The notes: a model not told the origin generated them from the sequence alone. Numbered from the stretch's first letter, positions 1-64,000 are shown. The stretch: 64,000 nt of DNA from Candidatus Omnitrophota bacterium (GCA_022711115.1 JAKLFP010000001.1:453183-517182); one strand, 5' to 3'. Made by a program: numbers and translations.

Positions 1-272
1 TGTGGACAGGCGAGCAAAATACGATAGGACAAAAAGCCTGTCGTGCTCGTCCCATGCTTGGAATCATTGTCACCCGGGGCGTGGACTCTCGGGCGACGAG
101 GCGTAATCGGCTCAAGAGATGGATTCGCGAAACCTTCCGGGATCAGCAAAGTCGCTTAAAGGCGGGAATGGCATTCTTAATTAAAGTAAAAAAAACACAA
201 AAGCTCACGTCTTTTCCACGAATGAAAGAAGACCTTATCGCGATGTTTAAAAAAGCGGAAGTTTGGCTGTGA
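1..272 (+). CDS. rnpA: Ribonuclease P protein component, 5' end cut by window edge
   Basis: Reading frame is open from position 3. Translation ...[36 protein letters not shown] matches the conserved basic RNR motif region of RnpA. Followed by yidD and yidC in the canonical arrangement. Confidence 0.8.
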
Positions 273-481
273 AAAAATTTTTTCTTTTTTTAATATCTCT
301 TTATCGCTTTTCGGCATCCCCGCTTTTGGGACCCTGCTGCCGTTTTCAACCCAGTTGTTCTTGCTATGCTGAAGAAGCGATCAAGGAAAAAGGCGTGATC
401 AATGGAATAAAGCTTGCTGTCAAACGGCTTCTTAAATGCCATCCTTTTCATCCCGGCGGCTTCGACCCGCTTGAAAAATAA
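263..481 (+). CDS. yidD: Membrane protein insertion efficiency factor YidD
   Basis: 72 aa with the Cys-rich YidD signature ([21 protein letters not shown]...HPGGFDP). Sits between rnpA and yidC. Confidence 0.85.
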
Positions 482-489
482 GGAACCTT

Positions 490-2127
490 ATGGATAAAAA
501 TACTTTAAAAGCTATAGTTCTCTCAGCCGTCCTTCTTTTTGTTTATCCGCTTATGCTCAAATGGTTTTATCCGGCCGCATACCAAAAACCGGTACCGACG
601 GAACAGAACATTGTGCAAAAAACAGACCCTGTTATTGAAACCAAACCGCTGAGTCCCGCGGAAGGATCTTTCATAGAAAAAGGAGAAACGCCCGCAACAA
701 CTCTTTTTGAAAATGCTCTTTATCGAATAGAATTTTCCACTCTGGGAGGGACCATCACCAGCCTCTCCTATTTAGGGGAACCGGAGCGAAGAGCGCTGAC
801 CAAGACAGAATTTTTTACCGGTGATCCAAACCTGTCAGGAATTTTTGGTGTCAATATTCTTCACGAGAAAGCCAGCCTTGCTCATACGGTTTTTAAGATG
901 GTTCGCAAGGGGGTCAACAACGAGACCCTGGAATTCTTTTATGAATTACCGGGAGAATACCAGATTATTAAAACCTATACCATGCATCAGGATAAAGCAA
1001 CCATCGACCTTTTGGTTCGCGTTAGAAATCTGTCCGAGCGGGAAAAAAACATGCCGATCGAGCTGAATTATGGCGTGAGCTATGAAGAAGGTTTTCAAAA
1101 AGATTACGGTTACTACGATGCCGTGACTTATAGCGATAAACTGAATACGGCAGATCTTGCCAAGGTAAAGAAAAAAGGATACGCCTTTCCTGAAGCGACA
1201 CAATGGTCAGGGTTCATCAAAAAATATTTCGCGCTTCTTATAAAACCCGACGGGAAAATAGTCTCGGGAACCTCTAAAGCGGATGAAAAAAATCTCACCT
1301 CCACAGTTTTGTTGGAACCTTTGACAGTGCCCGCAGGGAGCGAAGCGAAGAGAGAAATTTTGATTTATGCCGGGCCGCAAAGATATGAAGTTCTCAAAAG
1401 TTTCGGAGTGGGTTTTGAAAGCGTTTTTTCCAGAGGCTTTTTCGGACTTTTTAAAACTTGGCTTTTGCTCGTTTTGAAATTCTTAAATCAATTCACCCAT
1501 AATTTTGGGTGGGCCCTCGTGATTCTTACACTTCTTATCAAATTGATCTTCGCCCCTTTAACGCACATTAGTTATTCCTCCATGAAGAAAATGCAGGCAC
1601 TTGCGCCAAAGCAGAAAGCGATCCAAGAACGGTACAAAAAAGATCCGGCGAAAGCACAACAGGAAGTCATGGCCCTTTACCGGCGAAACAAAGTCAATCC
1701 CATGATGGGCTGTCTTCCGATGCTTATACAAATACCCGTTTTCATAGCGATCTTTCGCCTTCTTCCGGAGGCAATCGAATTTCACGGAGCGCCGTTCATT
1801 TTCTGGATCAAAGATCTTTCCGCTCCCGATCATTTTTTAACGCTCCCTTTTACAATTCCTATTCTCGGCTGGGACGCGCTGAACATTCTGCCGATTCTGA
1901 TGGCGGCTTCTCAGGTCTGGTATCAAAAAATCATGCCGCAACAACCCGGATCGACTCCCGAGCAGGCAACCATCATGAACCTTATGCCGATATTTTTCGG
2001 ATTTATGTGCTATACCATGCCCTCAGGACTGACGCTTTACTGGTTTTTGCAGAACATTTTTTCAATAGCGCAGCAGGTTTTTATTAATAAGATCGTCGTC
2101 GTGTTGCATCACGAAGACGCACAATAA
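490..2127 (+). CDS. yidC: Membrane protein insertase YidC
   Basis: 545 aa. N-terminal TM helix, large periplasmic domain, then the conserved C-terminal five-TM Oxa1/YidC core (WALVILTLLIKLIFAPLT...MKKMQALAPKQKAIQERYKKDP...). Confidence 0.9.
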   Translation: MDKNTLKAIVLSAVLLFVYPLMLKWFYPAAYQKPVPTEQNIVQKTDPVIETKPLSPAEGSFIEKGETPATTLFENALYRIEFSTLGGTITSLSYLGEPERRALTKTEFFTGDPNLSGIFGVNILHEKASLAHTVFKMVRKGVNNETLEFFYELPGEYQIIKTYTMHQDKATIDLLVRVRNLSEREKNMPIELNYGVSYEEGFQKDYGYYDAVTYSDKLNTADLAKVKKKGYAFPEATQWSGFIKKYFALLIKPDGKIVSGTSKADEKNLTSTVLLEPLTVPAGSEAKREILIYAGPQRYEVLKSFGVGFESVFSRGFFGLFKTWLLLVLKFLNQFTHNFGWALVILTLLIKLIFAPLTHISYSSMKKMQALAPKQKAIQERYKKDPAKAQQEVMALYRRNKVNPMMGCLPMLIQIPVFIAIFRLLPEAIEFHGAPFIFWIKDLSAPDHFLTLPFTIPILGWDALNILPILMAASQVWYQKIMPQQPGSTPEQATIMNLMPIFFGFMCYTMPSGLTLYWFLQNIFSIAQQVFINKIVVVLHHEDAQ

Positions 2128-2195
2128 GTAAATAAAGAAAAGCAGAAAAATCTTTTTGCTTTTCCCGCTCCACGCTCTTCATCCTCGAGACAAAC

Positions 2196-4013
2196 ATGAC
2201 TACAAAAAATTTCGCGGCCATTGTGGTTGGAGCCGGTCACGCCGGAGTCGAAGCCTCTCTCGCCATTGCAAGATGCGGCTTCCCGGTTCTTGTGCTCACG
2301 ATGGATACGAAAGCCATCGCGCGTATGTCCTGCAACCCGGCCATTGGCGGTTTAGCAAAAGGCCACATCGTCCGGGAAATCGATGCTCTTGGAGGAGAAA
2401 TGGGTCTGGCAACGGACGCCACCGGAATCCAATTTCGAATGCTCAACAAATCCAAAGGCCCAGCGGTTTGGGCGCCGCGAGCCCAAGCGGACAAAAAACA
2501 GTACGAGCTTTACATGAAAAAAGCTCTCGAATCCGAAAAAAACCTTACACTCAAACAAGGCCAGGTTGTTGAGTTGCTCGTACAAGATGGAAAATGCCAC
2601 GGAGTGCGAACGAAAGAAGGCGATGAATTTTTCGGTGAGCATGTCATTTTGACCACGGGAACTTTTCTGCAAGGGTTGATTCATGTTGGCGAAGAGCATC
2701 ATCCCGGCGGGCGACGTGACGAACCTCCTGCCGTGGGGCTTTCGGATTCTCTGAGGCAATGCGGGATTGAACTTGTTCGTTTTAAAACAGGAACGCCGCC
2801 AAGAATACATCAAAAAAGCATTCGATGGGAAAACCTCGAAAAGCAGGACGGCGATGAGCCGCCGCCGGCGTTTTCATACCGGACAAAAAAATTGGCTGTC
2901 GAGCAAATGCCGTGCTATTTAACGCATACGAATGAAGCCGTCCACGACATTATTCGGACAAATCTACACCGATCCCCTCTTTACGCCGGGAAAATCCTTG
3001 GAGTCGGGCCGCGGTATTGCCCGTCCGTTGAAGATAAAGTTGTAAAATTTCCAAATAGAAAAAGCCATCAGATCTATTTAGAACCCGAGGGACGGAATAC
3101 GGATGAGATTTACGTCAACGGATTCTCGACTTCCCTGCCAAAAGACATTCAGAAAGAAGCGCTTCATCGGATTTTCGGGCTTGAGGATGCTGAAATAGTA
3201 AAATTCGGTTATGCGATTGAATACGATGCCGTTCCGCCGACGCAGTTGAGACACTCACTCGAAAGCAAAAAAATTCAAAATCTTTTCTTTGCGGGACAAA
3301 TTAACTGCACCTCTGGCTACGAAGAAGCAGGCGCCCAAGGTCTTATGGCAGGATTTAATGTGATACGCAAGCTTCGAGGAGAGCAGGAGTTCGTTCTGGA
3401 GCGCAACGAAGCTTACATCTCCGTGCTTGTGGATGATCTCGTGACCTGTGGTACGAACGAACCGTATCGCATGTTTACGTCAAGAGCGGAATTCCGGTTA
3501 CTGCTTCGTCAGGACAACGCTGACCAAAGGTTAATGAACTATGGATACAAGTTCGGCACCATTTCAAAAGAAACATATGATGAATTTAAAAATAAAATGG
3601 GAAGAATCGAAAAAGAAAAAGAAAATCTGAGAGAAAATAAAATAAAAAATGACAGCCTTTACAAATATATCAAGCGTCCCGAAATATCATATAAAGCATT
3701 GATAAAAAATAACTTACACTCATGCAATCTTAACGATGATGAAATCCATATTCTTGAAACAGAAATAAAATATGAAGGCTATATTTTGCAGCAGCAAAGC
3801 GAAGCAAAGAAATTCGAGAAGCTCGAAAAGAAAAAAATTCCGGAAACAATTGATTACGATGCTGTGAAAGGAATCGGACGCGAAGCAAAAGAAAAACTTA
3901 AAAAAATCAAACCAGAATCCATCGGGCAAGCCTCAAGAATTCCAGGCATCTCTTCTTGCGACTTATCGCTTCTGGCAGTTTACCTCAGGAAAAAAGCAAA
4001 AGATCTTCAATAA
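2196..4013 (+). CDS. mnmG: tRNA uridine 5-carboxymethylaminomethyl modification enzyme MnmG (GidA)
   Basis: 605 aa. N-terminal FAD-binding motif VVGAGHAGVEA and full-length similarity to MnmG/GidA. No mnmE, rsmG or jag is seen nearby. Confidence 0.9.
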   Translation: MTTKNFAAIVVGAGHAGVEASLAIARCGFPVLVLTMDTKAIARMSCNPAIGGLAKGHIVREIDALGGEMGLATDATGIQFRMLNKSKGPAVWAPRAQADKKQYELYMKKALESEKNLTLKQGQVVELLVQDGKCHGVRTKEGDEFFGEHVILTTGTFLQGLIHVGEEHHPGGRRDEPPAVGLSDSLRQCGIELVRFKTGTPPRIHQKSIRWENLEKQDGDEPPPAFSYRTKKLAVEQMPCYLTHTNEAVHDIIRTNLHRSPLYAGKILGVGPRYCPSVEDKVVKFPNRKSHQIYLEPEGRNTDEIYVNGFSTSLPKDIQKEALHRIFGLEDAEIVKFGYAIEYDAVPPTQLRHSLESKKIQNLFFAGQINCTSGYEEAGAQGLMAGFNVIRKLRGEQEFVLERNEAYISVLVDDLVTCGTNEPYRMFTSRAEFRLLLRQDNADQRLMNYGYKFGTISKETYDEFKNKMGRIEKEKENLRENKIKNDSLYKYIKRPEISYKALIKNNLHSCNLNDDEIHILETEIKYEGYILQQQSEAKKFEKLEKKKIPETIDYDAVKGIGREAKEKLKKIKPESIGQASRIPGISSCDLSLLAVYLRKKAKDLQ

Positions 4014-4150
4014 AGATATTTCTCATAACCTCCAAGGCCACATTGAATCGATATCCAAAGAGATTCATATAAAGCTTAATCAATATATTTTTTTAAAGAA
4101 TGCAGTTATATTATCTTGCCAAATATACATATATAAAAAATCTCATATAG

Positions 4151-4166
4151 AGTTTCACGTGAAACG
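4151..4166. promoter_or_regulatory. parS centromere-like site (aGTTTCACGTGAAACg)
   Basis: 14-bp perfect palindrome GTTTCACGTGAAAC matching the parS consensus TGTTNCACGTGAAACA. Lies in the AT-rich 470-bp gap between mnmG and parA. Confidence 0.75.
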
Positions 4167-4457
4167 GCACAGTATTTTTTAAACTCATAGAGCTTCATTT
4201 AAAGATTATCTATTTAGAGGGCTATCCGAAAAATTTCGGATTCCGCTTTCACAAAAAGAAAAGTCCAAAATTTTTTACGGTATTGATATTATCATCAAAA
4301 TTTCGAAAAATGTCTCCAGGCTCTTAAAATTTTATTCTATGGCGAGCTCAGAGATGAACCGTATAAAATCAAATTTTAATGATTGAATGCCGTAAAAAAC
4401 GATGTAAAATAACTGTAATATTTGCCGATGTTATTTATGGCATACTAAGAAAACAAT

Positions 4458-4473
4458 GTTTCACGTGAAACGT
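4458..4473. promoter_or_regulatory. parS centromere-like site (TGTTTCACGTGAAACg)
   Basis: 15/16 match to the parS consensus. Located 12 bp upstream of the parA start, just before an AGGAGG ribosome-binding site. Confidence 0.8.
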
Positions 4474-4484
4474 CAGGAGGTTCT

Positions 4485-5360
4485 ATGGGTAAAATATTTT
4501 CATTTTTCAATCAAAAAGGTGGCGTAGGAAAAACAACTTCTGTTATAAACATAGCTGCAGTTTTATCTCAGCAAGGTAAAAAATGTCTTATCATAGATCT
4601 AGATTCTCAAGCTAACGCTACAAGTGGTATTGGGATAGAGAAAAATGATAACGAATCCACAGCCTATCAAATTCTTGTTGATAAGTCAGATCCGTCCAGC
4701 TGCATCAAAAAAACCGCTATAGAGAATTTATGGATCATTCCATCAAACGCCCATTTAGCCGGAGCTGAAATGCATCTTATCAGTCAGGAAAAAAGAGAAT
4801 ATATTCTTAAAGAACAACTTCAAAAAATTTCTAGTGGCTATGATTTTATTTTTATTGATTGTCCGCCATCTCTTGGGCTAACAAGTATAAATGCTTTAAC
4901 AGCAAGCAATTATATCATTATACCTCTTCAGTGTGAGTACTATGCCTTAGAAGGACTTGGGCAACTTCTCAACACTTACCAGCTTGTAAAGAAAAATTTG
5001 AGCCAAGAACTTGAGCTTGGAGGAGTTATTTTGACGATGGCTGATTTCCGAACCAATTTAACGCAGCAAGTTGTCGAAGAAGTTCGAAGTTATTTCAAAG
5101 AGAAGGTTTTTCAAAACATAATTCCGAGATCCGTAAAACTTTCCGAGGCTCCAAGCTTTGGAAAGCCAGCTATTTTGTATGACCCTCACAACAAAGGATC
5201 GCAAAGCTATGTCGAGCTCGGAAAAGAATTTTTTATGAGATTTTCTCCCGGAGAAATCTTTTCGATGACAACCAATTCCGAGCCCAACACAGCTGTAGAA
5301 ACTCAAGCTGCACCACCAGAAAACATTCAAGAACAAATTCCGATAAAGCAGGAAGGATAA
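4485..5360 (+). CDS. parA: Chromosome partitioning ATPase ParA/Soj
   Basis: Deviant Walker A motif KGGVGKTT at the N-terminus, with ParA-family similarity throughout. AGGAGG RBS 4 nt upstream. Has a low-complexity C-terminal tail. Confidence 0.9.
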   Translation: MGKIFSFFNQKGGVGKTTSVINIAAVLSQQGKKCLIIDLDSQANATSGIGIEKNDNESTAYQILVDKSDPSSCIKKTAIENLWIIPSNAHLAGAEMHLISQEKREYILKEQLQKISSGYDFIFIDCPPSLGLTSINALTASNYIIIPLQCEYYALEGLGQLLNTYQLVKKNLSQELELGGVILTMADFRTNLTQQVVEEVRSYFKEKVFQNIIPRSVKLSEAPSFGKPAILYDPHNKGSQSYVELGKEFFMRFSPGEIFSMTTNSEPNTAVETQAAPPENIQEQIPIKQEG

Positions 5361-5392
5361 TGAAACCACAACCTATTTATTTATAAGGAGTT

Positions 5393-6355
5393 ATGATTAT
5401 GAAAAAAGCCCTTGGCAAAGGATTAAGCGCATTAATCCCTGATAGCTATGTTAAGGAACAACAAGACGCAGCCGTTGCAACTCAATACGAGGAACAAAAA
5501 CAAGCCGTTGTCGAAACTTTACCGCCAAAAGACGAAGTTTTAATTCAAAAAGATCTCGCCTCTGAAGCTTTTCAGCTTTTGCCTATAGCCAAGATTATTC
5601 CCAACGAAGATCAACCGAGAAAGAAATTTAATAACGAAACAATCGAAGAGCTTGCGAATTCCATAAAAGAAAAAGGCGTTTTGCAGCCCATTATTGTTAA
5701 GCGAGTCAATGAAAGTCAGTACAAATTAGTTTGTGGCGAAAGGAGATTTCGCGCAGCTTCTCTTTGTGGCCTTTCCGAAGTCCCGGCGGTAATCAAGGAT
5801 GTTGCCACAGAGGATTTTTTGGAATGGGCCTTGATCGAAAACATCCAACGGGAAGACTTGAATCCTCTGGAAGAAGCCGAAGCGTATCAGAGGCTGGTTG
5901 AAGAAAGAATGCTTTCTCAGGAAGAAGTTGCGAAACGCGTTGGTAAAAACCGAACAACCGTGACGAATATTCTAAGGCTTTTAAGATTACCCGACGAGGT
6001 GAAATTGTATTTGTCGGAAGGGCGGCTTTCCTCAGGACATGCCCGCGCGCTTTTGGGATTGTTGACACCGGAACATCAAAGACATATGGCGAAACGGATT
6101 GTGGAAGAGAATTTATCGGTCCGTCAGGTGGAAGCCATTGTCGGCCGCAGCGTTGCGCATAAGAGAAAAGCAAAAACAGCACGTCACCTCAGCGCCGAGA
6201 TCGTGGATCTCGAGACAAGACTGACGCATTTTCTTGGGACTCAGGCAAAAATCTATCCTAGGAAGAATCAAAAAGAAGGACGCATTGAAATCCAGTACTT
6301 TTCTTTGGACGATCTGGATCGCGTTCTTCAAAAGATAGGACTTCCTCGGGGGTAA
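5393..6355 (+). CDS. parB: Chromosome partitioning protein ParB/Spo0J
   Basis: ParB N-terminal box (GKGLSALIP), the ParB/Srx motif VCGERRFRAA, and an HTH region. Follows parA directly. Confidence 0.9.
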   Translation: MIMKKALGKGLSALIPDSYVKEQQDAAVATQYEEQKQAVVETLPPKDEVLIQKDLASEAFQLLPIAKIIPNEDQPRKKFNNETIEELANSIKEKGVLQPIIVKRVNESQYKLVCGERRFRAASLCGLSEVPAVIKDVATEDFLEWALIENIQREDLNPLEEAEAYQRLVEERMLSQEEVAKRVGKNRTTVTNILRLLRLPDEVKLYLSEGRLSSGHARALLGLLTPEHQRHMAKRIVEENLSVRQVEAIVGRSVAHKRKAKTARHLSAEIVDLETRLTHFLGTQAKIYPRKNQKEGRIEIQYFSLDDLDRVLQKIGLPRG

Positions 6356-6447
6356 TGATGAAATAGGGCCAAAGACTATAAAAGAAAACACAGGACGTTA
6401 ATGTTTTTAGAGAACAATCTTAGACAAGTTCGAAGCAAGCGCCTTAA

Positions 6448-6475
6448 TTGACATCAAAAAGCGCTATGCTATAAT
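6448..6475 (+). promoter_or_regulatory. Sigma70-type promoter (TTGACA-16 nt-TATAAT) upstream of the sugar-binding-protein gene
   Basis: Exact TTGACA at 6448-6453 and exact TATAAT at 6470-6475, about 100 bp upstream of the 6576 start. Confidence 0.5.
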
Positions 6476-6575
6476 TTGCGAACTTTATTATTTAATTTTT
6501 ATATTTTAAAATGGTTTTAAATAGAACAATATTTCCTCTCACCATTGGCAAAGCCTTTCAAAAAGGAAAATCCAA

Positions 6576-7871
6576 ATGGCAAAAAAGTTTTGGATAAAAA
6601 GTTTCTCAGTATTTTTAATAACCTGTGCCCTGATAGGCTGTAGTTCCGAAGGCTCGAAAAGCAATAAAGGAGTTACGGAAGTTAAAGTGAGCTTTTGGGG
6701 GACGCCCGAAGAAGTCCATATTATCACGGAGGCCCTTCAGGAATGGCAGAATGAACACCCCGAGATTAAAATCATTTTTGAACACACGCCTTATACCGGT
6801 TATATCAGTAAAATTCTTACGCGGATTGCCGGAGGGGCCGCGCCGGATATTATTGCCACTGAGGTTGATTATTTTGTAACCTTTGCTTCCAAGGAAGTTC
6901 TTGAAGACTTAAATCCTTATGTGGCGGCCGATGAGAAGAACTTTAAAAAGGAAGACTTTTTCCCTCAAATTATCGATCGTTTTACGCATAACGGGAAATT
7001 TTTTGCTGTCCCGCGGGATATCGCTCCGTTTGCCTGTGTGTTTTACAACAAAAGGCTTTTTGATGAAGCGAATCTTCCATATCCCACCGAGGATTGGACG
7101 TGGAGCGACTTGTTGCGCCTAGCGCGTGAACTTACCAAAAAAGACAATGCCGGACGCGTCACGCAGTACGGCTTCTACACCTGGGCATGGCAGAACTTCA
7201 TTTATGGCAACGGCGGCGGATTAGTGGACAATGTAAAAGATCCGAAAAAAACAAGACTTGATGATCCTCTCACGATTGCAGGCCTTCAATTTTATGCGGA
7301 CCTGAGCAACCTTTATGGTGTGATGCCAACACCAGTGGCTTTTTCGAACTTTGGAATGGGAGCGGATAGAATGTTTGCGAACGGCCGCATCGCGATGTTT
7401 CTTTCTGGCATCTGGGAAACCCCTCAATTCCGTAATTACAGTTTCGATTGGGATGTTGTGATGTTTCCTAAAAACAAAAAAGGAACCCGCGCCTTCGGGA
7501 CCGGCGGGACCGGTTATGCCATCCTGAAATCCTCCAAGCACAAGAAAGCCGCATGGGAGGTCATCAAAGCACTGACGGGCCCGGAAGGGCAGAGACAATT
7601 TGCCAAAAGGGGACTTGCGCAGCCGGCGCGTATTTCGGTAGCAGAAAGCGATGCCTTTGCCGGCGATGTCGCGGTGCCCGTAAATAAAAAAATGCTTAAT
7701 GAAGCGGTTCAATACAGCGTCTTCAGCCCGTTTCATCCTTCCTGGCGAGAGATAGAAGAAAAGATTATCAACCCAAAACTAGACCTTGTCTTTAATGGTA
7801 AGAAAAAAGCCATAGAAATTGTTAAAGAGTTAACGCCGGAAGTCAACGCCTTGTTGCAACAAACAAAGTAA
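6576..7871 (+). CDS. ABC transporter substrate-binding lipoprotein (family 1 solute-binding, carbohydrate type)
   Basis: 431 aa. Signal peptide with lipobox (LITCALIGCSS). Overall resemblance to sugar-binding SBPs. No permease or ATPase genes are adjacent. Confidence 0.7.
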   Translation: MAKKFWIKSFSVFLITCALIGCSSEGSKSNKGVTEVKVSFWGTPEEVHIITEALQEWQNEHPEIKIIFEHTPYTGYISKILTRIAGGAAPDIIATEVDYFVTFASKEVLEDLNPYVAADEKNFKKEDFFPQIIDRFTHNGKFFAVPRDIAPFACVFYNKRLFDEANLPYPTEDWTWSDLLRLARELTKKDNAGRVTQYGFYTWAWQNFIYGNGGGLVDNVKDPKKTRLDDPLTIAGLQFYADLSNLYGVMPTPVAFSNFGMGADRMFANGRIAMFLSGIWETPQFRNYSFDWDVVMFPKNKKGTRAFGTGGTGYAILKSSKHKKAAWEVIKALTGPEGQRQFAKRGLAQPARISVAESDAFAGDVAVPVNKKMLNEAVQYSVFSPFHPSWREIEEKIINPKLDLVFNGKKKAIEIVKELTPEVNALLQQTK

Positions 7872-7921
7872 ACACCTGCCGTCTTAATTCATCCGAAAAA
7901 AGGAGCTTTTTAGCGTTTTTC

Positions 7922-10396
7922 ATGAAAACAAATTTCAAAAAAAACAAAAAGAAAAAAGAAAAAAAGATGGCCATCAAAAAAGCCGCTAAAGCACAAGCCG
8001 AAAGCGAAAGAAAATACGAATCCCCCTACGGTTATTTCACAAAAGATGGCCGCGAATACGTCATCACACGTCCGGACGCACCGCGACCGTGGGTGAATGT
8101 TATTTCCAACGGCGATTATGGCGTCATTGAAACACAAACCGGCTCCGGTTTCTCCTGGAGGGACAACTCCAACCTTTCCCGAATCACACGATGGGACCAG
8201 GACCTTATACGGGACAATTGGGGGAAATATATTTATCTTCGGGATAAAGATAATGGTGATTACTGGTCCGGAACATGGAAGCCGTGCATGACGAAATACG
8301 ACTTTTTCGAAGTCCGTCACGGACAAGGATATTCCGTGTTTACCACCAAACTCCACGGGATTAAATTCGAAAAAACTCTTTTTGTGGACGTGGAAGATCC
8401 GGTAGAGGTTTGGAAAGTGGTGGTGGCCAACGAGACCGACAAAAAACGGCGCATCAGTCTCTTTACTTACTTTGATTGGTGTCTCGGGAGCTGGACAGAC
8501 ACACATCGAGAATTTCAAAAAACATTTATCGAAACAGAGATCGATCAGAAAAACGGGTGCATTCACGGCCTTAAACGCGCCCCGCTCGTTCCGGGTTTTA
8601 TTTCAACCGGCATCGCGGAAAAGCCTCTACAGGGATTTCATGCCGCAAGCCCGAAGCCCGTGGCCTATGACGGCGACAAAGAGTCTTTTCTTGGCCGATA
8701 CGGAGAAACGCATTCGCCGGCAGCCGTTATTGAAGGGAAGTGCCGTAATTCTGAAGGAAAGTGGGGGGATGCCGCGGCGAGTCTTCAGGTCGATGTTGAT
8801 CTTGGTCCTAGAGAATCCAAGACCGTGGTTTTTACATTAGGCTCCACGCGCAACCGGGAAGAAGCGGAACGCATCATCAAAAAATATTCCGACAGGCGCA
8901 CGGCAGATCAAGAGCTGCACAAAGTCAAAGCCCTGTGGGATTCATTCGTACATGCCTCGGAAGTAGAGACGCCGGACGAAGCCTTGAACTTTATGACAAA
9001 CACCTGGATGAAATATCAGGCAATTTCGGCCCGCATTTGGGGAAAATGTGCCTACTATCAGTCCAGCGGTGGCTACGGTTTTCGCGACCAGCTTCAGGAC
9101 TGCCAGATCTTTTTTGCCACACGGCCGGAGCTTGCGAAAAAACAGATTCTTTTACATGCCGAGCAGCAATTTCCGGACGGGACGGTCTATCATTGGTGGC
9201 ACCACGGGACCAATATCGGTGCTATTACCAACTGTTCGGACGATCTCCTCTGGCTTGACTTTATTACGCTGAACTATTTAGATGAAACAGCCGATGAAGC
9301 TATTTTGGATATTCCTGTAAAATTCTTGCCGGATTCAAAGACCAAAGAAGTCACTTTGGGAACTCTTTACGATCATCTGATACGCGCTATTGACAAAGCC
9401 TTGACGCGATTTTCTCCAAGAGGGCTGCCTCTTATTGGAGAATGTGACTGGAACGATGGGCTGAGCCATGTTGGCATTAAAGGTAAAGGTGAGTCGATCT
9501 GGCTGGGACACTTTTTGTATGGGATTTTGAATCGGATAGCGCCTATTATGAAAAAGCGCAACGATGTCCAAAAAGCGGAAGAATATCTTAATCGCGCTGA
9601 AGTCTTAAAAAAAGCCATCAACATTCATGGCTGGGACGGCGAATGGTATCTTGGCGCAACGCGCGATGACGGCCGGCCGCTTGGCAGCAAAACGTGTGAG
9701 ACGGGGAAAATATTTTTGAACTGTCAAACATGGGCTGTGATTACAGGCGTGGCAGATAAAGAAAGAGCCGGCATGGCCATGAATTCTGCCGCAAAAAAAT
9801 TATATAAAAAATACGGGCCGCTTCTTCTCACTCCCGGATATAACCAGACAGATGCAACGATAGGCTATATCACACGTTACGCACCTTCGGTCCGCGAGAA
9901 CGGCGGGCTTTATACTCATGCCGGGACTTGGGCCGTTCAAGCTGAAGCCATGATGCGCAACGGGGAACAAGCATACCAGGTATACAAAAGTTTTAATCCA
10001 GCGATTCGCGGGTTGGAACCTGACCTTTATTATTGTGAACCCTATGTGACTCCGGGAAATGTTGATGGTCCCGATTCACCGAATAATGGTCGCGGCGGAT
10101 GGACTTGGTATACAGGTTCTGCGGCTTGGTATGCCTTGGTGGCAATGAACTGGATGCTTGGAATTCGCCCTGACGCGAAAGGGTTGATAGTAGATCCTGT
10201 TATCCCAAAAAAGTGGGACGGGTTTAAAATGAAAAGACTTTTCCGTGGGACGACTTATTTGATCGAAGTGAAAAATCCGGACAAGGTCAATGAAGGCGTG
10301 AAAGAAATGATTGTCGACGGGAAAAGGCAAAAAGAAAATTTAATACCGGATTTTCATGACGGAAAAACACATCGCGTTGAAGTGACGCTCGGCTAA
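7922..10396 (+). CDS. GH94-family glycoside phosphorylase (cellobiose/beta-glucan phosphorylase-like)
   Basis: 824 aa. N-terminal YGYFTKDGREYVITRPDAPRPW resembles cellobiose phosphorylase N-termini. Contains the catalytic-Asp motif GECDWNDG and YGFRDQLQD. The true start may be the internal Met (MAIKK...) after a Lys-rich leader. Confidence 0.7.
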   Translation: MKTNFKKNKKKKEKKMAIKKAAKAQAESERKYESPYGYFTKDGREYVITRPDAPRPWVNVISNGDYGVIETQTGSGFSWRDNSNLSRITRWDQDLIRDNWGKYIYLRDKDNGDYWSGTWKPCMTKYDFFEVRHGQGYSVFTTKLHGIKFEKTLFVDVEDPVEVWKVVVANETDKKRRISLFTYFDWCLGSWTDTHREFQKTFIETEIDQKNGCIHGLKRAPLVPGFISTGIAEKPLQGFHAASPKPVAYDGDKESFLGRYGETHSPAAVIEGKCRNSEGKWGDAAASLQVDVDLGPRESKTVVFTLGSTRNREEAERIIKKYSDRRTADQELHKVKALWDSFVHASEVETPDEALNFMTNTWMKYQAISARIWGKCAYYQSSGGYGFRDQLQDCQIFFATRPELAKKQILLHAEQQFPDGTVYHWWHHGTNIGAITNCSDDLLWLDFITLNYLDETADEAILDIPVKFLPDSKTKEVTLGTLYDHLIRAIDKALTRFSPRGLPLIGECDWNDGLSHVGIKGKGESIWLGHFLYGILNRIAPIMKKRNDVQKAEEYLNRAEVLKKAINIHGWDGEWYLGATRDDGRPLGSKTCETGKIFLNCQTWAVITGVADKERAGMAMNSAAKKLYKKYGPLLLTPGYNQTDATIGYITRYAPSVRENGGLYTHAGTWAVQAEAMMRNGEQAYQVYKSFNPAIRGLEPDLYYCEPYVTPGNVDGPDSPNNGRGGWTWYTGSAAWYALVAMNWMLGIRPDAKGLIVDPVIPKKWDGFKMKRLFRGTTYLIEVKNPDKVNEGVKEMIVDGKRQKENLIPDFHDGKTHRVEVTLG

Positions 10397-10406
10397 TCCC
10401 CGGCCT

Positions 10407-12533
10407 ATGAGCTACGGCGAAAAACGTTCCCCAGGTTATAAAAAACACCCGGCGAACGTTTTTTTGCTTTTAACAGCCGTTTTTCTCCTGGGCCTTCTAC
10501 CCGCTGTTTATGCTAAAACCAAACAAACAGAGATTCAACCCAGCATTCAAGCCACACCCGGGCAGACCTCAAGAACCTATATTCAACAAATCGGGCCAGC
10601 AGGGGACGAAGAGACTGAAGAAACGATTAATGTTTACGGGTCTGTGCCTGCGAACAAGTCTCTTTTAACATCGAGTCGGTTTAGGGTGATCGATGATTTT
10701 AATTCGGGAAGTCTGAAGAATCAATTTGGCGATGATTGGAAGATCCATAAGGAAAAAGCCAAAAAAGCCGAGGTGAAAATAATTAAAGAAGATGGGCGAG
10801 GGGTTCGCTCGGGACACTCGCTTCAGATGCAATTCGACCTTCAAAAGAGGGAGCAGTTCGAATTATGGAGTTCTCTTGCCAAATTGAATATGACCAGGGC
10901 CGATTTTCTTGCGCTCAAGTGCCGGGTTAAAAACCGTGAAAAAGGGCAATTCGAAGGAAGGGTAAGAGTTGCGCTGAGCGATTGGGCCGGCAAGACAGTC
11001 GTGCGTGATATTACCGATACATGTCTGGAAACAAAAGAATGGAATGACGTTCTAGTGCCCATTTCTTTTTTTAAAGGAATTGATTTAAGGCAACTCGAGC
11101 GTATTGCTTTTTATGTTCTCTCAAGGACAAAAAGCACCGTGGGCGAAATAGACATCGATGAAGTAACTTTTTTTGGTCCCGAGGAAGTAGGCTTTGAAAG
11201 CGTAGCCGCTTCTTTAAAGGGATTCCCAAAAGTGGTTTTAGATTTTAAAAGAAGAGAAGAAATTTTAAATACCGCAAACGACAAGGAGCTTCTTTTAAAA
11301 ATCGCAAAAGACACATGGAAATATTTTGAGAACGGAGCAGACAAAGAACACCATTTGGTCGTAGACCATTTAAAGATCGGTGATTTCCCATTGGCGGCTA
11401 CTTACACATCGCCCACCAATATCGCCATGGATCTTTTGTCCACCGTCGCGGCCCGTGAACTTGGCATCCTTTCTTCAGAAAAAGCAGCGGAGCGTGTTCA
11501 AGCTGTTTTAAAAACACTTCAAGAAATGAAGCGATGGAAAGGTTTTTTTTATAACTACTATGAAGTGATCCGGCTTCAGGTTACCAGGCCGTTTATTTCG
11601 AGCGTGGATAACGGATGGCTTGCCATCTCGCTTGTAGTGCTCAGACAGGCTTTTCCCGGTAAGATCGCTGAGACGGCCACGGTTATTTTAAACGGATTCA
11701 ATTTCCAGGAATTTCTTGACCCGGAAAACAATCAGCTTTTCATCGGTTATGATGTAGAACGCAACGCCTTGACGCCTTACCATTATGGGTTGCTGGTGAC
11801 GGAAGCGCGCGCAATGAGCCTTTATGCGATTGGGAAAGGAGACCTGCCCCGCGAACATTGGTGGTTCCTCTACCGGACAGCGCCAAAAGCATGGACTTGG
11901 CAAAACCAGATTCCTAAAGGGAGAGAAGTAACGCAAGAAGGCGTGAATTATTTTCAAGGGTACTATGAGGACGATTCAAAAAAATTTGTTCCAAGCTGGG
12001 GAGGATCTCTTTTTGAATTTCTGATGCCGACCATAGTCATCAATGAAAAAAAATTTGCGCCTAAGGGTTTAGGTCTGAATGATCGAATTGTCACAGAACT
12101 CCAAAGGGACTATGCCCTGAAAGAAAAGAAATATCCTGTCTGGGGCATTTCTCCGGCAGCCGTGGGTAGCGGCAGGCGTTGGCAATACGGGGAATATGGA
12201 GTTAAAAAACTCAGCGTGAAAGGCTATCCGGATGCCGGCGTGATCACCCCGCATGTGACGTTTCTCGCTTTAGAGACTTTGCCCAAGGATGCTCTTAAAA
12301 ATATCCGGCAGCTCCTTAAATTTGACATTTACGGAGAATATGGGTTTTATGACTCGATAACGTTTCCGGGCAAGAGAGTGAATCGTCAATATCTGGCGCT
12401 GGATCAAGGCATGGTTCTTATCCCTATAGCGAATTATCTTAGGAACGGAGTCATTCAGAAATATTTTCATCAAGATTCTGTAGGACAAAAGGCAGAAGAG
12501 CTGTTAAAAAAGGAAGACTTTTTCAAAGAGTAA
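10407..12533 (+). CDS. Membrane-anchored/secreted glucoamylase-like (PF10091/GH144-like) putative glycoside hydrolase
   Basis: 708 aa. N-terminal hydrophobic anchor or signal peptide. The C-terminal roughly 450 aa is paralogous to the 56347..57621 protein (shared blocks TSPTNIAMDLLSTVAA / GSPSSIAATGFALAGY and WGISPAAVGSG / WGLSASLGPGG). Family assignment is from memory and not verified. Confidence 0.4.
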   Translation: MSYGEKRSPGYKKHPANVFLLLTAVFLLGLLPAVYAKTKQTEIQPSIQATPGQTSRTYIQQIGPAGDEETEETINVYGSVPANKSLLTSSRFRVIDDFNSGSLKNQFGDDWKIHKEKAKKAEVKIIKEDGRGVRSGHSLQMQFDLQKREQFELWSSLAKLNMTRADFLALKCRVKNREKGQFEGRVRVALSDWAGKTVVRDITDTCLETKEWNDVLVPISFFKGIDLRQLERIAFYVLSRTKSTVGEIDIDEVTFFGPEEVGFESVAASLKGFPKVVLDFKRREEILNTANDKELLLKIAKDTWKYFENGADKEHHLVVDHLKIGDFPLAATYTSPTNIAMDLLSTVAARELGILSSEKAAERVQAVLKTLQEMKRWKGFFYNYYEVIRLQVTRPFISSVDNGWLAISLVVLRQAFPGKIAETATVILNGFNFQEFLDPENNQLFIGYDVERNALTPYHYGLLVTEARAMSLYAIGKGDLPREHWWFLYRTAPKAWTWQNQIPKGREVTQEGVNYFQGYYEDDSKKFVPSWGGSLFEFLMPTIVINEKKFAPKGLGLNDRIVTELQRDYALKEKKYPVWGISPAAVGSGRRWQYGEYGVKKLSVKGYPDAGVITPHVTFLALETLPKDALKNIRQLLKFDIYGEYGFYDSITFPGKRVNRQYLALDQGMVLIPIANYLRNGVIQKYFHQDSVGQKAEELLKKEDFFKE

Positions 12534-12693
12534 TATAAAAATATACTTTCGAGCGTCCATCCATCCATCAGCCCATTCAACCAAGAGTGAAAACCCAAAA
12601 AAAACGACACTCAATTAATGCTTTGAAAAAGCATATAGTGGAGTTAAAATACGTGTCCTAAGAGACACTTATATAGCGATAAAGAAAGACCTT

Positions 12694-13947
12694 ATGACAA
12701 AAGCCGTTTTTGAAAGGAGCGCAACCAATATGATGATCAAACAAATGCTCAAGGACCGTATTTTAACAGATAAAGAACGAAAGAATCTTGCGATTCTTGA
12801 GGTCATTCGAAAAAACGGACCGATTTCCAGGACGGACATTTCCAAGCTTACTGAATTAAATATCGTTACCGTTTCCAACTATGTGAATCATTACATCAAA
12901 AAAGGACTTGTTGTCGAGGGAGAGCTGGATGAATCCACGGGGGGACGCAAGCCGGTCCTCGTCGAACTTAATCCCAAATCCGGATATATCGTTGGCGTAG
13001 GACTTAATATGATGAGCATGGTGGGCGTGCTTGTAGATCTTGAAATTAATGTGATCAGCGAAGTGAAGCGTGAAAGATCCCCGGAAAATTCCGAAAAAGT
13101 CATTTTGGAAATGGTCGATCTTGCGGCCGAGATTATCGATAAGGCAGAAATTGATAAATCAAAAATCGTGGGCGTCGGCGTCGGCGTGCCAGGGATTATT
13201 GATGAACGTGGCCGGACCATTCGCTGGCCGCAAAGTCTCGGCGATAAGGATATTTCGGTTTGCTCTTCCATCAAAGACACCTTCGAACGAAGATTAAACA
13301 TCCCGACAATTGTTGAAAATGACGCGAATGCGGCGGTGCTCGGAGAAAAATGGCTTGGGCTGGATCGTGACGTTCGCCATATGCTGTACATGTTCTCAGG
13401 CGTTGGCTGCGGTATTCTGATAAATGAGGAAATTTATCGCGGGGCCAACGGGGCTGCCGGAGAGCTCGGGATTAACAGCGCCCATTCGACCAAAGAATAT
13501 TCTCACAAAATCGCGACCCAGCTTGGACGGTGGGAAATGGATATCGGGATGGTTCGTCACGCACGCGAAAGGATCGAAAAAGGAGAAGAATCGATCTTGA
13601 AAGATTTGGTGCGTGGGGACCTGAACCTGCTGACTTTTAAAGAGATTGTCAGGGGCGTCAAAGAAAAAGATTCCCTGACCCTTAAAGTTGTTGAACAGGC
13701 CGGGCAAGACCTTGGGAAAAAAATAGCTTTTATCGTAAACCTTTTTAATCCGGAAGTTGTCGTGATCGGCGGGGGCATCGAAGATTGCGGCGCCACGCTG
13801 CTGGATTCTATCAAAAGCACAGTAAAAGAATGGTCTGTGGAAGAAGCCGCGTCGCAGGTCAAAATCATCCCTTCTGCTTTTGGTGAAAACGCCGTTGCGC
13901 TTGGTGTTGTGGGCATCGTCGCCCGAGAAATTTTCGCGCAGGCTTAA
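12694..13947 (+). CDS. ROK-family transcriptional regulator (NagC/XylR-like)
   Basis: N-terminal winged HTH (LAILEVIRKNGPISRTDISKLTELNIVTVSNYV) followed by a ROK sugar-kinase-like domain with glycine-rich GVGVGVPG. Confidence 0.8.
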   Translation: MTKAVFERSATNMMIKQMLKDRILTDKERKNLAILEVIRKNGPISRTDISKLTELNIVTVSNYVNHYIKKGLVVEGELDESTGGRKPVLVELNPKSGYIVGVGLNMMSMVGVLVDLEINVISEVKRERSPENSEKVILEMVDLAAEIIDKAEIDKSKIVGVGVGVPGIIDERGRTIRWPQSLGDKDISVCSSIKDTFERRLNIPTIVENDANAAVLGEKWLGLDRDVRHMLYMFSGVGCGILINEEIYRGANGAAGELGINSAHSTKEYSHKIATQLGRWEMDIGMVRHARERIEKGEESILKDLVRGDLNLLTFKEIVRGVKEKDSLTLKVVEQAGQDLGKKIAFIVNLFNPEVVVIGGGIEDCGATLLDSIKSTVKEWSVEEAASQVKIIPSAFGENAVALGVVGIVAREIFAQA

Positions 13948-13971
13948 TTTTTTTCGGGGCTTGAAAACAAC

Positions 13972-15006
13972 ATGATGGCTCTTATTCAAGAGCTTAAAGA
14001 AAAGGTTCTTTCCGGAGGTGAGATTTCTTCTGGCGAGGCTCTTTGCTTGGCTGTGACTGAAGAGCCCGAAATCGTGGACGCTTTGCTTGAAGCGGCCCAT
14101 GAGATTACGCTTCATTTCTGTTCGCAAAAGCCGGACCTTTGTTCCCTCATCAATGCAAAAAGCTACCTTTGCGCCGAAGACTGCGGTTTTTGTTCCCAAT
14201 CTTCTCATTATCAAACCGGTGCAGCACGTTACCCGCTCATGGAACCTGAGGAAATCGTACGCGTTGCAAAACAGTGCGAAAAAAAAGGCGTCCAAAGTTT
14301 TTGCATAGTGACAAGCGGTGAAACCTTAAATGCCCGGGAATTTGAACAGGTTCTTGAGACTTTTCATCGATTGAACGCAGAAACCGGTTTAAATCTTGAC
14401 GGATCGTTAGGCAATTTGACTGCGGGGCAGATTTGCAAACTCAAAGAAGCCGGGATGCGTCGTTTTAATCACAACCTGCAGTGCTCGCGCGATTTTTATC
14501 CAAAAATTGTTTCCACGCATACTTATGATAAACGAATGGAAACGTTGAAATTTTTGGAGGAAAACAAAGTCGAAATTTGTTCCGGCGGGATCTTAGGAAT
14601 GGGAGAAAGCCGTGAAGACAGAATCAAGCTTGCGTTTGAACTGAAAGCTTACGACCTGCATTGCCTGCCTATTAATATCTTAAATCCAAGGCCTGGAACA
14701 CCGCTTTGCAATCAGCTGCCTATCAACCCTTTAGAAATCATAAAAACCATTGCTATTTATCGCTTCATCCACCCGAAAGCCAATATCAAACTTGCCGGAG
14801 GACGGGAGCTCAATCTCGGAGTCTATTTTCAGGAAAAAGCCTTGCGCGGCGGCGCGAATGGACTGGTAGTTGGCGGTTATCTCACCACCGCTGGGAATCC
14901 GCTTCAAGAAGATATCAACATGCTCAGGCGGACAGGTTTTCTTGTCGGGGCGAATCAAGAACAGCCTTGCTGTAAGGGCTCTCAAACTTCAGTAACAAGT
15001 TGTTAG
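13972..15006 (+). CDS. bioB: Biotin synthase
   Basis: Radical SAM CxxxCxxC (CAEDCGFCSQSS). Also BioB motifs FNHNL, CSGGILGMGE, PINILNPRPGTPL and GGRE. Has an extra Cys-rich C-terminal tail (PCCKGSQTSVTSC). Confidence 0.9.
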   Translation: MMALIQELKEKVLSGGEISSGEALCLAVTEEPEIVDALLEAAHEITLHFCSQKPDLCSLINAKSYLCAEDCGFCSQSSHYQTGAARYPLMEPEEIVRVAKQCEKKGVQSFCIVTSGETLNAREFEQVLETFHRLNAETGLNLDGSLGNLTAGQICKLKEAGMRRFNHNLQCSRDFYPKIVSTHTYDKRMETLKFLEENKVEICSGGILGMGESREDRIKLAFELKAYDLHCLPINILNPRPGTPLCNQLPINPLEIIKTIAIYRFIHPKANIKLAGGRELNLGVYFQEKALRGGANGLVVGGYLTTAGNPLQEDINMLRRTGFLVGANQEQPCCKGSQTSVTSC

Positions 15007-15009
15007 GCC

Positions 15010-15738
15010 TTGGAACCTCTTCTTAAAGAAAAAACAATCCTCATTACAGGCGGCACAAGCCAACTGGGGCAGTCCTTTGTCCGGAAAGCTCTTGAACAAG
15101 GCGCCAAAGTTTTTTTTACCTACTTTCGAAACAAGGACTTTGCAGAACAATTACAAAAACTTGGCGCTAAGGGCTACCCTTGCGACCTGGCCAACATCAA
15201 TTCCATACATGAATTTGTCGCGGTCTTCAGGAAAGACGCTGAGCAGCTCGATGTTCTTATCCATAATGCGGCAATGACTGCGGACACAACGATCGAAAAA
15301 ATGTCGGAACAAGAATGGGATGCGGTGATGAAGGTGAATTTAAAAGCACCGTTCTATCTCACGAAGCAACTTTTGCCGCTGCTTTTTAAAGTTACACCAA
15401 GCAAAGTTTTTATGGTGGTAAGCCGGGCAGGCCTGAGCGGTCTTTATGGTGCGGCGAATTATGCGGCTTCCAAGGGCGGGCTTATTGCCATGGCCAAAAC
15501 GCTTGCCAAGGAGCTTGGACGGAAGAAAGTTCTCGTCAATGCCGTCAACCCGGGATTTATGTGTTCGGGCATGACTGTCCACGTCCCCGACAAAGTTTTG
15601 CAGAAAAACATCGAGGAAAGCCCGCTCAAAACCTTTTCCGGTCCTGAGGAAGTTGCCGGTTTTCTTGTTTATCTTTCTTCAGGTCTGATGCGACAGGTGA
15701 CAGGCCAAGTCTTTCATTTTGAATCCCGCCCGATATAG
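15010..15738 (+). CDS. FabG-like short-chain dehydrogenase (3-oxoacyl-ACP reductase homolog) embedded in the bio operon
   Basis: TTG start 4 bp after the bioB stop. TGGTSQLG Rossmann motif, and the active-site region VVSRAGLSGLYGAANYAASKGG contains the S...YxxxK catalytic residues. Confidence 0.75.
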   Translation: MEPLLKEKTILITGGTSQLGQSFVRKALEQGAKVFFTYFRNKDFAEQLQKLGAKGYPCDLANINSIHEFVAVFRKDAEQLDVLIHNAAMTADTTIEKMSEQEWDAVMKVNLKAPFYLTKQLLPLLFKVTPSKVFMVVSRAGLSGLYGAANYAASKGGLIAMAKTLAKELGRKKVLVNAVNPGFMCSGMTVHVPDKVLQKNIEESPLKTFSGPEEVAGFLVYLSSGLMRQVTGQVFHFESRPI

Positions 15739-15783
15739 GATAGAATTCCATTCTACTCATCAGCCAGGAGAGACATTATTACT

Positions 15784-16989
15784 ATGAAGCGACGTGTTGT
15801 GATCACAGGAATAGGCATTCTTTCTCCGATCGGGAACACCCTTAAAGAATTCGAGGAAAGTCTGAAAAAAGGAGTTTGCGGCAAGGACGACGCCGACTCT
15901 TCCAAAGTTTTGGGGTATAAGTTTCCGCCGCTTTTTCGTCTCAAAAACTTTAATCCGCATTCTTATGGTACGCACCTTCTGGACCCTTTTATTCAATATG
16001 CGGTAGCGGCGGCAGAACAGGCAATCAAGGATGCGAAGTTTGACCTTCAGTCCGTCGATCCTTACAGCATCGCATTGTCCGTCAGTTCCAGCAAAGGAGG
16101 CGTTCACACTCTGGATCGCCTAAAAGAACGGTTTCTTAAAAAACCCACGGCCATTTTGGGCGCAAGGCTTTATACCAGCGCCGTTCCGAATTTTGCCGAC
16201 CAATGGATCGCCAGGCGAATGGGTATTAAAGGGCCGGCTAAATGTTATGTAGCCGCATGCGCCACCGGAACCGTTGCCGTCATCGCTGGTTTTCGGATGG
16301 TTTCAGAAGGTCAGGCGGAATATTGTTTGGCAGGAGCGACCGACGCTTCGATTACACCGTTGATGCTCGGGGGCTACCAGAACATGGGCGCTCTTGCGAA
16401 AAGGAATATCCGTCCTTTTGATAAACACCGTGATGGATTTTTAGTCGGAGAAGGCGCCGGCGTCCTTTTTCTTGAAACGCTCGAAAGCGCGAAAAAACGC
16501 GGGGCAAAAATTTACGGCGAGATCCTCGAGGCAGCGCATGGGCAAAACACCACAGATCCAATCGCTTTTGATCCCGGCGACCACGCATTGTCTTTTACCC
16601 TTAAAACATTGATGCATCGGGCCGGGCTTTCTCCGGAGGAAATCGATTATATCAACCTGCATGGCACCGGGACGCGGCATGGCGATTTGTATGAAACGCT
16701 TGAATTGAAAGAAACTTTCGGAAAGCAGGCATACAAAATTCCGATGAGCTCCACCAAAGGGATGACAGGCCACATGCTTGGCGCGACAGGGGCCGCGGAG
16801 ATTATCGCGACGCTTTTGGGGATGCAGGAAAGTTTTGTGCCGCCGACCATCGGACTCGATCAAAAAGACCCCGCGTGCGACTTGGATTACACACCGGGAG
16901 AAATGCGTTCTCAAAAAATCACAACAGCGATCAAAATTTCCATGGGTTTTGGCGGACAGGTCGCGGTGATGGCGCTGCGCCGGCTATGA
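15784..16989 (+). CDS. KAS I/II-type beta-ketoacyl-ACP synthase (FabF/FabB-like) embedded in the bio operon
   Basis: 401 aa. N-terminus RRVVITGIGILSPIGN. Active-site Cys in VAACATGTVAV. His motifs NLHGTGTRHGD and KGMTGHMLGATGAAE. Its stop overlaps the bioF start as ATGA. Confidence 0.8.
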   Translation: MKRRVVITGIGILSPIGNTLKEFEESLKKGVCGKDDADSSKVLGYKFPPLFRLKNFNPHSYGTHLLDPFIQYAVAAAEQAIKDAKFDLQSVDPYSIALSVSSSKGGVHTLDRLKERFLKKPTAILGARLYTSAVPNFADQWIARRMGIKGPAKCYVAACATGTVAVIAGFRMVSEGQAEYCLAGATDASITPLMLGGYQNMGALAKRNIRPFDKHRDGFLVGEGAGVLFLETLESAKKRGAKIYGEILEAAHGQNTTDPIAFDPGDHALSFTLKTLMHRAGLSPEEIDYINLHGTGTRHGDLYETLELKETFGKQAYKIPMSSTKGMTGHMLGATGAAEIIATLLGMQESFVPPTIGLDQKDPACDLDYTPGEMRSQKITTAIKISMGFGGQVAVMALRRL

Positions 16990-18146
16990 GAAAAATCTGC
17001 CTTTCAGAGCTAGAAGAACTTAAACAGAGAAATCTTTACAGGGAATTGCGCGTCCTTGAAAACCATCAAGGCACAAAGGCCTATTTTCAAGGCCGTGAAC
17101 TACTTCTCTTTTGCAGCAATGATTATCTCGGATTAAGTCGCCATTCCCGGGTTGTCCAAGCATCACAAAAGGCACTGAAGCAATATGGCATTGGCGCGGG
17201 CGCAGCAAGGCTTATTTCCGGTAGCACGGAGGCACACAAAAGACTCGAGCAGAAAATCGCATGCCTCAAACAAAAAGAAAGCGCGCTCGTTTTTGCAACA
17301 GGATTTCTCGCCAATCTCGGGATTTTAACGGCGTTTGCCGGAGAAGGCGATGTGATCATTATGGATAAGCTTTGTCATGCGTCACTCATTGACGGCGCGC
17401 GGCTCTCCAAATCCGAGTTGCGCGTTTTTCCTCATAAAAATTATCGCAAGTGCGAAGAACTTCTTCAAAAAAGCAAAGACGCGCGAAGGCGAATTTTGGT
17501 AAGCGAAACTGTTTTCAGCATGGATGGTGATCTTGCGGACTTGAGAGAACTTATCCGTCTGAAAGAAAAATACGATGCTTTTTTTATGGTAGATGACGCG
17601 CATGGCACGGGCGTGCTTGGCCCGTATGGGCGTGGGGCCACCGAGAACAAAAAAATAGCCGGAAAAATCGACATCATCATGGGAACGCTTTCCAAAGCTA
17701 TCGGCGGATTGGGAGGTTTTGTCGCCGCGGACAAAGCTTTGGTCCATTATCTTATTAATTTTGCACGCCCATTCATTTTCACAACCGCCTTGCCGCCGGT
17801 TTTATGCGAAGCCGCTTACGCAGCTTTTTGTGTGATAGAAGAAGAACCGGCCATCAGAAAAAAACTTTGGCAAAACATCCAAGCAATTCATAAGGGCTTA
17901 ACGAAGCTCGACTTTTCGATTGCAAAACCCGAATCCGCGATTTTACCTGTCCTCTTTGGCAATGAAAGAAAAGCCATAGCGGCTTTTGAAGCGTTGCTGA
18001 AGCAAGGAATTTTTATCCCGGCGGTCCGCTACCCGACTGTTCCAAAAGGCAAAGCCCGGCTCCGCATCACGGTCAGCGCTGCGCATACCCAAAAAGATAT
18101 TGCAAAATTACTTCTGGCATTCAAAAAACTGAAGGCCGCTAAATAG
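16986..18146 (+). CDS. bioF: 8-amino-7-oxononanoate synthase
   Basis: PLP-dependent alpha-oxoamine synthase with full-length BioF resemblance and a SKAIGG-type lysine region. Start chosen at the internal ATG (MRKICLSELEELK...) that overlaps the KAS stop (ATGA); the listed ORF begins 111 nt earlier. Confidence 0.85.
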   Translation: MRKICLSELEELKQRNLYRELRVLENHQGTKAYFQGRELLLFCSNDYLGLSRHSRVVQASQKALKQYGIGAGAARLISGSTEAHKRLEQKIACLKQKESALVFATGFLANLGILTAFAGEGDVIIMDKLCHASLIDGARLSKSELRVFPHKNYRKCEELLQKSKDARRRILVSETVFSMDGDLADLRELIRLKEKYDAFFMVDDAHGTGVLGPYGRGATENKKIAGKIDIIMGTLSKAIGGLGGFVAADKALVHYLINFARPFIFTTALPPVLCEAAYAAFCVIEEEPAIRKKLWQNIQAIHKGLTKLDFSIAKPESAILPVLFGNERKAIAAFEALLKQGIFIPAVRYPTVPKGKARLRITVSAAHTQKDIAKLLLAFKKLKAAK

Positions 18147-18159
18147 AGAGACATTTCTT

Positions 18160-18810
18160 ATGATGAGAAAAACGATTCTAGTTGTTTTTTTTCTGGCAAT
18201 GATTTTTCAAGGAAGAAGTTTTGCGGCGGAAGGGAAATCCGTCAAATTACCGCCGCCACAAAGAGAGAACGGGAAACCTTTAATGCAGGCGTTGGGCGAA
18301 CGGCATAGCAGCCGCGAGTTCAGCCCCGAAGAGATTTCTCTGCAAACGCTTTCCAATCTTCTTTGGGCTGCAAATGGAATAAATCGTCCGGATGGGCGCC
18401 GGACCGCCCCTTCGGCGCATAACGCACAGGAAATCGATATTTATGTCGCTAAGAGAGAGGCGCTTTATTTATACCATGCCGACACCCACGAATTAACGTC
18501 TGTAGCCCAGGGAGACTTCCGGTCTTTCACCGGAAAGCAGTCTTTTGTCAAGGATGCGCCGGTGAGCCTTATCTTTGTTACCGATCTTGAAAAGCTGAGC
18601 GGAGATTCCGAACAAGATGCGAATTTTTACAGCAATACAGATACAGGCTATATCAGCCAAAATGTTTATCTCTATTGTGCTTCGGAAGGTCTTGCCACAG
18701 TGGTTCTTGGGTGGATTGACCGGGATCAAATAAACACAATTCTGAAACTTCGTCCACGACAACGCGTTATTCTGACCCAGCCTGTGGGTTATCCTAAAAA
18801 CAAAAAATGA
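18160..18810 (+). CDS. Nitroreductase-family flavoprotein with an N-terminal Sec-type signal peptide
   Basis: 216 aa. Clear signal peptide (MMRKTILVVFFLAMIFQGRSFA/AE). Nitroreductase-fold blocks (RHSSREFSPEEISLQTLSNLLWAANGINR...). Stop overlaps the bioA start (ATGA). Confidence 0.65.
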   Translation: MMRKTILVVFFLAMIFQGRSFAAEGKSVKLPPPQRENGKPLMQALGERHSSREFSPEEISLQTLSNLLWAANGINRPDGRRTAPSAHNAQEIDIYVAKREALYLYHADTHELTSVAQGDFRSFTGKQSFVKDAPVSLIFVTDLEKLSGDSEQDANFYSNTDTGYISQNVYLYCASEGLATVVLGWIDRDQINTILKLRPRQRVILTQPVGYPKNKK

Positions 18811-20153
18811 ACAAAAACGATTTAGTTGCTAAAGACAAAAAATATATCTGGCATCCATTCACGCAGATGCGTGATTGGCAATCGGAAGACGTGCTGGTGA
18901 TTGAAAAAGGCGAGGGTTGTTATTTGGTCGATACCCAAGGCCGCCGGTATCTCGACGGCGTGTCGTCGCTTTGGTGCAATGTGCACGGTCATCGCGTGAA
19001 AGCGCTCGACCAGGCCATTAAAAAACAGCTCGGAAAAATCGCACACAGCACTTTTTTAGGTCTCACCCACCCGCTAGCCATTGAACTTGCCGAAAGGCTT
19101 CTCTCTATGGCGCCAAAAGGTTTAACGCGCGTTTTTTATTCGGATTCAGGGTCCGAAGCCATGGAGATCGCACTCAAAATGGCGTTTCAATATTGGCAAC
19201 AATGCGGCCAGACGGGAAAAAAGAAATTTGCGAAACTTACCCATGCTTATCACGGTGACACGATCGGATCGGTAAGCGTTGGCGGCATCGATCTTTTCCA
19301 TCAGATCTACAAACCGCTTCTTTTTGATACCTTCGCAGTGCCGTCGCCTTATTGCTACCGGTGGCCTTCTACAAGCGATCCCGAGGAGGTCAAAGAAGCA
19401 TCTTTGAAAGCCATGGAAGCACTCTTCAAAAAGCATCATAAAGAGATCGCCGCATTAGTCATGGAACCTTTGATGCAAGGTGCGGCCGGGATGATCGACC
19501 AGCCGAAAGGATATATTTTCCGTGCGCGGCAACTGACAGAAAAGTATAATATCCTCCTGATCTTTGATGAAGTCGCTACGGGATTTGGTCGGACAGGGAA
19601 GATGTTCGCCGCGGGGCATGAGAAAGTTACTCCGGACCTTATGGCCGTTGCCAAAGGCATTACGGGCGGCTATTTACCGCTTGCCGCGACGCTCACGACC
19701 GAAAAAATTTATAAGGCGTTTCTTGGCAACTACGAAGAATTCAAAACATTTTTTCACGGACATACTTATACTGCCAATCCGTTGGCCTGCGCCGTCGCCA
19801 TCGCAAATCTCAAGCTTTTTGAAAAACAGAAAACAATCCGGAAGACACAAGCCAAAATTCGGCTGGTACAGGATCGGCTAAAAGGTTTTTATAATCTTCG
19901 CCATGTCGGTGATATCCGGCAAGTTGGTATGATGATCGGGATTGAATTGGTCCGTGATAAAAAGACCAAAGAAACTTACGATTCCAAAGAAAAGATTGGC
20001 ATTCGAGTGATTGAAAAAGCGAGAAAAAAAGGAGCCATCTTGCGCCCGCTAGGGTCTGTGATCGTATTGATGCCTCCTTTAGGGATGCATGAAAGACAGC
20101 TTCAACAGTTATTGAATATCACCTACCGGTCGATAAAAGAAGTTACTGAATAG
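18807..20153 (+). CDS. bioA: Adenosylmethionine-8-amino-7-oxononanoate aminotransferase
   Basis: Class III aminotransferase with BioA N-terminus (YIWHPFTQM...LVIEKGEGCYLVDTQGRRYLDGVSSLWCNVHGH) and a PLP lysine region. Confidence 0.9.
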   Translation: MNKNDLVAKDKKYIWHPFTQMRDWQSEDVLVIEKGEGCYLVDTQGRRYLDGVSSLWCNVHGHRVKALDQAIKKQLGKIAHSTFLGLTHPLAIELAERLLSMAPKGLTRVFYSDSGSEAMEIALKMAFQYWQQCGQTGKKKFAKLTHAYHGDTIGSVSVGGIDLFHQIYKPLLFDTFAVPSPYCYRWPSTSDPEEVKEASLKAMEALFKKHHKEIAALVMEPLMQGAAGMIDQPKGYIFRARQLTEKYNILLIFDEVATGFGRTGKMFAAGHEKVTPDLMAVAKGITGGYLPLAATLTTEKIYKAFLGNYEEFKTFFHGHTYTANPLACAVAIANLKLFEKQKTIRKTQAKIRLVQDRLKGFYNLRHVGDIRQVGMMIGIELVRDKKTKETYDSKEKIGIRVIEKARKKGAILRPLGSVIVLMPPLGMHERQLQQLLNITYRSIKEVTE

Positions 20154-20198
20154 CAGTTTGACGCAAGCAACGCAACGACAGCTTTTTTATTAACCGTT

Positions 20199-20951
20199 AT
20201 GCGAGGGAATATGAAAGCGGCAGGGATTTTTATCACAGGGACAGATACCGACGTCGGTAAAACCGTCGTCGCTGCGGGGCTTGCTCTCGTTCTTCGTGAT
20301 CGCGGACTCAAGGTTGGTGTGATGAAGCCAGTCGCGACAGGATGTTATGGCCTGGAGGAGAGGCTTATTCCTCAGGATGCCGCTTTTCTGATGGAGGCCG
20401 CACAAAATCAATTTGCCCCTTTAACGAGCCCGTCGCGTTTCCGGAATCCTCTGGCGCCAAGCGTTGCAGCCATGCTTGAAAAAAAAGAAGTCAATATTCA
20501 AAACATTCTCAAATGCTACCAACAGCTCCAGAAACATTATGATTTTCTTATCGTAGAAGGCGTAGGAGGTCTGATGGTGCCGCTCAAAAAAGATTATTAT
20601 GTGGCGAACCTCATTCGCGAGATGGGGCTGCCAATTCTAATTGTTTCTTATGCAGGACTCGGGGCCATCAACCATACGCTTTTGACCGTGGATGCGGCTG
20701 TGATCCGCGGTTTGGAATTACGGGGTATTATTTTTAACCGTGTTTCTGTTACGAATTATTCCTTGGCTGAGTTGACCAATCCCAAGGTGATTCACGATCT
20801 TTCGGGAGTTCCTATTTTGGGAAGTTTGCCAGATGTCGAAGGATTAAATCTGGATAGTTGTCAATTCGGCAGCCTCAAAGAGATCTTTCAGGAGCGAATC
20901 CAAGTCGACAAAATCCTTGGAGGTTTTACGCATCTAGCTCCTAGAAGATAG
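20199..20951 (+). CDS. bioD: Dethiobiotin synthetase
   Basis: P-loop FITGTDTDVGKT and BioD-like length (250 aa). Confidence 0.85.
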   Translation: MRGNMKAAGIFITGTDTDVGKTVVAAGLALVLRDRGLKVGVMKPVATGCYGLEERLIPQDAAFLMEAAQNQFAPLTSPSRFRNPLAPSVAAMLEKKEVNIQNILKCYQQLQKHYDFLIVEGVGGLMVPLKKDYYVANLIREMGLPILIVSYAGLGAINHTLLTVDAAVIRGLELRGIIFNRVSVTNYSLAELTNPKVIHDLSGVPILGSLPDVEGLNLDSCQFGSLKEIFQERIQVDKILGGFTHLAPRR

Positions 20952-20968
20952 CCTGAAAGGAACAAAAA

Positions 20969-22285
20969 TTGTCCACTCGCAACTTCGTTGGCATCCGCCT
21001 TGAAAGGAAAAAAGAGGCCAGTCTGCTTAACTGGAACCTCAAGCGGCCCTACACCCCCGAGAGAGTTCGTATTTCACTTCCAGCGACTGCCTACCCTTGC
21101 GTTCACGTCGGGAACAATGTGCAAACAGGGCAGAAGATCGCAGATCCCGTCGGGCCTGGGTGTGCGACCGTGCATTCAAGCATGGAAGGAGTCATCGAAA
21201 AGATAGCGATTTTTCCGGATGCGACAGGCGGCGAGAGTATGACGGTAGAGGTTCGCAGGCAAGGGGACCCCAAAGCGCCCGCAACATTCGAAAATGTTCG
21301 AAAAAACTGGGAGATTCTCAAGGAAGAAGAGCTTTTAGACATCTTTCAAAATTCCGGGATCGTTACCACAGATGCCTTGATGCAACCGGTACACGCCAAA
21401 ATAAAAAAAAATGAACAGCATCCAACTTTGATTATCAACGGCTGCGAACCTGAGCCGTACGTTACTTGTGAACAGGTGCTGGCCATGGCACATCCCCTGG
21501 AAATATTAAAAGGCGCCGAGATCTTAAAAAAAACTACGCGGGCAAACCAAATCCTTTTTGTTTTTGAAGATTGCAACTTGGAGTTAGTGGAACTTTTCAA
21601 AAGCAAAATTTATTTTTTAAAATGGGAACATGTCAAAGTGCGAACAGTGCCGGCCGTTTACCCGCAAGGACATGAAACCACATTGCTTCAGCGCTGGTTT
21701 TCCGGCAAAGAAGACCAGGCGATTGTGTTTCCAGCCTCCACGGCTTTTGCCGTTTATGAGGCGGTAGTTCACCAAAAGCCTTTTTATGAAAGAGTCTTGA
21801 CCGTAGGAGGCGAGTGTGTGATAGAACCGCGGAGTCTTTGGCTGCCTCTTGGAATTTCTTTTCGGGATGCCATTCACACCTGTAAGGGCGTTATGCGCGA
21901 ACCTCAGAAGGTTATCATGGGTGGACCCATGGCCGGAACAGCACAAGAGAATCTGGAAGTTTCTGTGATGGCGGGGACAAACGCTATTTTAGCGCTACCC
22001 AAAGAGGTTATAAGGGATAAAGCTGAAGAACCGTGCATTCGTTGCGGTGCCTGCGTTGACATGTGTCCGGTGTCTTTGTCACCCGCTATGATTACCTTGG
22101 CGGCGGAACACGGCGAATTTGAACTTGCGGAGAAATGGGATGTTTCAGCCTGCATCGAATGCGGTAATTGTAGTTATGTCTGCCCATCAAAGCGGCCGAT
22201 GTTGAAATGGATAAGAAAGGCTCAGGCGGAGATGGCCCAAACGGCTTTGCCCAAAAGTCAAAAAAACCATGAATACGCATCTTAA
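20969..22285 (+). CDS. RnfC/PduS-family iron-sulfur subunit homolog lacking the glycine-rich NADH/flavin motif
   Basis: TTG start with AAAGGA RBS, 18 bp after the bioD stop. N-terminal RnfC_N-like segment (LPATAYPCVHVGNNVQTGQKIADPVGPGCATVHSSMEGVIEKI). Two ferredoxin motifs (CIRCGACVDMCP, CIECGNCSYVCP). At the place where RnfC has GxGGAGFP the sequence reads SGIVTTDALMQP. Confidence 0.6.
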   Translation: MSTRNFVGIRLERKKEASLLNWNLKRPYTPERVRISLPATAYPCVHVGNNVQTGQKIADPVGPGCATVHSSMEGVIEKIAIFPDATGGESMTVEVRRQGDPKAPATFENVRKNWEILKEEELLDIFQNSGIVTTDALMQPVHAKIKKNEQHPTLIINGCEPEPYVTCEQVLAMAHPLEILKGAEILKKTTRANQILFVFEDCNLELVELFKSKIYFLKWEHVKVRTVPAVYPQGHETTLLQRWFSGKEDQAIVFPASTAFAVYEAVVHQKPFYERVLTVGGECVIEPRSLWLPLGISFRDAIHTCKGVMREPQKVIMGGPMAGTAQENLEVSVMAGTNAILALPKEVIRDKAEEPCIRCGACVDMCPVSLSPAMITLAAEHGEFELAEKWDVSACIECGNCSYVCPSKRPMLKWIRKAQAEMAQTALPKSQKNHEYAS

Positions 22286-23111
22286 AACATTGTCACCCCA
22301 CATTCGTTCCAGAGATTCTGTCGCCAAGAGATACTGGGGACTCACGCTTGCTTCGGTGCCTGTTTTTGTCGCCGTTATCTTAGGGGGCCAAGCGGGTGCT
22401 CTGAGAGTTCTTTTGTTCAGCATTATCAGCGCAGTAGCGTTTGATTTTTTGGGAGCGAAAATTTTGTTTAAAAAAGAACGTGTCAATAACGGTGAGGCGG
22501 TGCTAAGCGCGACACTTTTGACGCTTCTCCTTCCCAGGAATTGTCCTTTTGAGATTGCCGTATTCGGGATTTTTTTGGCGGTTTTTGTGGTCAAAGAACT
22601 TTTTGGGGGAACAGGCTCCTACCTTTTTCACCCCGTGCTGGCTGCCCGCATTTTTCTTCAAATGAGTTTTCCAGGATTTTTTGAAAACAGCGGCATGATC
22701 TTGGAAGAAAAAAGCGCTCTTTGGATACTTGGGGGGCTTTTAGTCAGCGGGGTGGCTGTCATAAGTCAGAAAAACAATCGGGAAATACCGCTTTTTTATA
22801 TTATGATTTCCTTGCTTTGTGTTTTATTGTTCCATTCTGGCATGGAGTCTTTAACGGTTTTAAATTGGATTTTTTTTACGGCATTTTTTCTTTTGGGAGA
22901 TTCCGTTGCGATGCCTCTGACTCGGAAAGGGACACGGATCTTTGTCTTAGGGGCGGCGCTTTTAAATTTCTTTTTCGAAGCGAAAGGTTTTTCTATGGCG
23001 GCGGCAGGCTACGCCATTTTATTGATGAATGCATTAACGCCATGGCTTGACGTGATGATGAAACCTGCCGCTTACAGAGCCAAGATCCATCTCAAGGCCA
23101 CCTATCCATGA
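22269..23111 (+). CDS. RnfD/NqrB-family membrane subunit homolog (short, no recognisable FMN-attachment motif)
   Basis: 280 aa polytopic. SPHIRS near the N-terminus, GGTGSYLFHPVLAARIFLQMSFP and a C-terminal block AFFLLGDSVAMPLTRKGTRIFVLGAALLNFFFEAKGFSMAAAGYAILLMNALTPWLD typical of RnfD/NqrB. No S/TGAT(P)L motif was found. Confidence 0.6.
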   Translation: MNTHLKTLSPHIRSRDSVAKRYWGLTLASVPVFVAVILGGQAGALRVLLFSIISAVAFDFLGAKILFKKERVNNGEAVLSATLLTLLLPRNCPFEIAVFGIFLAVFVVKELFGGTGSYLFHPVLAARIFLQMSFPGFFENSGMILEEKSALWILGGLLVSGVAVISQKNNREIPLFYIMISLLCVLLFHSGMESLTVLNWIFFTAFFLLGDSVAMPLTRKGTRIFVLGAALLNFFFEAKGFSMAAAGYAILLMNALTPWLDVMMKPAAYRAKIHLKATYP

Positions 23112-23257
23112 ACATAAAAAAAACGGTTTTAACAATGCTTCAGTATTTGTTCTTTGTTCTTTTTGTGGCCGTATTGCTGATCACGCTTTCGGGCGCAAAA
23201 ATGTTGAGCCAAGAGGTTCTGAAGAATGAATGGTATCGGGAGTTGATCCGGCCATGA
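23108..23257 (+). CDS. 49-aa single-TM protein translationally coupled to both neighbours (possible RnfG N-terminal anchor remnant)
   Basis: Not in the ORF track because it is under 60 aa. Its ATG overlaps the rnfD-like stop (ATGA at 23108-23111) and its stop overlaps the next gene's ATG (ATGA at 23254-23257). Sequence MNIKKTVLTMLQYLFFVLFVAVLLITLSGAKMLSQEVLKNEWYRELIRP. Confidence 0.4.
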   Translation: MNIKKTVLTMLQYLFFVLFVAVLLITLSGAKMLSQEVLKNEWYRELIRP

Positions 23258-23775
23258 AAATTCCCGACAGTCTTTTGTCCCGCATCATTTTTGCGTATCT
23301 TCCTTTCATGGTCTATGCCTTTGACCTTGAAAAGGCTTGGATCGCGGTGCTTTGTGTTGTTGCTGTTTTTTGGCTCACCGTTTTTTTCTTCTGGTTTACA
23401 CGGAATCTTTTCCCCGAAAAGCTCCGAAGCGAAGTTTTCTTCTTTTGGCTTCTTGCATGGGCCCAAGCGGTTTGGTATTTCACAAAACTTCAGCCTTTAT
23501 GGGCGCTCAGCGTTTTTTTCTTGATCCCTACCTCTTTTCTTGAGCCGAGCCAGAAAGCCAGCCGGGTGCGCGTTTTTTCTCGAGTGGTTCCGAGGTATTT
23601 TTGGGAAAGATTTTTGGCTGGATTTGGTTTTATCGGTTTTGTGATTGTGATGGCACTTGTTCAGGAGGTTTTAGGGCGCCAGTTCGGGATGATGTCTTTT
23701 CAACGGCCGGCCGGCATTTTGCTTTTACTTTCTTTAGCTGCTTTTTTATGGAAAAACCAGCCATATCAAAGGTGA
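23254..23775 (+). CDS. RnfE/RnfA (Rnf-Nqr) family membrane subunit homolog, divergent
   Basis: Polytopic membrane protein. The C-terminal region FLAGFGFIGFVIVMALVQEVLGRQFG resembles the RnfE block [25 protein letters not shown]. The track lists an alternative start at 23230. Confidence 0.45.
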   Translation: MKIPDSLLSRIIFAYLPFMVYAFDLEKAWIAVLCVVAVFWLTVFFFWFTRNLFPEKLRSEVFFFWLLAWAQAVWYFTKLQPLWALSVFFLIPTSFLEPSQKASRVRVFSRVVPRYFWERFLAGFGFIGFVIVMALVQEVLGRQFGMMSFQRPAGILLLLSLAAFLWKNQPYQR

Positions 23776-23776
23776 G

Positions 23777-24289
23777 ATGATGGTTTATTCTCTAATTATT
23801 ACTTTCGGTTTGTTGTTTGCGATTCGCGGCGTCAAAAGCTTGACGCTGCAAAATCCGGAGAAAACACTTCCTGAAGTCTGGCGCCAGGCCGTCGATTTTT
23901 GTTTGACGCTTGCGTTCACCCTTTTGTATTTTGAAGCCTCATTATGCATTGTAGGTATCCAGAGCTTTGTCCAGGACCATGCCTTGTTGGTGATTGGATT
24001 TTTGGCGTATGTCTTTTCAAAATACCAAAAGAAAACGGATATCTTTTTCCTCTCCATGACAGTCCTCACCTTTTTAATTTATTCCGAACAAAAGAATTTG
24101 CTGCACGGTCTCTTTTGGGTGGGTGCCGTGAGCATTGGGATAGCTTTGTTCCGGACTTGTTTTCTTGGATTGCGATACAAACTTTTGTTTTCTCGTGTTC
24201 CCAAGATGATGCAAGGGTGGCCGATTCTTTGCCTTTTGGCATCTCTTTTATCCCTGGCTCTTTGGGGAATTGGGAGGCTGATTTTCTAA
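23777..24289 (+). CDS. RnfA/RnfE (Rnf-Nqr) family membrane subunit homolog, divergent
   Basis: 170 aa polytopic. The C-terminal RVPKMMQGWPILCLLASLLSLALWGIG resembles the RnfA C-terminus [26 protein letters not shown]. Start is 2 bp after the previous stop. Confidence 0.45.
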   Translation: MMVYSLIITFGLLFAIRGVKSLTLQNPEKTLPEVWRQAVDFCLTLAFTLLYFEASLCIVGIQSFVQDHALLVIGFLAYVFSKYQKKTDIFFLSMTVLTFLIYSEQKNLLHGLFWVGAVSIGIALFRTCFLGLRYKLLFSRVPKMMQGWPILCLLASLLSLALWGIGRLIF

Positions 24290-24357
24290 GGTTTTTTCCA
24301 TGAAAGTCGAAAATAGGTAAAGGAAAATCATTTTTATAAACTCAAAGAGGACTTCCC

Positions 24358-25440
24358 ATGGCTATTGAAGAATTCTTGATCGGCGCAGTACAAAAAGAAG
24401 CTTCGGACATTCACCTTACTGCGGGACGACCGGTTACCTACCGTCTTGTCGGTGACCTGGTGTCGATGACAGACAAACCTTTGACCGCACAAGATACCGA
24501 ATCTTTTGCTAAAGAGATCACAACAGAGACGCAACGTAAAAAAATCGAAGAGGTAGGCGGTATTGATTTCGGTTTTTCTTTCAAGGATAAAGCACGCTTT
24601 CGTGTCTCCTGCTTCAAAACACAAGGCCGGTACGGGATCGTGCTGCGTCTTTTACCCACCCGGTTTTTTAATTTTCAAGACATCGGTTTGCCGCCTCAAA
24701 TCATAGAAGTTTTAAACCTTCCTCGCGGATTGGTTCTTGTGACCGGCCCGACAGGATCCGGTAAAACGACGTCGCTCGCGACAATGCTTAACTACATCAA
24801 TGAAAACTTTCCAAGGCATATCATTACCGTGGAAGATCCTGTGGAATTTGTGCATCCTCACAAAAAATCCTTAGTCACTCAACGAGAGGTTGGGGAGGAT
24901 GTCCCGAGCTTTTCCGAAGCCATCGTCAAATCCCTGCGCCAGGACCCGGACGTGATTCTTATCGGAGAAATGCGCGACCTGGCGACTATGGAATCCGCGA
25001 TCCGCGCAGCGGAAACAGGCCATTTGGTTTTTTCAACCTTACACACCACCGGCGCCGCACGAACGGTTGACCGCATCATCGATGTTTTTCCTTCTCATCA
25101 ACAGCCGCAGATTCGCATCCAGCTTGCCTCAACGGTCGTGGCTGTTATTTCCCAAGTGCTTATCCCGCGCTTGGACGGGAATGGACGTGTTGCCGCCTTT
25201 GAAATTATGTTCGCGACCCCGGCCATCCGCAATCTTATCCGTGAAGGAAAGACCTATCAAATTCTTTCGGAAATTCAGACCGGGTCCCGCTACGGTATGA
25301 TTATGCTGGATGAACATTTAAAGCAACTCTATGCCAGCGGGGCCATTGGCTACGAAGCAGCTTTAGAAGTTTCGGTCGACCCAAGAGAACTTGGGCTTCA
25401 GCTTTCCAAAATACAGTCGCCAATAAAAGGGAAAAAATAA
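24358..25440 (+). CDS. pilT: Type IV pilus retraction ATPase PilT
   Basis: Walker A GPTGSGKTT plus the PilT-specific AIRNLIREGK motif. 360 aa. Confidence 0.85.
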   Translation: MAIEEFLIGAVQKEASDIHLTAGRPVTYRLVGDLVSMTDKPLTAQDTESFAKEITTETQRKKIEEVGGIDFGFSFKDKARFRVSCFKTQGRYGIVLRLLPTRFFNFQDIGLPPQIIEVLNLPRGLVLVTGPTGSGKTTSLATMLNYINENFPRHIITVEDPVEFVHPHKKSLVTQREVGEDVPSFSEAIVKSLRQDPDVILIGEMRDLATMESAIRAAETGHLVFSTLHTTGAARTVDRIIDVFPSHQQPQIRIQLASTVVAVISQVLIPRLDGNGRVAAFEIMFATPAIRNLIREGKTYQILSEIQTGSRYGMIMLDEHLKQLYASGAIGYEAALEVSVDPRELGLQLSKIQSPIKGKK

Positions 25441-25640
25441 TTATCATATAAGGCAAATTATGCTTGACCTGTCAGGATGACTTCGTTATGCTATTGTCGC
25501 CTTGAGCAGGTAAGGCCAATCTAAATTCCATTCGAAAGAGATCATAGGTTCAATTCCATCGTTAAAATTTGACCGCTTTTTATCTTTCCATAGGTTATCT
25601 GGACCATCAAAGGGAAAATCATTAACAATTTGTTTCTGCT

Positions 25641-28352
25641 ATGAAAAAAAATATCCCAAGAAGCCCTCAAGGGGAGAAGCTTTTCCTTATTGACGGCAAT
25701 TCCTTTTGTTACCGGGCATTCTACGCGATTCCTGCTTTGACGAATTCTAAGGGAGAGCCGACGAACGCTATCTATGGTTTTGTGGCTATCTTGCGCAAAC
25801 TCATAGAGGAACAACAACCGGACCATCTCGCGGTCTGTTTTGACCGCAAAGAACCGACATTCCGCCATGAGAAGTATAAGGAATATAAGGCACAACGGAA
25901 ACCGATGCCTCCCGAGCTTGTGGCGCAAATGGAGCCTATCAAAGAATTTTGCCGCATCTCGGACATCCCCATTTTTGAAAAAGCAGGCTATGAAGCGGAT
26001 GATGTGATCGGCACTTTGGCAGTTTTAGGAAAAAAAGAAGGGCACCAAGTTTTTATTGTGACCGGAGATAAGGACGCTTTTCAATTAGTGGACGACAGGA
26101 TAAAAATCCTTCAACCCCATAAAGAAAACTTGGTCTATGACATAGCAAAGGTCAAAGAGCGCTTTAGCGGTTTAGGGCCGGAGAAGATTGTGGATATTCT
26201 GGCGCTGATGGGAGACGCTTCAGACAATATTCCGGGGGTTCCCGGGATTGGTGAAAAAACTGCGATAAAATTAATCCAAGAGTTCGGTTCCGTCGAAGAA
26301 CTTATTCATAATTGGGAGCGGCTCTCTTCGGAGAAACAGAAACAAAAAATAAAAGAAAACATGGAAGATCTTAAGATGTCCCAAATGCTCGCGACGATTG
26401 ACACGCGTGTTCCTCTTGAAGTCGACTGGAATGCTATGCGTATCGGTGAGCCGGACCATGCGATGCTGGCCGAATTTTTTAAGCGCTATGAATTTCGTGG
26501 TTTTCTTAAAACAGCTCTACCGCAGGGAGAAAAGGAAGAAGGGAAGCGCAGTTACCAGGCCGTTCAAAGCGAAGCTGAAATGAAAAAATTTCTTAGCAAA
26601 CTAAAAAATGAAAAAACTGTAAGTTTTGACACAGAAACTACTTCAAGCGATCCTATGGTCGGAGAACTTGTCGGCATGAGTTTTTCATGGGAGCCTTTTA
26701 CCGCCTACTACATACCGGTTTCTTCCTCGTTCCACACAGGAAAAGGGTTGCCGGTCAAAGAGGTGTTGGAAGATCTCAAAGCTATTTTTGAAGATGAGAA
26801 AATTCAAAAATACGGACAAAACATAAAATACGATCAAATCATTCTGGCGCGTAATGGCGTGCAAATGAAAGGCATTGCTTTTGACACCATGATCGCAAGC
26901 TACCTCATTGATCCCATCAAGCGGAACCACAACCTGGATGATATTTCGATGGAATACCTGAATGTAAGAAAGATCCCGACCGAAAGTTTGATCGGGGAAG
27001 GGAAAAAACAGATCAGCATGGCTGAAGTTCCGATTGAAAAAATTACGGAATACGCCTGCGAAGATGCCGATTGCGTTTTTCGTCTCGTTCCTATTTTGAA
27101 AGCCAAACTAAAAGAACTGAAGCTTATGGAGCTTTATGAAGCCGTTGAGTTGCCGCTTGCCGAAGTTTTAGCTCACATGGAGATGAATGGGGTAGCTCTC
27201 GACCTTGATTTCCTGAAGAAACTTTCGGAAAAAGCAGCGCAAGAAATCGCAGTTCTACAAAAAGAAATTTATCAAGAAGCTGGTGCAGCATTCAATCTGG
27301 ACTCGCCGAAACAAATAGCAGATATTCTTTTTGTTCAGAAAAAACTCCCGGCCTTCAAAAAAACAAAAACAGGATATTCGACGGATGCAAGCGTGCTTGA
27401 AAAACTGGCGCTTTCTTATGAACTGCCGCGGAAAATTTTGGAATATCGAGAACGATCCAAGCTGAAATCCACTTATTTGGATGCATTGCCTGAAATGGTC
27501 AATTCCAGCACTCATTGCGTGCATACTTCTTATCATCAAACAACGACGGACACGGGACGGCTTTCGAGTTCAGAACCTAATTTGCAGAATATCCCTATCA
27601 AAACAGAAACTGGAAGATTAGTGCGCAAAGCATTTATTCCCCGCGAACGGAAAAAAGAAAAAGGGAAGATTCTTTCTGCAGATTATTCTCAAATCGAACT
27701 GCGCATCCTCGCACATTTTTGCGAAGATCCGAGCTTGGTCAAAGCCTTTGCCGAAGACCGGGACATTCACAGCTTTACGGCAACGTTGCTTTACGGTGGG
27801 AAGGAACAGGATGTGACACGGGAGATGCGCAATGCCGCCAAGACGATCAATTTCAGCATTATTTACGGAAAAACAAGTTACGGTCTTTCCCAAGACCTTC
27901 ATATTTCGATTCAAGAAGCGGATGCGTTTATTAAGAATTATTTTGAACGATATAGAAAAATAAAAGAATTTCTGGATTCTCAACGAGAAAAAGCCAAAAA
28001 AGAAGGTTTTTTAACAACCCTTCTCGGCAGGCGTTCTTATTTCCCCAATATTCATGCCCCGAACATACAGCTTCGTCAATACGCGGAACGGGCGGCGATC
28101 AACGCACCGCTTCAGGGATCCGCCGCAGACTTGATCAAGGTTGCCATGATCGCGATCCAAAAAAAGCTGGAAGCTGAGCAATGCGAAAGCCTGATGATCA
28201 TGCAAGTTCATGACGAGCTTGTATTTGATGCTCCTGAGAAAGAAACCGAGGTGCTGTCTTCAATGGTAAAAAAAGAAATGGAACACGCCTGCAAACTTAA
28301 AGTGCCGCTTAAGGTCGATATTTCTGTGGGGGATTCATGGTACAAAAACTAG
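25641..28352 (+). CDS. polA: DNA polymerase I
   Basis: 903 aa. 5'-3' exonuclease N-terminus, a 3'-5' exonuclease DxE region (VSFDTETTS), and polymerase motifs (DYSQIELRILAH, QVHDELVFD). Confidence 0.95.
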   Translation: MKKNIPRSPQGEKLFLIDGNSFCYRAFYAIPALTNSKGEPTNAIYGFVAILRKLIEEQQPDHLAVCFDRKEPTFRHEKYKEYKAQRKPMPPELVAQMEPIKEFCRISDIPIFEKAGYEADDVIGTLAVLGKKEGHQVFIVTGDKDAFQLVDDRIKILQPHKENLVYDIAKVKERFSGLGPEKIVDILALMGDASDNIPGVPGIGEKTAIKLIQEFGSVEELIHNWERLSSEKQKQKIKENMEDLKMSQMLATIDTRVPLEVDWNAMRIGEPDHAMLAEFFKRYEFRGFLKTALPQGEKEEGKRSYQAVQSEAEMKKFLSKLKNEKTVSFDTETTSSDPMVGELVGMSFSWEPFTAYYIPVSSSFHTGKGLPVKEVLEDLKAIFEDEKIQKYGQNIKYDQIILARNGVQMKGIAFDTMIASYLIDPIKRNHNLDDISMEYLNVRKIPTESLIGEGKKQISMAEVPIEKITEYACEDADCVFRLVPILKAKLKELKLMELYEAVELPLAEVLAHMEMNGVALDLDFLKKLSEKAAQEIAVLQKEIYQEAGAAFNLDSPKQIADILFVQKKLPAFKKTKTGYSTDASVLEKLALSYELPRKILEYRERSKLKSTYLDALPEMVNSSTHCVHTSYHQTTTDTGRLSSSEPNLQNIPIKTETGRLVRKAFIPRERKKEKGKILSADYSQIELRILAHFCEDPSLVKAFAEDRDIHSFTATLLYGGKEQDVTREMRNAAKTINFSIIYGKTSYGLSQDLHISIQEADAFIKNYFERYRKIKEFLDSQREKAKKEGFLTTLLGRRSYFPNIHAPNIQLRQYAERAAINAPLQGSAADLIKVAMIAIQKKLEAEQCESLMIMQVHDELVFDAPEKETEVLSSMVKKEMEHACKLKVPLKVDISVGDSWYKN

Positions 28353-28951
28353 TGGTAGGAATTACGGGCGGTATCGGGACCGGGAAAAGTTCAGTCGCCC
28401 GACTCTTCAGAAAATATGGGGCCGAAGTGATCGATGCGGACCAGATCGCCCACGATGCTTTAAAGAAAGGCAGCCCTGTTTTCGACCAAATCGCAGTGCT
28501 TTTTGGTGATGCCTGGGAGAACCACGGAAAAAAACTTAACCGGGAAAAAATTGCCGAGGAAGTTTTTTCGAATCCGGAAAAACGCAAACAATTGGAAGCC
28601 CTTATCCATCCGTATGTCTATGAAAAAATTAAAGAAAACATCGAAGAGACCGTCAAAAGAACAGTGATCGTGGAAGTCCCGCTCCTTTTTGAAGCCGGTT
28701 TCCAAAAACTCTGCGACAAGGTCTTGACCGTAAAATGTAATCGCACGGTCAAACAAAAGAGATTTAAAGGTAAACGATTCTCTGCGGAAGAGATCCGGAC
28801 AAGGGAAAATGCCCAAATGCCGGAATCTCTAAAAATCCAAAAGGCCGATTTCATTATTGATAATTCAGGGTCCATTTCTCAAACTACAAGGCAGGTCGAA
28901 CAGCTGTGGCATAAGTTCGAATCCCTTTCAAAAGGAGCAACAAAACAATGA
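28337..28951 (+). CDS. coaE: Dephospho-CoA kinase
   Basis: P-loop [13 protein letters not shown] at the N-terminus and CoaE-like length. Confidence 0.85.
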
Positions 28952-30366
28952 CAAGAGACACAAGAGAACCAAGAGAAAGAAACCATATGCATCGCAGACC
29001 TCCTGCGGATCATGCAAGCCGTCCTCCTCGTATGGCACCGGAAGATACGGCGGCCAACGGAGAGGCTTTGGAAAAAGCCATCGAGCAACAGAAGTCCGGG
29101 GAAAAGCCGCTGGATGTCGCCAGTCTTAAGAAAATTAAAATCAGCGAGCTTCAAAAAATGGCTCACAAATTCAAAATAGAAAATGTGGCCGGTCTTAAAA
29201 GACAAGACCTGATCTTTAAAATTCTCCAAGGGCAGGCGCAGCAATCCGGGCTGATGTTCGGAGAAGGTGTGCTTGAAATCCTCGAAGACGGTTTCGGTTT
29301 TCTTCGATCACCAAATTATAACTATCTTCCTTCGCCGGATGATATCTATGTCAGTCCGAGCCAGATCCGAAGGTTCAATTTAAGAACCGGCGATGTAGTG
29401 AGCGGGCTTATCCGTCCTCCCAAAGAAGGTGAAAGGTACTTTGCCCTGCTCAAAGTCGAACTTATCAATTTTGAGGATCCAGACAGTTCAAAAGATAAAA
29501 TTGCTTTTGATAACCTCACGCCGCTTTATCCGAACAGGCGCATCATGTTGGAGACGACGCCTGAAGAGGTTTCCATGCGCGTAATGGATCTTTTGACTCC
29601 GATTGGGTTAGGGCAGCGCGGCTTGATTGTGGCGCCTCCCTATAGCGGCAAAACAATCCTTTTGCAAAAACTCGCGAACAGCCTTACCACCAATCACCCG
29701 GATGCCTATCTGATCGTTCTTTTGATCGATGAGCGCCCTGAAGAAGTGACGGACATGCAGCGTTCCGTAAAAGGGGAGGTGATCGCTTCTACCTTCGACG
29801 AACCTGCGGATCGGCACGTACAGGTTGCCGAGATTGTGCTCGAAAAAGCCAAGCGACTCGTTGAACACAAGCGTGATGTTGTCATCTTACTTGACAGTAT
29901 TACGCGTCTTGCGCGAGCTTACAATACGGTAGCCCCGCATTCCGGCAAGATCCTTTCGGGAGGCGTGGATTCCAACGCATTGCACAAACCGAAAAGATTT
30001 TTCGGCTCTGCTCGTAACGTAGAAGAGGGCGGCAGCATCACGATTATCGCGACGGCGCTTGTGGATACGGGTTCCCGAATGGACGAAGTCATCTTTGAAG
30101 AGTTCAAAGGCACGGGCAATATGGAACTCCAGCTTGACCGTAATCTCTTTCAAAGGAGGATCTATCCGTCCATTGACGTCAAGAAATCGAATACGAGGAA
30201 AGAAGATCTTCTTATGCCGGCGGAGGAATTAAATCGTGTGTGGATCTTAAGAAAAGTTTTGAACGAACTGAACCCTTCCGAGGCGATGGAGCTTTTGGTA
30301 GACCGTCTTCGGAAGACAAAAAGCAACGCTGAATTTTTACTCAGCATGAACAAAGTGGAGAAATAA
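28948..30366 (+). CDS. rho: Transcription termination factor Rho (with Arg/Pro-rich N-terminal extension)
   Basis: Rho N-terminal domain ([29 protein letters not shown]), OB-fold RNA-binding region and RecA-like ATPase core. Start overlaps the coaE stop (ATGA). Confidence 0.9.
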
Positions 30367-30367
30367 A

Positions 30368-30691
30368 ATGAAAAAAGAAATTCATCCCAAATACGGACCT
30401 TCAACCATTCAATGCGCCTGTGGCAACGTGATCGAAACTCGGAGCGTGATGCCGCGGATCCAGGTGGATATTTGTTCCACATGCCACCCTTTTTTTACCG
30501 GCAAAATGAAACTTTTAGACACCGCCGGACGCATTGATCGTTTCAAGAAAAAATTCGACGGACGAGTCGCGGTTAATAAAAAATCAACCAAAGTGATGCC
30601 CAAGATGCCGGTCAAGCTCAAATTTTCGGATGAGGTCAGAAAAGAAAAGCTGCAAGCTCTTAAAGAGAAGGTCAAAGCAGCCGGGAAATGA
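30368..30691 (+). CDS. rpmE: 50S ribosomal protein L31 with long basic C-terminal extension
   Basis: MKKEIHPKY...CxC...CHPFFTG L31 signature. 107 aa against the usual roughly 70. Confidence 0.85.
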
Positions 30692-31764
30692 GAATCCGAG
30701 GAAGGCTTGAAAAAACCGAGGCAAGGTTCAAGGAACTGGAGTCTTTGCTGGCCGAACCGCAGACCGTTCGGGACCGGAATTTATTCCAAAAACTGAGCAA
30801 GGAAATGTCGCAGATCCGGCCGATTATCGAGGTTTTTTTTCAATACAGGAGAACCGAAAAAGAGGTCGAAGACCTGAAGCATAGTTTGAGCGAAAACCAT
30901 GGCGATCCGGCCATGAAAGGGCTCATTGAAGAAGAAATCAAGAGTCTGGAAGCGGATCAGACAAAGCGGGAACTTCAGCTCGAAGACCTTTTTTTACGTG
31001 ACATGGAACCCAATGCTGCGCGTGATGTCATTATAGAAATCCGTGCGGGCACAGGAGGCGAAGAGGCGGCGCTTTTTGCGTCTGACCTTTTTCGCATGTA
31101 TAGCATGTATGCGGCAGGACACGGTCTTCGAATCGAGGTGATGGACTCCAACCCGACCGGGATCGGCGGATTTAAAGAAATGATCTTTGGCGTGAGCGGA
31201 GCGCATGCTTATAGCTGTTTTAAATATGAAAGCGGAATTCATCGTGTTCAGCGAGTACCGAGGACCGAAGCGAGCGGACGCATTCATACTTCTGCGGTGA
31301 CAGTTGCGGTATTGCCTGAAGCCGCGGAAGAAGAAATCGAGATTGTGCCGACGGACCTTAAGATCGATGTCTATCGTGCTTCGGGAGCTGGCGGGCAACA
31401 TGTAAACAAGACCGAATCCGCAGTGCGCATTACCCATATTCCCACAGGATTTGTGGTGGCGTGTCAGGATGAACGTTCTCAGCACAAAAATAAGTTGAAG
31501 GCAATGCGTATTTTGCGCGCGCGCATTTTTGAAGCGCGAGAACAGCAACATATGGCTGAAACTGCGAAAAACCGGAAAGAACAAGTCGGCACGGGGGATC
31601 GCTCTGGCAAGATACGGACGTATAATTATCCGGATAATCGCGTCACGGACCATCGTATCGGTCTTACCCTTTATAGTTTAGGGCAAATTCTGGACGGACA
31701 TCTGGAGACGCTGGTCCAGGCGCTTGCCGAAGACGAAAAAGTCCGGGTGTTGACCACTTTATGA
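30688..31764 (+). CDS. prfA: Peptide chain release factor 1
   Basis: GGQ motif ([25 protein letters not shown]) and the RF1/RF2 fold. Followed by prmC as is usual for RF1. Confidence 0.9.
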
Positions 31765-32639
31765 TTCTTGAAAAAGGTATCGGAAATACAATACATGAAC
31801 TGATCCTCTTCGGACGAGAAGAGCTCCGGCAGGCCGGTATCGAGGAAGCCCAGCAGGAATGCGACCGGATTTTGATGAAATTTTTGGGTTGTTCACGGAC
31901 AGAGATTTATTTGAAGAAACATAAATTGATGAAGACGGAAGTAAAAGAAAATTTTTTAACGGTCCTTGAAAAACGGAAAAGGCGCATTCCTCTCGGCTAT
32001 CTTTTGCAGGAAGCGGACTTTTGGAAAGAAACATTATACGTGAATGAAAATTGCCTTATTCCACGGCCGGAAACGGAAATTCTTGTTGAAAATGTTTTGC
32101 AGGTGATCAGGGGGTCGAAAAAAGAACGCTTTTCATTTTTGGATCTTGGCGCAGGCTCCGGAGCTATTGCGGTCGCGATTATGAATGCCTTTGAAGCAGT
32201 TTACGGGACGCTTTCGGATATTTCCGAAGAGGCACTGAAAGTTGCTACGAAAAATCTAAAAAAATATTCATTAACAAGCCGGGCCAAGGTGGTGCAAGGC
32301 GACCTTTTCGAGCCATTTTCCAACGATGAAAAGTGGGATTTAATCGTTTCCAACCCACCCTATCTGACTTCCTGGGATATGAAAAAACTTCAACCAGAAC
32401 TAACTTTTGAACCCAAAGAGGCATTGGACGGTGGCATAGACGGCCTTGATTTTTATCAGAAGATAGTTTCTGAGGCTAAAGGGCATCTTGTGCCGGGCGG
32501 GACAGTCGCGGTTGAAGTGGGGCAAGGACAGGCGGATATAGTTTCAAAGTGGTTTCGGGAATCAGGTTATGATAATATTCAGCTTTTCAAAGACTATTTG
32601 CAGGTCCAGAGAGTTATTATGGCCCAAAGGAATTCTTAG
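31761..32639 (+). CDS. prmC: Release factor glutamine N5-methyltransferase PrmC (HemK)
   Basis: SAM-binding [11 protein letters not shown] and the NPPY motif (VSNPPY). Confidence 0.85.
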
Positions 32640-32647
32640 AGCTTTGT

Positions 32648-33913
32648 ATGGACAAGATCATTATCGAAGGCGGGGTAAAACTTAAGGGAGAAGTCGATAT
32701 CTCAGGGTCAAAGAATGCCGTTTTGCCGATTATGGCAGCGGCACTTTTGACCGAAGAGGAATCCATTATTGAGAATGTTCCATCGCTTTGGGACGTTCAT
32801 ACCATGGTGAAGTTGTTGCGTTCTTTGGGCGCCAAGGCCATCCTGGAAGAAGGCATTTTAAAGATCAAACCAGGGAATCATTTAAAACCTCTTGCACCCT
32901 ATAGATTAGTCAAAACTATGCGAGCATCTGTCTGTGTTTTGGGGCCGCTTTTGGCACGTCTGGGAGAGGCGGAAGTGTCGCTTCCTGGCGGTTGCGCCAT
33001 CGGTCCCAGGCCTATCGATTTGCATCTAAAAGGTCTGGAGGCATTGAATGCGGATATCAATATTCAACACGGATACGTCAAGATTAAAACAAAAAAAAAG
33101 TTACGCGGTTCTGAAATTTATCTAGGCGGGGCCTATGGTTCCTCGGTTTTGGCGACAGATAATGTTATGATGGCGGCCACTCTTTCACATGGGAAAACAG
33201 TGATCGAAAATGCGGCTTGCGAACCCGAGGTGGTGGATCTTGCAAGGTTTTTAAAAAAAATGGGCGCGAAGATTGAGGGAGAAGGGTCCCCTCGTATCGA
33301 GATCGAAGGTGTCCGGAAGTTACGTGGCGTGAATTATCGCGTCATTCCAGACAGGATCGAGGCTGGGACATTTATGTTTGCCGCAGCGATTACGGGAGGT
33401 GATATTCTGATCCGCAGAATGGAACCGGGACATTTGAACGCGGTCATCGATAAGTTGCATCAGGCGGGTGTGCGAATTGATAAGTTCAAAAATACAGTAC
33501 ATGTAAGAAAAAACGGAAGGCTCAAACCCATCGATATTACGACGCTTCCTTATCCGGCATTTCCGACAGATTTGCAGGCGCAGGCCATGGCACTAATGAG
33601 CGTTACGCCTGGGATCAGCATTGTGACGGAAAAAATTTATCCGAACCGGTTCATGCACGTTCCGGAACTCGGCCGTATGGGAGCTAAGATTATTTTAGAA
33701 GGGCCGAGTGCGATCGTACACGGTGTTAAAAAGTTGAGCGGAGCGCCGGTCATGGCATCCGATCTTAGGGCCAGCGCAGCGTTGGTGCTCGCCGGTCTTG
33801 TCGCCGAAGGCGCGACGGAAGTCCAGCGTGTTTATCATCTGGACCGGGGTTATGAAAACCTCGAGCAAAAACTCACATCTCTTGGGGCAAAGATCCGAAG
33901 GGAAAAAGAGTGA
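32648..33913 (+). CDS. murA: UDP-N-acetylglucosamine 1-carboxyvinyltransferase
   Basis: 421 aa. MurA N-terminus (IIEGG.KLKGEV.ISGSKNAVLPIM) and an active-site region. Confidence 0.9.
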   Translation: MDKIIIEGGVKLKGEVDISGSKNAVLPIMAAALLTEEESIIENVPSLWDVHTMVKLLRSLGAKAILEEGILKIKPGNHLKPLAPYRLVKTMRASVCVLGPLLARLGEAEVSLPGGCAIGPRPIDLHLKGLEALNADINIQHGYVKIKTKKKLRGSEIYLGGAYGSSVLATDNVMMAATLSHGKTVIENAACEPEVVDLARFLKKMGAKIEGEGSPRIEIEGVRKLRGVNYRVIPDRIEAGTFMFAAAITGGDILIRRMEPGHLNAVIDKLHQAGVRIDKFKNTVHVRKNGRLKPIDITTLPYPAFPTDLQAQAMALMSVTPGISIVTEKIYPNRFMHVPELGRMGAKIILEGPSAIVHGVKKLSGAPVMASDLRASAALVLAGLVAEGATEVQRVYHLDRGYENLEQKLTSLGAKIRREKE

Positions 33914-33953
33914 CAGTAGACATAGTGAATCATGAGATTCTAAAGGAGGCAAT

Positions 33954-34211
33954 GTGGCAGTCAGAATCCGAATGAAACGTTTTGGAAGTAAAAACCGCCC
34001 TCAGTGGCGTATTGTGGTGAGCGATACCAAGATGCCGCGCGATGGCCGCTTTATCGAGGAGATCGGGTATTACGACGCTCTCCCCAAAGAAGATATTTTT
34101 GTTGTGAAGCAAGAACGACTCGATTATTGGGTTAAGCAGGGCGCTCAGATGAGCGTGGCCTTGAAAAGCCTTGTGCGCCGTCAAAAGAAAAAACAAAAAA
34201 AGAGCGCCTAA
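33954..34211 (+). CDS. rpsP: 30S ribosomal protein S16
   Basis: MAVRIRMKRFGSKNRPQWRIVV is the S16 N-terminus. Confidence 0.9.
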   Translation: MAVRIRMKRFGSKNRPQWRIVVSDTKMPRDGRFIEEIGYYDALPKEDIFVVKQERLDYWVKQGAQMSVALKSLVRRQKKKQKKSA

Positions 34212-34238
34212 CCCTTTTAAAAGGTCGGGAAAGCCTTC

Positions 34239-34931
34239 ATGAAGATTACGGTCGATGTTGTAACGCTTTTCCCGGTTTTTTTTGAAAGCCCGCTTCAAGA
34301 GTCGCTTTTAAAAAAAGCGCAGGACAAAGGACTTGTAGCATTCAATATCCACGATTTGCGCCAATGGACTCACGATCGACATAAAACGGCTGATGACAAA
34401 CCGTTCGGCGGGGGAGCAGGCATGGTGATGAAACCGGAGCCGATTTTTGAATGTGTCGAAGAAATCGGAAAAGATGCCTGGGTGGTGCTTCTGGATCCGC
34501 AAGGCGAGCCCATGAGCCAGAAATTGGCGCAGAAGCTGGCGAAAAAAAAGCATTTGGTGCTGATTGCCGGTCATTATGAAGGGGTGGATCAACGGGTGAA
34601 AGACCACCTGATCGACCAAGAAATTTCCGTTGGCGATTTCATTACGATGGGAGGCGAAGCGCCGGCGTTATGCTTGATCGAAGCTGTTACACGGCTCATC
34701 CCTGGAGTTTTGGGAAATGAGGACTCGGTTCAGCATGAAAGTTTTCAAACAGGCATTTTGGAGTACCCGCACTATACAAGGCCGAGGGAATATCGCGGTT
34801 GGAAAGTTCCGGATGTCTTGGTTTCCGGAAATCATAAAGAAGTGGATCTTTGGCGCCGTAAGGCGGCCGAACAGGTGACGCGTCAAAAACGACCGGACCT
34901 TTTGAAATCATCGTTAAGGAGAAAAAAATGA
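34239..34931 (+). CDS. trmD: tRNA (guanine37-N1)-methyltransferase
   Basis: TrmD N-terminus ([14 protein letters not shown]) and the SAM-binding knot region ([10 protein letters not shown]...GGEAPA). Confidence 0.9.
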
Positions 34932-35236
34932 GCAAAATGGACATTGTTGAAAAGGAATTTGCATCCAAAAAAACAGCGGCATTTCGTGTCGGGGACACTT
35001 TAAAAGTACATGTTCGCGTGAAAGAAGGGGACAAAACGCGAACCCAGCTTTTTGAAGGCACCTGTATTCGAAAAAAAGGAACTGGCGCCAGAGCCAGTTT
35101 CACGGTTCTTAAAGAAAGCTACGGCGACAAGGTCGAGAAGGTATTCCCCCTTTATTCGCCGAATGTGGAAAAGATTGTGGTGAGCCATAAAGGAAAAGTT
35201 CGCCGGGCAAAACTTTATTATCTGAAACAAAAATAA
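34928..35236 (+). CDS. rplS: 50S ribosomal protein L19
   Basis: L19 family resemblance ([30 protein letters not shown]). Lies in the conserved rpsP-trmD-rplS cluster. Confidence 0.85.
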
Positions 35237-35255
35237 TTTTTTCGGAACCAAGGCG

Positions 35256-35924
35256 ATGGAAACTTCTCTCAAGGAGACTCGCAAGGCATTGCTCCTTCAA
35301 GAATTGCAGGAGTTCGATCGCTCGCAAACGACAAAACTTAACGGATGGATGGCCGGCGTGGATGAAGCCGGCCGCGGGCCTTTAGCGGGTCCTGTGGTCG
35401 CTTCCGCCGTGATCCTTTTTCAACCCGAAGTCCTTCTTGGCGTCAACGATTCCAAAAAACTCAGCTCCTCCCAGCGGGAAAAGCTTTACAGTATCATTGC
35501 CCGTTCCGCGCTTGTAGGAATCGGTATGGTGGATGAAAGGCAAATCGATGAACTGAATATCTATGAAGCGACGCGCCTTGCCATGAAAAAAGCGGTCTTG
35601 AATTTGACGCATACCCCCGCACTTCTCTTAATAGACGGTCCTATGCGTCTTGATCTTTCCATCGAGCAAAAAGGTCTTATCCACGGCGATCAAAAATCCT
35701 TGAGCATTGCTGCGGCCTCGATTGTGGCAAAGGTTTTCCGGGATTATTGGATGCACCGGCTTCATGAGCTTTATCCAGCCTATTCGTTTCACCAGCATAA
35801 AGGATATGGGACAGCCGCCCACATGGCTGCTTTGCAAACCATAGGACCTTCTCCGGTCCATCGGTATAGCTTCACCCCTGTCCGCGAATGTTTAAAAACG
35901 GTTCCTGAAAAAGTTGCTTTATGA
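35256..35924 (+). CDS. rnhB: Ribonuclease HII
   Basis: Catalytic motif GVDEAGRGPLAGPVV and RNase HII length. Confidence 0.9.
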   Translation: METSLKETRKALLLQELQEFDRSQTTKLNGWMAGVDEAGRGPLAGPVVASAVILFQPEVLLGVNDSKKLSSSQREKLYSIIARSALVGIGMVDERQIDELNIYEATRLAMKKAVLNLTHTPALLLIDGPMRLDLSIEQKGLIHGDQKSLSIAAASIVAKVFRDYWMHRLHELYPAYSFHQHKGYGTAAHMAALQTIGPSPVHRYSFTPVRECLKTVPEKVAL

Positions 35925-36319
35925 AGCTTTCTCCAAATCCTCGGCCGTTTCATTTATCCCTCGGAGATCGCGGCGAAACAGTCGCCTGTGATTTTTTGAG
36001 GAAAGAGGGCTATGAAATTGTTCAAAAGAACTATAAGTGCAAGTTGGGCGAGATCGATGTCGTGGCCAAACGCAGAGGGCGGATTGCCTTTGTCGAGATT
36101 AAAACAAGAACAAGTGTCCAGTTTGGCTCGCCGCAGGAAGCCGTGAATTTTAAAAAACAAGAAAAGCTCGCAAAACTCGCTGAATGGTATCTAAAAGAAA
36201 AGAAAATTACCAACAGCCCTATTGCTTTTGATGTTGTTGCGGTTCATTGGGAAGACGGGAAAAGGCCGTTGGTTCGCCTTATTAAAGATGCTTTTGAGAA
36301 AGACGATAAAGAATATTGA
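35921..36319 (+). CDS. yraN: YraN-family (UPF0102) endonuclease
   Basis: GEIDVVAKRRGRIAFVEIKTR signature. Commonly found downstream of rnhB. Confidence 0.8.
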   Translation: MKLSPNPRPFHLSLGDRGETVACDFLRKEGYEIVQKNYKCKLGEIDVVAKRRGRIAFVEIKTRTSVQFGSPQEAVNFKKQEKLAKLAEWYLKEKKITNSPIAFDVVAVHWEDGKRPLVRLIKDAFEKDDKEY

Positions 36320-36413
36320 TTATCTTTCAAGAACCGTGCAAAATAAAGCGTTTTTACTGGTGGTTTATGTTGCATAAGCTGTATTTCCTGGAGAACCAAA
36401 GAAGCATTTTAAA

Positions 36414-37727
36414 ATGAAAAAAACAGCCCTGTTTTTGTGCCTCAGCTTTTTCTTTTTTTCAGTGTTTGCCTATGCTGAAGATAAAAAAGAAGATTTTTAT
36501 AAGCCTGTTTACGAAAAGCCTTTAAAAACGTCATCCCTCAAAGATCCTGTTTCTCGGGTTCTCGCATTTCCCTTCGAATTGATCAAGTGGCCTTTGGACA
36601 AAGCACTCGTGTTTATGGAGAAGAAGCGTCTTGACCGGAAAGCCATATGGCTTTATGAAAAATCGGTAGAATATGGCGTGACTCCCCGAGTGGACTCTCT
36701 GAACTTTAACGGCATTCCTTCTTATGGAGCAGACTTTGATTTTGTGAGAATTTTTCGCCAAAAAGAAATGTATCCTGATTTGATTGCCAAGGGCTGGATC
36801 AATCATGGTCCGGCTGTTTACTTTCAAACAGGGGCGGAATTCGGGAAGCAAAGAATTGCAGATACAGGGTTTCATGTTTCAGAGTTTTTTCAATATGAAA
36901 ACCGTCGAAATGAAACTTTCTACGGGATTGGTCCCTACAGCAGCCGGGGGGATAGCGCCTCTTATATCATAGAAAGAACGACTTTGGCGACTCGAGCAGG
37001 GTACGAATTTTCTCCGACGCTGGATCTTACCTCTCAATTTGGGTATGACCATGTAAATATCAAAAACAGATCCCATGGAGGAAAAGGCAATATTACCGAA
37101 GTTTTTGCCAGAGATAACATACCAGGCCTCTACGGAGATGATCTTTTAAGTTACTCCTTGAGCCTGAAGCGAGATACACGTGATAGCAAAAGTTCTGCAA
37201 CGCAAGGCAGCTACCAAAAACTGATTTTTAAATATACAGACGGCGTACAAAGCTCCAAGGCGCAATACTTCACATATCAAGTCGATGCGGCAAAATATTT
37301 CCAACTTGCTTCGCCGAGGAGGGTCCTTGCCGCGCGGCTTTTTGCGGAACATAACCAAACCATCAATCGAGGCGATATGCCCTTTTACAATATGGCGAAA
37401 CTGGGAGGCTCCGGAACTTTCCCATACGTTAGCCAAACATCCAGGGGTTACGTCTACGACCGTTTTTACGGCCAAAGCACGGTCCTTCTGAATCTCGAGT
37501 ATCGCTATACCATCTGGCAATATCGAGAGTTCCAGCTTGACACGGTTTTTTTCGTGGATGAGGGGCAGGTCTTTGGCAATCTAGGTAAATTTAACTTTTC
37601 ACACTTTCGCGAATCTTATGGCATGGGATTCAATCTGAATTATTCGAAACTTGTGTTGCTTAGTTTTGACGTGGCGCATGGCGATGAGGGAACACAATTT
37701 TATATTGAAAACAAAATCCCTTTTTAA
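36414..37727 (+). CDS. Omp85/surface-antigen-family outer membrane beta-barrel, POTRA-less
   Basis: Signal peptide. C-terminal region with the Omp85 pattern (LGGSGTFPYVSQTSRGYVYDRFYG...NLEYRY...FFVDEGQVFGN) and a C-terminal Phe. Confidence 0.5.
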   Translation: MKKTALFLCLSFFFFSVFAYAEDKKEDFYKPVYEKPLKTSSLKDPVSRVLAFPFELIKWPLDKALVFMEKKRLDRKAIWLYEKSVEYGVTPRVDSLNFNGIPSYGADFDFVRIFRQKEMYPDLIAKGWINHGPAVYFQTGAEFGKQRIADTGFHVSEFFQYENRRNETFYGIGPYSSRGDSASYIIERTTLATRAGYEFSPTLDLTSQFGYDHVNIKNRSHGGKGNITEVFARDNIPGLYGDDLLSYSLSLKRDTRDSKSSATQGSYQKLIFKYTDGVQSSKAQYFTYQVDAAKYFQLASPRRVLAARLFAEHNQTINRGDMPFYNMAKLGGSGTFPYVSQTSRGYVYDRFYGQSTVLLNLEYRYTIWQYREFQLDTVFFVDEGQVFGNLGKFNFSHFRESYGMGFNLNYSKLVLLSFDVAHGDEGTQFYIENKIPF

Positions 37728-37736
37728 GTTTGAAAA

Positions 37737-39395
37737 ATGGAATATAAAGGCATGAAAAAAATAACAACAGCAACTCTCTTGATGGTTTTCGCGGTGGGAA
37801 CGATTTTTTTGGGAATGACGCCCGCTGTTTTTGCAAAAGAAAACACGGCCCAATTCGAAAAAGAATGGACAGCATTTTACAAAGATATTTTCGATCAGAA
37901 TTTTTACAGCGAAGGCATCAACCAGCTCGATCTAGGCCGGTGGTGGCGAAAGATCTTCCGCAAGAAGATTCCTTCGGCCAATATTAATGTTTTCGATGAA
38001 GTGCCAGACTCCAACTTTTTTACAAACCGCCACGCACGCGCGAGACTTTCTGCGGAGGCCTTGGAGAAGGGGTACCATGAAGAGGAAGGTGCCGACCTTA
38101 GTCAGCCGTTGACGGTGATTGCTGCTGAACAACAAGGTATTCACTATGGCTTTATTGTTGAGGATGCAAAAAAAGACCGGTATTTTTTAAAATTTGATTC
38201 GCAAGGGCATTTAGAGTTAAACACCGGCGCAGAAGTTATCGCCAGCCGTTTTTATTATGCCTTGGGTTATAACGTACCACAATACAACATCCTCTTTTTT
38301 AAACCGGATCAGATCAAGGTCAGCGAAGACGCAATCACTTATGACAATACGGGCTTTGTGAAAAAGCTCACACAACAGATCCTCGAAAAATACCTTTTAG
38401 CTATACCTCAATTGCCGGGAGGCACTTACCGGGCCTCGGCGAGCAAGCTTTTCAAGGCACAAGAAGCGGGGGATGTTAGCTTCTGGTCACGAAAAAAAGA
38501 AGATCCTCAAGAGGTTGTTCACCACCGAGATCGTAGAGATTTTCGCGGGCTTAGAGTTTTTTCGGCGTGGCTTAACAATGAGAATATTCGGGAAAGCAAT
38601 GCTCTGTATATGAAAACAAATGAAAACGGACAAGTTGCCTTCAAACCATATCTGTTTGGGTTTGCAACAGCGTTAGGTGCAGCGATGGGAGGGGACAAGC
38701 CTCCCATGCTTGGGTATGAATACCTGGCAGATTATGGAGAGGCCTTTAAATCTTTTTTAGCGCTTGGATTTCGAGAGAAACCATGGCAAAAGAAATGGCG
38801 GGAAGCGAGTGAAAAAAATAGCCCTCTTTCTTCCGTCGGCTATTTTTCAAGCGAACATTTTGATCCCGCCCGATATAAAACACTATTGCCGTATGAGGCA
38901 TTCCGTTTGGTAACGAGCGCAGATGGTTTTTGGGCCGCGAAGAACGTTATGGCTTTTTCGGATGAAGATATTCGGACCATGGTCAAGGCCGGGCAATATA
39001 GCGATTCCGCCGCTGCGGATTCTGTCACCCAAACACTAATTGAGCGTCGCGACAAGATCGGTCGATATTGGTTTTTGCAAGCTAACCCGCTGGATGGTTT
39101 CGCTTTTTCGGATGGGAAACTATCTTTTAAAGACCTGGCGATCGATTATAAATTTATACCCAAAGAAGGAACTATATACCATGTGGAGGTTGTTTCCTCA
39201 GGAAAGAAACCCCGCAGAATTGCCGAATTGAAAATATCCGAGCCCATCCTTTCCATTCAACCGGAGTGGTTTCAAAACGACAAGGACATTAACCTCATCA
39301 TTCGGGTCGCAAGGCCGTCTGCGAAAGAACTTGGCTTCTCGGTTTCTATTTCCTTGAATACTGTCGGCATCCAAGGGATTCGTCACCAGGATTGA
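37737..39395 (+). CDS. Secreted protein of unknown function (552 aa)
   Basis: Signal peptide (ITTATLLMVFAVGTIFLGMTPAVFA). No domain recognised. Start is 10 bp after the Omp85-like gene. Confidence 0.6.
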   Translation: MEYKGMKKITTATLLMVFAVGTIFLGMTPAVFAKENTAQFEKEWTAFYKDIFDQNFYSEGINQLDLGRWWRKIFRKKIPSANINVFDEVPDSNFFTNRHARARLSAEALEKGYHEEEGADLSQPLTVIAAEQQGIHYGFIVEDAKKDRYFLKFDSQGHLELNTGAEVIASRFYYALGYNVPQYNILFFKPDQIKVSEDAITYDNTGFVKKLTQQILEKYLLAIPQLPGGTYRASASKLFKAQEAGDVSFWSRKKEDPQEVVHHRDRRDFRGLRVFSAWLNNENIRESNALYMKTNENGQVAFKPYLFGFATALGAAMGGDKPPMLGYEYLADYGEAFKSFLALGFREKPWQKKWREASEKNSPLSSVGYFSSEHFDPARYKTLLPYEAFRLVTSADGFWAAKNVMAFSDEDIRTMVKAGQYSDSAAADSVTQTLIERRDKIGRYWFLQANPLDGFAFSDGKLSFKDLAIDYKFIPKEGTIYHVEVVSSGKKPRRIAELKISEPILSIQPEWFQNDKDINLIIRVARPSAKELGFSVSISLNTVGIQGIRHQD

Positions 39396-39455
39396 TCAAA
39401 CCAAGTAGCCGTTTCTGTTTTTTACTTCCAAGAAATCATTCCATGCTCAGGCAGG

Positions 39456-41735
39456 CTAGAACCGCAGAGGCTGTTTCAAAGGTATCGTAAAGGAAAAGAC
39501 GCTTCCTTTTTTGTATTCAGAGTTTACAGCAATGGCGCCATGATGCTGATCAATGATTTTTTTTGAAATGGCAAGCCCAAGGCCCGTACCGCCAGGCGCT
39601 ATAAGTTTCGCACCCTCGAGTTGTCCAAATTTCCTGAATAGTTTAGGAATATCCTTTTGCTGGATACCGATGCCGGTATCCAGCACCGAGACCTTGACGC
39701 CCTTGGGATCCAGAGAGGATTTGATTTTGATACCGCCCTCCAGGGTAAACTTTATGGCGTTCTGGAAAAAATTTGTTAGCACTTGAATGATTTTATCCCG
39801 ATCGACCATAATCTCCGGGAGATCGTTTTCCAGCTCAAGCTCCAGAGTCAGATTCTTGTTTTCCGCTAGAGGTCGCATAGCGCTTGCAGCTTCTCGAACA
39901 ATTTTGTTCAAGTCGCATTTTTTGAATTGAAATTCAATAACACCTGCTTCAAGTTTATGGAAAGCAAGCACATCATTGATTAAACGGACCAGCCGCTCAA
40001 CGCAGCGTTTTGAAATATTAAGAACTTCCTTTTGCTCTTCATTGAGATCCCCTGTCAATCCCTCCAAAACAATACTGATGCCTTCTTTAATGGAATGGAT
40101 CGGGGTGCGAAGTTCATGAGAAACCATCTGGATGAGTTCTGCCTTTATTTCCACGGATTCCTGGTATTTGCGCTCCGTGATATCTTTTGCAAAGCAATAA
40201 AATCCTGAAAAGCCCTGATCTTTTCCCAAAGTTCGGACCAGCACAACATATTGATGAAAAATAGCACCGTCTTTTCGAAATACTTTTACTTCTGCTTCCG
40301 ATTTGCCCCTTTCTTTCATCTCCGTGACAGCCGTTTTCGCCTTTTCATGATCCTCGGGACAAACCATTTCCAAAGGGTTGTGACCCACAAGCTCCTGAGG
40401 ATTTTCATAACCCAGCATAGCGGCGTAGGCTTTATTGACATTTAAAAATCTTAAATTGAAATCAAGCTGAGCGATCCCGTCAAGGGCGTTTTCCATGGCC
40501 ATGGAAAGCTCCTGCAAACGATGTTCAGCCTGGATCTGGTCGGTGATATCTTCCGAAATGCCCAGCAGATAAGCTGGGTTGCCGTGAGAATCCATGACCG
40601 GAATTTTCTTTGTGTGAAGGATGCGGGTTCCTTTTGGAGTCACGATGGGTTCTTCAGGGATGTCCACAAGAGACTTACCCGCAAGAGCCTCTCTGTCTTT
40701 CAAAGTAAAAAAATCAGCCTGTTCTTTCAGAAAAAAAGAGTAATCATTTTTCCCGATAAATTCATCCTGCCTATGACCCAGAAGCTCGGCGCCCGCGCGG
40801 TTAAAACGAATAAATCGAAGCTCTTTTGCTTCCTTGATGAAAAGCATGATAGGAATGTTCTCAATAATAGAGTCAAGAAAGACATTTGCGTCTTTTAAAT
40901 CCCTTTCAGCACGAAGGCGCTCCTCAATCTGCTTACGGAGCTCTTCATTGGAGAGAGTGAGCTGGCTTGCTTTTTGTTGAAGTTCCGCTGTTCTTTCGGC
41001 AACGTTGATTTCAAGCGCTTGGTTGCTGGTCGTGAGCTTGGTGAAGGATCCCTCGAGATTTTTGATTGTGGGCAAAACCACCAATAACCCGACAAGTCCG
41101 AGGCAAACCAGATTTGCAATGAACAAAACAATGCCTATGCGATGGATCGATACAAGTTTTTTGTTGTTTGCTTCTTGGAATTTTACAATCTTCGTGCGCA
41201 AGAACTGTAAAAGATTGTCATTCTTGGACAGGAACTTTAAAAGATGGGGATTGCTGGAGCTAAGACGCACAGGGGAACCTATCAGGAACTTTTTGACGGC
41301 GGAAATATAATCGCTGATTTGGTCATTCAAAAGAACCGGAGGATCAGAATAAATTTTCCGGAGAGCAGGGACCAGTTCTCTAGGGAAGTTTGTTCTCTCC
41401 GCGATAATATCATTCGAAGTGGTTGCAAAAAAAAGAGTTCTCTTTAACCCTTCGTGAACCTCTGCCCTAAGGGCTTTTCGCTCGGCAAGATCGTTGGATT
41501 GGGCATAGCTCGCTGCAAGGAAAGCTGTTTTTTGGAGGATCGTATATTGGTTCTCCATAAAACTGATGAGCGCGGAACTTTTGGAGGCATGGCCGATCTG
41601 GTCGTGCAGGATCATGAAATTCGCGATTGAAAAAACTCCAAGAAAAAAGAAAGCTAAGAAAAACTTGAGGTTTGTTTGAAATAAGATCGGATCTTTTTTT
41701 TGTTTCATAAGGGGTGCGTTTTTCAGTCCAGCCAT
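39456..41735 (-). CDS. Sensor histidine kinase with extracytoplasmic sensor domain and PAS domains
   Basis: Two TM helices bracketing a roughly 170-aa sensor domain. Multiple PAS-like segments. HisKA H-box VSHELRTPIHSI and a C-terminal HATPase_c (G-boxes GTGLGLAI). Confidence 0.85.
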   Translation of the reverse strand: MAGLKNAPLMKQKKDPILFQTNLKFFLAFFFLGVFSIANFMILHDQIGHASKSSALISFMENQYTILQKTAFLAASYAQSNDLAERKALRAEVHEGLKRTLFFATTSNDIIAERTNFPRELVPALRKIYSDPPVLLNDQISDYISAVKKFLIGSPVRLSSSNPHLLKFLSKNDNLLQFLRTKIVKFQEANNKKLVSIHRIGIVLFIANLVCLGLVGLLVVLPTIKNLEGSFTKLTTSNQALEINVAERTAELQQKASQLTLSNEELRKQIEERLRAERDLKDANVFLDSIIENIPIMLFIKEAKELRFIRFNRAGAELLGHRQDEFIGKNDYSFFLKEQADFFTLKDREALAGKSLVDIPEEPIVTPKGTRILHTKKIPVMDSHGNPAYLLGISEDITDQIQAEHRLQELSMAMENALDGIAQLDFNLRFLNVNKAYAAMLGYENPQELVGHNPLEMVCPEDHEKAKTAVTEMKERGKSEAEVKVFRKDGAIFHQYVVLVRTLGKDQGFSGFYCFAKDITERKYQESVEIKAELIQMVSHELRTPIHSIKEGISIVLEGLTGDLNEEQKEVLNISKRCVERLVRLINDVLAFHKLEAGVIEFQFKKCDLNKIVREAASAMRPLAENKNLTLELELENDLPEIMVDRDKIIQVLTNFFQNAIKFTLEGGIKIKSSLDPKGVKVSVLDTGIGIQQKDIPKLFRKFGQLEGAKLIAPGGTGLGLAISKKIIDQHHGAIAVNSEYKKGSVFSFTIPLKQPLRF

Positions 41736-41737
41736 CT

Positions 41738-43429
41738 TCAGGCGGGTCTTCCTAGAAAGAATCCCTGACCGTATTTAACGCCGATTTCTTTTAGCCGTTG
41801 CAGATCTTCCTCAGACTCGATCCCCTCGGCAATAACTTCCGAGTTCAAATCCTCTGCGATCTTCAGAACGCGGCGCATAGAACGCTCCACCTGTGGGTTT
41901 TTGGATATCCCAATAACGTATTTCTTATCAAGTTTAACGACATCCGGCTCTAAAAGTATAAGACTTTCAAGGCATGTATTGCCAAATCCCACGTCATCTA
42001 CAGCGATCTGAATCCCATAATTCTTAAAAGTTTCAACGGGGCCAATCAGATGAGAAGGTTCGCCGAGGATTTGCTGCTCACTAATTTCCAGGCAATAGTT
42101 TTGAGCGGGGCAGTTTACAGAGAGTTTTTCAATGAGCTCCTCAACCTGGAGGTCAATGATGGTCGCTGGAAATAGATTGATATGGCGGTGCATTTGAGCC
42201 GGAAGTTCCGATGAAGCAGTGACGCAGGAACGGAAGCAATGACGGTCCACAAGCGTAAGGATGTTGTTTTCCATGGCGACTCGGAAAAAAACATCCGGCA
42301 TACAGACAGCGCCATTTTGAAGGCGGGACAAAAACTCATAGCCGATCACTGCTTGGTCCTCGAGGCGCACAATCGGTTGTTTGAGCGCGAAAAAATCATT
42401 TCCCTTGCGTAAAATTTCCGGCAAAGGGGATGGGGAGGTGGTAGGTACCCTTTCTTTAGGTCTCTCGAGTTCATTGTAGGAAATACAATTTTTTCCATTT
42501 GCTTTACTTCGTCTTAAAAGGGGATCGGCAATCGCCAGCAATTCGTCAACCGAAGTGATTTGCTCAGGGACTGGAGTGACACCGATGCTCGCGGTGACGC
42601 GGAACGTCTCCTTTTCCCCGAGAGAAATCGTAGTGTGGGAGATAGCTGATTTCAGCCTTTCGGCAAGTTGAAGGCCTTCATTCAATTCGGTTTTTGGAAG
42701 AATAAGGATAAATTCATCACCGCCGACTCTTGCAATATGATCAGAAAGCCGGACAGCATCCCTTATCTGCTTGGAAGTTTCTTTAAGAAGAATATCTCCC
42801 ACCGGATGCCCAAGAGAATCATTGATTTTTTTAAAATTATCGATGTCAATAACAAGGGCCATCATGTCCCAGCCCTCGCGGATCATAAGCTGGATTTCAC
42901 GATTTAACGCCTGTTGTAACCCACTCCGATTGTAAAGTTCGGTCAAAGGATCTAAGGCAGCCATCTTTTCAAGGCGGAGATTGGTTTCGCGAAGCCTTCC
43001 GGTGACGGATGCGAGCTTTTCCTTAATACGATGCCGGTCAATGGCGTGATGAATAATTCTCAGCAACAGTTTGGAGTTAAAGTCGTTTTTGACAACATAA
43101 TCATCAGCTCCCTTGCGGACAGCATCGATTGCCAATGCGTCATTATCAAGCCCTGTCATGATGACAATCGGGGTATGTCTAGCTTGCGCGTGAACCTTAA
43201 TAAAAGTCTGTATGCCGCTTGAATCCGGGAGCACTAGATCAAGCAAGATCAAGTCCCATGAGTTTTCTTGTAACAAGTCAAGGGCCTGTTGCAGGTCGAG
43301 CGCGCAAGTAATTTGAAGAGGCGGGTTCTTTTCTCTGGTGAGGCGTATCTTAAGTATGCTGGCGAACTCGGGATCATCTTCCACAAGCAAAAGCTTCAGA
43401 CTGGGTTGTATGAATTTTTCGCCGTTCAT
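41738..43429 (-). CDS. Response regulator with REC-GGDEF-EAL architecture
   Basis: REC (LLLVEDDPEFASILK...LILLDLVLPDSSG). GGDEF with an intact RVGGDEFILIL. EAL domain with variant EFLSR, DDVGFG, KLDK and EGIESEE motifs. Confidence 0.85.
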   Translation of the reverse strand: MNGEKFIQPSLKLLLVEDDPEFASILKIRLTREKNPPLQITCALDLQQALDLLQENSWDLILLDLVLPDSSGIQTFIKVHAQARHTPIVIMTGLDNDALAIDAVRKGADDYVVKNDFNSKLLLRIIHHAIDRHRIKEKLASVTGRLRETNLRLEKMAALDPLTELYNRSGLQQALNREIQLMIREGWDMMALVIDIDNFKKINDSLGHPVGDILLKETSKQIRDAVRLSDHIARVGGDEFILILPKTELNEGLQLAERLKSAISHTTISLGEKETFRVTASIGVTPVPEQITSVDELLAIADPLLRRSKANGKNCISYNELERPKERVPTTSPSPLPEILRKGNDFFALKQPIVRLEDQAVIGYEFLSRLQNGAVCMPDVFFRVAMENNILTLVDRHCFRSCVTASSELPAQMHRHINLFPATIIDLQVEELIEKLSVNCPAQNYCLEISEQQILGEPSHLIGPVETFKNYGIQIAVDDVGFGNTCLESLILLEPDVVKLDKKYVIGISKNPQVERSMRRVLKIAEDLNSEVIAEGIESEEDLQRLKEIGVKYGQGFFLGRPA

Positions 43430-43488
43430 TTATTGCCCCGATTTTCTGTGAACCAATAAGCTTTAAGATGCTATGGTTTGAAGCAAGA

Positions 43489-43953
43489 TTATTTCACTAA
43501 AGCCTCCGGAAAAATTTTTTTAATATTTTCAAGAAGTTCATTGAATTCATAAGGTTTTGTGAGATAAGCATCCGCGCCGATGACTTTTCCAAGAATTTTA
43601 TCCACCATGGAATCCTTGCCCGTCAGCATGATGATAGGAATTTTTGCGATCTGCTCGTCATAATTTTCCCGGATCTTTTTGCAAACCTCTTCGCCCGGGA
43701 GCTTCGGAATCATCAGGTCAAGGATGACAAGATCAGGGATGCTTTCTGTCGCTTCCTTGAGGCCGGTCGCCCCATCAAAAGCCGTTAAGACTTCAAAGCC
43801 CAAATTTTTAAGACGAAAAGACAAAAATTTGCTGGCGCTGTATTCATCCTCAATAATAAGGATCTTTTTTTTGCGGGATAGACGAACTTGTTCCATGTTA
43901 ATTGATTCTGATGTTTTTAATGCTGAGCTGCGGTTTTTTGTGCTAGTCGTCAT
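43489..43953 (-). CDS. Single-domain CheY-like response regulator
   Basis: REC domain (ILIIEDE...LVILDLMIPKLPG...KPY). Start set at the ATG (MTTSTKN) preceded by AAGGGG 7 nt upstream; the listed ORF extends to 44043. Confidence 0.75.
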   Translation of the reverse strand: MTTSTKNRSSALKTSESINMEQVRLSRKKKILIIEDEYSASKFLSFRLKNLGFEVLTAFDGATGLKEATESIPDLVILDLMIPKLPGEEVCKKIRENYDEQIAKIPIIMLTGKDSMVDKILGKVIGADAYLTKPYEFNELLENIKKIFPEALVK

Positions 43954-44221
43954 ACGAACACCCCTTATAAAAATCTGTGGGAAATCCAGTTCGTATCTAC
44001 TTGTTCTAAAAAAGAAACATTTTTTAAAAAACACTTTCTTCACTTCTAAAAAAAGTATAGCCTCATTTTATGGAAAAGGCAAATGAAGGCGCTATTTTGA
44101 GATAAAAAAAATACTCTTTTGATGAGAAAAGCATATTAAAATTCTATTTTGCTATTCCATTATTTGATTTTAAAAATCTTTGTTTTAGGGGTTCTTCAAA
44201 AAATAGACACAACACAATTCT

Positions 44222-45868
44222 TCAAGCGGGCATTCCCCAGTAGTATCCTTGGCCGTATTGCACACCGAGTTCTTTTAGAGCTTCAAGATCCTCCCGATTT
44301 TCAATGCCTTCGGCGATAATCTTGGTATCAAGGCTGCCCACAACATGCAAAAGCCGCCGCAAAACCTCTCGTCGGCCTTTATCATGAGCGACATCCCTGA
44401 TAATGCCTTTATCTAATTTGATGACATCAGGCTGGAGAATAATGAGACTCTCAAGACAACTTCGCCCGAATCCCACATCGTCAATGGCAATACATATACC
44501 GCGTTTTTTGAATTCCGTTATTGCTGGCACAAGATAGGACGGATCTCCCAGAATCTGCTGTTCGCTAATCTCAACACAGTAGGACCCGCAAAGACTTGTG
44601 GGCGGGAATAACCGGTCAAATTGCTCGGTTTGAAGTCCTGCAAGAGTAGAAGGAAAAAGGTTTAAATGTTTCTCGTAGGCGGCCGGGACTTTATACGAAG
44701 CCGCCATCGTTGTTTCAAGACAATGATGATCGACGGCGAGAAGAATATTGCCTTCTCGGCTGAAATTTAAAAATTCTTCCGGCATTTCAAAACCGGGGAT
44801 AGTCGAACGGGACAAAAACTCGTAGCCGACCGTTTTTTCTTCAGAAAGGTCCCAAATCGTTTGCTTGACCGCGTGAAAACAACGGCCTGATTTGAGCTGT
44901 TCAATAACGTTTTCAGTCTTTTCTTCCTTGCCATCCTCAAAGCTGACACGGTTCTTCCCAAGTCGCTTACTCTTTGCAAGCGCTCCATGGGTTTGCTCGA
45001 GAAGTTCCTCGATAGAAAGATTTCGTTTTGTGACATTGATAACCCCAAAACTTGCTGTGATACGTATCTCTTGACCGCTTAGGGACATAGCCGGGGTTCG
45101 GCTTATTGCAAGGCGGAGTCTTTCGCAAAATCGAGCCGCCTCTGCCGAGCGAGTGTCCGGCAGCAGGATGATAAACTCATCCCCGCCGATTCGAGATACA
45201 TAATCTTCAAGGCGAATGGTATTTTTCAAAATTTTTGCGATTTCCTGAAGGACAATATCGCCTACCGCATGTCCAAAAGAATCGTTGATGGGTTTAAAGT
45301 TGTCTAGATCCAGCAAAATGACCACAAGATTCGAGCCCTCACGAGCGGAGACTTGGAGTTCCCTGGAAAGGACGCGTTGCAAACCGCGCCGGTTAAGCAA
45401 TTGGGTCAAAGGATCCAGCGAAGAAAGCTGTTCGAGACGCTTGTTAAGTTCTTCGAATTGTTTTTTTTGATGATGGCGTTCAATCGCATAATTCAAAATG
45501 CGGAAAAGGACTTTTCGATCGACGTTCCCTTTCACCACATAATCCTGAGCACCTCTTTTAACGGCTTCAAGGGCTAGCGCATCATCATCCATGCCGCTCA
45601 GGATCACAAAAGGGACATCTTTGATTACGGAGGCTAATTTTTCAAAAGTTGCGATACCGTTGCTGTCCGGTAAACCGAGATCAAGAAGAATTAAATCAAA
45701 TTTCTTTTCGCAGAGGATTTGCAAAGCAGACCCAAGGTTTGTCGCGACTTCCACCTCAAAGGAAGGTTGCTTTTCGGAAAGGAGATTAAGTTTTAAAAGG
45801 TTGGTATAGTCAGGGTCATCTTCCACAAGCAGCATTCTTTTGCTTGCAGGAATGGTATTTTCAGTCAT
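44222..45868 (-). CDS. Response regulator with REC-GGDEF-EAL architecture (paralog of 41738..43429)
   Basis: REC (MLLVEDDPDYTNLLK). GGDEF (RIGGDEFIILL). EAL with the same EFLSR variant, DDVGFG, KLDK and EGIENRED. Confidence 0.85.
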   Translation of the reverse strand: MTENTIPASKRMLLVEDDPDYTNLLKLNLLSEKQPSFEVEVATNLGSALQILCEKKFDLILLDLGLPDSNGIATFEKLASVIKDVPFVILSGMDDDALALEAVKRGAQDYVVKGNVDRKVLFRILNYAIERHHQKKQFEELNKRLEQLSSLDPLTQLLNRRGLQRVLSRELQVSAREGSNLVVILLDLDNFKPINDSFGHAVGDIVLQEIAKILKNTIRLEDYVSRIGGDEFIILLPDTRSAEAARFCERLRLAISRTPAMSLSGQEIRITASFGVINVTKRNLSIEELLEQTHGALAKSKRLGKNRVSFEDGKEEKTENVIEQLKSGRCFHAVKQTIWDLSEEKTVGYEFLSRSTIPGFEMPEEFLNFSREGNILLAVDHHCLETTMAASYKVPAAYEKHLNLFPSTLAGLQTEQFDRLFPPTSLCGSYCVEISEQQILGDPSYLVPAITEFKKRGICIAIDDVGFGRSCLESLIILQPDVIKLDKGIIRDVAHDKGRREVLRRLLHVVGSLDTKIIAEGIENREDLEALKELGVQYGQGYYWGMPA

Positions 45869-46284
45869 GGAATAGATCCTCTATTGATAACAAAATAACC
45901 AAAATCGACGTACCCTTTAACTTATAATACTAATTATACTCCTTCCAAGTAAATCCACTCCATCAAAAAAATCGCTGTAGTTCGGATCACGAGAAAATAC
46001 CCCCGATCGAATAATTTACAGTAACACGGAAAAGTTAATAACCTCAAAATTTCAAAATAAAACTCATGCGCGCAGCCCACGAAACTCATTTGTACGGATT
46101 TGATGGAGATGTGTATAATTTTATGGAGCGACACAAAAAGGTGAGCGGGATGTAGAAAAAAAGTTTAACAAGAATCAGGATAAGTAAGGTCATTTCCAAT
46201 AAATTGTTCGTGTAATCAAAAAAACAACCCAATAATGTTTAAATAATCAAAAAACCTCAATAATGAGCAGGCAAAAATTAAAAC

Positions 46285-47373
46285 ATGATTTCATACAATT
46301 TATTAAAACCTAAGACAATTTGGGAAATATCTCCAGAAACGGATCTTGCCAATATCCGAGGGGGCACCTTTCCTTCAAAAATGCATTTAAGCTTGACCGA
46401 GGCCTGTAATCTAACGTGCAGACATTGTAGGCGCGGGCATCATTTTGTTCGAAAAAACGAAATGTCAAAAGAGATGCTAGATCATATTATTCATGATTTT
46501 TTCCCCTATATCTGTGCCTTGCGAATTGGCGGGAGCGATCTAGGCGAACAAATGCTTTCACCTTATTTTAATTATTTTTTAGGTCAAATTCGAAGATACC
46601 CCATCGATGTTGAACTGGTCACAAACGGGACATTCCTGTCAGAAGATAACGTTGAAGAACTCGTTTCTTCCTTGGCGATTATTTATTTGTCGCTGGAGGG
46701 AATGAACGAAAATTACGAAAAAGTCAGAGGATTTAAATGGAATCAGTGGGTCAAAAATCTTGAGCTGTTGTTAAAGAGCAGGGAGCGAAGTAAAGGACGA
46801 AGGCCTCTGGTCAATCTGTTAGTCACGACATTAAGAAGTTATCAAAGCAACTATTTTAAATTGTTGGAATTTGCCAAAGCAAAAAAAATCGATGGAATCT
46901 CTTTTAGAAATTTCCGCCCTCTTTGTTCGAAAGAAAAAAAAGAATCATTTTTATTCGACGAAGAAAAACACAATCTTTTTTATAATCAAATCAAAAAGAA
47001 AGCAATGGAATTAGGGGTGGCGGTTTCGTGCCCGCCGCCGTTTCCTGTCGGCAATATGAAACCTATCTCGTGTTACCGCAAACCGTGCGGGCAACCCTTT
47101 GAAGTCTTTGGAATCCAAAGCGGCGGTGAAGTTATTCCGTGTTGCAACAGACCGGTTGATCTGGGGGATTACAGCCCCGGATATGCTAATATCATGGCGA
47201 GTTGGACGTCCGAAGCTTTTATAAATTTAAGGAAAACTGTTAATTCAGAAAATCCGTTGCCAGTTTGCCAACATTGTGGAGTTGCAGTGAGTAACCCTTA
47301 TGAGACGAGACCTGTTTTTTTGTCGTTTCAACAAAAAATCCGGAGCTTTTTTTGTCATGGGAGGGAAAAATAA
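46285..47373 (+). CDS. Radical SAM protein with C-terminal SPASM/twitch-like Cys cluster
   Basis: CNLTCRHC (Cx3Cx2C) near the N-terminus. C-terminal Cys-rich region (CPPPF...CYRKPCGQPF...PCCNRP...CQHCG). 362 aa. Confidence 0.7.
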   Translation: MISYNLLKPKTIWEISPETDLANIRGGTFPSKMHLSLTEACNLTCRHCRRGHHFVRKNEMSKEMLDHIIHDFFPYICALRIGGSDLGEQMLSPYFNYFLGQIRRYPIDVELVTNGTFLSEDNVEELVSSLAIIYLSLEGMNENYEKVRGFKWNQWVKNLELLLKSRERSKGRRPLVNLLVTTLRSYQSNYFKLLEFAKAKKIDGISFRNFRPLCSKEKKESFLFDEEKHNLFYNQIKKKAMELGVAVSCPPPFPVGNMKPISCYRKPCGQPFEVFGIQSGGEVIPCCNRPVDLGDYSPGYANIMASWTSEAFINLRKTVNSENPLPVCQHCGVAVSNPYETRPVFLSFQQKIRSFFCHGREK

Positions 47374-47480
47374 TAAAGAAGCGGATCAACTTTAACCTGT
47401 TTTCAATAAGGAGATTACAGGAATATTTTTAGCCCCACCACTGCTGGGCTAAACTCCTGTATCGAATTGCCTCGGCAAAA

Positions 47481-47990
47481 CTAAACATGAAACCCAATCG
47501 GCGATTTGGGTTTTGACAGTTGCGGTTCTAACAACTCTTTGATTGCCTGAAAGACGATCTTGAATTGATGGTCATATTTTTTCTCCATTGTCTCGATTTT
47601 CTGCCGCAATTCCTTATGACTCGCCAGCATTTCCCTTAACTTCGTGAATGTCCGCATGATTTGTATATTCACTTCCACGGCTCTCTCGCTATTGAGGATG
47701 CTGGATAACATTAGGATGCCACGTTCGGTGAAAGCATAGGGGAGATGTCCATCGAGGTGTTGTCTCGAAGGTATCGCAAAATGCGATACCATAGCGTGAA
47801 CCTCTTTTAAATTAAGCCGGAACATGAAATCATAGGGGAAACGTTTGATGTTCCGTTTTACTTGCTCCCTTAGCCTAATTGGTTTTACTCCGTAAAGAAT
47901 CGCTAAGTCTTTATCGAGCATAATTTTCTGCCCACGAAGCAGAAATATCTTATTTTGAATGATTTCTTGTGGGATTAATTTTGCTGTCAT
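47481..47990 (-). CDS. ORF6N-domain (phage antirepressor/KilA-like DNA-binding) protein
   Basis: LRGQKIMLDKDLAILYGVKPIRLREQVKRNIKRFPYDFMFRL matches the ORF6N domain. Start set at the ATG (MTAKLI) with AAAGGA upstream; the longer track ORF would read through the operator-like repeats. Confidence 0.7.
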   Translation of the reverse strand: MTAKLIPQEIIQNKIFLLRGQKIMLDKDLAILYGVKPIRLREQVKRNIKRFPYDFMFRLNLKEVHAMVSHFAIPSRQHLDGHLPYAFTERGILMLSSILNSERAVEVNIQIMRTFTKLREMLASHKELRQKIETMEKKYDHQFKIVFQAIKELLEPQLSKPKSPIGFHV

Positions 47991-48020
47991 TGTTGATGTC
48001 CTTTTCATGTTTTTTAAAAA

Positions 48021-48047
48021 GTGACAGTCACCAAAGGTGACAGTCAC
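48021..48047. promoter_or_regulatory. Tandem 11-bp palindromes GTGACAGTCAC-caaag-GTGACAGTCAC (putative operator)
   Basis: Two identical self-complementary 11-mers separated by 5 bp, directly upstream of the ORF6N gene start. Confidence 0.5.
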
Positions 48048-48161
48048 TAATTCCACCACTGCCGGTCGAGCGAGCGGTATTGGATCGCCTCGGCGATGTG
48101 CTCACTTTGGATTTGTTCAGATCCCGCTAAGTCACTGATCGTTCGGGCGATTTTAAGTATC
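48047..48161 (-). pseudogene. Duplicated 3'-terminal fragment of comM (remnant)
   Basis: On the minus strand it translates to ...[37 protein letters not shown]. The intact comM C-terminus is ...[37 protein letters not shown]. 115 bp, about 83% identical to 49516..49630, with no indels. Confidence 0.7.
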
Positions 48162-48336
48162 CGAACAAGGATTTGCTCTATACAACCTACGAATATCCCG
48201 ACTTTGTGCCGACCGTAATCATCAGATGGGAGGGGTTGGTAGGCATCGGGGTTTAAATAGGGGTCTTCAAGTTACCGGCGAAAGGGGAAATCCTTAGGCC
48301 TTTACAAATAAGAATTATTACTATATAGTTTCGGGC

Positions 48337-48765
48337 ATGAAACGCTTGCTTGAAGAAAAGGATGCCTTCCACGACAAATGCCGGGAGCGCGGACTAAAGC
48401 TCACGCCTCAGCGACTGGCGATTTATGAAGCAATGCGCTACTCGAAAGAGCATCCCTCCATCGACATGGTCTATCAAAAGATCAAGAAAAAATTCCCTCG
48501 AATTTCGTTTGATACGGTTTACCGGACGCTTATTACACTCTGCGATATCGGACTTGTAAAACCTGTAGAAGGGTATGGTTACACAAGGCGTTTTGATCCC
48601 AATACGGGCCAGCATCACCATTTTCATTGTGTTAAATGCCAGAAGATCGTCGATTTTTACGATCAAACTTATGACCGATTAACGGCTCCCTCAAAAATAG
48701 CGCCGGGCTACAAAATCTTGAGCAAAAAGGTGGTGGTTGAGGGCCTTTGCCCGGATTGCAGCTAA
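48337..48765 (+). CDS. Fur-family metalloregulator (Fur/Zur/PerR type)
   Basis: N-terminal wHTH (LKLTPQRLAIYEAM). Metal-site motifs HHHFHCVKCQK and C-terminal CPDC. A TTTACA-17 nt-TATAGT promoter lies immediately upstream. Confidence 0.8.
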   Translation: MKRLLEEKDAFHDKCRERGLKLTPQRLAIYEAMRYSKEHPSIDMVYQKIKKKFPRISFDTVYRTLITLCDIGLVKPVEGYGYTRRFDPNTGQHHHFHCVKCQKIVDFYDQTYDRLTAPSKIAPGYKILSKKVVVEGLCPDCS

Positions 48766-48917
48766 AGAATTTTTTTTGGCTTTAGAGTAATAATAATTAC
48801 GATTTAGTAAATCAGCGCAAATTCAAGGAGGTGGCCAATCGAGAAAATAAAGCGTGATAAGCGGATGCAGTAAATAATATAAAAATATGGATATCAACCC
48901 AAAAGGAGAAAACTATC

Positions 48918-49412
48918 ATGTCAAACGATAAGTATACATCGATCGTAAAACTTGACTTCCAGTATGCGCACAGATTTATGAATTATCCAGGAGAGGCAAG
49001 CTATCTTCATGGACATTCGGGATTGCTAACGATCGAAATTGAAGGTGATTTAAATAAACATAATTATGCCTACCCAGTAAAAGAGGCGCAAAAATTAGCA
49101 TGGGCAGTAGCCGACAACTTCATGCATGCAACAATTTTTCAAGAAGGCGACCCTTTGCTTGATTTAGTGTTGCAGGGTTATGAAAAAACTGGAATAAAAG
49201 GCACAACAAATAGATTTGGGACGCCTGCGAAAGCTCTCAACCACGAGCTGGTAAAATCATTTCCTGAAAGCAGAGTCGCTGTTAGCAAAGGGCCATCTAC
49301 TTGCGAATGGTTCTGCACGGTATTCTATGAACTATTGAAAGACAAGTTGAATATTAAGAAAATAGAATTCCGTTCTTCTTCGTTGAACTGCGCATCAAGA
49401 ACGTTTAATTAA
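48918..49412 (+). CDS. 6-pyruvoyl-tetrahydropterin synthase/QueD-fold protein, atypical
   Basis: LDFQYAHRF...ASYLHGHSGLLTIEIEG matches the PTPS/QueD pattern FEAAHRL...CxxxHGHSF. The Cys of CxxxHGH appears replaced (ASYLHGHS). Confidence 0.55.
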   Translation: MSNDKYTSIVKLDFQYAHRFMNYPGEASYLHGHSGLLTIEIEGDLNKHNYAYPVKEAQKLAWAVADNFMHATIFQEGDPLLDLVLQGYEKTGIKGTTNRFGTPAKALNHELVKSFPESRVAVSKGPSTCEWFCTVFYELLKDKLNIKKIEFRSSSLNCASRTFN

Positions 49413-49515
49413 AAAACAGTCTATAGTAAAAGACATCCACAGGGGCGGTTCTCCTTTAAATGATTGGACCAGCTTGAGCTGCCGAGAACCGTCCCTGGGT
49501 TTACGCCCATTGCCG

Positions 49516-49630
49516 TTAACTCCACCACTGCCGGTCGAGGGAACGATATTGAATAGCTTCTGCGATGTGGTCGGATTGGATCTGTTCGCAACCAGCTAAG
49601 TCGCTGATCGTTCGGGCGATTTTAAGAATC
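49516..49630. repeat. comM 3'-end copy B of an imperfect 115-bp direct repeat (partner at 48047..48161)
   Basis: By manual alignment there are about 20 mismatches over 115 positions and no indels. Identical blocks: CCACCACTGCCGGTCGAG and CTGATCGTTCGGGCGATTTTAAG. Confidence 0.7.
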
Positions 49631-51036
49631 TTATAATAAGCGCGGGCGGAAAGGCGCAGTTCTTTCATGGCCATTTCGATCAGTTTCCGGCCTTGGACGT
49701 CCGGTGTTGCAAAACTTTTAATATCTCGAGGGGACATTTGAGAGTTAGTGTCATAAGGTTTTTGCCGGTAGCGTGCTTTTTGGATCTTACGGCAAGCACA
49801 CACGCGGCTTCGGATAGATGCCGAATCCTCAGCAAAGGTTTCCTGGCTGGTCAGAGTTTGAAATGAAAGGGCAGGCACTTCGATCTGAATATCAATACGG
49901 TCCAGGATCGGCCCCGAGATCTTGGACCTGTATTTGTGGATCTGTCCCAAAGAACAGCGGCATGTTCTGTTTCTATCGCCAAGGTGCCCACACATGCACG
50001 GGTTCATGGTCGCGACCAAAAGAAAATTGGCAGGATAAGAGACCTGGTTTTTTGCGCGGGAGATAGTGATACATCCATCTTCAAGCGGACCGCGGAGGAT
50101 TTCCAGAGCATCACGACGAAATTCTGGAAACTCATCGAGAAAAAGCACCCCTCCATGGGCAAGGGATATTTCGCCCGGTTTAGGCTGTGTCCCACCACCG
50201 GCAAGGGCAATAGCGGAAGATGTGTGATGAGGCGAACGGAAGGGCCGTTCGCGAATGAGGTCACATCCTTCTGGAATCGATCCTGACACACTATGGATTT
50301 TGGTAATTTCCAGAGCTTCTTCAAAATCCATGGGAGGAAGAATGCTGGGGATACGGCGAGCCAGCATGGTTTTCCCGCTGCCAGGTGGTCCTATAAAAAG
50401 TAGTTGATGATTCCCAGAAACAGCGATCTCAATGGCGCGTTTAGCGGCTAACTGACCTTTTACCTCGGAAAAATCCAGAAATCCCTGTTGCGGCGGGGTA
50501 TTTTTATATGCACTGTTGCTGATAGGTTCAATCGGTTTGTTTCCGTTTAAAAATTCAACGGTTTCTTTTAAATCTTGAACAGGAAAGATCACCGTTCCCT
50601 TTGCTAGCGCGGCTTCAGCGGCATTTTTTGAAGGCAGAATGAAAGAATGGTTCTTCAGACCTGTCGTGATCACGAGGGCACCCTTCAAAGGGCGTAACGC
50701 GCCGTCCAGGGCTAATTCGCCGAGAAAGGTATAATTTGCAAGCTTCTCAGGAGAAATCACGCCATGGCAAGCAAGAATGCCGAGAGCTATGGGGAAGTCA
50801 AAAGCAGCGCCCTCCTTTTTGATATCTGCCGGAGCTAGGTTAATGGTGATTTTGTCAGCCGGGATCTGGTACCCGCTGTTTTTAATCGCCGTGCGGACCC
50901 GCTCTCTGGCCTCTTTGATGCTGGTGTCGGGCAGGCCGACCACAATGAGTTGGGGAAGGCCGTTACTAATATCGACCTCAATATCAACTGGGAAGGCATG
51001 AATCCCTAGCGCAAAAGCACTTTTAATACGTATCAT
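49516..51036 (-). CDS. comM: YifB/ComM-family Mg-chelatase-like AAA+ ATPase
   Basis: 506 aa. N-terminal Lon-like domain, Walker A GPPGSGKTM, and a C-terminal ChlI-like region. Confidence 0.9.
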   Translation of the reverse strand: MIRIKSAFALGIHAFPVDIEVDISNGLPQLIVVGLPDTSIKEARERVRTAIKNSGYQIPADKITINLAPADIKKEGAAFDFPIALGILACHGVISPEKLANYTFLGELALDGALRPLKGALVITTGLKNHSFILPSKNAAEAALAKGTVIFPVQDLKETVEFLNGNKPIEPISNSAYKNTPPQQGFLDFSEVKGQLAAKRAIEIAVSGNHQLLFIGPPGSGKTMLARRIPSILPPMDFEEALEITKIHSVSGSIPEGCDLIRERPFRSPHHTSSAIALAGGGTQPKPGEISLAHGGVLFLDEFPEFRRDALEILRGPLEDGCITISRAKNQVSYPANFLLVATMNPCMCGHLGDRNRTCRCSLGQIHKYRSKISGPILDRIDIQIEVPALSFQTLTSQETFAEDSASIRSRVCACRKIQKARYRQKPYDTNSQMSPRDIKSFATPDVQGRKLIEMAMKELRLSARAYYKILKIARTISDLAGCEQIQSDHIAEAIQYRSLDRQWWS

Positions 51037-51206
51037 GAACTATGCCCCCTTTATTTTCACAGAAACAAGCTTGCTTTTTGAAGACTCGAAACTTATAATG
51101 ACTCTTTCGAACAGAGAGAAGGTTAAGTTATTTAAGTTATAATCATAATTATTATAATTTTAAATCATTAAACTATAGGTGTCAACCTCTTCTTGAAAAA
51201 AGATCT

Positions 51207-51659
51207 ATGCTAGTGCTCAATAACCCTCCATTCCATGCCGAGAAAGCTTTTGTTGCTGTATTTTTAAGCTGGTTTGTAGCGCAGGCGCTAAAAGTCATTT
51301 TAGGCGGATCGCGGCAGAAAAAATTCGATGTTCGTTGGCTTTTTGACACGGGAGGCATGCCGAGTGCTCACTCGGCAACGGTGTCAAGCTTGGCAGCGGT
51401 GATCGGGCTTTATTATGGTTTTAACACAATCCCGTTTCTCATTGGATTGATTTTATGTTTGATCACCATGTTTGATGCCGCGGGCGTTAGGCGTCACTTT
51501 GGAAGGCAGGCCAAAATCCTGAATGAAATCATCGATGAATTTTATGTTAAGGGGGCCGTGCCTGAAAAACGCCTCAAAGAACTTCTTGGGCACACGCCGG
51601 TCGAAGTTCTTTTGGGCGCGCTTCTCGGGATTTTTATAGCATGGATTTTATGCAGATAA
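51207..51659 (+). CDS. Divergent PAP2-family membrane protein (DUF212-like)
   Basis: 150 aa. GGMPSAHSA motif and an overall pattern like acid phosphatase/vanadium haloperoxidase-related DUF212. Confidence 0.6.
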   Translation: MLVLNNPPFHAEKAFVAVFLSWFVAQALKVILGGSRQKKFDVRWLFDTGGMPSAHSATVSSLAAVIGLYYGFNTIPFLIGLILCLITMFDAAGVRRHFGRQAKILNEIIDEFYVKGAVPEKRLKELLGHTPVEVLLGALLGIFIAWILCR

Positions 51660-52642
51660 AAATAAGAAAACAAATCCTGCCCTGTTTTTTAATGCTGGCC
51701 TTCATTTTAACGCCTGCGTTTTGTTTTGCCGTTGAAAAAGCCAGCATGAAAGATACTACAAATAAAAAATCCGTCTCTCTTTCCCAAAAAGAAAATTTTC
51801 CTCCCGAAGATTTTAAAAAAGACAAAAAAGATTTTTTTCCTTCGGGTAATTTTGTTGCGGATTCAAAAAAATCCGAATCAAGCGCAATAGCTTCCGTAAC
51901 TGTGGGACCTAAGGAAAATGATGCTTCTAAAAAGGTGAATATAAAAGAAACAGAAAAAAGGTCAGTCGAAACAAAAAAGGAGGTTTCTGTCATAGACACT
52001 AAAACAGCCTCTCAAAAAGCAGAGCCGGCCGTTAAAGCGGAAACGGCTTCAATAAGTGCCGGTTCGTTGCCGGAAGAAATGGAAAAGCACTGGGCCGCCT
52101 TATTCTCTAAAGAAGGCAATGAGGGGAGCATCATTTATACAGTGAAACCCGGAGACAATCTTTATGTTCTTGCGCTCAAGAACCATACGACCGTAGATCT
52201 GATTAAGAAAATCAACGGGCTTACGAGTGACACGATTTATCCACAAATGAAATTAAAAATTCAAACGGCCCCATTTTCCATTTATGTGACAAAAACCAAA
52301 AATACACTCACGCTTTTTACAAATGGCGAAGCGATAAAAGAATATTCCGTAGCGACCGGAAAGAATGGCAGTACCCCTGTAGGGACGTTTAAGATCACGA
52401 CAAAACTTATGAATCCAACCTGGTTTAAAACAGGCGCGATCCTGCCCCCCGAGAGCCCTGAGAATGCCCTAGGAACACGCTGGCTGGGTTTTGACAAGCC
52501 AGCCTATGGGATCCATGGAACGATTGATCCCCAGAGTATTGGTAAGCAAGCTTCCGAAGGTTGTATCCGGATGCTTAATGAACAAGTCGAAGAACTGTAT
52601 AGCATGGTGCCCGTTGGCACCCAAGTCACGATTCAGGAGTAG
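51641..52642 (+). CDS. LysM-domain L,D-transpeptidase (YkuD family)
   Basis: Signal peptide. LysM (YTVKPGDNLYVLALKNHTTVDLIKKINGL). YkuD catalytic motif HGT...EGCIRM. Confidence 0.8.
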   Translation: MDFMQIKIRKQILPCFLMLAFILTPAFCFAVEKASMKDTTNKKSVSLSQKENFPPEDFKKDKKDFFPSGNFVADSKKSESSAIASVTVGPKENDASKKVNIKETEKRSVETKKEVSVIDTKTASQKAEPAVKAETASISAGSLPEEMEKHWAALFSKEGNEGSIIYTVKPGDNLYVLALKNHTTVDLIKKINGLTSDTIYPQMKLKIQTAPFSIYVTKTKNTLTLFTNGEAIKEYSVATGKNGSTPVGTFKITTKLMNPTWFKTGAILPPESPENALGTRWLGFDKPAYGIHGTIDPQSIGKQASEGCIRMLNEQVEELYSMVPVGTQVTIQE

Positions 52643-52655
52643 AAAGAACTTCTCT

Positions 52656-53705
52656 ATGCCATCAAAACTAAAAAAAAAGAAAATTAAAACAGAATCTGTC
52701 GTTGAACCGATCTCTACCAAAAAAGTTCAGCTGGGGACGCGGGATATTTTTAATGCTTGTCTTCCATTTGAGAGGGCCGTGGTTGAAATGGAAAAAAAGA
52801 TCAATGAATTAAGAAAAATGAGCCACGACGGGATCGATCTTTCCGGCGAAATCAATAGCGCGGAGAAAAAACTGGAAAAAGCGATCAAAGATATTTTTGA
52901 CAATCTTACACCGTGGCAGCGCGTTCAAGTGGCCCGTCATCCCCTTCGTCCCTACACGCTTGATTACGTGAATTATTTAACGACCGATTTTCTTGAGCTT
53001 CATGGAGACAGACGTTTTAGCGATGACCATGCGATCGTTACCGGCATTGCAAAATGGGAAGGCAAAAAGCCGATTTGCATTATCGGTCATCAAAAAGGCC
53101 GTGATACAAAAGAGAATCTTATGCGAAGTTTTGGAAGTGCGCATCCGGAAGGCTACAGGAAAGCCATGCGCGTTATGGAGCTTGCGGAAAAGCACAACCT
53201 TCCTATTCTCTGTTTCATTGATACGCCGGGCGCCTATCCGGGGATCGGGGCCGAAGAACGTGGCCAGGCCGAAGCCATTGCTTACAATCTCAGAGAGATG
53301 AGCGATCTTAAAGTGCCGATCATCTGCGTGGTGATCGGCGAAGGTGGCAGCGGTGGCGCTTTGGGGATCGGGGTAGGGGACAAGATCCTCGTGATGCAAA
53401 ACGCTTATTATTCCGTGATTTCACCGGAAGGATGTGCGGCGATTCTCTGGAAAGAACCGACGCGTGCGCCGGATGCCGCCACCGCACTTAAGCTCACGGC
53501 TGAAGATCTGCTCAGTTTGGGTGTGATCGACGGGATTATTCCAGAACCGCTCGGAGGGGCACACCGTGATTTTTCAGTAACCGCAGAAAATGTTCGGAAA
53601 GCCATCAATGATGCCTTGGAAGCACTCGGCAGCATCCCCAAGAAAGATCTGATAGAGTTGCGGTATCAGAAATTCCGAAAAATGGGTGTTTTTTCGGATA
53701 AATAA
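52656..53705 (+). CDS. accA: Acetyl-CoA carboxylase carboxyltransferase subunit alpha
   Basis: Full-length AccA similarity (LPFERAVVEMEKKIN..., TPWQRVQVARHPLRPYTLDY, FIDTPGAYPGIGAEERGQ, GEGGSGGALGIGVGD). Start set at the ATG (MPSKLKKKK); the listed ORF from 52491 is an upstream read-in overlapping the previous gene. Confidence 0.9.
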   Translation: MPSKLKKKKIKTESVVEPISTKKVQLGTRDIFNACLPFERAVVEMEKKINELRKMSHDGIDLSGEINSAEKKLEKAIKDIFDNLTPWQRVQVARHPLRPYTLDYVNYLTTDFLELHGDRRFSDDHAIVTGIAKWEGKKPICIIGHQKGRDTKENLMRSFGSAHPEGYRKAMRVMELAEKHNLPILCFIDTPGAYPGIGAEERGQAEAIAYNLREMSDLKVPIICVVIGEGGSGGALGIGVGDKILVMQNAYYSVISPEGCAAILWKEPTRAPDAATALKLTAEDLLSLGVIDGIIPEPLGGAHRDFSVTAENVRKAINDALEALGSIPKKDLIELRYQKFRKMGVFSDK

Positions 53706-53741
53706 TTTTTTTCACCCTTCGTCGATGCGAAGCTTTCATGA

Positions 53742-53963
53742 TTACGAAATACGCTTTTCAGCCTTCAGAAATTCCCTTTTAAGATTTATCAAACGCTCTA
53801 ACCGTTTTTTTTCTCGGACAACCCGCCTCAAAGTCTTTTCCGGTACTTCCAACAGGGCCACTTCACTAACGCGTTTGATATGACTAGGGAAAAGGTGGAC
53901 AAGCTCGCAAGTCGAAACGCCGCGATGGTATTTCAAGTCAATCAGCTGCTCATAAAGTGTCAT
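53742..53963 (-). CDS. Small hypothetical protein (73 aa), convergent with accA
   Basis: GGAG about 9 nt upstream of the ATG. Charged, coiled-coil-like C-terminus. No family recognised. Confidence 0.35.
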   Translation of the reverse strand: MTLYEQLIDLKYHRGVSTCELVHLFPSHIKRVSEVALLEVPEKTLRRVVREKKRLERLINLKREFLKAEKRIS

Positions 53964-54174
53964 TTTATTATCTCCAGATTCTTCTGAAAATCGATCCCAG
54001 TCAACCTGTTTCTGCTGAGATTATCGTCTTTTTAAGATAATCCCTAAAAATAAATAGCGGCATTATATCTATATATAGCATGTTTATACATACAAACGCA
54101 CTATTACTTGTGTAACATTAAAATTATTTTAAAAAATAGTTGACTTCATTTTTAATTTTTATAGATTGTAATGT

Positions 54175-54197
54175 ATAAAATGTAATTTACATTTTAT
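54175..54197. promoter_or_regulatory. Perfect 10-bp inverted repeat ATAAAATGTA-att-TACATTTTAT
   Basis: Located 6 bp upstream of the TPR gene start in an AT-rich divergent intergenic region. A TTGACT-17 nt-TAGATT promoter-like element lies about 40 bp further upstream. Confidence 0.4.
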
Positions 54198-54202
54198 AAA
54201 AT

Positions 54203-54886
54203 ATGAGATTAATAATAATGATGCTGACAATGACAGGATATTTAATCGCTGGCGGACACATCCCCCAAGCGAATGCCTTTTGGGGAAAGTCAGAATCTGA
54301 AATGAAAAAGGCAAGGCGCTACTACCAATCCCACGAATACTATAAAGCACGGTCGGCAGTTCAAGAGATCCTCAACAAAAATCCCGGAGACGATGAAGCT
54401 CAAAAATTCATGGCGGATATCTTAGACAAAGAGATTGAACGTCAAAAAAAGCAGGTCTTACCCCAGGCCATCGAAGAAATGAATCATGGCGAAAAATTTG
54501 ATGAAGTCAAATCATGGCTGGAAAGGAGCCGCACTCTTTTTGCAGCCAATCAGTATGATTTGGCCCTGTTTGCCGCAGAAAAGGTTTTTCTTTATGACCC
54601 CTCCAACAATGAATCGTCGGAGCTTATCGACAAGATCAAGGCGAAGGCGCTGAAGGAGGGCAAAGCCGACACACTTTTCATCCATAAAATGTATAAAGAA
54701 GAAATCGCGGAGCGCTTAAGCCGCTATAGGAACGATGCGGAAGATCTTTTTGTCCGAGGGCAATTAGGGCAGGCGAGGTTTACGGCCGAAAAGGTTCTTC
54801 TCTTGGAACCGGAAGATCCGCAAGCGTTGGCGCTTTACCAAAAGATCATGGCACAAGAAGAAAAAATGAGGGGTGCATCGCTATGA
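54203..54886 (+). CDS. Secreted TPR-like repeat protein
   Basis: Signal peptide (MRLIIMMLTMTGYLIAGGHIPQANA). Helical repeats with a TPR-like pattern. Stop overlaps the next start (ATGA). Confidence 0.55.
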   Translation: MRLIIMMLTMTGYLIAGGHIPQANAFWGKSESEMKKARRYYQSHEYYKARSAVQEILNKNPGDDEAQKFMADILDKEIERQKKQVLPQAIEEMNHGEKFDEVKSWLERSRTLFAANQYDLALFAAEKVFLYDPSNNESSELIDKIKAKALKEGKADTLFIHKMYKEEIAERLSRYRNDAEDLFVRGQLGQARFTAEKVLLLEPEDPQALALYQKIMAQEEKMRGASL

Positions 54887-55125
54887 AACGCGAAAAACTC
54901 TACAAAATCGGTGAGGTGATGCAGTACACCAATCTTTCCAGACAGACACTGCACAATTATACCGTCGCGGGTCTTATCCACGAGGCTAGGCGAACGATAT
55001 CGGGACACCGACTTTATGATGAAACAGCATTTGATCGTTTGGAGCAAATCAAGATCTTACAGTCTAAGAATTATACTTTAATTCAAATCAAAAAAATCCT
55101 GGAACAGCAGGAGACCCCCAAATGA
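54883..55125 (+). CDS. Small MerR-type HTH DNA-binding protein
   Basis: 80 aa. YKIGEVMQYTNLSRQTLHNYTVAGLI is a MerR-like HTH. It is only the DNA-binding domain. Confidence 0.55.
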   Translation: MKREKLYKIGEVMQYTNLSRQTLHNYTVAGLIHEARRTISGHRLYDETAFDRLEQIKILQSKNYTLIQIKKILEQQETPK

Positions 55126-55164
55126 ACGATGATTTACTTATATTAACTCAAAAGGAGACCCCCC

Positions 55165-55944
55165 ATGCACGAAGATGAAGTCAAGATGTGGAAGAAATAT
55201 AAAAGAGTCAAAAGCCTTGCCTTACGTGAAGAAATCGTAAAGAAGTATTTGTATTTGGTGAAATATGTAGCCGGGCGCGTTGCGATCGGCCTGCCGCCCA
55301 ATGTCGAGTTCAATGACCTTGTCAGCTACGGCATTCTTGGGCTTTTTGATGCGATTAACAAATATGATGTGTCTCAAGGGAACAAGTTCGAAACCTATGC
55401 CGTTTCACGCATCCGGGGATCGATCATGGATGAGCTTCGTAAACTGGATTGGGCACCAAGGCTTTTGCGCAAACGCGCCAGGGAGATCGATAGAAAATGT
55501 AAGGAGCTTGAAGAAAAAAATGGGCGTTTGGCCACTGAAGATGAGCTTGCCAAAGCCCTGAAAATCTCAACAGACGACCTCAACTCCATCTATAGCGATC
55601 TTAATTCCACGACTTTTTTGTCGCTCGATGAGGTCTGGCAAAATGATGATGGCAATAAACCCATTTCGAGGTTGCAGACCATTGAGGACTCTTTGATTAC
55701 GAACCAGTTCAGCTTTGTTCACCAGGGAGAAGTCAAGGAGCTTTTAGCAGAAGCCATCGACCAGCTTCCCGAGAAGGAGAAGCTTGTGATTGTGCTTTAT
55801 TATTATGAAAATCTTACCCTCCGTGAAATTGGTGAGATTCTGGATGTTTCCGAGTCAAGGGTTTGCCAGATCCATACTAAAGTCGTGACCCGTTTACGCG
55901 GGCATTTAATGCGTCGAGCCGGGCATTTAACGCTGGAGGCATAA
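55165..55944 (+). CDS. fliA: RNA polymerase sigma factor FliA/sigma-28 family
   Basis: Sigma-70 regions 2, 3 and 4 with a FliA/WhiG-like pattern (YLYLVKYVAGRVA...; region 4 LTLREIGEILDVSESRVCQIH). Confidence 0.8.
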   Translation: MHEDEVKMWKKYKRVKSLALREEIVKKYLYLVKYVAGRVAIGLPPNVEFNDLVSYGILGLFDAINKYDVSQGNKFETYAVSRIRGSIMDELRKLDWAPRLLRKRAREIDRKCKELEEKNGRLATEDELAKALKISTDDLNSIYSDLNSTTFLSLDEVWQNDDGNKPISRLQTIEDSLITNQFSFVHQGEVKELLAEAIDQLPEKEKLVIVLYYYENLTLREIGEILDVSESRVCQIHTKVVTRLRGHLMRRAGHLTLEA

Positions 55945-56098
55945 CAGCAAAGGGCGAAGTCTAAAAGGAAATTTTAAAAACAATACAAATAAATTAAGGT
56001 TTTACCACGCTGCGTCGATATAAGTAATGCCACAGCGAGAAAAGCCGTGTACATGTTTTATCCCAAAACGGCCGCAAGTGGTTACAAAGGCAGGAAGA

Positions 56099-56350
56099 AT
56101 GCAAAGCGTGGTAGAAAACAAAAGACCTAAATTCAGAATCCAGGTTCCGAGCGAAAAAACGAATGCTGAAAAAGAACGCGAGGAAGTCCGGAAATATCTT
56201 CGTCTCATTCCCACCGAAGCGGAACCCAATCTGGGGCGTGTCCGCGAGATCAAAGAAGAGATTAAGAAGGGCACCTATTTGACCCGTGAAATAATCGAAG
56301 AGGCCGCAACGCAACTCGCCCTTCGGCTTTTGAGAAAAGAAAAGGATTAA
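56099..56350 (+). CDS. flgM: Anti-sigma-28 factor FlgM
   Basis: C-terminal RVREIKEEIKKGTYLTREIIEEAATQL matches the FlgM sigma-28-binding helix region. Start set at the internal ATG (MQSVVENK); the listed ORF begins at 56027. Confidence 0.65.
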   Translation: MQSVVENKRPKFRIQVPSEKTNAEKEREEVRKYLRLIPTEAEPNLGRVREIKEEIKKGTYLTREIIEEAATQLALRLLRKEKD

Positions 56351-57621
56351 TCTTTAGAAGGCTGTAACTTTTTGTCGAGACCCGTAAGCTCGATCCATCT
56401 TTGGACGGGCGCAAGCTCCATGAATTTTTTCCAGACCGCTTCCTCATTAAGATAATTTTCTAACATCAACAAAGTAATGCCCTGATCAATCCCGAGGTAT
56501 TCGTCGGACCACCAATCTTTATCCAGATTGAAAGCGTCTTTGAAACCGAAATTTCCGTATAAATTTTTTTGATAATTTTCGTAAAAAAAGCGCGCAGCTT
56601 TGGTCGATTGCTCCGGGGTGAAAACAATGGATGACAGGGCGGCATAGGGGGCAATGGTGCCGTCATGCGTTCCTGTACCGGGTTTTCCGCCGTAAGCTTT
56701 ATAACCTCCTGGACCCAAAGAAGCGGAAAGCCCCCAAGAATTTTCGGAATAACCCTTGTATTTTTCAGAAAAGCTCAATGAATAATCCCGGTTAGCGAGC
56801 GTGGCTTCCTTGGAGTTCTCAAAAAAATTAATATTTTTATCCATCAATTTCCGAAAATCGATATAAGCATGCGAGAATTGATAAGTAAAAAGAGAACCCG
56901 TGGAGGCGTAGACAACTTTATGCCCATGATATTCTTCTGTAGGGCGGAGCCACTTTTTCCATGCTGCTGGCGGGATAGGGTGATGAGGGGCTCCGATCGC
57001 GAGGGCCTGGAGCACCATGAGCTCACTGTAGCAGTCCCAATAGTAAGGGAGGAATTTCGCCTCAGGAGTCCAGCCCATACAAACAAAGTCTGAACCGTTC
57101 AACATCCACTTCCAATTCACTCTCGCATAGATTTCATAGGCAAGCTTTTCCACCTCGGTTCCAGGATAATATTTGGCGGCGAGGAGCGCTCCGGCAACAA
57201 CGAGGGCCGTATCCATCGAAGAAGCCTCTGACGCCCAGATCCGTTTTCCGGTTTGGGCATCCACAAAGTGATAAAAAAAGCCTTCCTTATGCGCCGTTTT
57301 ATTTTTAAGCATCTGAAGGGTGGTTAATAAACGAGAATAGGCAAGTTCAGGAGACATCCAGCCTCGGGACCCTCCTATGGCATAACCTGCCAGAGCAAAT
57401 CCAGTGGCCGCAATAGACGAGGGGGAACCTGCGCGGGAGGAATCCCGCGTGAGACCTGTTTTTTTGTCAGAGAAACGGATGAAATATTGAAGGGTGTCTT
57501 GCTCGATTTTGTTTAAGAGAAGGGCATCTTCTTGAGTGGGTTCAAAAGAGGCAAAAGAAAAAAGACTATTCCCGCTCAAAAGCAGGATCCCAGTGAGGAA
57601 AATGATAAAACGCTTAAACAT
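56347..57621 (-). CDS. Secreted glucoamylase-like (PF10091/GH144-like) putative glycoside hydrolase, paralog of 10407..12533
   Basis: Signal peptide (MFKRFIIFLTGILLLSGNSLFSFA). Shares blocks with the C-terminal domain of the 10407..12533 protein. Start set at the internal Met; the listed ORF extends to 57681. Confidence 0.4.
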   Translation of the reverse strand: MFKRFIIFLTGILLLSGNSLFSFASFEPTQEDALLLNKIEQDTLQYFIRFSDKKTGLTRDSSRAGSPSSIAATGFALAGYAIGGSRGWMSPELAYSRLLTTLQMLKNKTAHKEGFFYHFVDAQTGKRIWASEASSMDTALVVAGALLAAKYYPGTEVEKLAYEIYARVNWKWMLNGSDFVCMGWTPEAKFLPYYWDCYSELMVLQALAIGAPHHPIPPAAWKKWLRPTEEYHGHKVVYASTGSLFTYQFSHAYIDFRKLMDKNINFFENSKEATLANRDYSLSFSEKYKGYSENSWGLSASLGPGGYKAYGGKPGTGTHDGTIAPYAALSSIVFTPEQSTKAARFFYENYQKNLYGNFGFKDAFNLDKDWWSDEYLGIDQGITLLMLENYLNEEAVWKKFMELAPVQRWIELTGLDKKLQPSKD

Positions 57622-58270
57622 CAGCGGAAGTTTTGATGTTTGAAAGTTTTTCTCGTATCTTGGCAACAGCTTGCGAGGCATCGTTTTCTTGAGAGATCAC
57701 CTTAAGCTCTGCAAGCAAATGGTCCGTTTTTTCGAGGGCGGCGTTCAACTCTTCAGCGACGGGATGTCCTTCATCCAATTTTCTCAGAAAAACCCGGGTG
57801 CGGTAATTACCTTTCTCCATTTCATCAAAAGCCTTACTGAAGCGATAAAGAGGCCCTGCGATCTTGTGGGAAAGAAAAACAGTGCCCCATGCGATGACCG
57901 TGAGAAGCAAAGCGAATTTCCAGAGAAGCGATCGGTTTGTTTCGTTGAGGATCTCTTTGAAGACTTCTCGTTGTCGAGCGCTCAGTTTTTCAGTTTGCTT
58001 GAACAAAGAAAGGGAAGAAAGCGTCTGGTGGGTTTCGGGATGTCGGGCTTGCTCATATTCGATCATACGGGAAGCGGTAAGAAGATCTTCTCGCGTTTGT
58101 TGATCCGAGAAGGCGTCAAGCACTTTTCCCCAAATACCGATATAAAACCCAAAAATAGTGACCGCGCTGATGATGAGCAGCGGCACCGTTAGGAAAAGCA
58201 TGTAACGGATTTGGAGAGGTTTATTAATAAAAAAATGTTTTCGCCGATTTTGTAACATGATTTTCCTCAA
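57614..58270 (-). CDS. Membrane protein with two TM helices and a HAMP domain
   Basis: TM1 (LFLTVPLLIISAVTIFGFYIGIW), TM2 (WKFALLLTVIAWGTVFLS), then a HAMP-like IAGPLYRFSKAFDEMEKGNYRTRV. No output domain. Confidence 0.55.
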   Translation of the reverse strand: MRKIMLQNRRKHFFINKPLQIRYMLFLTVPLLIISAVTIFGFYIGIWGKVLDAFSDQQTREDLLTASRMIEYEQARHPETHQTLSSLSLFKQTEKLSARQREVFKEILNETNRSLLWKFALLLTVIAWGTVFLSHKIAGPLYRFSKAFDEMEKGNYRTRVFLRKLDEGHPVAEELNAALEKTDHLLAELKVISQENDASQAVAKIREKLSNIKTSADV

Positions 58271-58428
58271 GGTTTATCTTAGTGAAAAGGAAATCATCTG
58301 TCAAAAAGAACTTGCTGTTGTATAATACAAAGCCAGTTTTGGAATGGTGACTTGGGGCGTTGAAAATCTCATTTTTTTTGGGTTATTTTTCAATTCCTGA
58401 TTTTTAAAGATCCGGAGGATTCTTTATT

Positions 58429-60273
58429 ATGTGCGGCATTATCGGTTATATTGGTTATCGTGATGCTATCCCTGTGCTTGTCAATGGGTTGGAGAAACTA
58501 GAGTACCGCGGCTACGACTCTGCGGGCATTGCTTGCCTGCCGCATCAAAAGGAACGTTTTTTTGTCATTAAAGAGAAGGGGAAGCTGAGCGCTTTAAAGG
58601 AAAAGCTCGGTGATTTCAGTGTCGAAGCCCACCTTGGGATCGGACATACCCGTTGGGCGACCCATGGAGAACCTTCCCGCGTTAATGCTCATCCCCACAT
58701 TGACGCTGCGGGAAAAATCGCATTAGTTCATAACGGCATTATTGAAAATTATGCCACGCTCAAAAATATTCTCCAAAAAAAAGGCATGCGCTTCCTTTCT
58801 CAAACAGACACCGAGGTTGGGGCTAATCTGATCGGGTTGCATTACCACAAAACCCCCAAACTTTTTGATGCTGTGCAGCGAGCGGTCAGCGAATTGCATG
58901 GTTTTTTTTCATTGGTTCTTTTTACAAAGGAAGATCCGGAAACTCTGATTGCCTATAAAAGATCAAACCCCCTTGTGATCGGGCTTGGGCAACGGGAGAA
59001 TTTTATAGCGAGTGATGTGACGGCGTTGCTCCCTTATACGCGAGAAGTGATTTACCTTGAAGATGAAGATCTCGCTGTCATCACCGCCAAAGAGGTTTCC
59101 ATTTATTCTCTTAAGACAAGATCCTGGGTCAAAAGACGGTCAAGCACGGTCAATTGGGATGTAGCCCAGGCGCAGAAGCAAGGCTTTCCGCACTTCATGC
59201 TGAAAGAAATGTATGAACAACCGGATGTCTTGAAGACGATTCTCAACAAGCGGATTCAAAAAAATGGCGAGATTTTTTTCGACACCCTTTCCAAAAAATT
59301 TCAAACACAACTCAAAAACATCGAACGCGTTTCTATGATTAGTTGCGGTACGGCTTATCACGCGGGACTTGTCGGCAGTATCGCTATAGAAAAATATGCA
59401 AAAATCTCTTGTCGAACCCAGGTCTCAAGCGAATTTCGCTACGGGGATTCGCTTTTAAATAAAAAAGATCTTGTGGTGCTGATCACCCAGTCCGGCGAGA
59501 CGGCAGATACGCTGGCTGCTTTGCGGGAAGCGAAGGCAAAAGGCGCCGCAACGCTCGCGATTGTCAATGTTGTCGGAAGCACGATCGCGCGGGAGGCCGA
59601 CGCTGTGATCTACACGCATGCGGGGCCGGAGATCGGGGTTGCTTCAACAAAGGCTTATACAGCCCAACTGGCGACACTTCTCTTACTGGCTTTTTATATG
59701 GCAAAAATTCGCAGGACCATCGCAGATGCCGATTTTAAAAAACTAATAAAAGAAATCAAAAAAATTCCGCAGCATTGCGCCAAAATCTTGAAAGAAATAA
59801 AAAAATTTGAAACCTGCGCTCAAAAACATTATACGCGGCGTAATTTTCTTTATCTGGGGCGCGGGTGCAATTACCCGACAGCCCTCGAAGGGGCTTTAAA
59901 ATTAAAAGAGATTTCTTATGCCCATGCGCATGGATACGCAGCAGGGGAAATGAAGCACGGGCCGATCGCGCTTATCGATCATGAACAGCCGGTGATCTGC
60001 ATCGCGTCAAATTCGTTTACAATCGACAAAATGATTTCCAATATTCAGGAGATCCGGGCACGCGACGGGATTGTCATTGCGATTGGGACGGAAGGGCATA
60101 GAGAACTCGAGAAAATGGCGGATGATTTCTTTTCTGTTCCGGCAGTTCCGGAAATATTGTCGCCGATACTTACGGTCATTCCTTTACAGTTTTTTGCTTA
60201 CAAGATAGCTGTACTTAATGGCAGGGATGTGGATCAGCCAAGAAACCTGGCAAAGTCCGTCACTGTCGAGTAG
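58429..60273 (+). CDS. glmS: Glutamine--fructose-6-phosphate aminotransferase
   Basis: N-terminal MCGIIGYIG (Ntn Cys) and two SIS domains. 614 aa. Confidence 0.95.
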   Translation: MCGIIGYIGYRDAIPVLVNGLEKLEYRGYDSAGIACLPHQKERFFVIKEKGKLSALKEKLGDFSVEAHLGIGHTRWATHGEPSRVNAHPHIDAAGKIALVHNGIIENYATLKNILQKKGMRFLSQTDTEVGANLIGLHYHKTPKLFDAVQRAVSELHGFFSLVLFTKEDPETLIAYKRSNPLVIGLGQRENFIASDVTALLPYTREVIYLEDEDLAVITAKEVSIYSLKTRSWVKRRSSTVNWDVAQAQKQGFPHFMLKEMYEQPDVLKTILNKRIQKNGEIFFDTLSKKFQTQLKNIERVSMISCGTAYHAGLVGSIAIEKYAKISCRTQVSSEFRYGDSLLNKKDLVVLITQSGETADTLAALREAKAKGAATLAIVNVVGSTIAREADAVIYTHAGPEIGVASTKAYTAQLATLLLLAFYMAKIRRTIADADFKKLIKEIKKIPQHCAKILKEIKKFETCAQKHYTRRNFLYLGRGCNYPTALEGALKLKEISYAHAHGYAAGEMKHGPIALIDHEQPVICIASNSFTIDKMISNIQEIRARDGIVIAIGTEGHRELEKMADDFFSVPAVPEILSPILTVIPLQFFAYKIAVLNGRDVDQPRNLAKSVTVE

Positions 60274-60341
60274 CGATTACGGTTTTTCGAGAGCCAAGTT
60301 TTAACTTCCATTTAAGAAGAGGACAACCGCGTTCGGATGAC

Positions 60342-61904
60342 TTGTCAGTGAAAACGGTAAAAGAAATTCTTTCAAACATCCTTTTCTGGCTTCAAGACAC
60401 GCAATTCAAGATTTATGATCTTCTTTTCCTTTTGGTTTATGGCGCCATTATTGGTTTTGCGATTTGGCACCATGAACCTTGGAGCGACGAAGCCCTTCCC
60501 TGGATGATTGCCCGAGATACAGACTGGGGCGGTTTTTTTAATATGATGTTCCATAACTATGACAGACATCCCGCTCTTTTACACACGATCTTGATTCCTT
60601 TTACAAAATTCGGATTACCTTATTTTTCTCAAACCATCTTAAATCTTTTGCTGTCACTGTGGGTTGCGTTTCTTTTCCTTACCCGGGCCCCTTTTAGCCG
60701 CGTCTTTAGGGTCCTTTTCTTATTCTCCTATTACATCATTTATGAATACTCCGTGATCACGCGGCCGTACATGCTGGCGGTTGCTCTTGTTTTTACTATA
60801 GCCTTGATTTATTCCAAACGAGAAAAGTATCCCGTAATCTATGCGGCTTTGATCACACTACTTTTTCACGCAGATTATATGGGGTTTGGTTTGGCATCAG
60901 GTCTGACACTCGCTTTTTTCCTTGAGTATAAATCTTTTTTCAAGAGTCATCCGCGTATGATGGCGGCTTTTTTAATGATGGCTTTGAATGGAGCGCTGGT
61001 TCTTTGGATTGGCCATGCGCTTCCGCCGGATCATGCCGAGTATGGGAGTAAGATGGCATTTTCAATTTCCTATCTAGGAAAATCTGCCGCCAACGCTTTT
61101 TTTCCGTTTGCAGAACACGGGCTGCACGATGTTTTGAGAGTTTGGATGGCAACCTTGGCGGCTTTTGCTGTGCTCATCCTGACGTTTGTGTCTTTGATCA
61201 ACAAGCCGATTCCTGCCCTGATCCTGGGAACATCGCTGGGCTTTCTGCTGACAGTCTTCACCTTTTTTTCATTTGGAGACTACCGTAATCATGGCTTCAT
61301 TTTGATCAGTGTCGTTTTTTCTCTTTGGATCGCGTGCAATTATCCGGAAGATTCCGTTGAACCTCTTTCGAGATGGCAAATATTTCAACGAAAGGCAGCA
61401 CGTAACGCGTTGATCATTACGAGTATCTGCATTCTGTTCGGTCTTCAAAACGTTTACTATGTGTATGTGCTGGAGCGTCATCTCCCTTTTTCGGGGGCGA
61501 AAGGTATGGCGAAAGTTATCCGACAACTTGAAAAAGAGCAGCGTATTTTTGAACAAGGTTTTGTGATCGTGGCGCCGCATAAAAATTCCGTCGGCATCAT
61601 GCCGTATCTGCCGGGAGTGAAGTTTTGGAGTCCCTGCACAGCCAGTTATGCGGCTTACTACAAAAGCAGCCGCGCTATGGGGGCATGTAATAATTTATCA
61701 GAATTGGATGCTGTCAAAATGACGAAGGCCTATTTCGGCGATCTAAGAAGAGTCCTTTTTCTTTTCCGGAATCCATTGCCGCCTTTTTTCCAAGACCCCG
61801 ACTATGAATTTCGGGCCATTTTTTATGTATCCAAAGCTTTTGGATATTGGTACGAAACTTTTTTTCTTTATCAGACACTTCCTAAGGCTGTCCGCAAAGA
61901 ATAG
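60342..61904 (+). CDS. Polytopic membrane protein, GT-C-like glycosyltransferase candidate
   Basis: 520 aa with more than 10 predicted TM helices. Conserved acidic loop HEPWSDEALPWMIARD after TM1. Paralog of 62575..64000. Confidence 0.35.
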   Translation: MSVKTVKEILSNILFWLQDTQFKIYDLLFLLVYGAIIGFAIWHHEPWSDEALPWMIARDTDWGGFFNMMFHNYDRHPALLHTILIPFTKFGLPYFSQTILNLLLSLWVAFLFLTRAPFSRVFRVLFLFSYYIIYEYSVITRPYMLAVALVFTIALIYSKREKYPVIYAALITLLFHADYMGFGLASGLTLAFFLEYKSFFKSHPRMMAAFLMMALNGALVLWIGHALPPDHAEYGSKMAFSISYLGKSAANAFFPFAEHGLHDVLRVWMATLAAFAVLILTFVSLINKPIPALILGTSLGFLLTVFTFFSFGDYRNHGFILISVVFSLWIACNYPEDSVEPLSRWQIFQRKAARNALIITSICILFGLQNVYYVYVLERHLPFSGAKGMAKVIRQLEKEQRIFEQGFVIVAPHKNSVGIMPYLPGVKFWSPCTASYAAYYKSSRAMGACNNLSELDAVKMTKAYFGDLRRVLFLFRNPLPPFFQDPDYEFRAIFYVSKAFGYWYETFFLYQTLPKAVRKE

Positions 61905-62017
61905 AAATTTCTTTTGAGGAATTTTGCATTTATGATAGTAATGGGGAAGGGATATAAAAGGTGCCAAGATCTTTTGCGTGTTTTTTAAAAGGCACCAAAC
62001 TTTAAAAGGAGGATGAT

Positions 62018-62545
62018 ATGAAATGTCCGCGAACGGGAGTCATCATGAAAGAAGTAGCCGTCGGCCACTTTAAAATCGATATCTGTGAAAGCTGCGCAGG
62101 GATCTGGTTTGATCATTTGGAATTCGAAAAGTTTGACGAGGCGCATGAAAAAACAGGGGATGAGGTTTTGAAGCTGTTGGAATCCATCCCCAAATTTCCA
62201 TTAGATTTAAACCGTCGCATCCATTGTCCGCGATGCATCGATGCGGTTCTGATGAGACGTTTTGAAAGCCCGCTCAAAAAAATCGCATTGGATGAATGCC
62301 CGTCGTGTGGGGGCTTGTGGCTTGATGCCGGAGAACTTGCGGAATACCGGAAACTTTTCCCGAAAGAAGAAGACCGGAAAAAAGCCAGCCAAGAATTTGT
62401 GAATAAAGAAATTATGCCGCTATTTAAAAAAGAAGCCCAAAAAGGAGAGGATGAGCTCAAACAAGCAAAACATATTGCCGGTATGTTTCGCTTGGTTTGT
62501 CCGAGCTTCTACATTCCCGGAAAACAGGAAGGGGCTGCCTTCTGA
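62018..62545 (+). CDS. zf-TFIIB-like zinc-ribbon protein (two tandem CxxC...CxxC repeats)
   Basis: CPRTG...IDICESCAGIWFDHLEFEK and CPRCID...LDECPSCGGLWLDAGELAEY match the bacterial TFIIB-type zinc-finger pattern. Confidence 0.6.
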   Translation: MKCPRTGVIMKEVAVGHFKIDICESCAGIWFDHLEFEKFDEAHEKTGDEVLKLLESIPKFPLDLNRRIHCPRCIDAVLMRRFESPLKKIALDECPSCGGLWLDAGELAEYRKLFPKEEDRKKASQEFVNKEIMPLFKKEAQKGEDELKQAKHIAGMFRLVCPSFYIPGKQEGAAF

Positions 62546-62574
62546 ACCAGAAAGATTTAGACCTCGAAAGCTGA

Positions 62575-64000
62575 ATGGAATATTCCTTTAAGAAAAATTC
62601 TTTGCTGGCCCATCTCGTGCAAAAGCTGCAAAAACTGACCGGAGCGGTCTTTTCTTGGCTTGCTGAAAAGCAATTCAGATTAAGCGATCTTTTTATCCTG
62701 GGCGTTTATCTTTCAGTAGTCGGATGGGGTTCTTGGAAACATGAACCATGGAGCGATGAAGCCTTTCCCTGGTTGATCGCACGGGACGCCGATTGGCGGA
62801 CTTTTCTGCAGATCCTTTTTACAAATCAGGATAAACATCCCGGTCTTTTTTATTTGATCCTTCGCCCTTTTGCCAGTGCCGGATTCCCCTATTTCACGCA
62901 ATCAATTATCAACCTCGTTTTCGCGGTGACAGCAGCCTTTATTTTTCTGAGTCGGGCACCGTTCAGTCGCATTTTCCGTTATCTTTTTTTGTTTTCTTTT
63001 TTCATGGTTTATGAATATGCCGTCATTGTACGGACCTACATGCTTTCTGTTATGTTAATTTTTCTAATGGCCGCATTTTACCCGAAGCGATTGGCGCACC
63101 CTATCCTTTATACGGTTCTGGTATTACTGCTACTGTATTCGGATTATATGTGTCTTGGGCTGGGCGTTGGTTTAACGATCGCCTTTGCGGTCGAGCATTG
63201 GGAACGTGTTCAAACAGAGTGGAAAATAAAATCAGCTTTTCTCATCATGGCGGCAAACGCCATATTTATTCTCTGGCTCGGACATTCTCTGCCGCGGGAT
63301 CATTTCCAGTATGGTGAGCCCCTGTTGCCTTTTCAAATGAAAAATCTTCTTATGCCTTTTGCCAACGCCTTTTCCCCTTTTTCAGAGTTAAATGCGAACT
63401 ATCCAAGACTTATCGTTACTTTAGCGATCTCTGCGGGCTCGCTCATTGTTTTTTTAACTTTTATGGCGCTTATCGGAAAATTGATACCGGTTATGATTTT
63501 TGGAATTTCAATGAGCGAGCTTTTATTGATTTTTTCTTTTATTAACGCAGGGGATTATCGGCATCATGGGTTTATCCTTTTTACCGTTATTTTTGTTCTT
63601 TGGATCGCATCCGCGTATCCCGAGAAGGTGCCCGCTTTTTTCCGCGAACCGGAAGAAACGTTTGGCGAAAAAAGCCGAAAGCTGAAGACCAGTGCCGTCA
63701 CTATGATCGGGCTGCTTCTTTTTTTGGGACTCCAGAATATTTTTTATGTCTATGTGCTGGAAAGTTACTGGCTTTTTTCCGGAGCAAAACCTATGGCGAA
63801 AGCTATTCAAACGGTCGACAAAGAGGAGAAAATTTTTAAACAAGGTTTTGTGATCGTTGCCAAGCACAAAAAATCCATAGGGTTATTGCCCTATTTGCCG
63901 GGCGTGAAGTTCTGGAATCCCTGCACTGGGGACTTTCCCAAATATTATAAAGTCAATCGAGAGCTGGCTTCTTGCGATACGTTGCCGCTAGATCAGGCCA
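62575..64000 (+). CDS. Polytopic membrane protein, paralog of 60342..61904 (3' end beyond window)
   Basis: Open frame from the ATG at 62575 to the window end. Collinear similarity with the upstream paralog (HEPWSDEAFPWLIARD, RAPFSRIFR, VYEYAVIVRTYML, YRHHGFILFTVIFVLWIA, KQGFVIVAKHKKSIG). Absent from the ORF track because no stop falls within the window. Confidence 0.6.
   Translation, partial: MEYSFKKNSLLAHLVQKLQKLTGAVFSWLAEKQFRLSDLFILGVYLSVVGWGSWKHEPWSDEAFPWLIARDADWRTFLQILFTNQDKHPGLFYLILRPFASAGFPYFTQSIINLVFAVTAAFIFLSRAPFSRIFRYLFLFSFFMVYEYAVIVRTYMLSVMLIFLMAAFYPKRLAHPILYTVLVLLLLYSDYMCLGLGVGLTIAFAVEHWERVQTEWKIKSAFLIMAANAIFILWLGHSLPRDHFQYGEPLLPFQMKNLLMPFANAFSPFSELNANYPRLIVTLAISAGSLIVFLTFMALIGKLIPVMIFGISMSELLLIFSFINAGDYRHHGFILFTVIFVLWIASAYPEKVPAFFREPEETFGEKSRKLKTSAVTMIGLLLFLGLQNIFYVYVLESYWLFSGAKPMAKAIQTVDKEEKIFKQGFVIVAKHKKSIGLLPYLPGVKFWNPCTGDFPKYYKVNRELASCDTLPLDQA

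Follow-up and report, generated by a model that had tools for sequence, protein, structure and literature searches.

The window, by which we mean the whole 64-kb stretch of Omnitrophota DNA analysed here, carries on its minus strand an intact comM gene (49516..51036) for a YifB/Mg-chelatase-like AAA+ protein of 506 aa. This ComM is complete and includes the ChlI, Mg_chelatase, and Mg_chelatase_C domains of Pfam, its C-terminus agrees with the clade consensus, and an identical protein from an Omnitrophota MAG bears the name YifB. The 3′ end of comM is present three times, always in direct orientation and on the minus strand. The present gene end (copy B, 49516..49630) comprises codons 470–506 and the stop codon. 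A displaced end (copy A, 48047..48161) lies downstream of it, and a truncated third end (copy C, 47429..47476; AEAIRYRSLAQQWWG*) directly follows the stop codon of an ORF6N-domain gene (47481..47990, minus strand, 169 aa; Pfam ORF6N E 1.5e-29). Copy C was matched by tblastn (E 1.8e-4) and also recovered by a repeat search of the window. No fourth comM copy was found by tblastn or blastn within the window.

Repeat copies and cargo

Copies A and B are identical at 95/115 nt (82.6 per cent) in an ungapped alignment that includes exact blocks of 23 and 19 nt, and both retain the stop codon and reading frame. The original prediction of a 115-bp duplication with about 83 per cent identity and no indels was thus accurate. 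Searches within the 64-kb window gave E = 2.4e-30 for this match with blastn and E = 5e-20 with tblastn; the repeat is neither a chance match nor low-complexity sequence. Copy A encodes a 37-residue peptide, relative to which copy B reads ...C.....D...............S*. The two peptides differ at three residues (C/S, D/E, and S/N), one more than the two conservative changes first counted. Sixteen of the twenty nucleotide differences are at codon position 3. In 100,000 simulations, twenty random substitutions caused a mean of 13.9 residue changes, compared with the three observed (P(≤3) < 1e-5). The concentration of differences at third positions indicates that both copies were functional comM ends, each in a lineage of its own, while they diverged. 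Their identity falls within the range for comM ends between species (75–97/115), and copy B is as distant from copy A as it is from the comM ends of other species. These comparisons suggest that copy B was supplied by incoming DNA.

Pfam annotation of the interval between copies A and B identified only two genes, both on the plus strand. The first (48337..48765, 142 aa) belongs to the Fur family, as its Pfam FUR score of 94 bits exceeds the cut-off of 23. It is PerR-like, with PerR as its best NCBIfam match (117.6 bits, under the 180-bit cut-off). The second (48918..49412, 164 aa) is a PTPS-fold (COG0720) paralogue with a Pfam PTPS E of 2e-13. We rejected an identity as QueD (6-carboxytetrahydropterin synthase) because the protein scores 38.2 bits against TIGR03367, under the 89.25 cut-off, and has Ala27 at the position of the catalytic Cys in the QueD motif (C-x-x-x-H-G-H). 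Both the two-gene content and the missing catalytic Cys had been recognized beforehand. Residues A27, H31, H33, H70, C129, and E130 are invariant in twenty-nine PTPS homologues and H18 is kept in at least 90 per cent; His31 and His33 are zinc-ligand-like.

Each cargo gene is preceded by a conserved non-coding element. A box upstream of the Fur gene, ACAAATAAGAATTATTACTATATAGT (48304..48329), would be a promoter or operator; 25/26 of its positions are the same at locus L181 (L-numbers are our labels for the compared loci), amid otherwise unalignable sequence. The AT-rich near-palindrome TAATAATAATTACGATTTA (48788..48806), upstream of the PTPS gene, is a candidate Fur-family operator and is conserved in L181 while its flanks are not. 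L181 has the same Fur–PTPS pair adjacent to each other, beside FeoAB, ZIP, rubrerythrin, and NifU genes. Its 76 per cent nucleotide identity to the window extends over 48299–49414, a block made up of the pair and little else. In L183, a PTPS protein 71 per cent identical to ours adjoins two ZnuA genes. The cargo resembles a self-contained regulatory pair, a putative Fur/PerR-like repressor with operator-like boxes before both genes, and its probable role is in the response to metal limitation or oxidative stress. COG0720 paralogues of the second gene are also kept in iron or zinc uptake loci of other genomes. Composition sets the interval apart only weakly: its GC content is 0.42 versus 0.45 for the window, and the sole conspicuous gene is that for PTPS (GC3 z-score −2.2).

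Two further elements complete the interval. The PTPS gene and comM converge, and between their stop codons lies an inverted repeat (49442..49495) of GGGGCGGTTCTC (49442–49453) and GAGAACCGTCCC (49484–49495). The same motif recurs in L087, where it marks the distal end of the ORF6N cassette, and in L089, where it follows ORF6N. At the other end, adjoining copy A, is a 105-bp sequence on the plus strand that we call X (48152..48256), with a 34-aa coding tail and CCGAACAAGGATTTGCT at 48161–48177. Neither X nor copy C figured in the original prediction. Copy B, the inverted repeat, the PTPS gene, the Fur gene, and X together make a 1,469-bp unit.

The locus in related genomes

The 1,469-bp unit is missing in syntenic relatives. 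In eight relatives (L088, L089, L170, L171/L172, and L173–L175), whose ComM is 72–80 per cent identical to ours, comM is flanked by the same genes and followed directly by ORF6N. Neither Fur nor PTPS is present at any of these eight loci. In L171/L172 (ComM 80 per cent identical) and L173–L175 (78 per cent) the flanks match the window, with GlmS...AccA-YkuD-DUF212-comM on one side and RR/GGDEF-EAL/PAS-kinase genes on the other. No more than about 30 nt separate the comM stop from the start of ORF6N in these five, and likewise in L088, L089, and L170. The absence of the pair from eight syntenic relatives identifies the cassette as an insertion.

The same comparison changes the status of the genes beyond copy A, which had been put forward as possible further island remnants. 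In this clade, the position of ORF6N downstream of comM is conserved. Since a third comM fragment follows it, ORF6N appears to be a cassette of earlier date and not a leftover of the Fur–PTPS island. An equivalent of copy C follows ORF6N in L173, and a full-length version does so in L087. The radical SAM/SPASM gene (46285..47373, plus strand, Pfam) lies beyond copy C in a low-GC, lineage-variable stretch without a detectable bounding repeat; at its position relatives have a peptidase S26 gene, or pilin-like genes and SWIB.

Units bounded by direct repeats, as in the window, were also found in L087 and L171. The window and L087 have different cargo within a nearly identical frame of X, copy A, and ORF6N, a pattern that homologous replacement fits equally well as independent site-specific events. 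Within the species, the cassette is 100 per cent identical and present in every readable assembly. These assemblies contained no presence/absence polymorphism, empty sites, circular forms, or sign of current mobility. In other phyla, comM 3′ duplications of 54–161 codons with differing boundaries occur in L039, L077, L107, and L136, with no integrase between the duplicates in these four loci.

Attachment core and serine recombinases

All displaced copies, whether in the window, in L087 (two copies), or in L171, start at the sequence cTTAAAAtc, which corresponds to ComM codons 471–473. In the intact gene this core is TTTTAA at 49620..49625 (TTAAAA on the comM strand; codons L471-K472-I473), and it would be the attB crossover region. 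The motif in which this site lies is conserved well beyond the clade.

Elements with a large serine recombinase (LSR) interrupt comM exactly at the TTAAAA core in L167, L176, and L177. In L167–L169, comM is cut after ...YYKVLK and meets a convergent protein of 523+ aa that starts GYGRVSQPDQ. Homologues of the L167 recombinase have Pfam Resolvase, Recombinase, and Zn_ribbon_recom domains, and its best NCBIfam matches are CcrB and XisF, both under cut-off. The L176 element is at least 10 kb long and includes a RepB-primase gene and a helicase, with its LSR abutting the truncated comM beside DUF212/YkuD/AccA. L177 has the same layout, and a gene for a small resolvase lies upstream of its LSR. L176, L177, and L179 all carry an LSR, accompanied in some by a small resolvase and ParB, whereas the cassettes in the window, L087, and L171 are without a recombinase. 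In L184, an intact comM 3′ end, read in antisense, supplies the last forty-five codons of the LSR. The LSR family of L167 and L176, whose arm pairs with X, truncates comM, whereas that of L184, from a subfamily only about 39 per cent identical, restores it.

The window itself retains no such enzyme, as had been predicted. A tblastn search of the 64 kb with fifteen LSRs matched only comM-derived tails and nowhere an LSR body, and Pfam annotation of about 34–64 kb of the window identified no integrase, tyrosine integrase, transposase, or Tns gene. Beside the junction in relatives we found serine recombinases only, with no tyrosine integrase, Tns gene, or transposase. Empty sites in relatives, together with a recombinase at the same junction in others, bear out the earlier view of a gene end displaced by site-specific integration.

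Several features of X suggest that it is the displaced C-terminal coding tail of an LSR gene together with the P arm of attP. The reading frame of the L167 LSR runs on into X across the junction, with ...VHFK before it and YPNKDLL... after it; this agreement in frame has by itself a one-in-three prior. The P arm in the window, AGCAAATCCTTGTTCGG, and the P′ arm of L167 (the attL arm), CCGAACAAAGATTTGCT, form a 16/17 inverted repeat at equal distance from the core, with a score of 29 compared with 17 ± 2.2 (maximum 26) for shuffled sequences. Both the coding frame and the stop position of X are kept in three lineages (the window, L087, and L171). Because X continues the LSR frame and forms an inverted repeat with the attL arm, its junction with copy A resembles the scar of an attR. 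The core is the midpoint of a 69-nt block in which the window and L087 agree at 68/69 positions, while the flanks are about 75–80 per cent identical. As a sign of recombinase-driven movement of cassettes, this conserved att block is only suggestive. An intact LSR gene with the X tail, as expected of an excised attP, was on no contig, and 15/15 LSR homologues end at or just after the core. The reconstructed attP had no match in a scan of viral contigs.

Origin of the cassette

We consider it likely that small, recombinase-less cassettes are arrayed in tandem here at an LSR attachment site within the comM 3′ end. Incoming DNA would have recombined at the core, replacing the last thirty-seven codons of comM with a xenologous end (copy B) and shifting the resident end (copy A), together with the adjacent ORF6N, further downstream. 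X, beside copy A, would be the P arm of the element's attP. If that attP lay inside the 3′ end of the recombinase gene, integration would have split off the gene's last thirty-two codons (YPNK...GIGV, 48158–48253). The ORF6N cassette, bounded by copy C, would be an older event of the same kind. Points against this reading are the lack of any contig with an excised attP, the truncation of comM by the LSR family whose arm pairs with X, the fixation of the cassette within the species, and its weak compositional deviation.

We infer two routes by which the recombinase-less cassette may have arrived. Canonical serine integrases recombine attP with attB only (PMC3783163), so a P-core-B′ cassette cannot simply insert itself. 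By accretion and cis-mobilization, a donor LSR element would have excised via a distal attR, carrying the comM end, cargo, and P arm with it, integrated here, and later excised alone through the proximal attR. By deletion, a 'comM-restoring' LSR element of the L184 type would have integrated and lost its recombinase later. Both routes are possible and are not separable on present evidence. Each is multi-step, and none has been observed.

An alternative to which we give a minor share of the probability is that no site-specific enzyme acted on this cassette, that RecA integrated a circular or linear DNA with a comM 3′ fragment and the Fur–PTPS genes, for example after transformation, and that X derives from an older, unrelated LSR event. 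This could have been a Campbell-type single crossover in the 115-bp homology, for which the exact 23- and 19-nt blocks could serve, or a double crossover between comM and a pre-existing X-copy A-ORF6N frame. Allelic replacement between conserved flanks predicts what the window and L087 share, the same frame around different cargo. It would also suit the comM 3′ duplications of other phyla, with their varied boundaries and lack of an integrase between copies, and the expectation that serine integrases do not recombine a P-B′ site with attB (PMC3783163). Within the clade, however, homology starts exactly at the LSR core in every copy. A stretch of 115 bp at 83 per cent identity is also a poor substrate for RecA. 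Moreover, the RecA alternative leaves the origin of the first X-plus-duplicate frame unexplained, and an LSR event is still needed.

It is very improbable that a decayed tyrosine-integrase island or a comM-homing Tn7-like transposon brought the cassette. Tyrosine-integrase islands typically replace the 3′ end of a gene, and comM is a hotspot for the AbaR/Tn6022-type islands of Acinetobacter, which are Tn7-like transposons with Tns proteins and a short target duplication. The Acinetobacter parallel drawn in the original prediction holds for comM as an integration site but not for the machinery, which here is of the LSR type. The junction recombinases of relatives are exclusively serine enzymes, and the roughly 34–64 kb annotated with Pfam is free of tyrosine integrase, transposase, and Tns families. 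We rejected the Tn7-like candidate on this absence and on the repeat, a diverged 115-bp gene end rather than a 5-bp target-site duplication. Least probable of all is a local tandem duplication of the comM end followed by drift, or a chance match, with Fur and PTPS as native neighbours of comM: weak compositional deviation and fixation in all sampled genomes of the species would suit it, but the blastn E of 2e-30, an almost purely synonymous divergence (P < 1e-5) incompatible with drift of a non-functional copy, the eight relatives lacking the cassette, and the pair's different locus in L181 all oppose it.

The proposed LSR-derived array has partial counterparts among known systems. Like SCC/SCCmec, pseudo-SCC, and composite islands at the rlmH 3′ end, it has a link to CcrB-type serine recombinases (the best NCBIfam match of the L167 enzyme, though under cut-off), occupies the 3′ end of a conserved gene without disrupting it, and forms tandem composites in which some units have no recombinase genes. 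It differs in its target, comM in Omnitrophota, in duplicating 115 bp of coding sequence at 83 per cent identity rather than a short core repeat, in an attP that apparently lies inside the recombinase ORF, and in cassettes of only 0.7–1.5 kb without resistance genes.

The ssrA islands of Dehalococcoides are tandem and lie between repeats of the ssrA 3′ end, and next to attL, on the reverse strand, they encode a CcrB-like LSR of about 540 aa along with ParB and a small serine recombinase; many have no integration module and are proposed to be cis-mobilizable (PMC3146451). They share with our locus multiple tandem units behind one single-copy gene, each bounded by its 3′-end repeat, and the gene set of their integration module is likewise found in L177 and L179. 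Their target, however, is an RNA gene with a 20-bp repeat, whereas here thirty-seven codons of an in-frame protein-coding end are replaced, and the islands in the window are all without an integration module.

The magnesium chelatase gene of Wolbachia is the integration target of the sr1WO recombinases of phage WO (PMC9203015). These too are large serine recombinases with the same target family (YifB/ComM, 'magnesium chelatase'). WO prophages split and disrupt their target gene, as do the elements in L167, L176, and L177 and unlike the window; PMC9203015 describes no replacement 3′ end and no array of recombinase-less cassettes. CIMEs have lost their integration genes and kept attL and attR; they line up in tandem at a target gene's end, where a functional neighbour can move them in cis (PMC5704250). 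The likeness to such accretion (ICESt1-type) is in the tandem units without integration genes at a target-gene end. The difference is that tyrosine integrases and conjugative elements act there, whereas here the recombinase is of the serine type and we identified no transfer machinery.

A more far-reaching reading is doubtful: that comM-end mini-cassettes are live and trans-mobilizable, moved by serine recombinases whose gene spans its own attP, so that integration and excision would swap the recombinase's last thirty-two residues for a host-derived tail and back, and that regulatory and defence genes gather, across phyla, at a hotspot of recombinase-free cassettes bounded by comM ends. Cargo in the comM-end units of other phyla includes AbiE, an AAA_21 ATPase pair, and a giant nuclease protein. 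If this reading were true, the tail swap would serve as an inherent switch that reports the state of integration.

In the genome studied here, the locus is apparently an ordinary island scar, fixed and inactive. It is probably a scar of a familiar kind in an unfamiliar phylum, the recombinase-less leftover of a serine-recombinase insertion into comM. Omnitrophota, an uncultured phylum, gain a defined attachment sequence (cTTAAAAtc, with its arms) and a recombinase family that would use it, which could be of use in annotating mobile elements and as a recombinase/att pair. If confirmed, an attP inside the recombinase's own frame would be uncommon among serine integrases. The locus also illustrates that a metal or redox regulator and its target gene can hide behind a core gene with no recombinase nearby, as accessory modules that integrase-based island finders would miss.

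Repeated ends of comM

comM lies on the minus strand (49516-51036) and encodes a 506-aa protein with ChlI, Mg_chelatase, and Mg_chelatase_C domains. As originally predicted, a second version of its last 115 nt (copy B, 49516-49630) is found at 48047-48161 (copy A), with both reading frame and stop codon kept. The two copies align without gaps at 95 of 115 nt (blastn E = 2.4e-30 and tblastn E = 5e-20 within the window), and the encoded peptides differ at three residues (C/S, D/E, and S/N) rather than the two initially counted. Sixteen of the twenty nucleotide differences fall at third codon positions. In 100,000 simulations, twenty random substitutions changed a mean of 13.9 residues and introduced a stop in 57 per cent of trials, with three or fewer residue changes in none. 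Since the differences are mostly at third positions and the residue changes are far below random expectation, the pattern indicates that copies A and B diverged while each belonged to a working comM. Their divergence is on the level found between comM ends from separate species of the clade (75 to 97 of 115 identical), and judging from these alignments one of them must come from another lineage.

A shorter third comM end (copy C, 47429-47476) follows the stop codon of the ORF6N gene beyond copy A and encodes AEAIRYRSLAQQWWG and a stop (tblastn E 1.8e-4). Permissive tblastn and blastn searches found no fourth copy beyond the radical SAM gene (45.8-46.3 kb) or elsewhere in the window.

Related loci and serine recombinases at the comM core

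The identical ComM protein is present in Candidatus Omnitrophota MAGs. The nearest species-representative genome has just 63 per cent ComM identity, too distant for an empty-site test, and closer relatives were drawn from the protein database (72-81 per cent ComM identity) and from metagenome contigs. Several keep the window's flanking genes on both sides of the locus: GlmS, glycoamylase, sigma factor, MerR, TPR, AccA, YkuD, and DUF212 lead up to comM, with a response regulator, RR-GGDEF-EAL, and PAS kinase on the other side. What follows comM varies. In L171/L172 (ComM 80 per cent identical) it is ORF6N, a 112-aa gene, a decayed comM end with its adjoining remnant X, and peptidase S26; in L173-L175 (78 per cent), ORF6N, a short comM fragment, three pilin-like genes, and SWIB. 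ORF6N comes straight after the comM stop in L088, L089 (both 72 per cent), and L170, and L087 (79 per cent) has two small membrane-protein genes, X and a comM end, ORF6N, and a third comM end. Neither the Fur-family nor the PTPS-fold gene of the window is present in any of these relatives, so insertion is favored, in line with the original prediction. At the level of sequence, these comparisons establish that the cassette is absent from syntenic relatives and that the present and displaced comM ends are mutually xenologous.

Two other differences were seen among these loci. The window has a paralogous RR-GGDEF-EAL pair (41738-43429 and 44222-45868, 2484 bp apart) where L171 and L173 have a single copy; this duplication is lineage-specific and borders the variable region. 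In L170, a short stretch of ~125-130 bp in which GGTGTCGCTTTC-like motifs recur (~2507-2640) is inserted into comM after ...ARAY, a few codons short of the recombinase site, and the comM end and ORF6N are intact beyond it. This insertion looks like a miniature repeat element.

Within the species, all contigs with an identical ComM or ORF6N protein (from all readable assemblies) were 100 per cent identical to the window, cassette included, and none of them had an empty site or an alternative junction. The cassette looks fixed in the species. Contigs break inside the PTPS gene, at ~49131-49303 and from both sides, and none break at the repeats. These breaks occur in three independent assemblies (contigs L002-L006 and L186-L189). 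PTPS clusters at >90 per cent identity have 131-525 member sequences on very short contigs; together with the position of the breaks, this suggests that they most likely reflect near-identical PTPS genes in several genomes of the same samples.

All displaced comM copies in the clade start at cTTAAAAtc, at ComM codons L471-K472-I473. The lead to an enzyme at this core (TTAAAA on the comM strand) was two ComM homologues with aberrant C-termini. In L167-L169, comM is interrupted after ...YYKVLK, and a convergent ORF (523 aa or longer), starting with the serine-recombinase catalytic motif GYGRVSQPDQ, runs into it. Homologues of the L167 recombinase have Resolvase, Recombinase, and Zn_ribbon_recom domains, and its best NCBIfam matches are CcrB and XisF, each under cut-off. 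The element in L176 spans at least 10 kb and includes RepB-primase and helicase genes; its recombinase adjoins a truncated comM beside DUF212, YkuD, and AccA. L177 has the same arrangement, with a gene for a small resolvase lying upstream of the recombinase, and L179 has ParB in addition. The recombinase P0128 reads in the sense direction into a comM end at the same codon. In L184, the recombinase's final forty-five codons run antisense to an intact comM end, so some elements of this kind keep comM whole. Taken together, these junctions show that serine-recombinase elements make use of the TTAAAA site in comM. Phage WO already provides a known case of serine recombinases that target the magnesium chelatase/ComM family (PMC9203015).

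The overlap in L184 (7460-7598) spans ~45 codons, with two proteins read from opposite strands of 135 nt, and comM-antisense-like tails of a similar sort are present in the relatives P0125 and P0127. In L179/L180 (~6277-6345), a recombinase 62 per cent identical to that of L167 sits beside lpxB instead of comM. About 8 codons at this junction are still similar to the B arm of comM (SAYYKILK); the junction may represent a secondary site or an attL that was transported.

The window itself agrees with the earlier statement that the cassette lacks an integrase: tblastn with fifteen large serine recombinases against 45.8-49.7 kb and the whole window recovered just comM-derived tails, and Pfam annotation found no integrase or transposase across ~34-64 kb. 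X, the 105-bp remnant adjoining copy A (48152-48256), has conserved counterparts in L087 and L171, the second of which contains an insertion of 69 nt. X has one coding frame with conservative substitutions and a stop at the same place in all three. This frame is continuous with the L167 recombinase over the core (...PANLCSVHFK then YPNKDLL...), and AGCAAATCCTTGTTCGG in the window and CCGAACAAAGATTTGCT in the L167 arm form a 16/17 inverted repeat at equal distance from the core (alignment score 29 vs. 17 ± 2.2 and a maximum of 26 in 300 shuffles). From this continuity and the inverted repeat, we infer that X and copy A form an attR, with one half of attP (the P arm) carried in X. Centered on the core is a 69-nt block in which the window and L087 agree at 68/69 positions, compared with ~75-80 per cent identity in its flanks, which is consistent with a constrained recognition site. 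On the attR reading, attP would lie within the recombinase gene near its 3' end, and its last thirty-two codons (YPNK...GIGV) would be split off by integration. As no contig carries an uninterrupted recombinase gene with the X tail, we infer rather than observe this placement of attP. Searches of viral contigs for an excised attP, with the reconstructed attP pattern and the L167 recombinase as queries, gave zero matches.

Cargo genes and regulatory boxes

Pfam FUR matches the Fur-family protein with 94 bits; the protein's nearest models are PerR, though it falls below the PerR cut-offs. The PTPS-fold protein (COG0720, QueD-like) is under the QueD equivalog cut-off, and the reported loss of the catalytic Cys was confirmed: Ala27 is invariant at this position across twenty-nine homologues. 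His31, His33, His70, Glu130, and Cys129 are also invariant, and His18 is present in at least 90 per cent, a pattern that points to a conserved subfamily and not a broken enzyme. A single-sequence search found no PDB match, and QueD structures were reached only with the PTPS family profile. Homologues with identities of 50-96 per cent were found in Dehalococcoidia, Firmicutes, Treponema, and Kiritimatiellaeota.

In L181, the same Fur-PTPS pair (PTPS 95 per cent identical) closes a cluster of NifU, ZIP, rubrerythrin, and FeoAB genes, and nucleotide homology to the window is confined to 48299-49414. A 71 per cent identical PTPS adjoins two ZnuA genes in L183. The window and L181 share conserved AT-rich near-palindromic boxes upstream of the Fur and PTPS genes, and the gene pair is probably a self-regulated metal or redox module. 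In composition, GC was 0.42 for the cassette vs. 0.45 for the window, and the PTPS gene (GC3 z = -2.2) and radical SAM gene (z = -1.9) were the only ones to deviate.

Other short motifs occur around the cassette. The near-palindrome AATCATAATTATTATAATTTTAAA (51141-51164), in the divergent comM/DUF212 intergenic region, shows 83 per cent complementarity to the PTPS upstream box and is similar to a 7-1-7 box of the Fur/PerR type; the cassette regulator might also bind at comM. Between the copy A stop and the ORF6N start (48021-48047), the palindrome GTGACAGTCAC occurs twice, 5 nt apart, inside a 36-nt segment absent from L087, and looks like a candidate operator. Two copies of the motif GAGAACCG(T/C)CCC lie in inverted orientation a short distance downstream of the comM stop (49442-49453 / 49484-49495). 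The motif is single in L087 (~3445-3465), at the distal end of the ORF6N cassette and abutting the third comM copy, and also follows ORF6N in L089 (~4125-4145). It could be REP-like or belong to a second att family as one of its arms.

Arrival of the cassette

Serine recombinases at the same core and cassette-free syntenic relatives support the original reading of a site-specific integration scar at the comM 3' end. DNA of the form [comM end - cargo - P arm] would have been placed at the core, with the recombinase not retained. Two routes would need canonical reactions only. In the first (accretion and cis-mobilization), an element would excise via the distal attR, carrying the neighboring cassette along, integrate in a new host, and then depart alone via the proximal attR. 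The residue would be comM with a foreign end, cargo, P arm, and the resident end. Similar behavior has been described for CIMEs (PMC5704250) and proposed for Dehalococcoides ssrA islands (PMC3146451). In the second, a comM-restoring element of the L184 kind would integrate and its recombinase would later be deleted.

It is possible that RecA alone placed this cassette, by Campbell-type integration or by replacement between comM and the X-copy A-ORF6N frame, which would also account for the different cargo within the same frame in the window and L087. The idea that a canonical serine integrase could directly insert a P-core-B' cassette was set aside, as these enzymes are reported to pair attP with attB only (PMC3783163) and such a cassette should not insert alone.

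Second comM 3' parts of 54-161 codons within 10 kb of comM were also seen in unrelated phyla (L039, L077, L107, and L136; also L103, L105, L120, and L128), in ~2/80 genome loci and ~8/80 metagenome loci, with boundaries unlike those in the window. The interval between the copies contains a 2365-aa WG-repeat/DUF6035/CoiA-nuclease protein (L039), three metabolic genes (L077), AbiEi/AbiEii and an HTH gene (L107), or an AAA_21 ATPase pair (L136), and none of these four intervals has an integrase.

Among known systems, the nearest are SCC elements and their recombinase-less pseudo-SCC partners, the Dehalococcoides ssrA islands (PMC3146451), and CIME accretion (PMC5704250). The Omnitrophota cassettes differ from known systems in their phylum, in the in-frame replacement of thirty-seven codons at the targeted gene's end, in their very small size, and in an attP that apparently lies inside the recombinase ORF.
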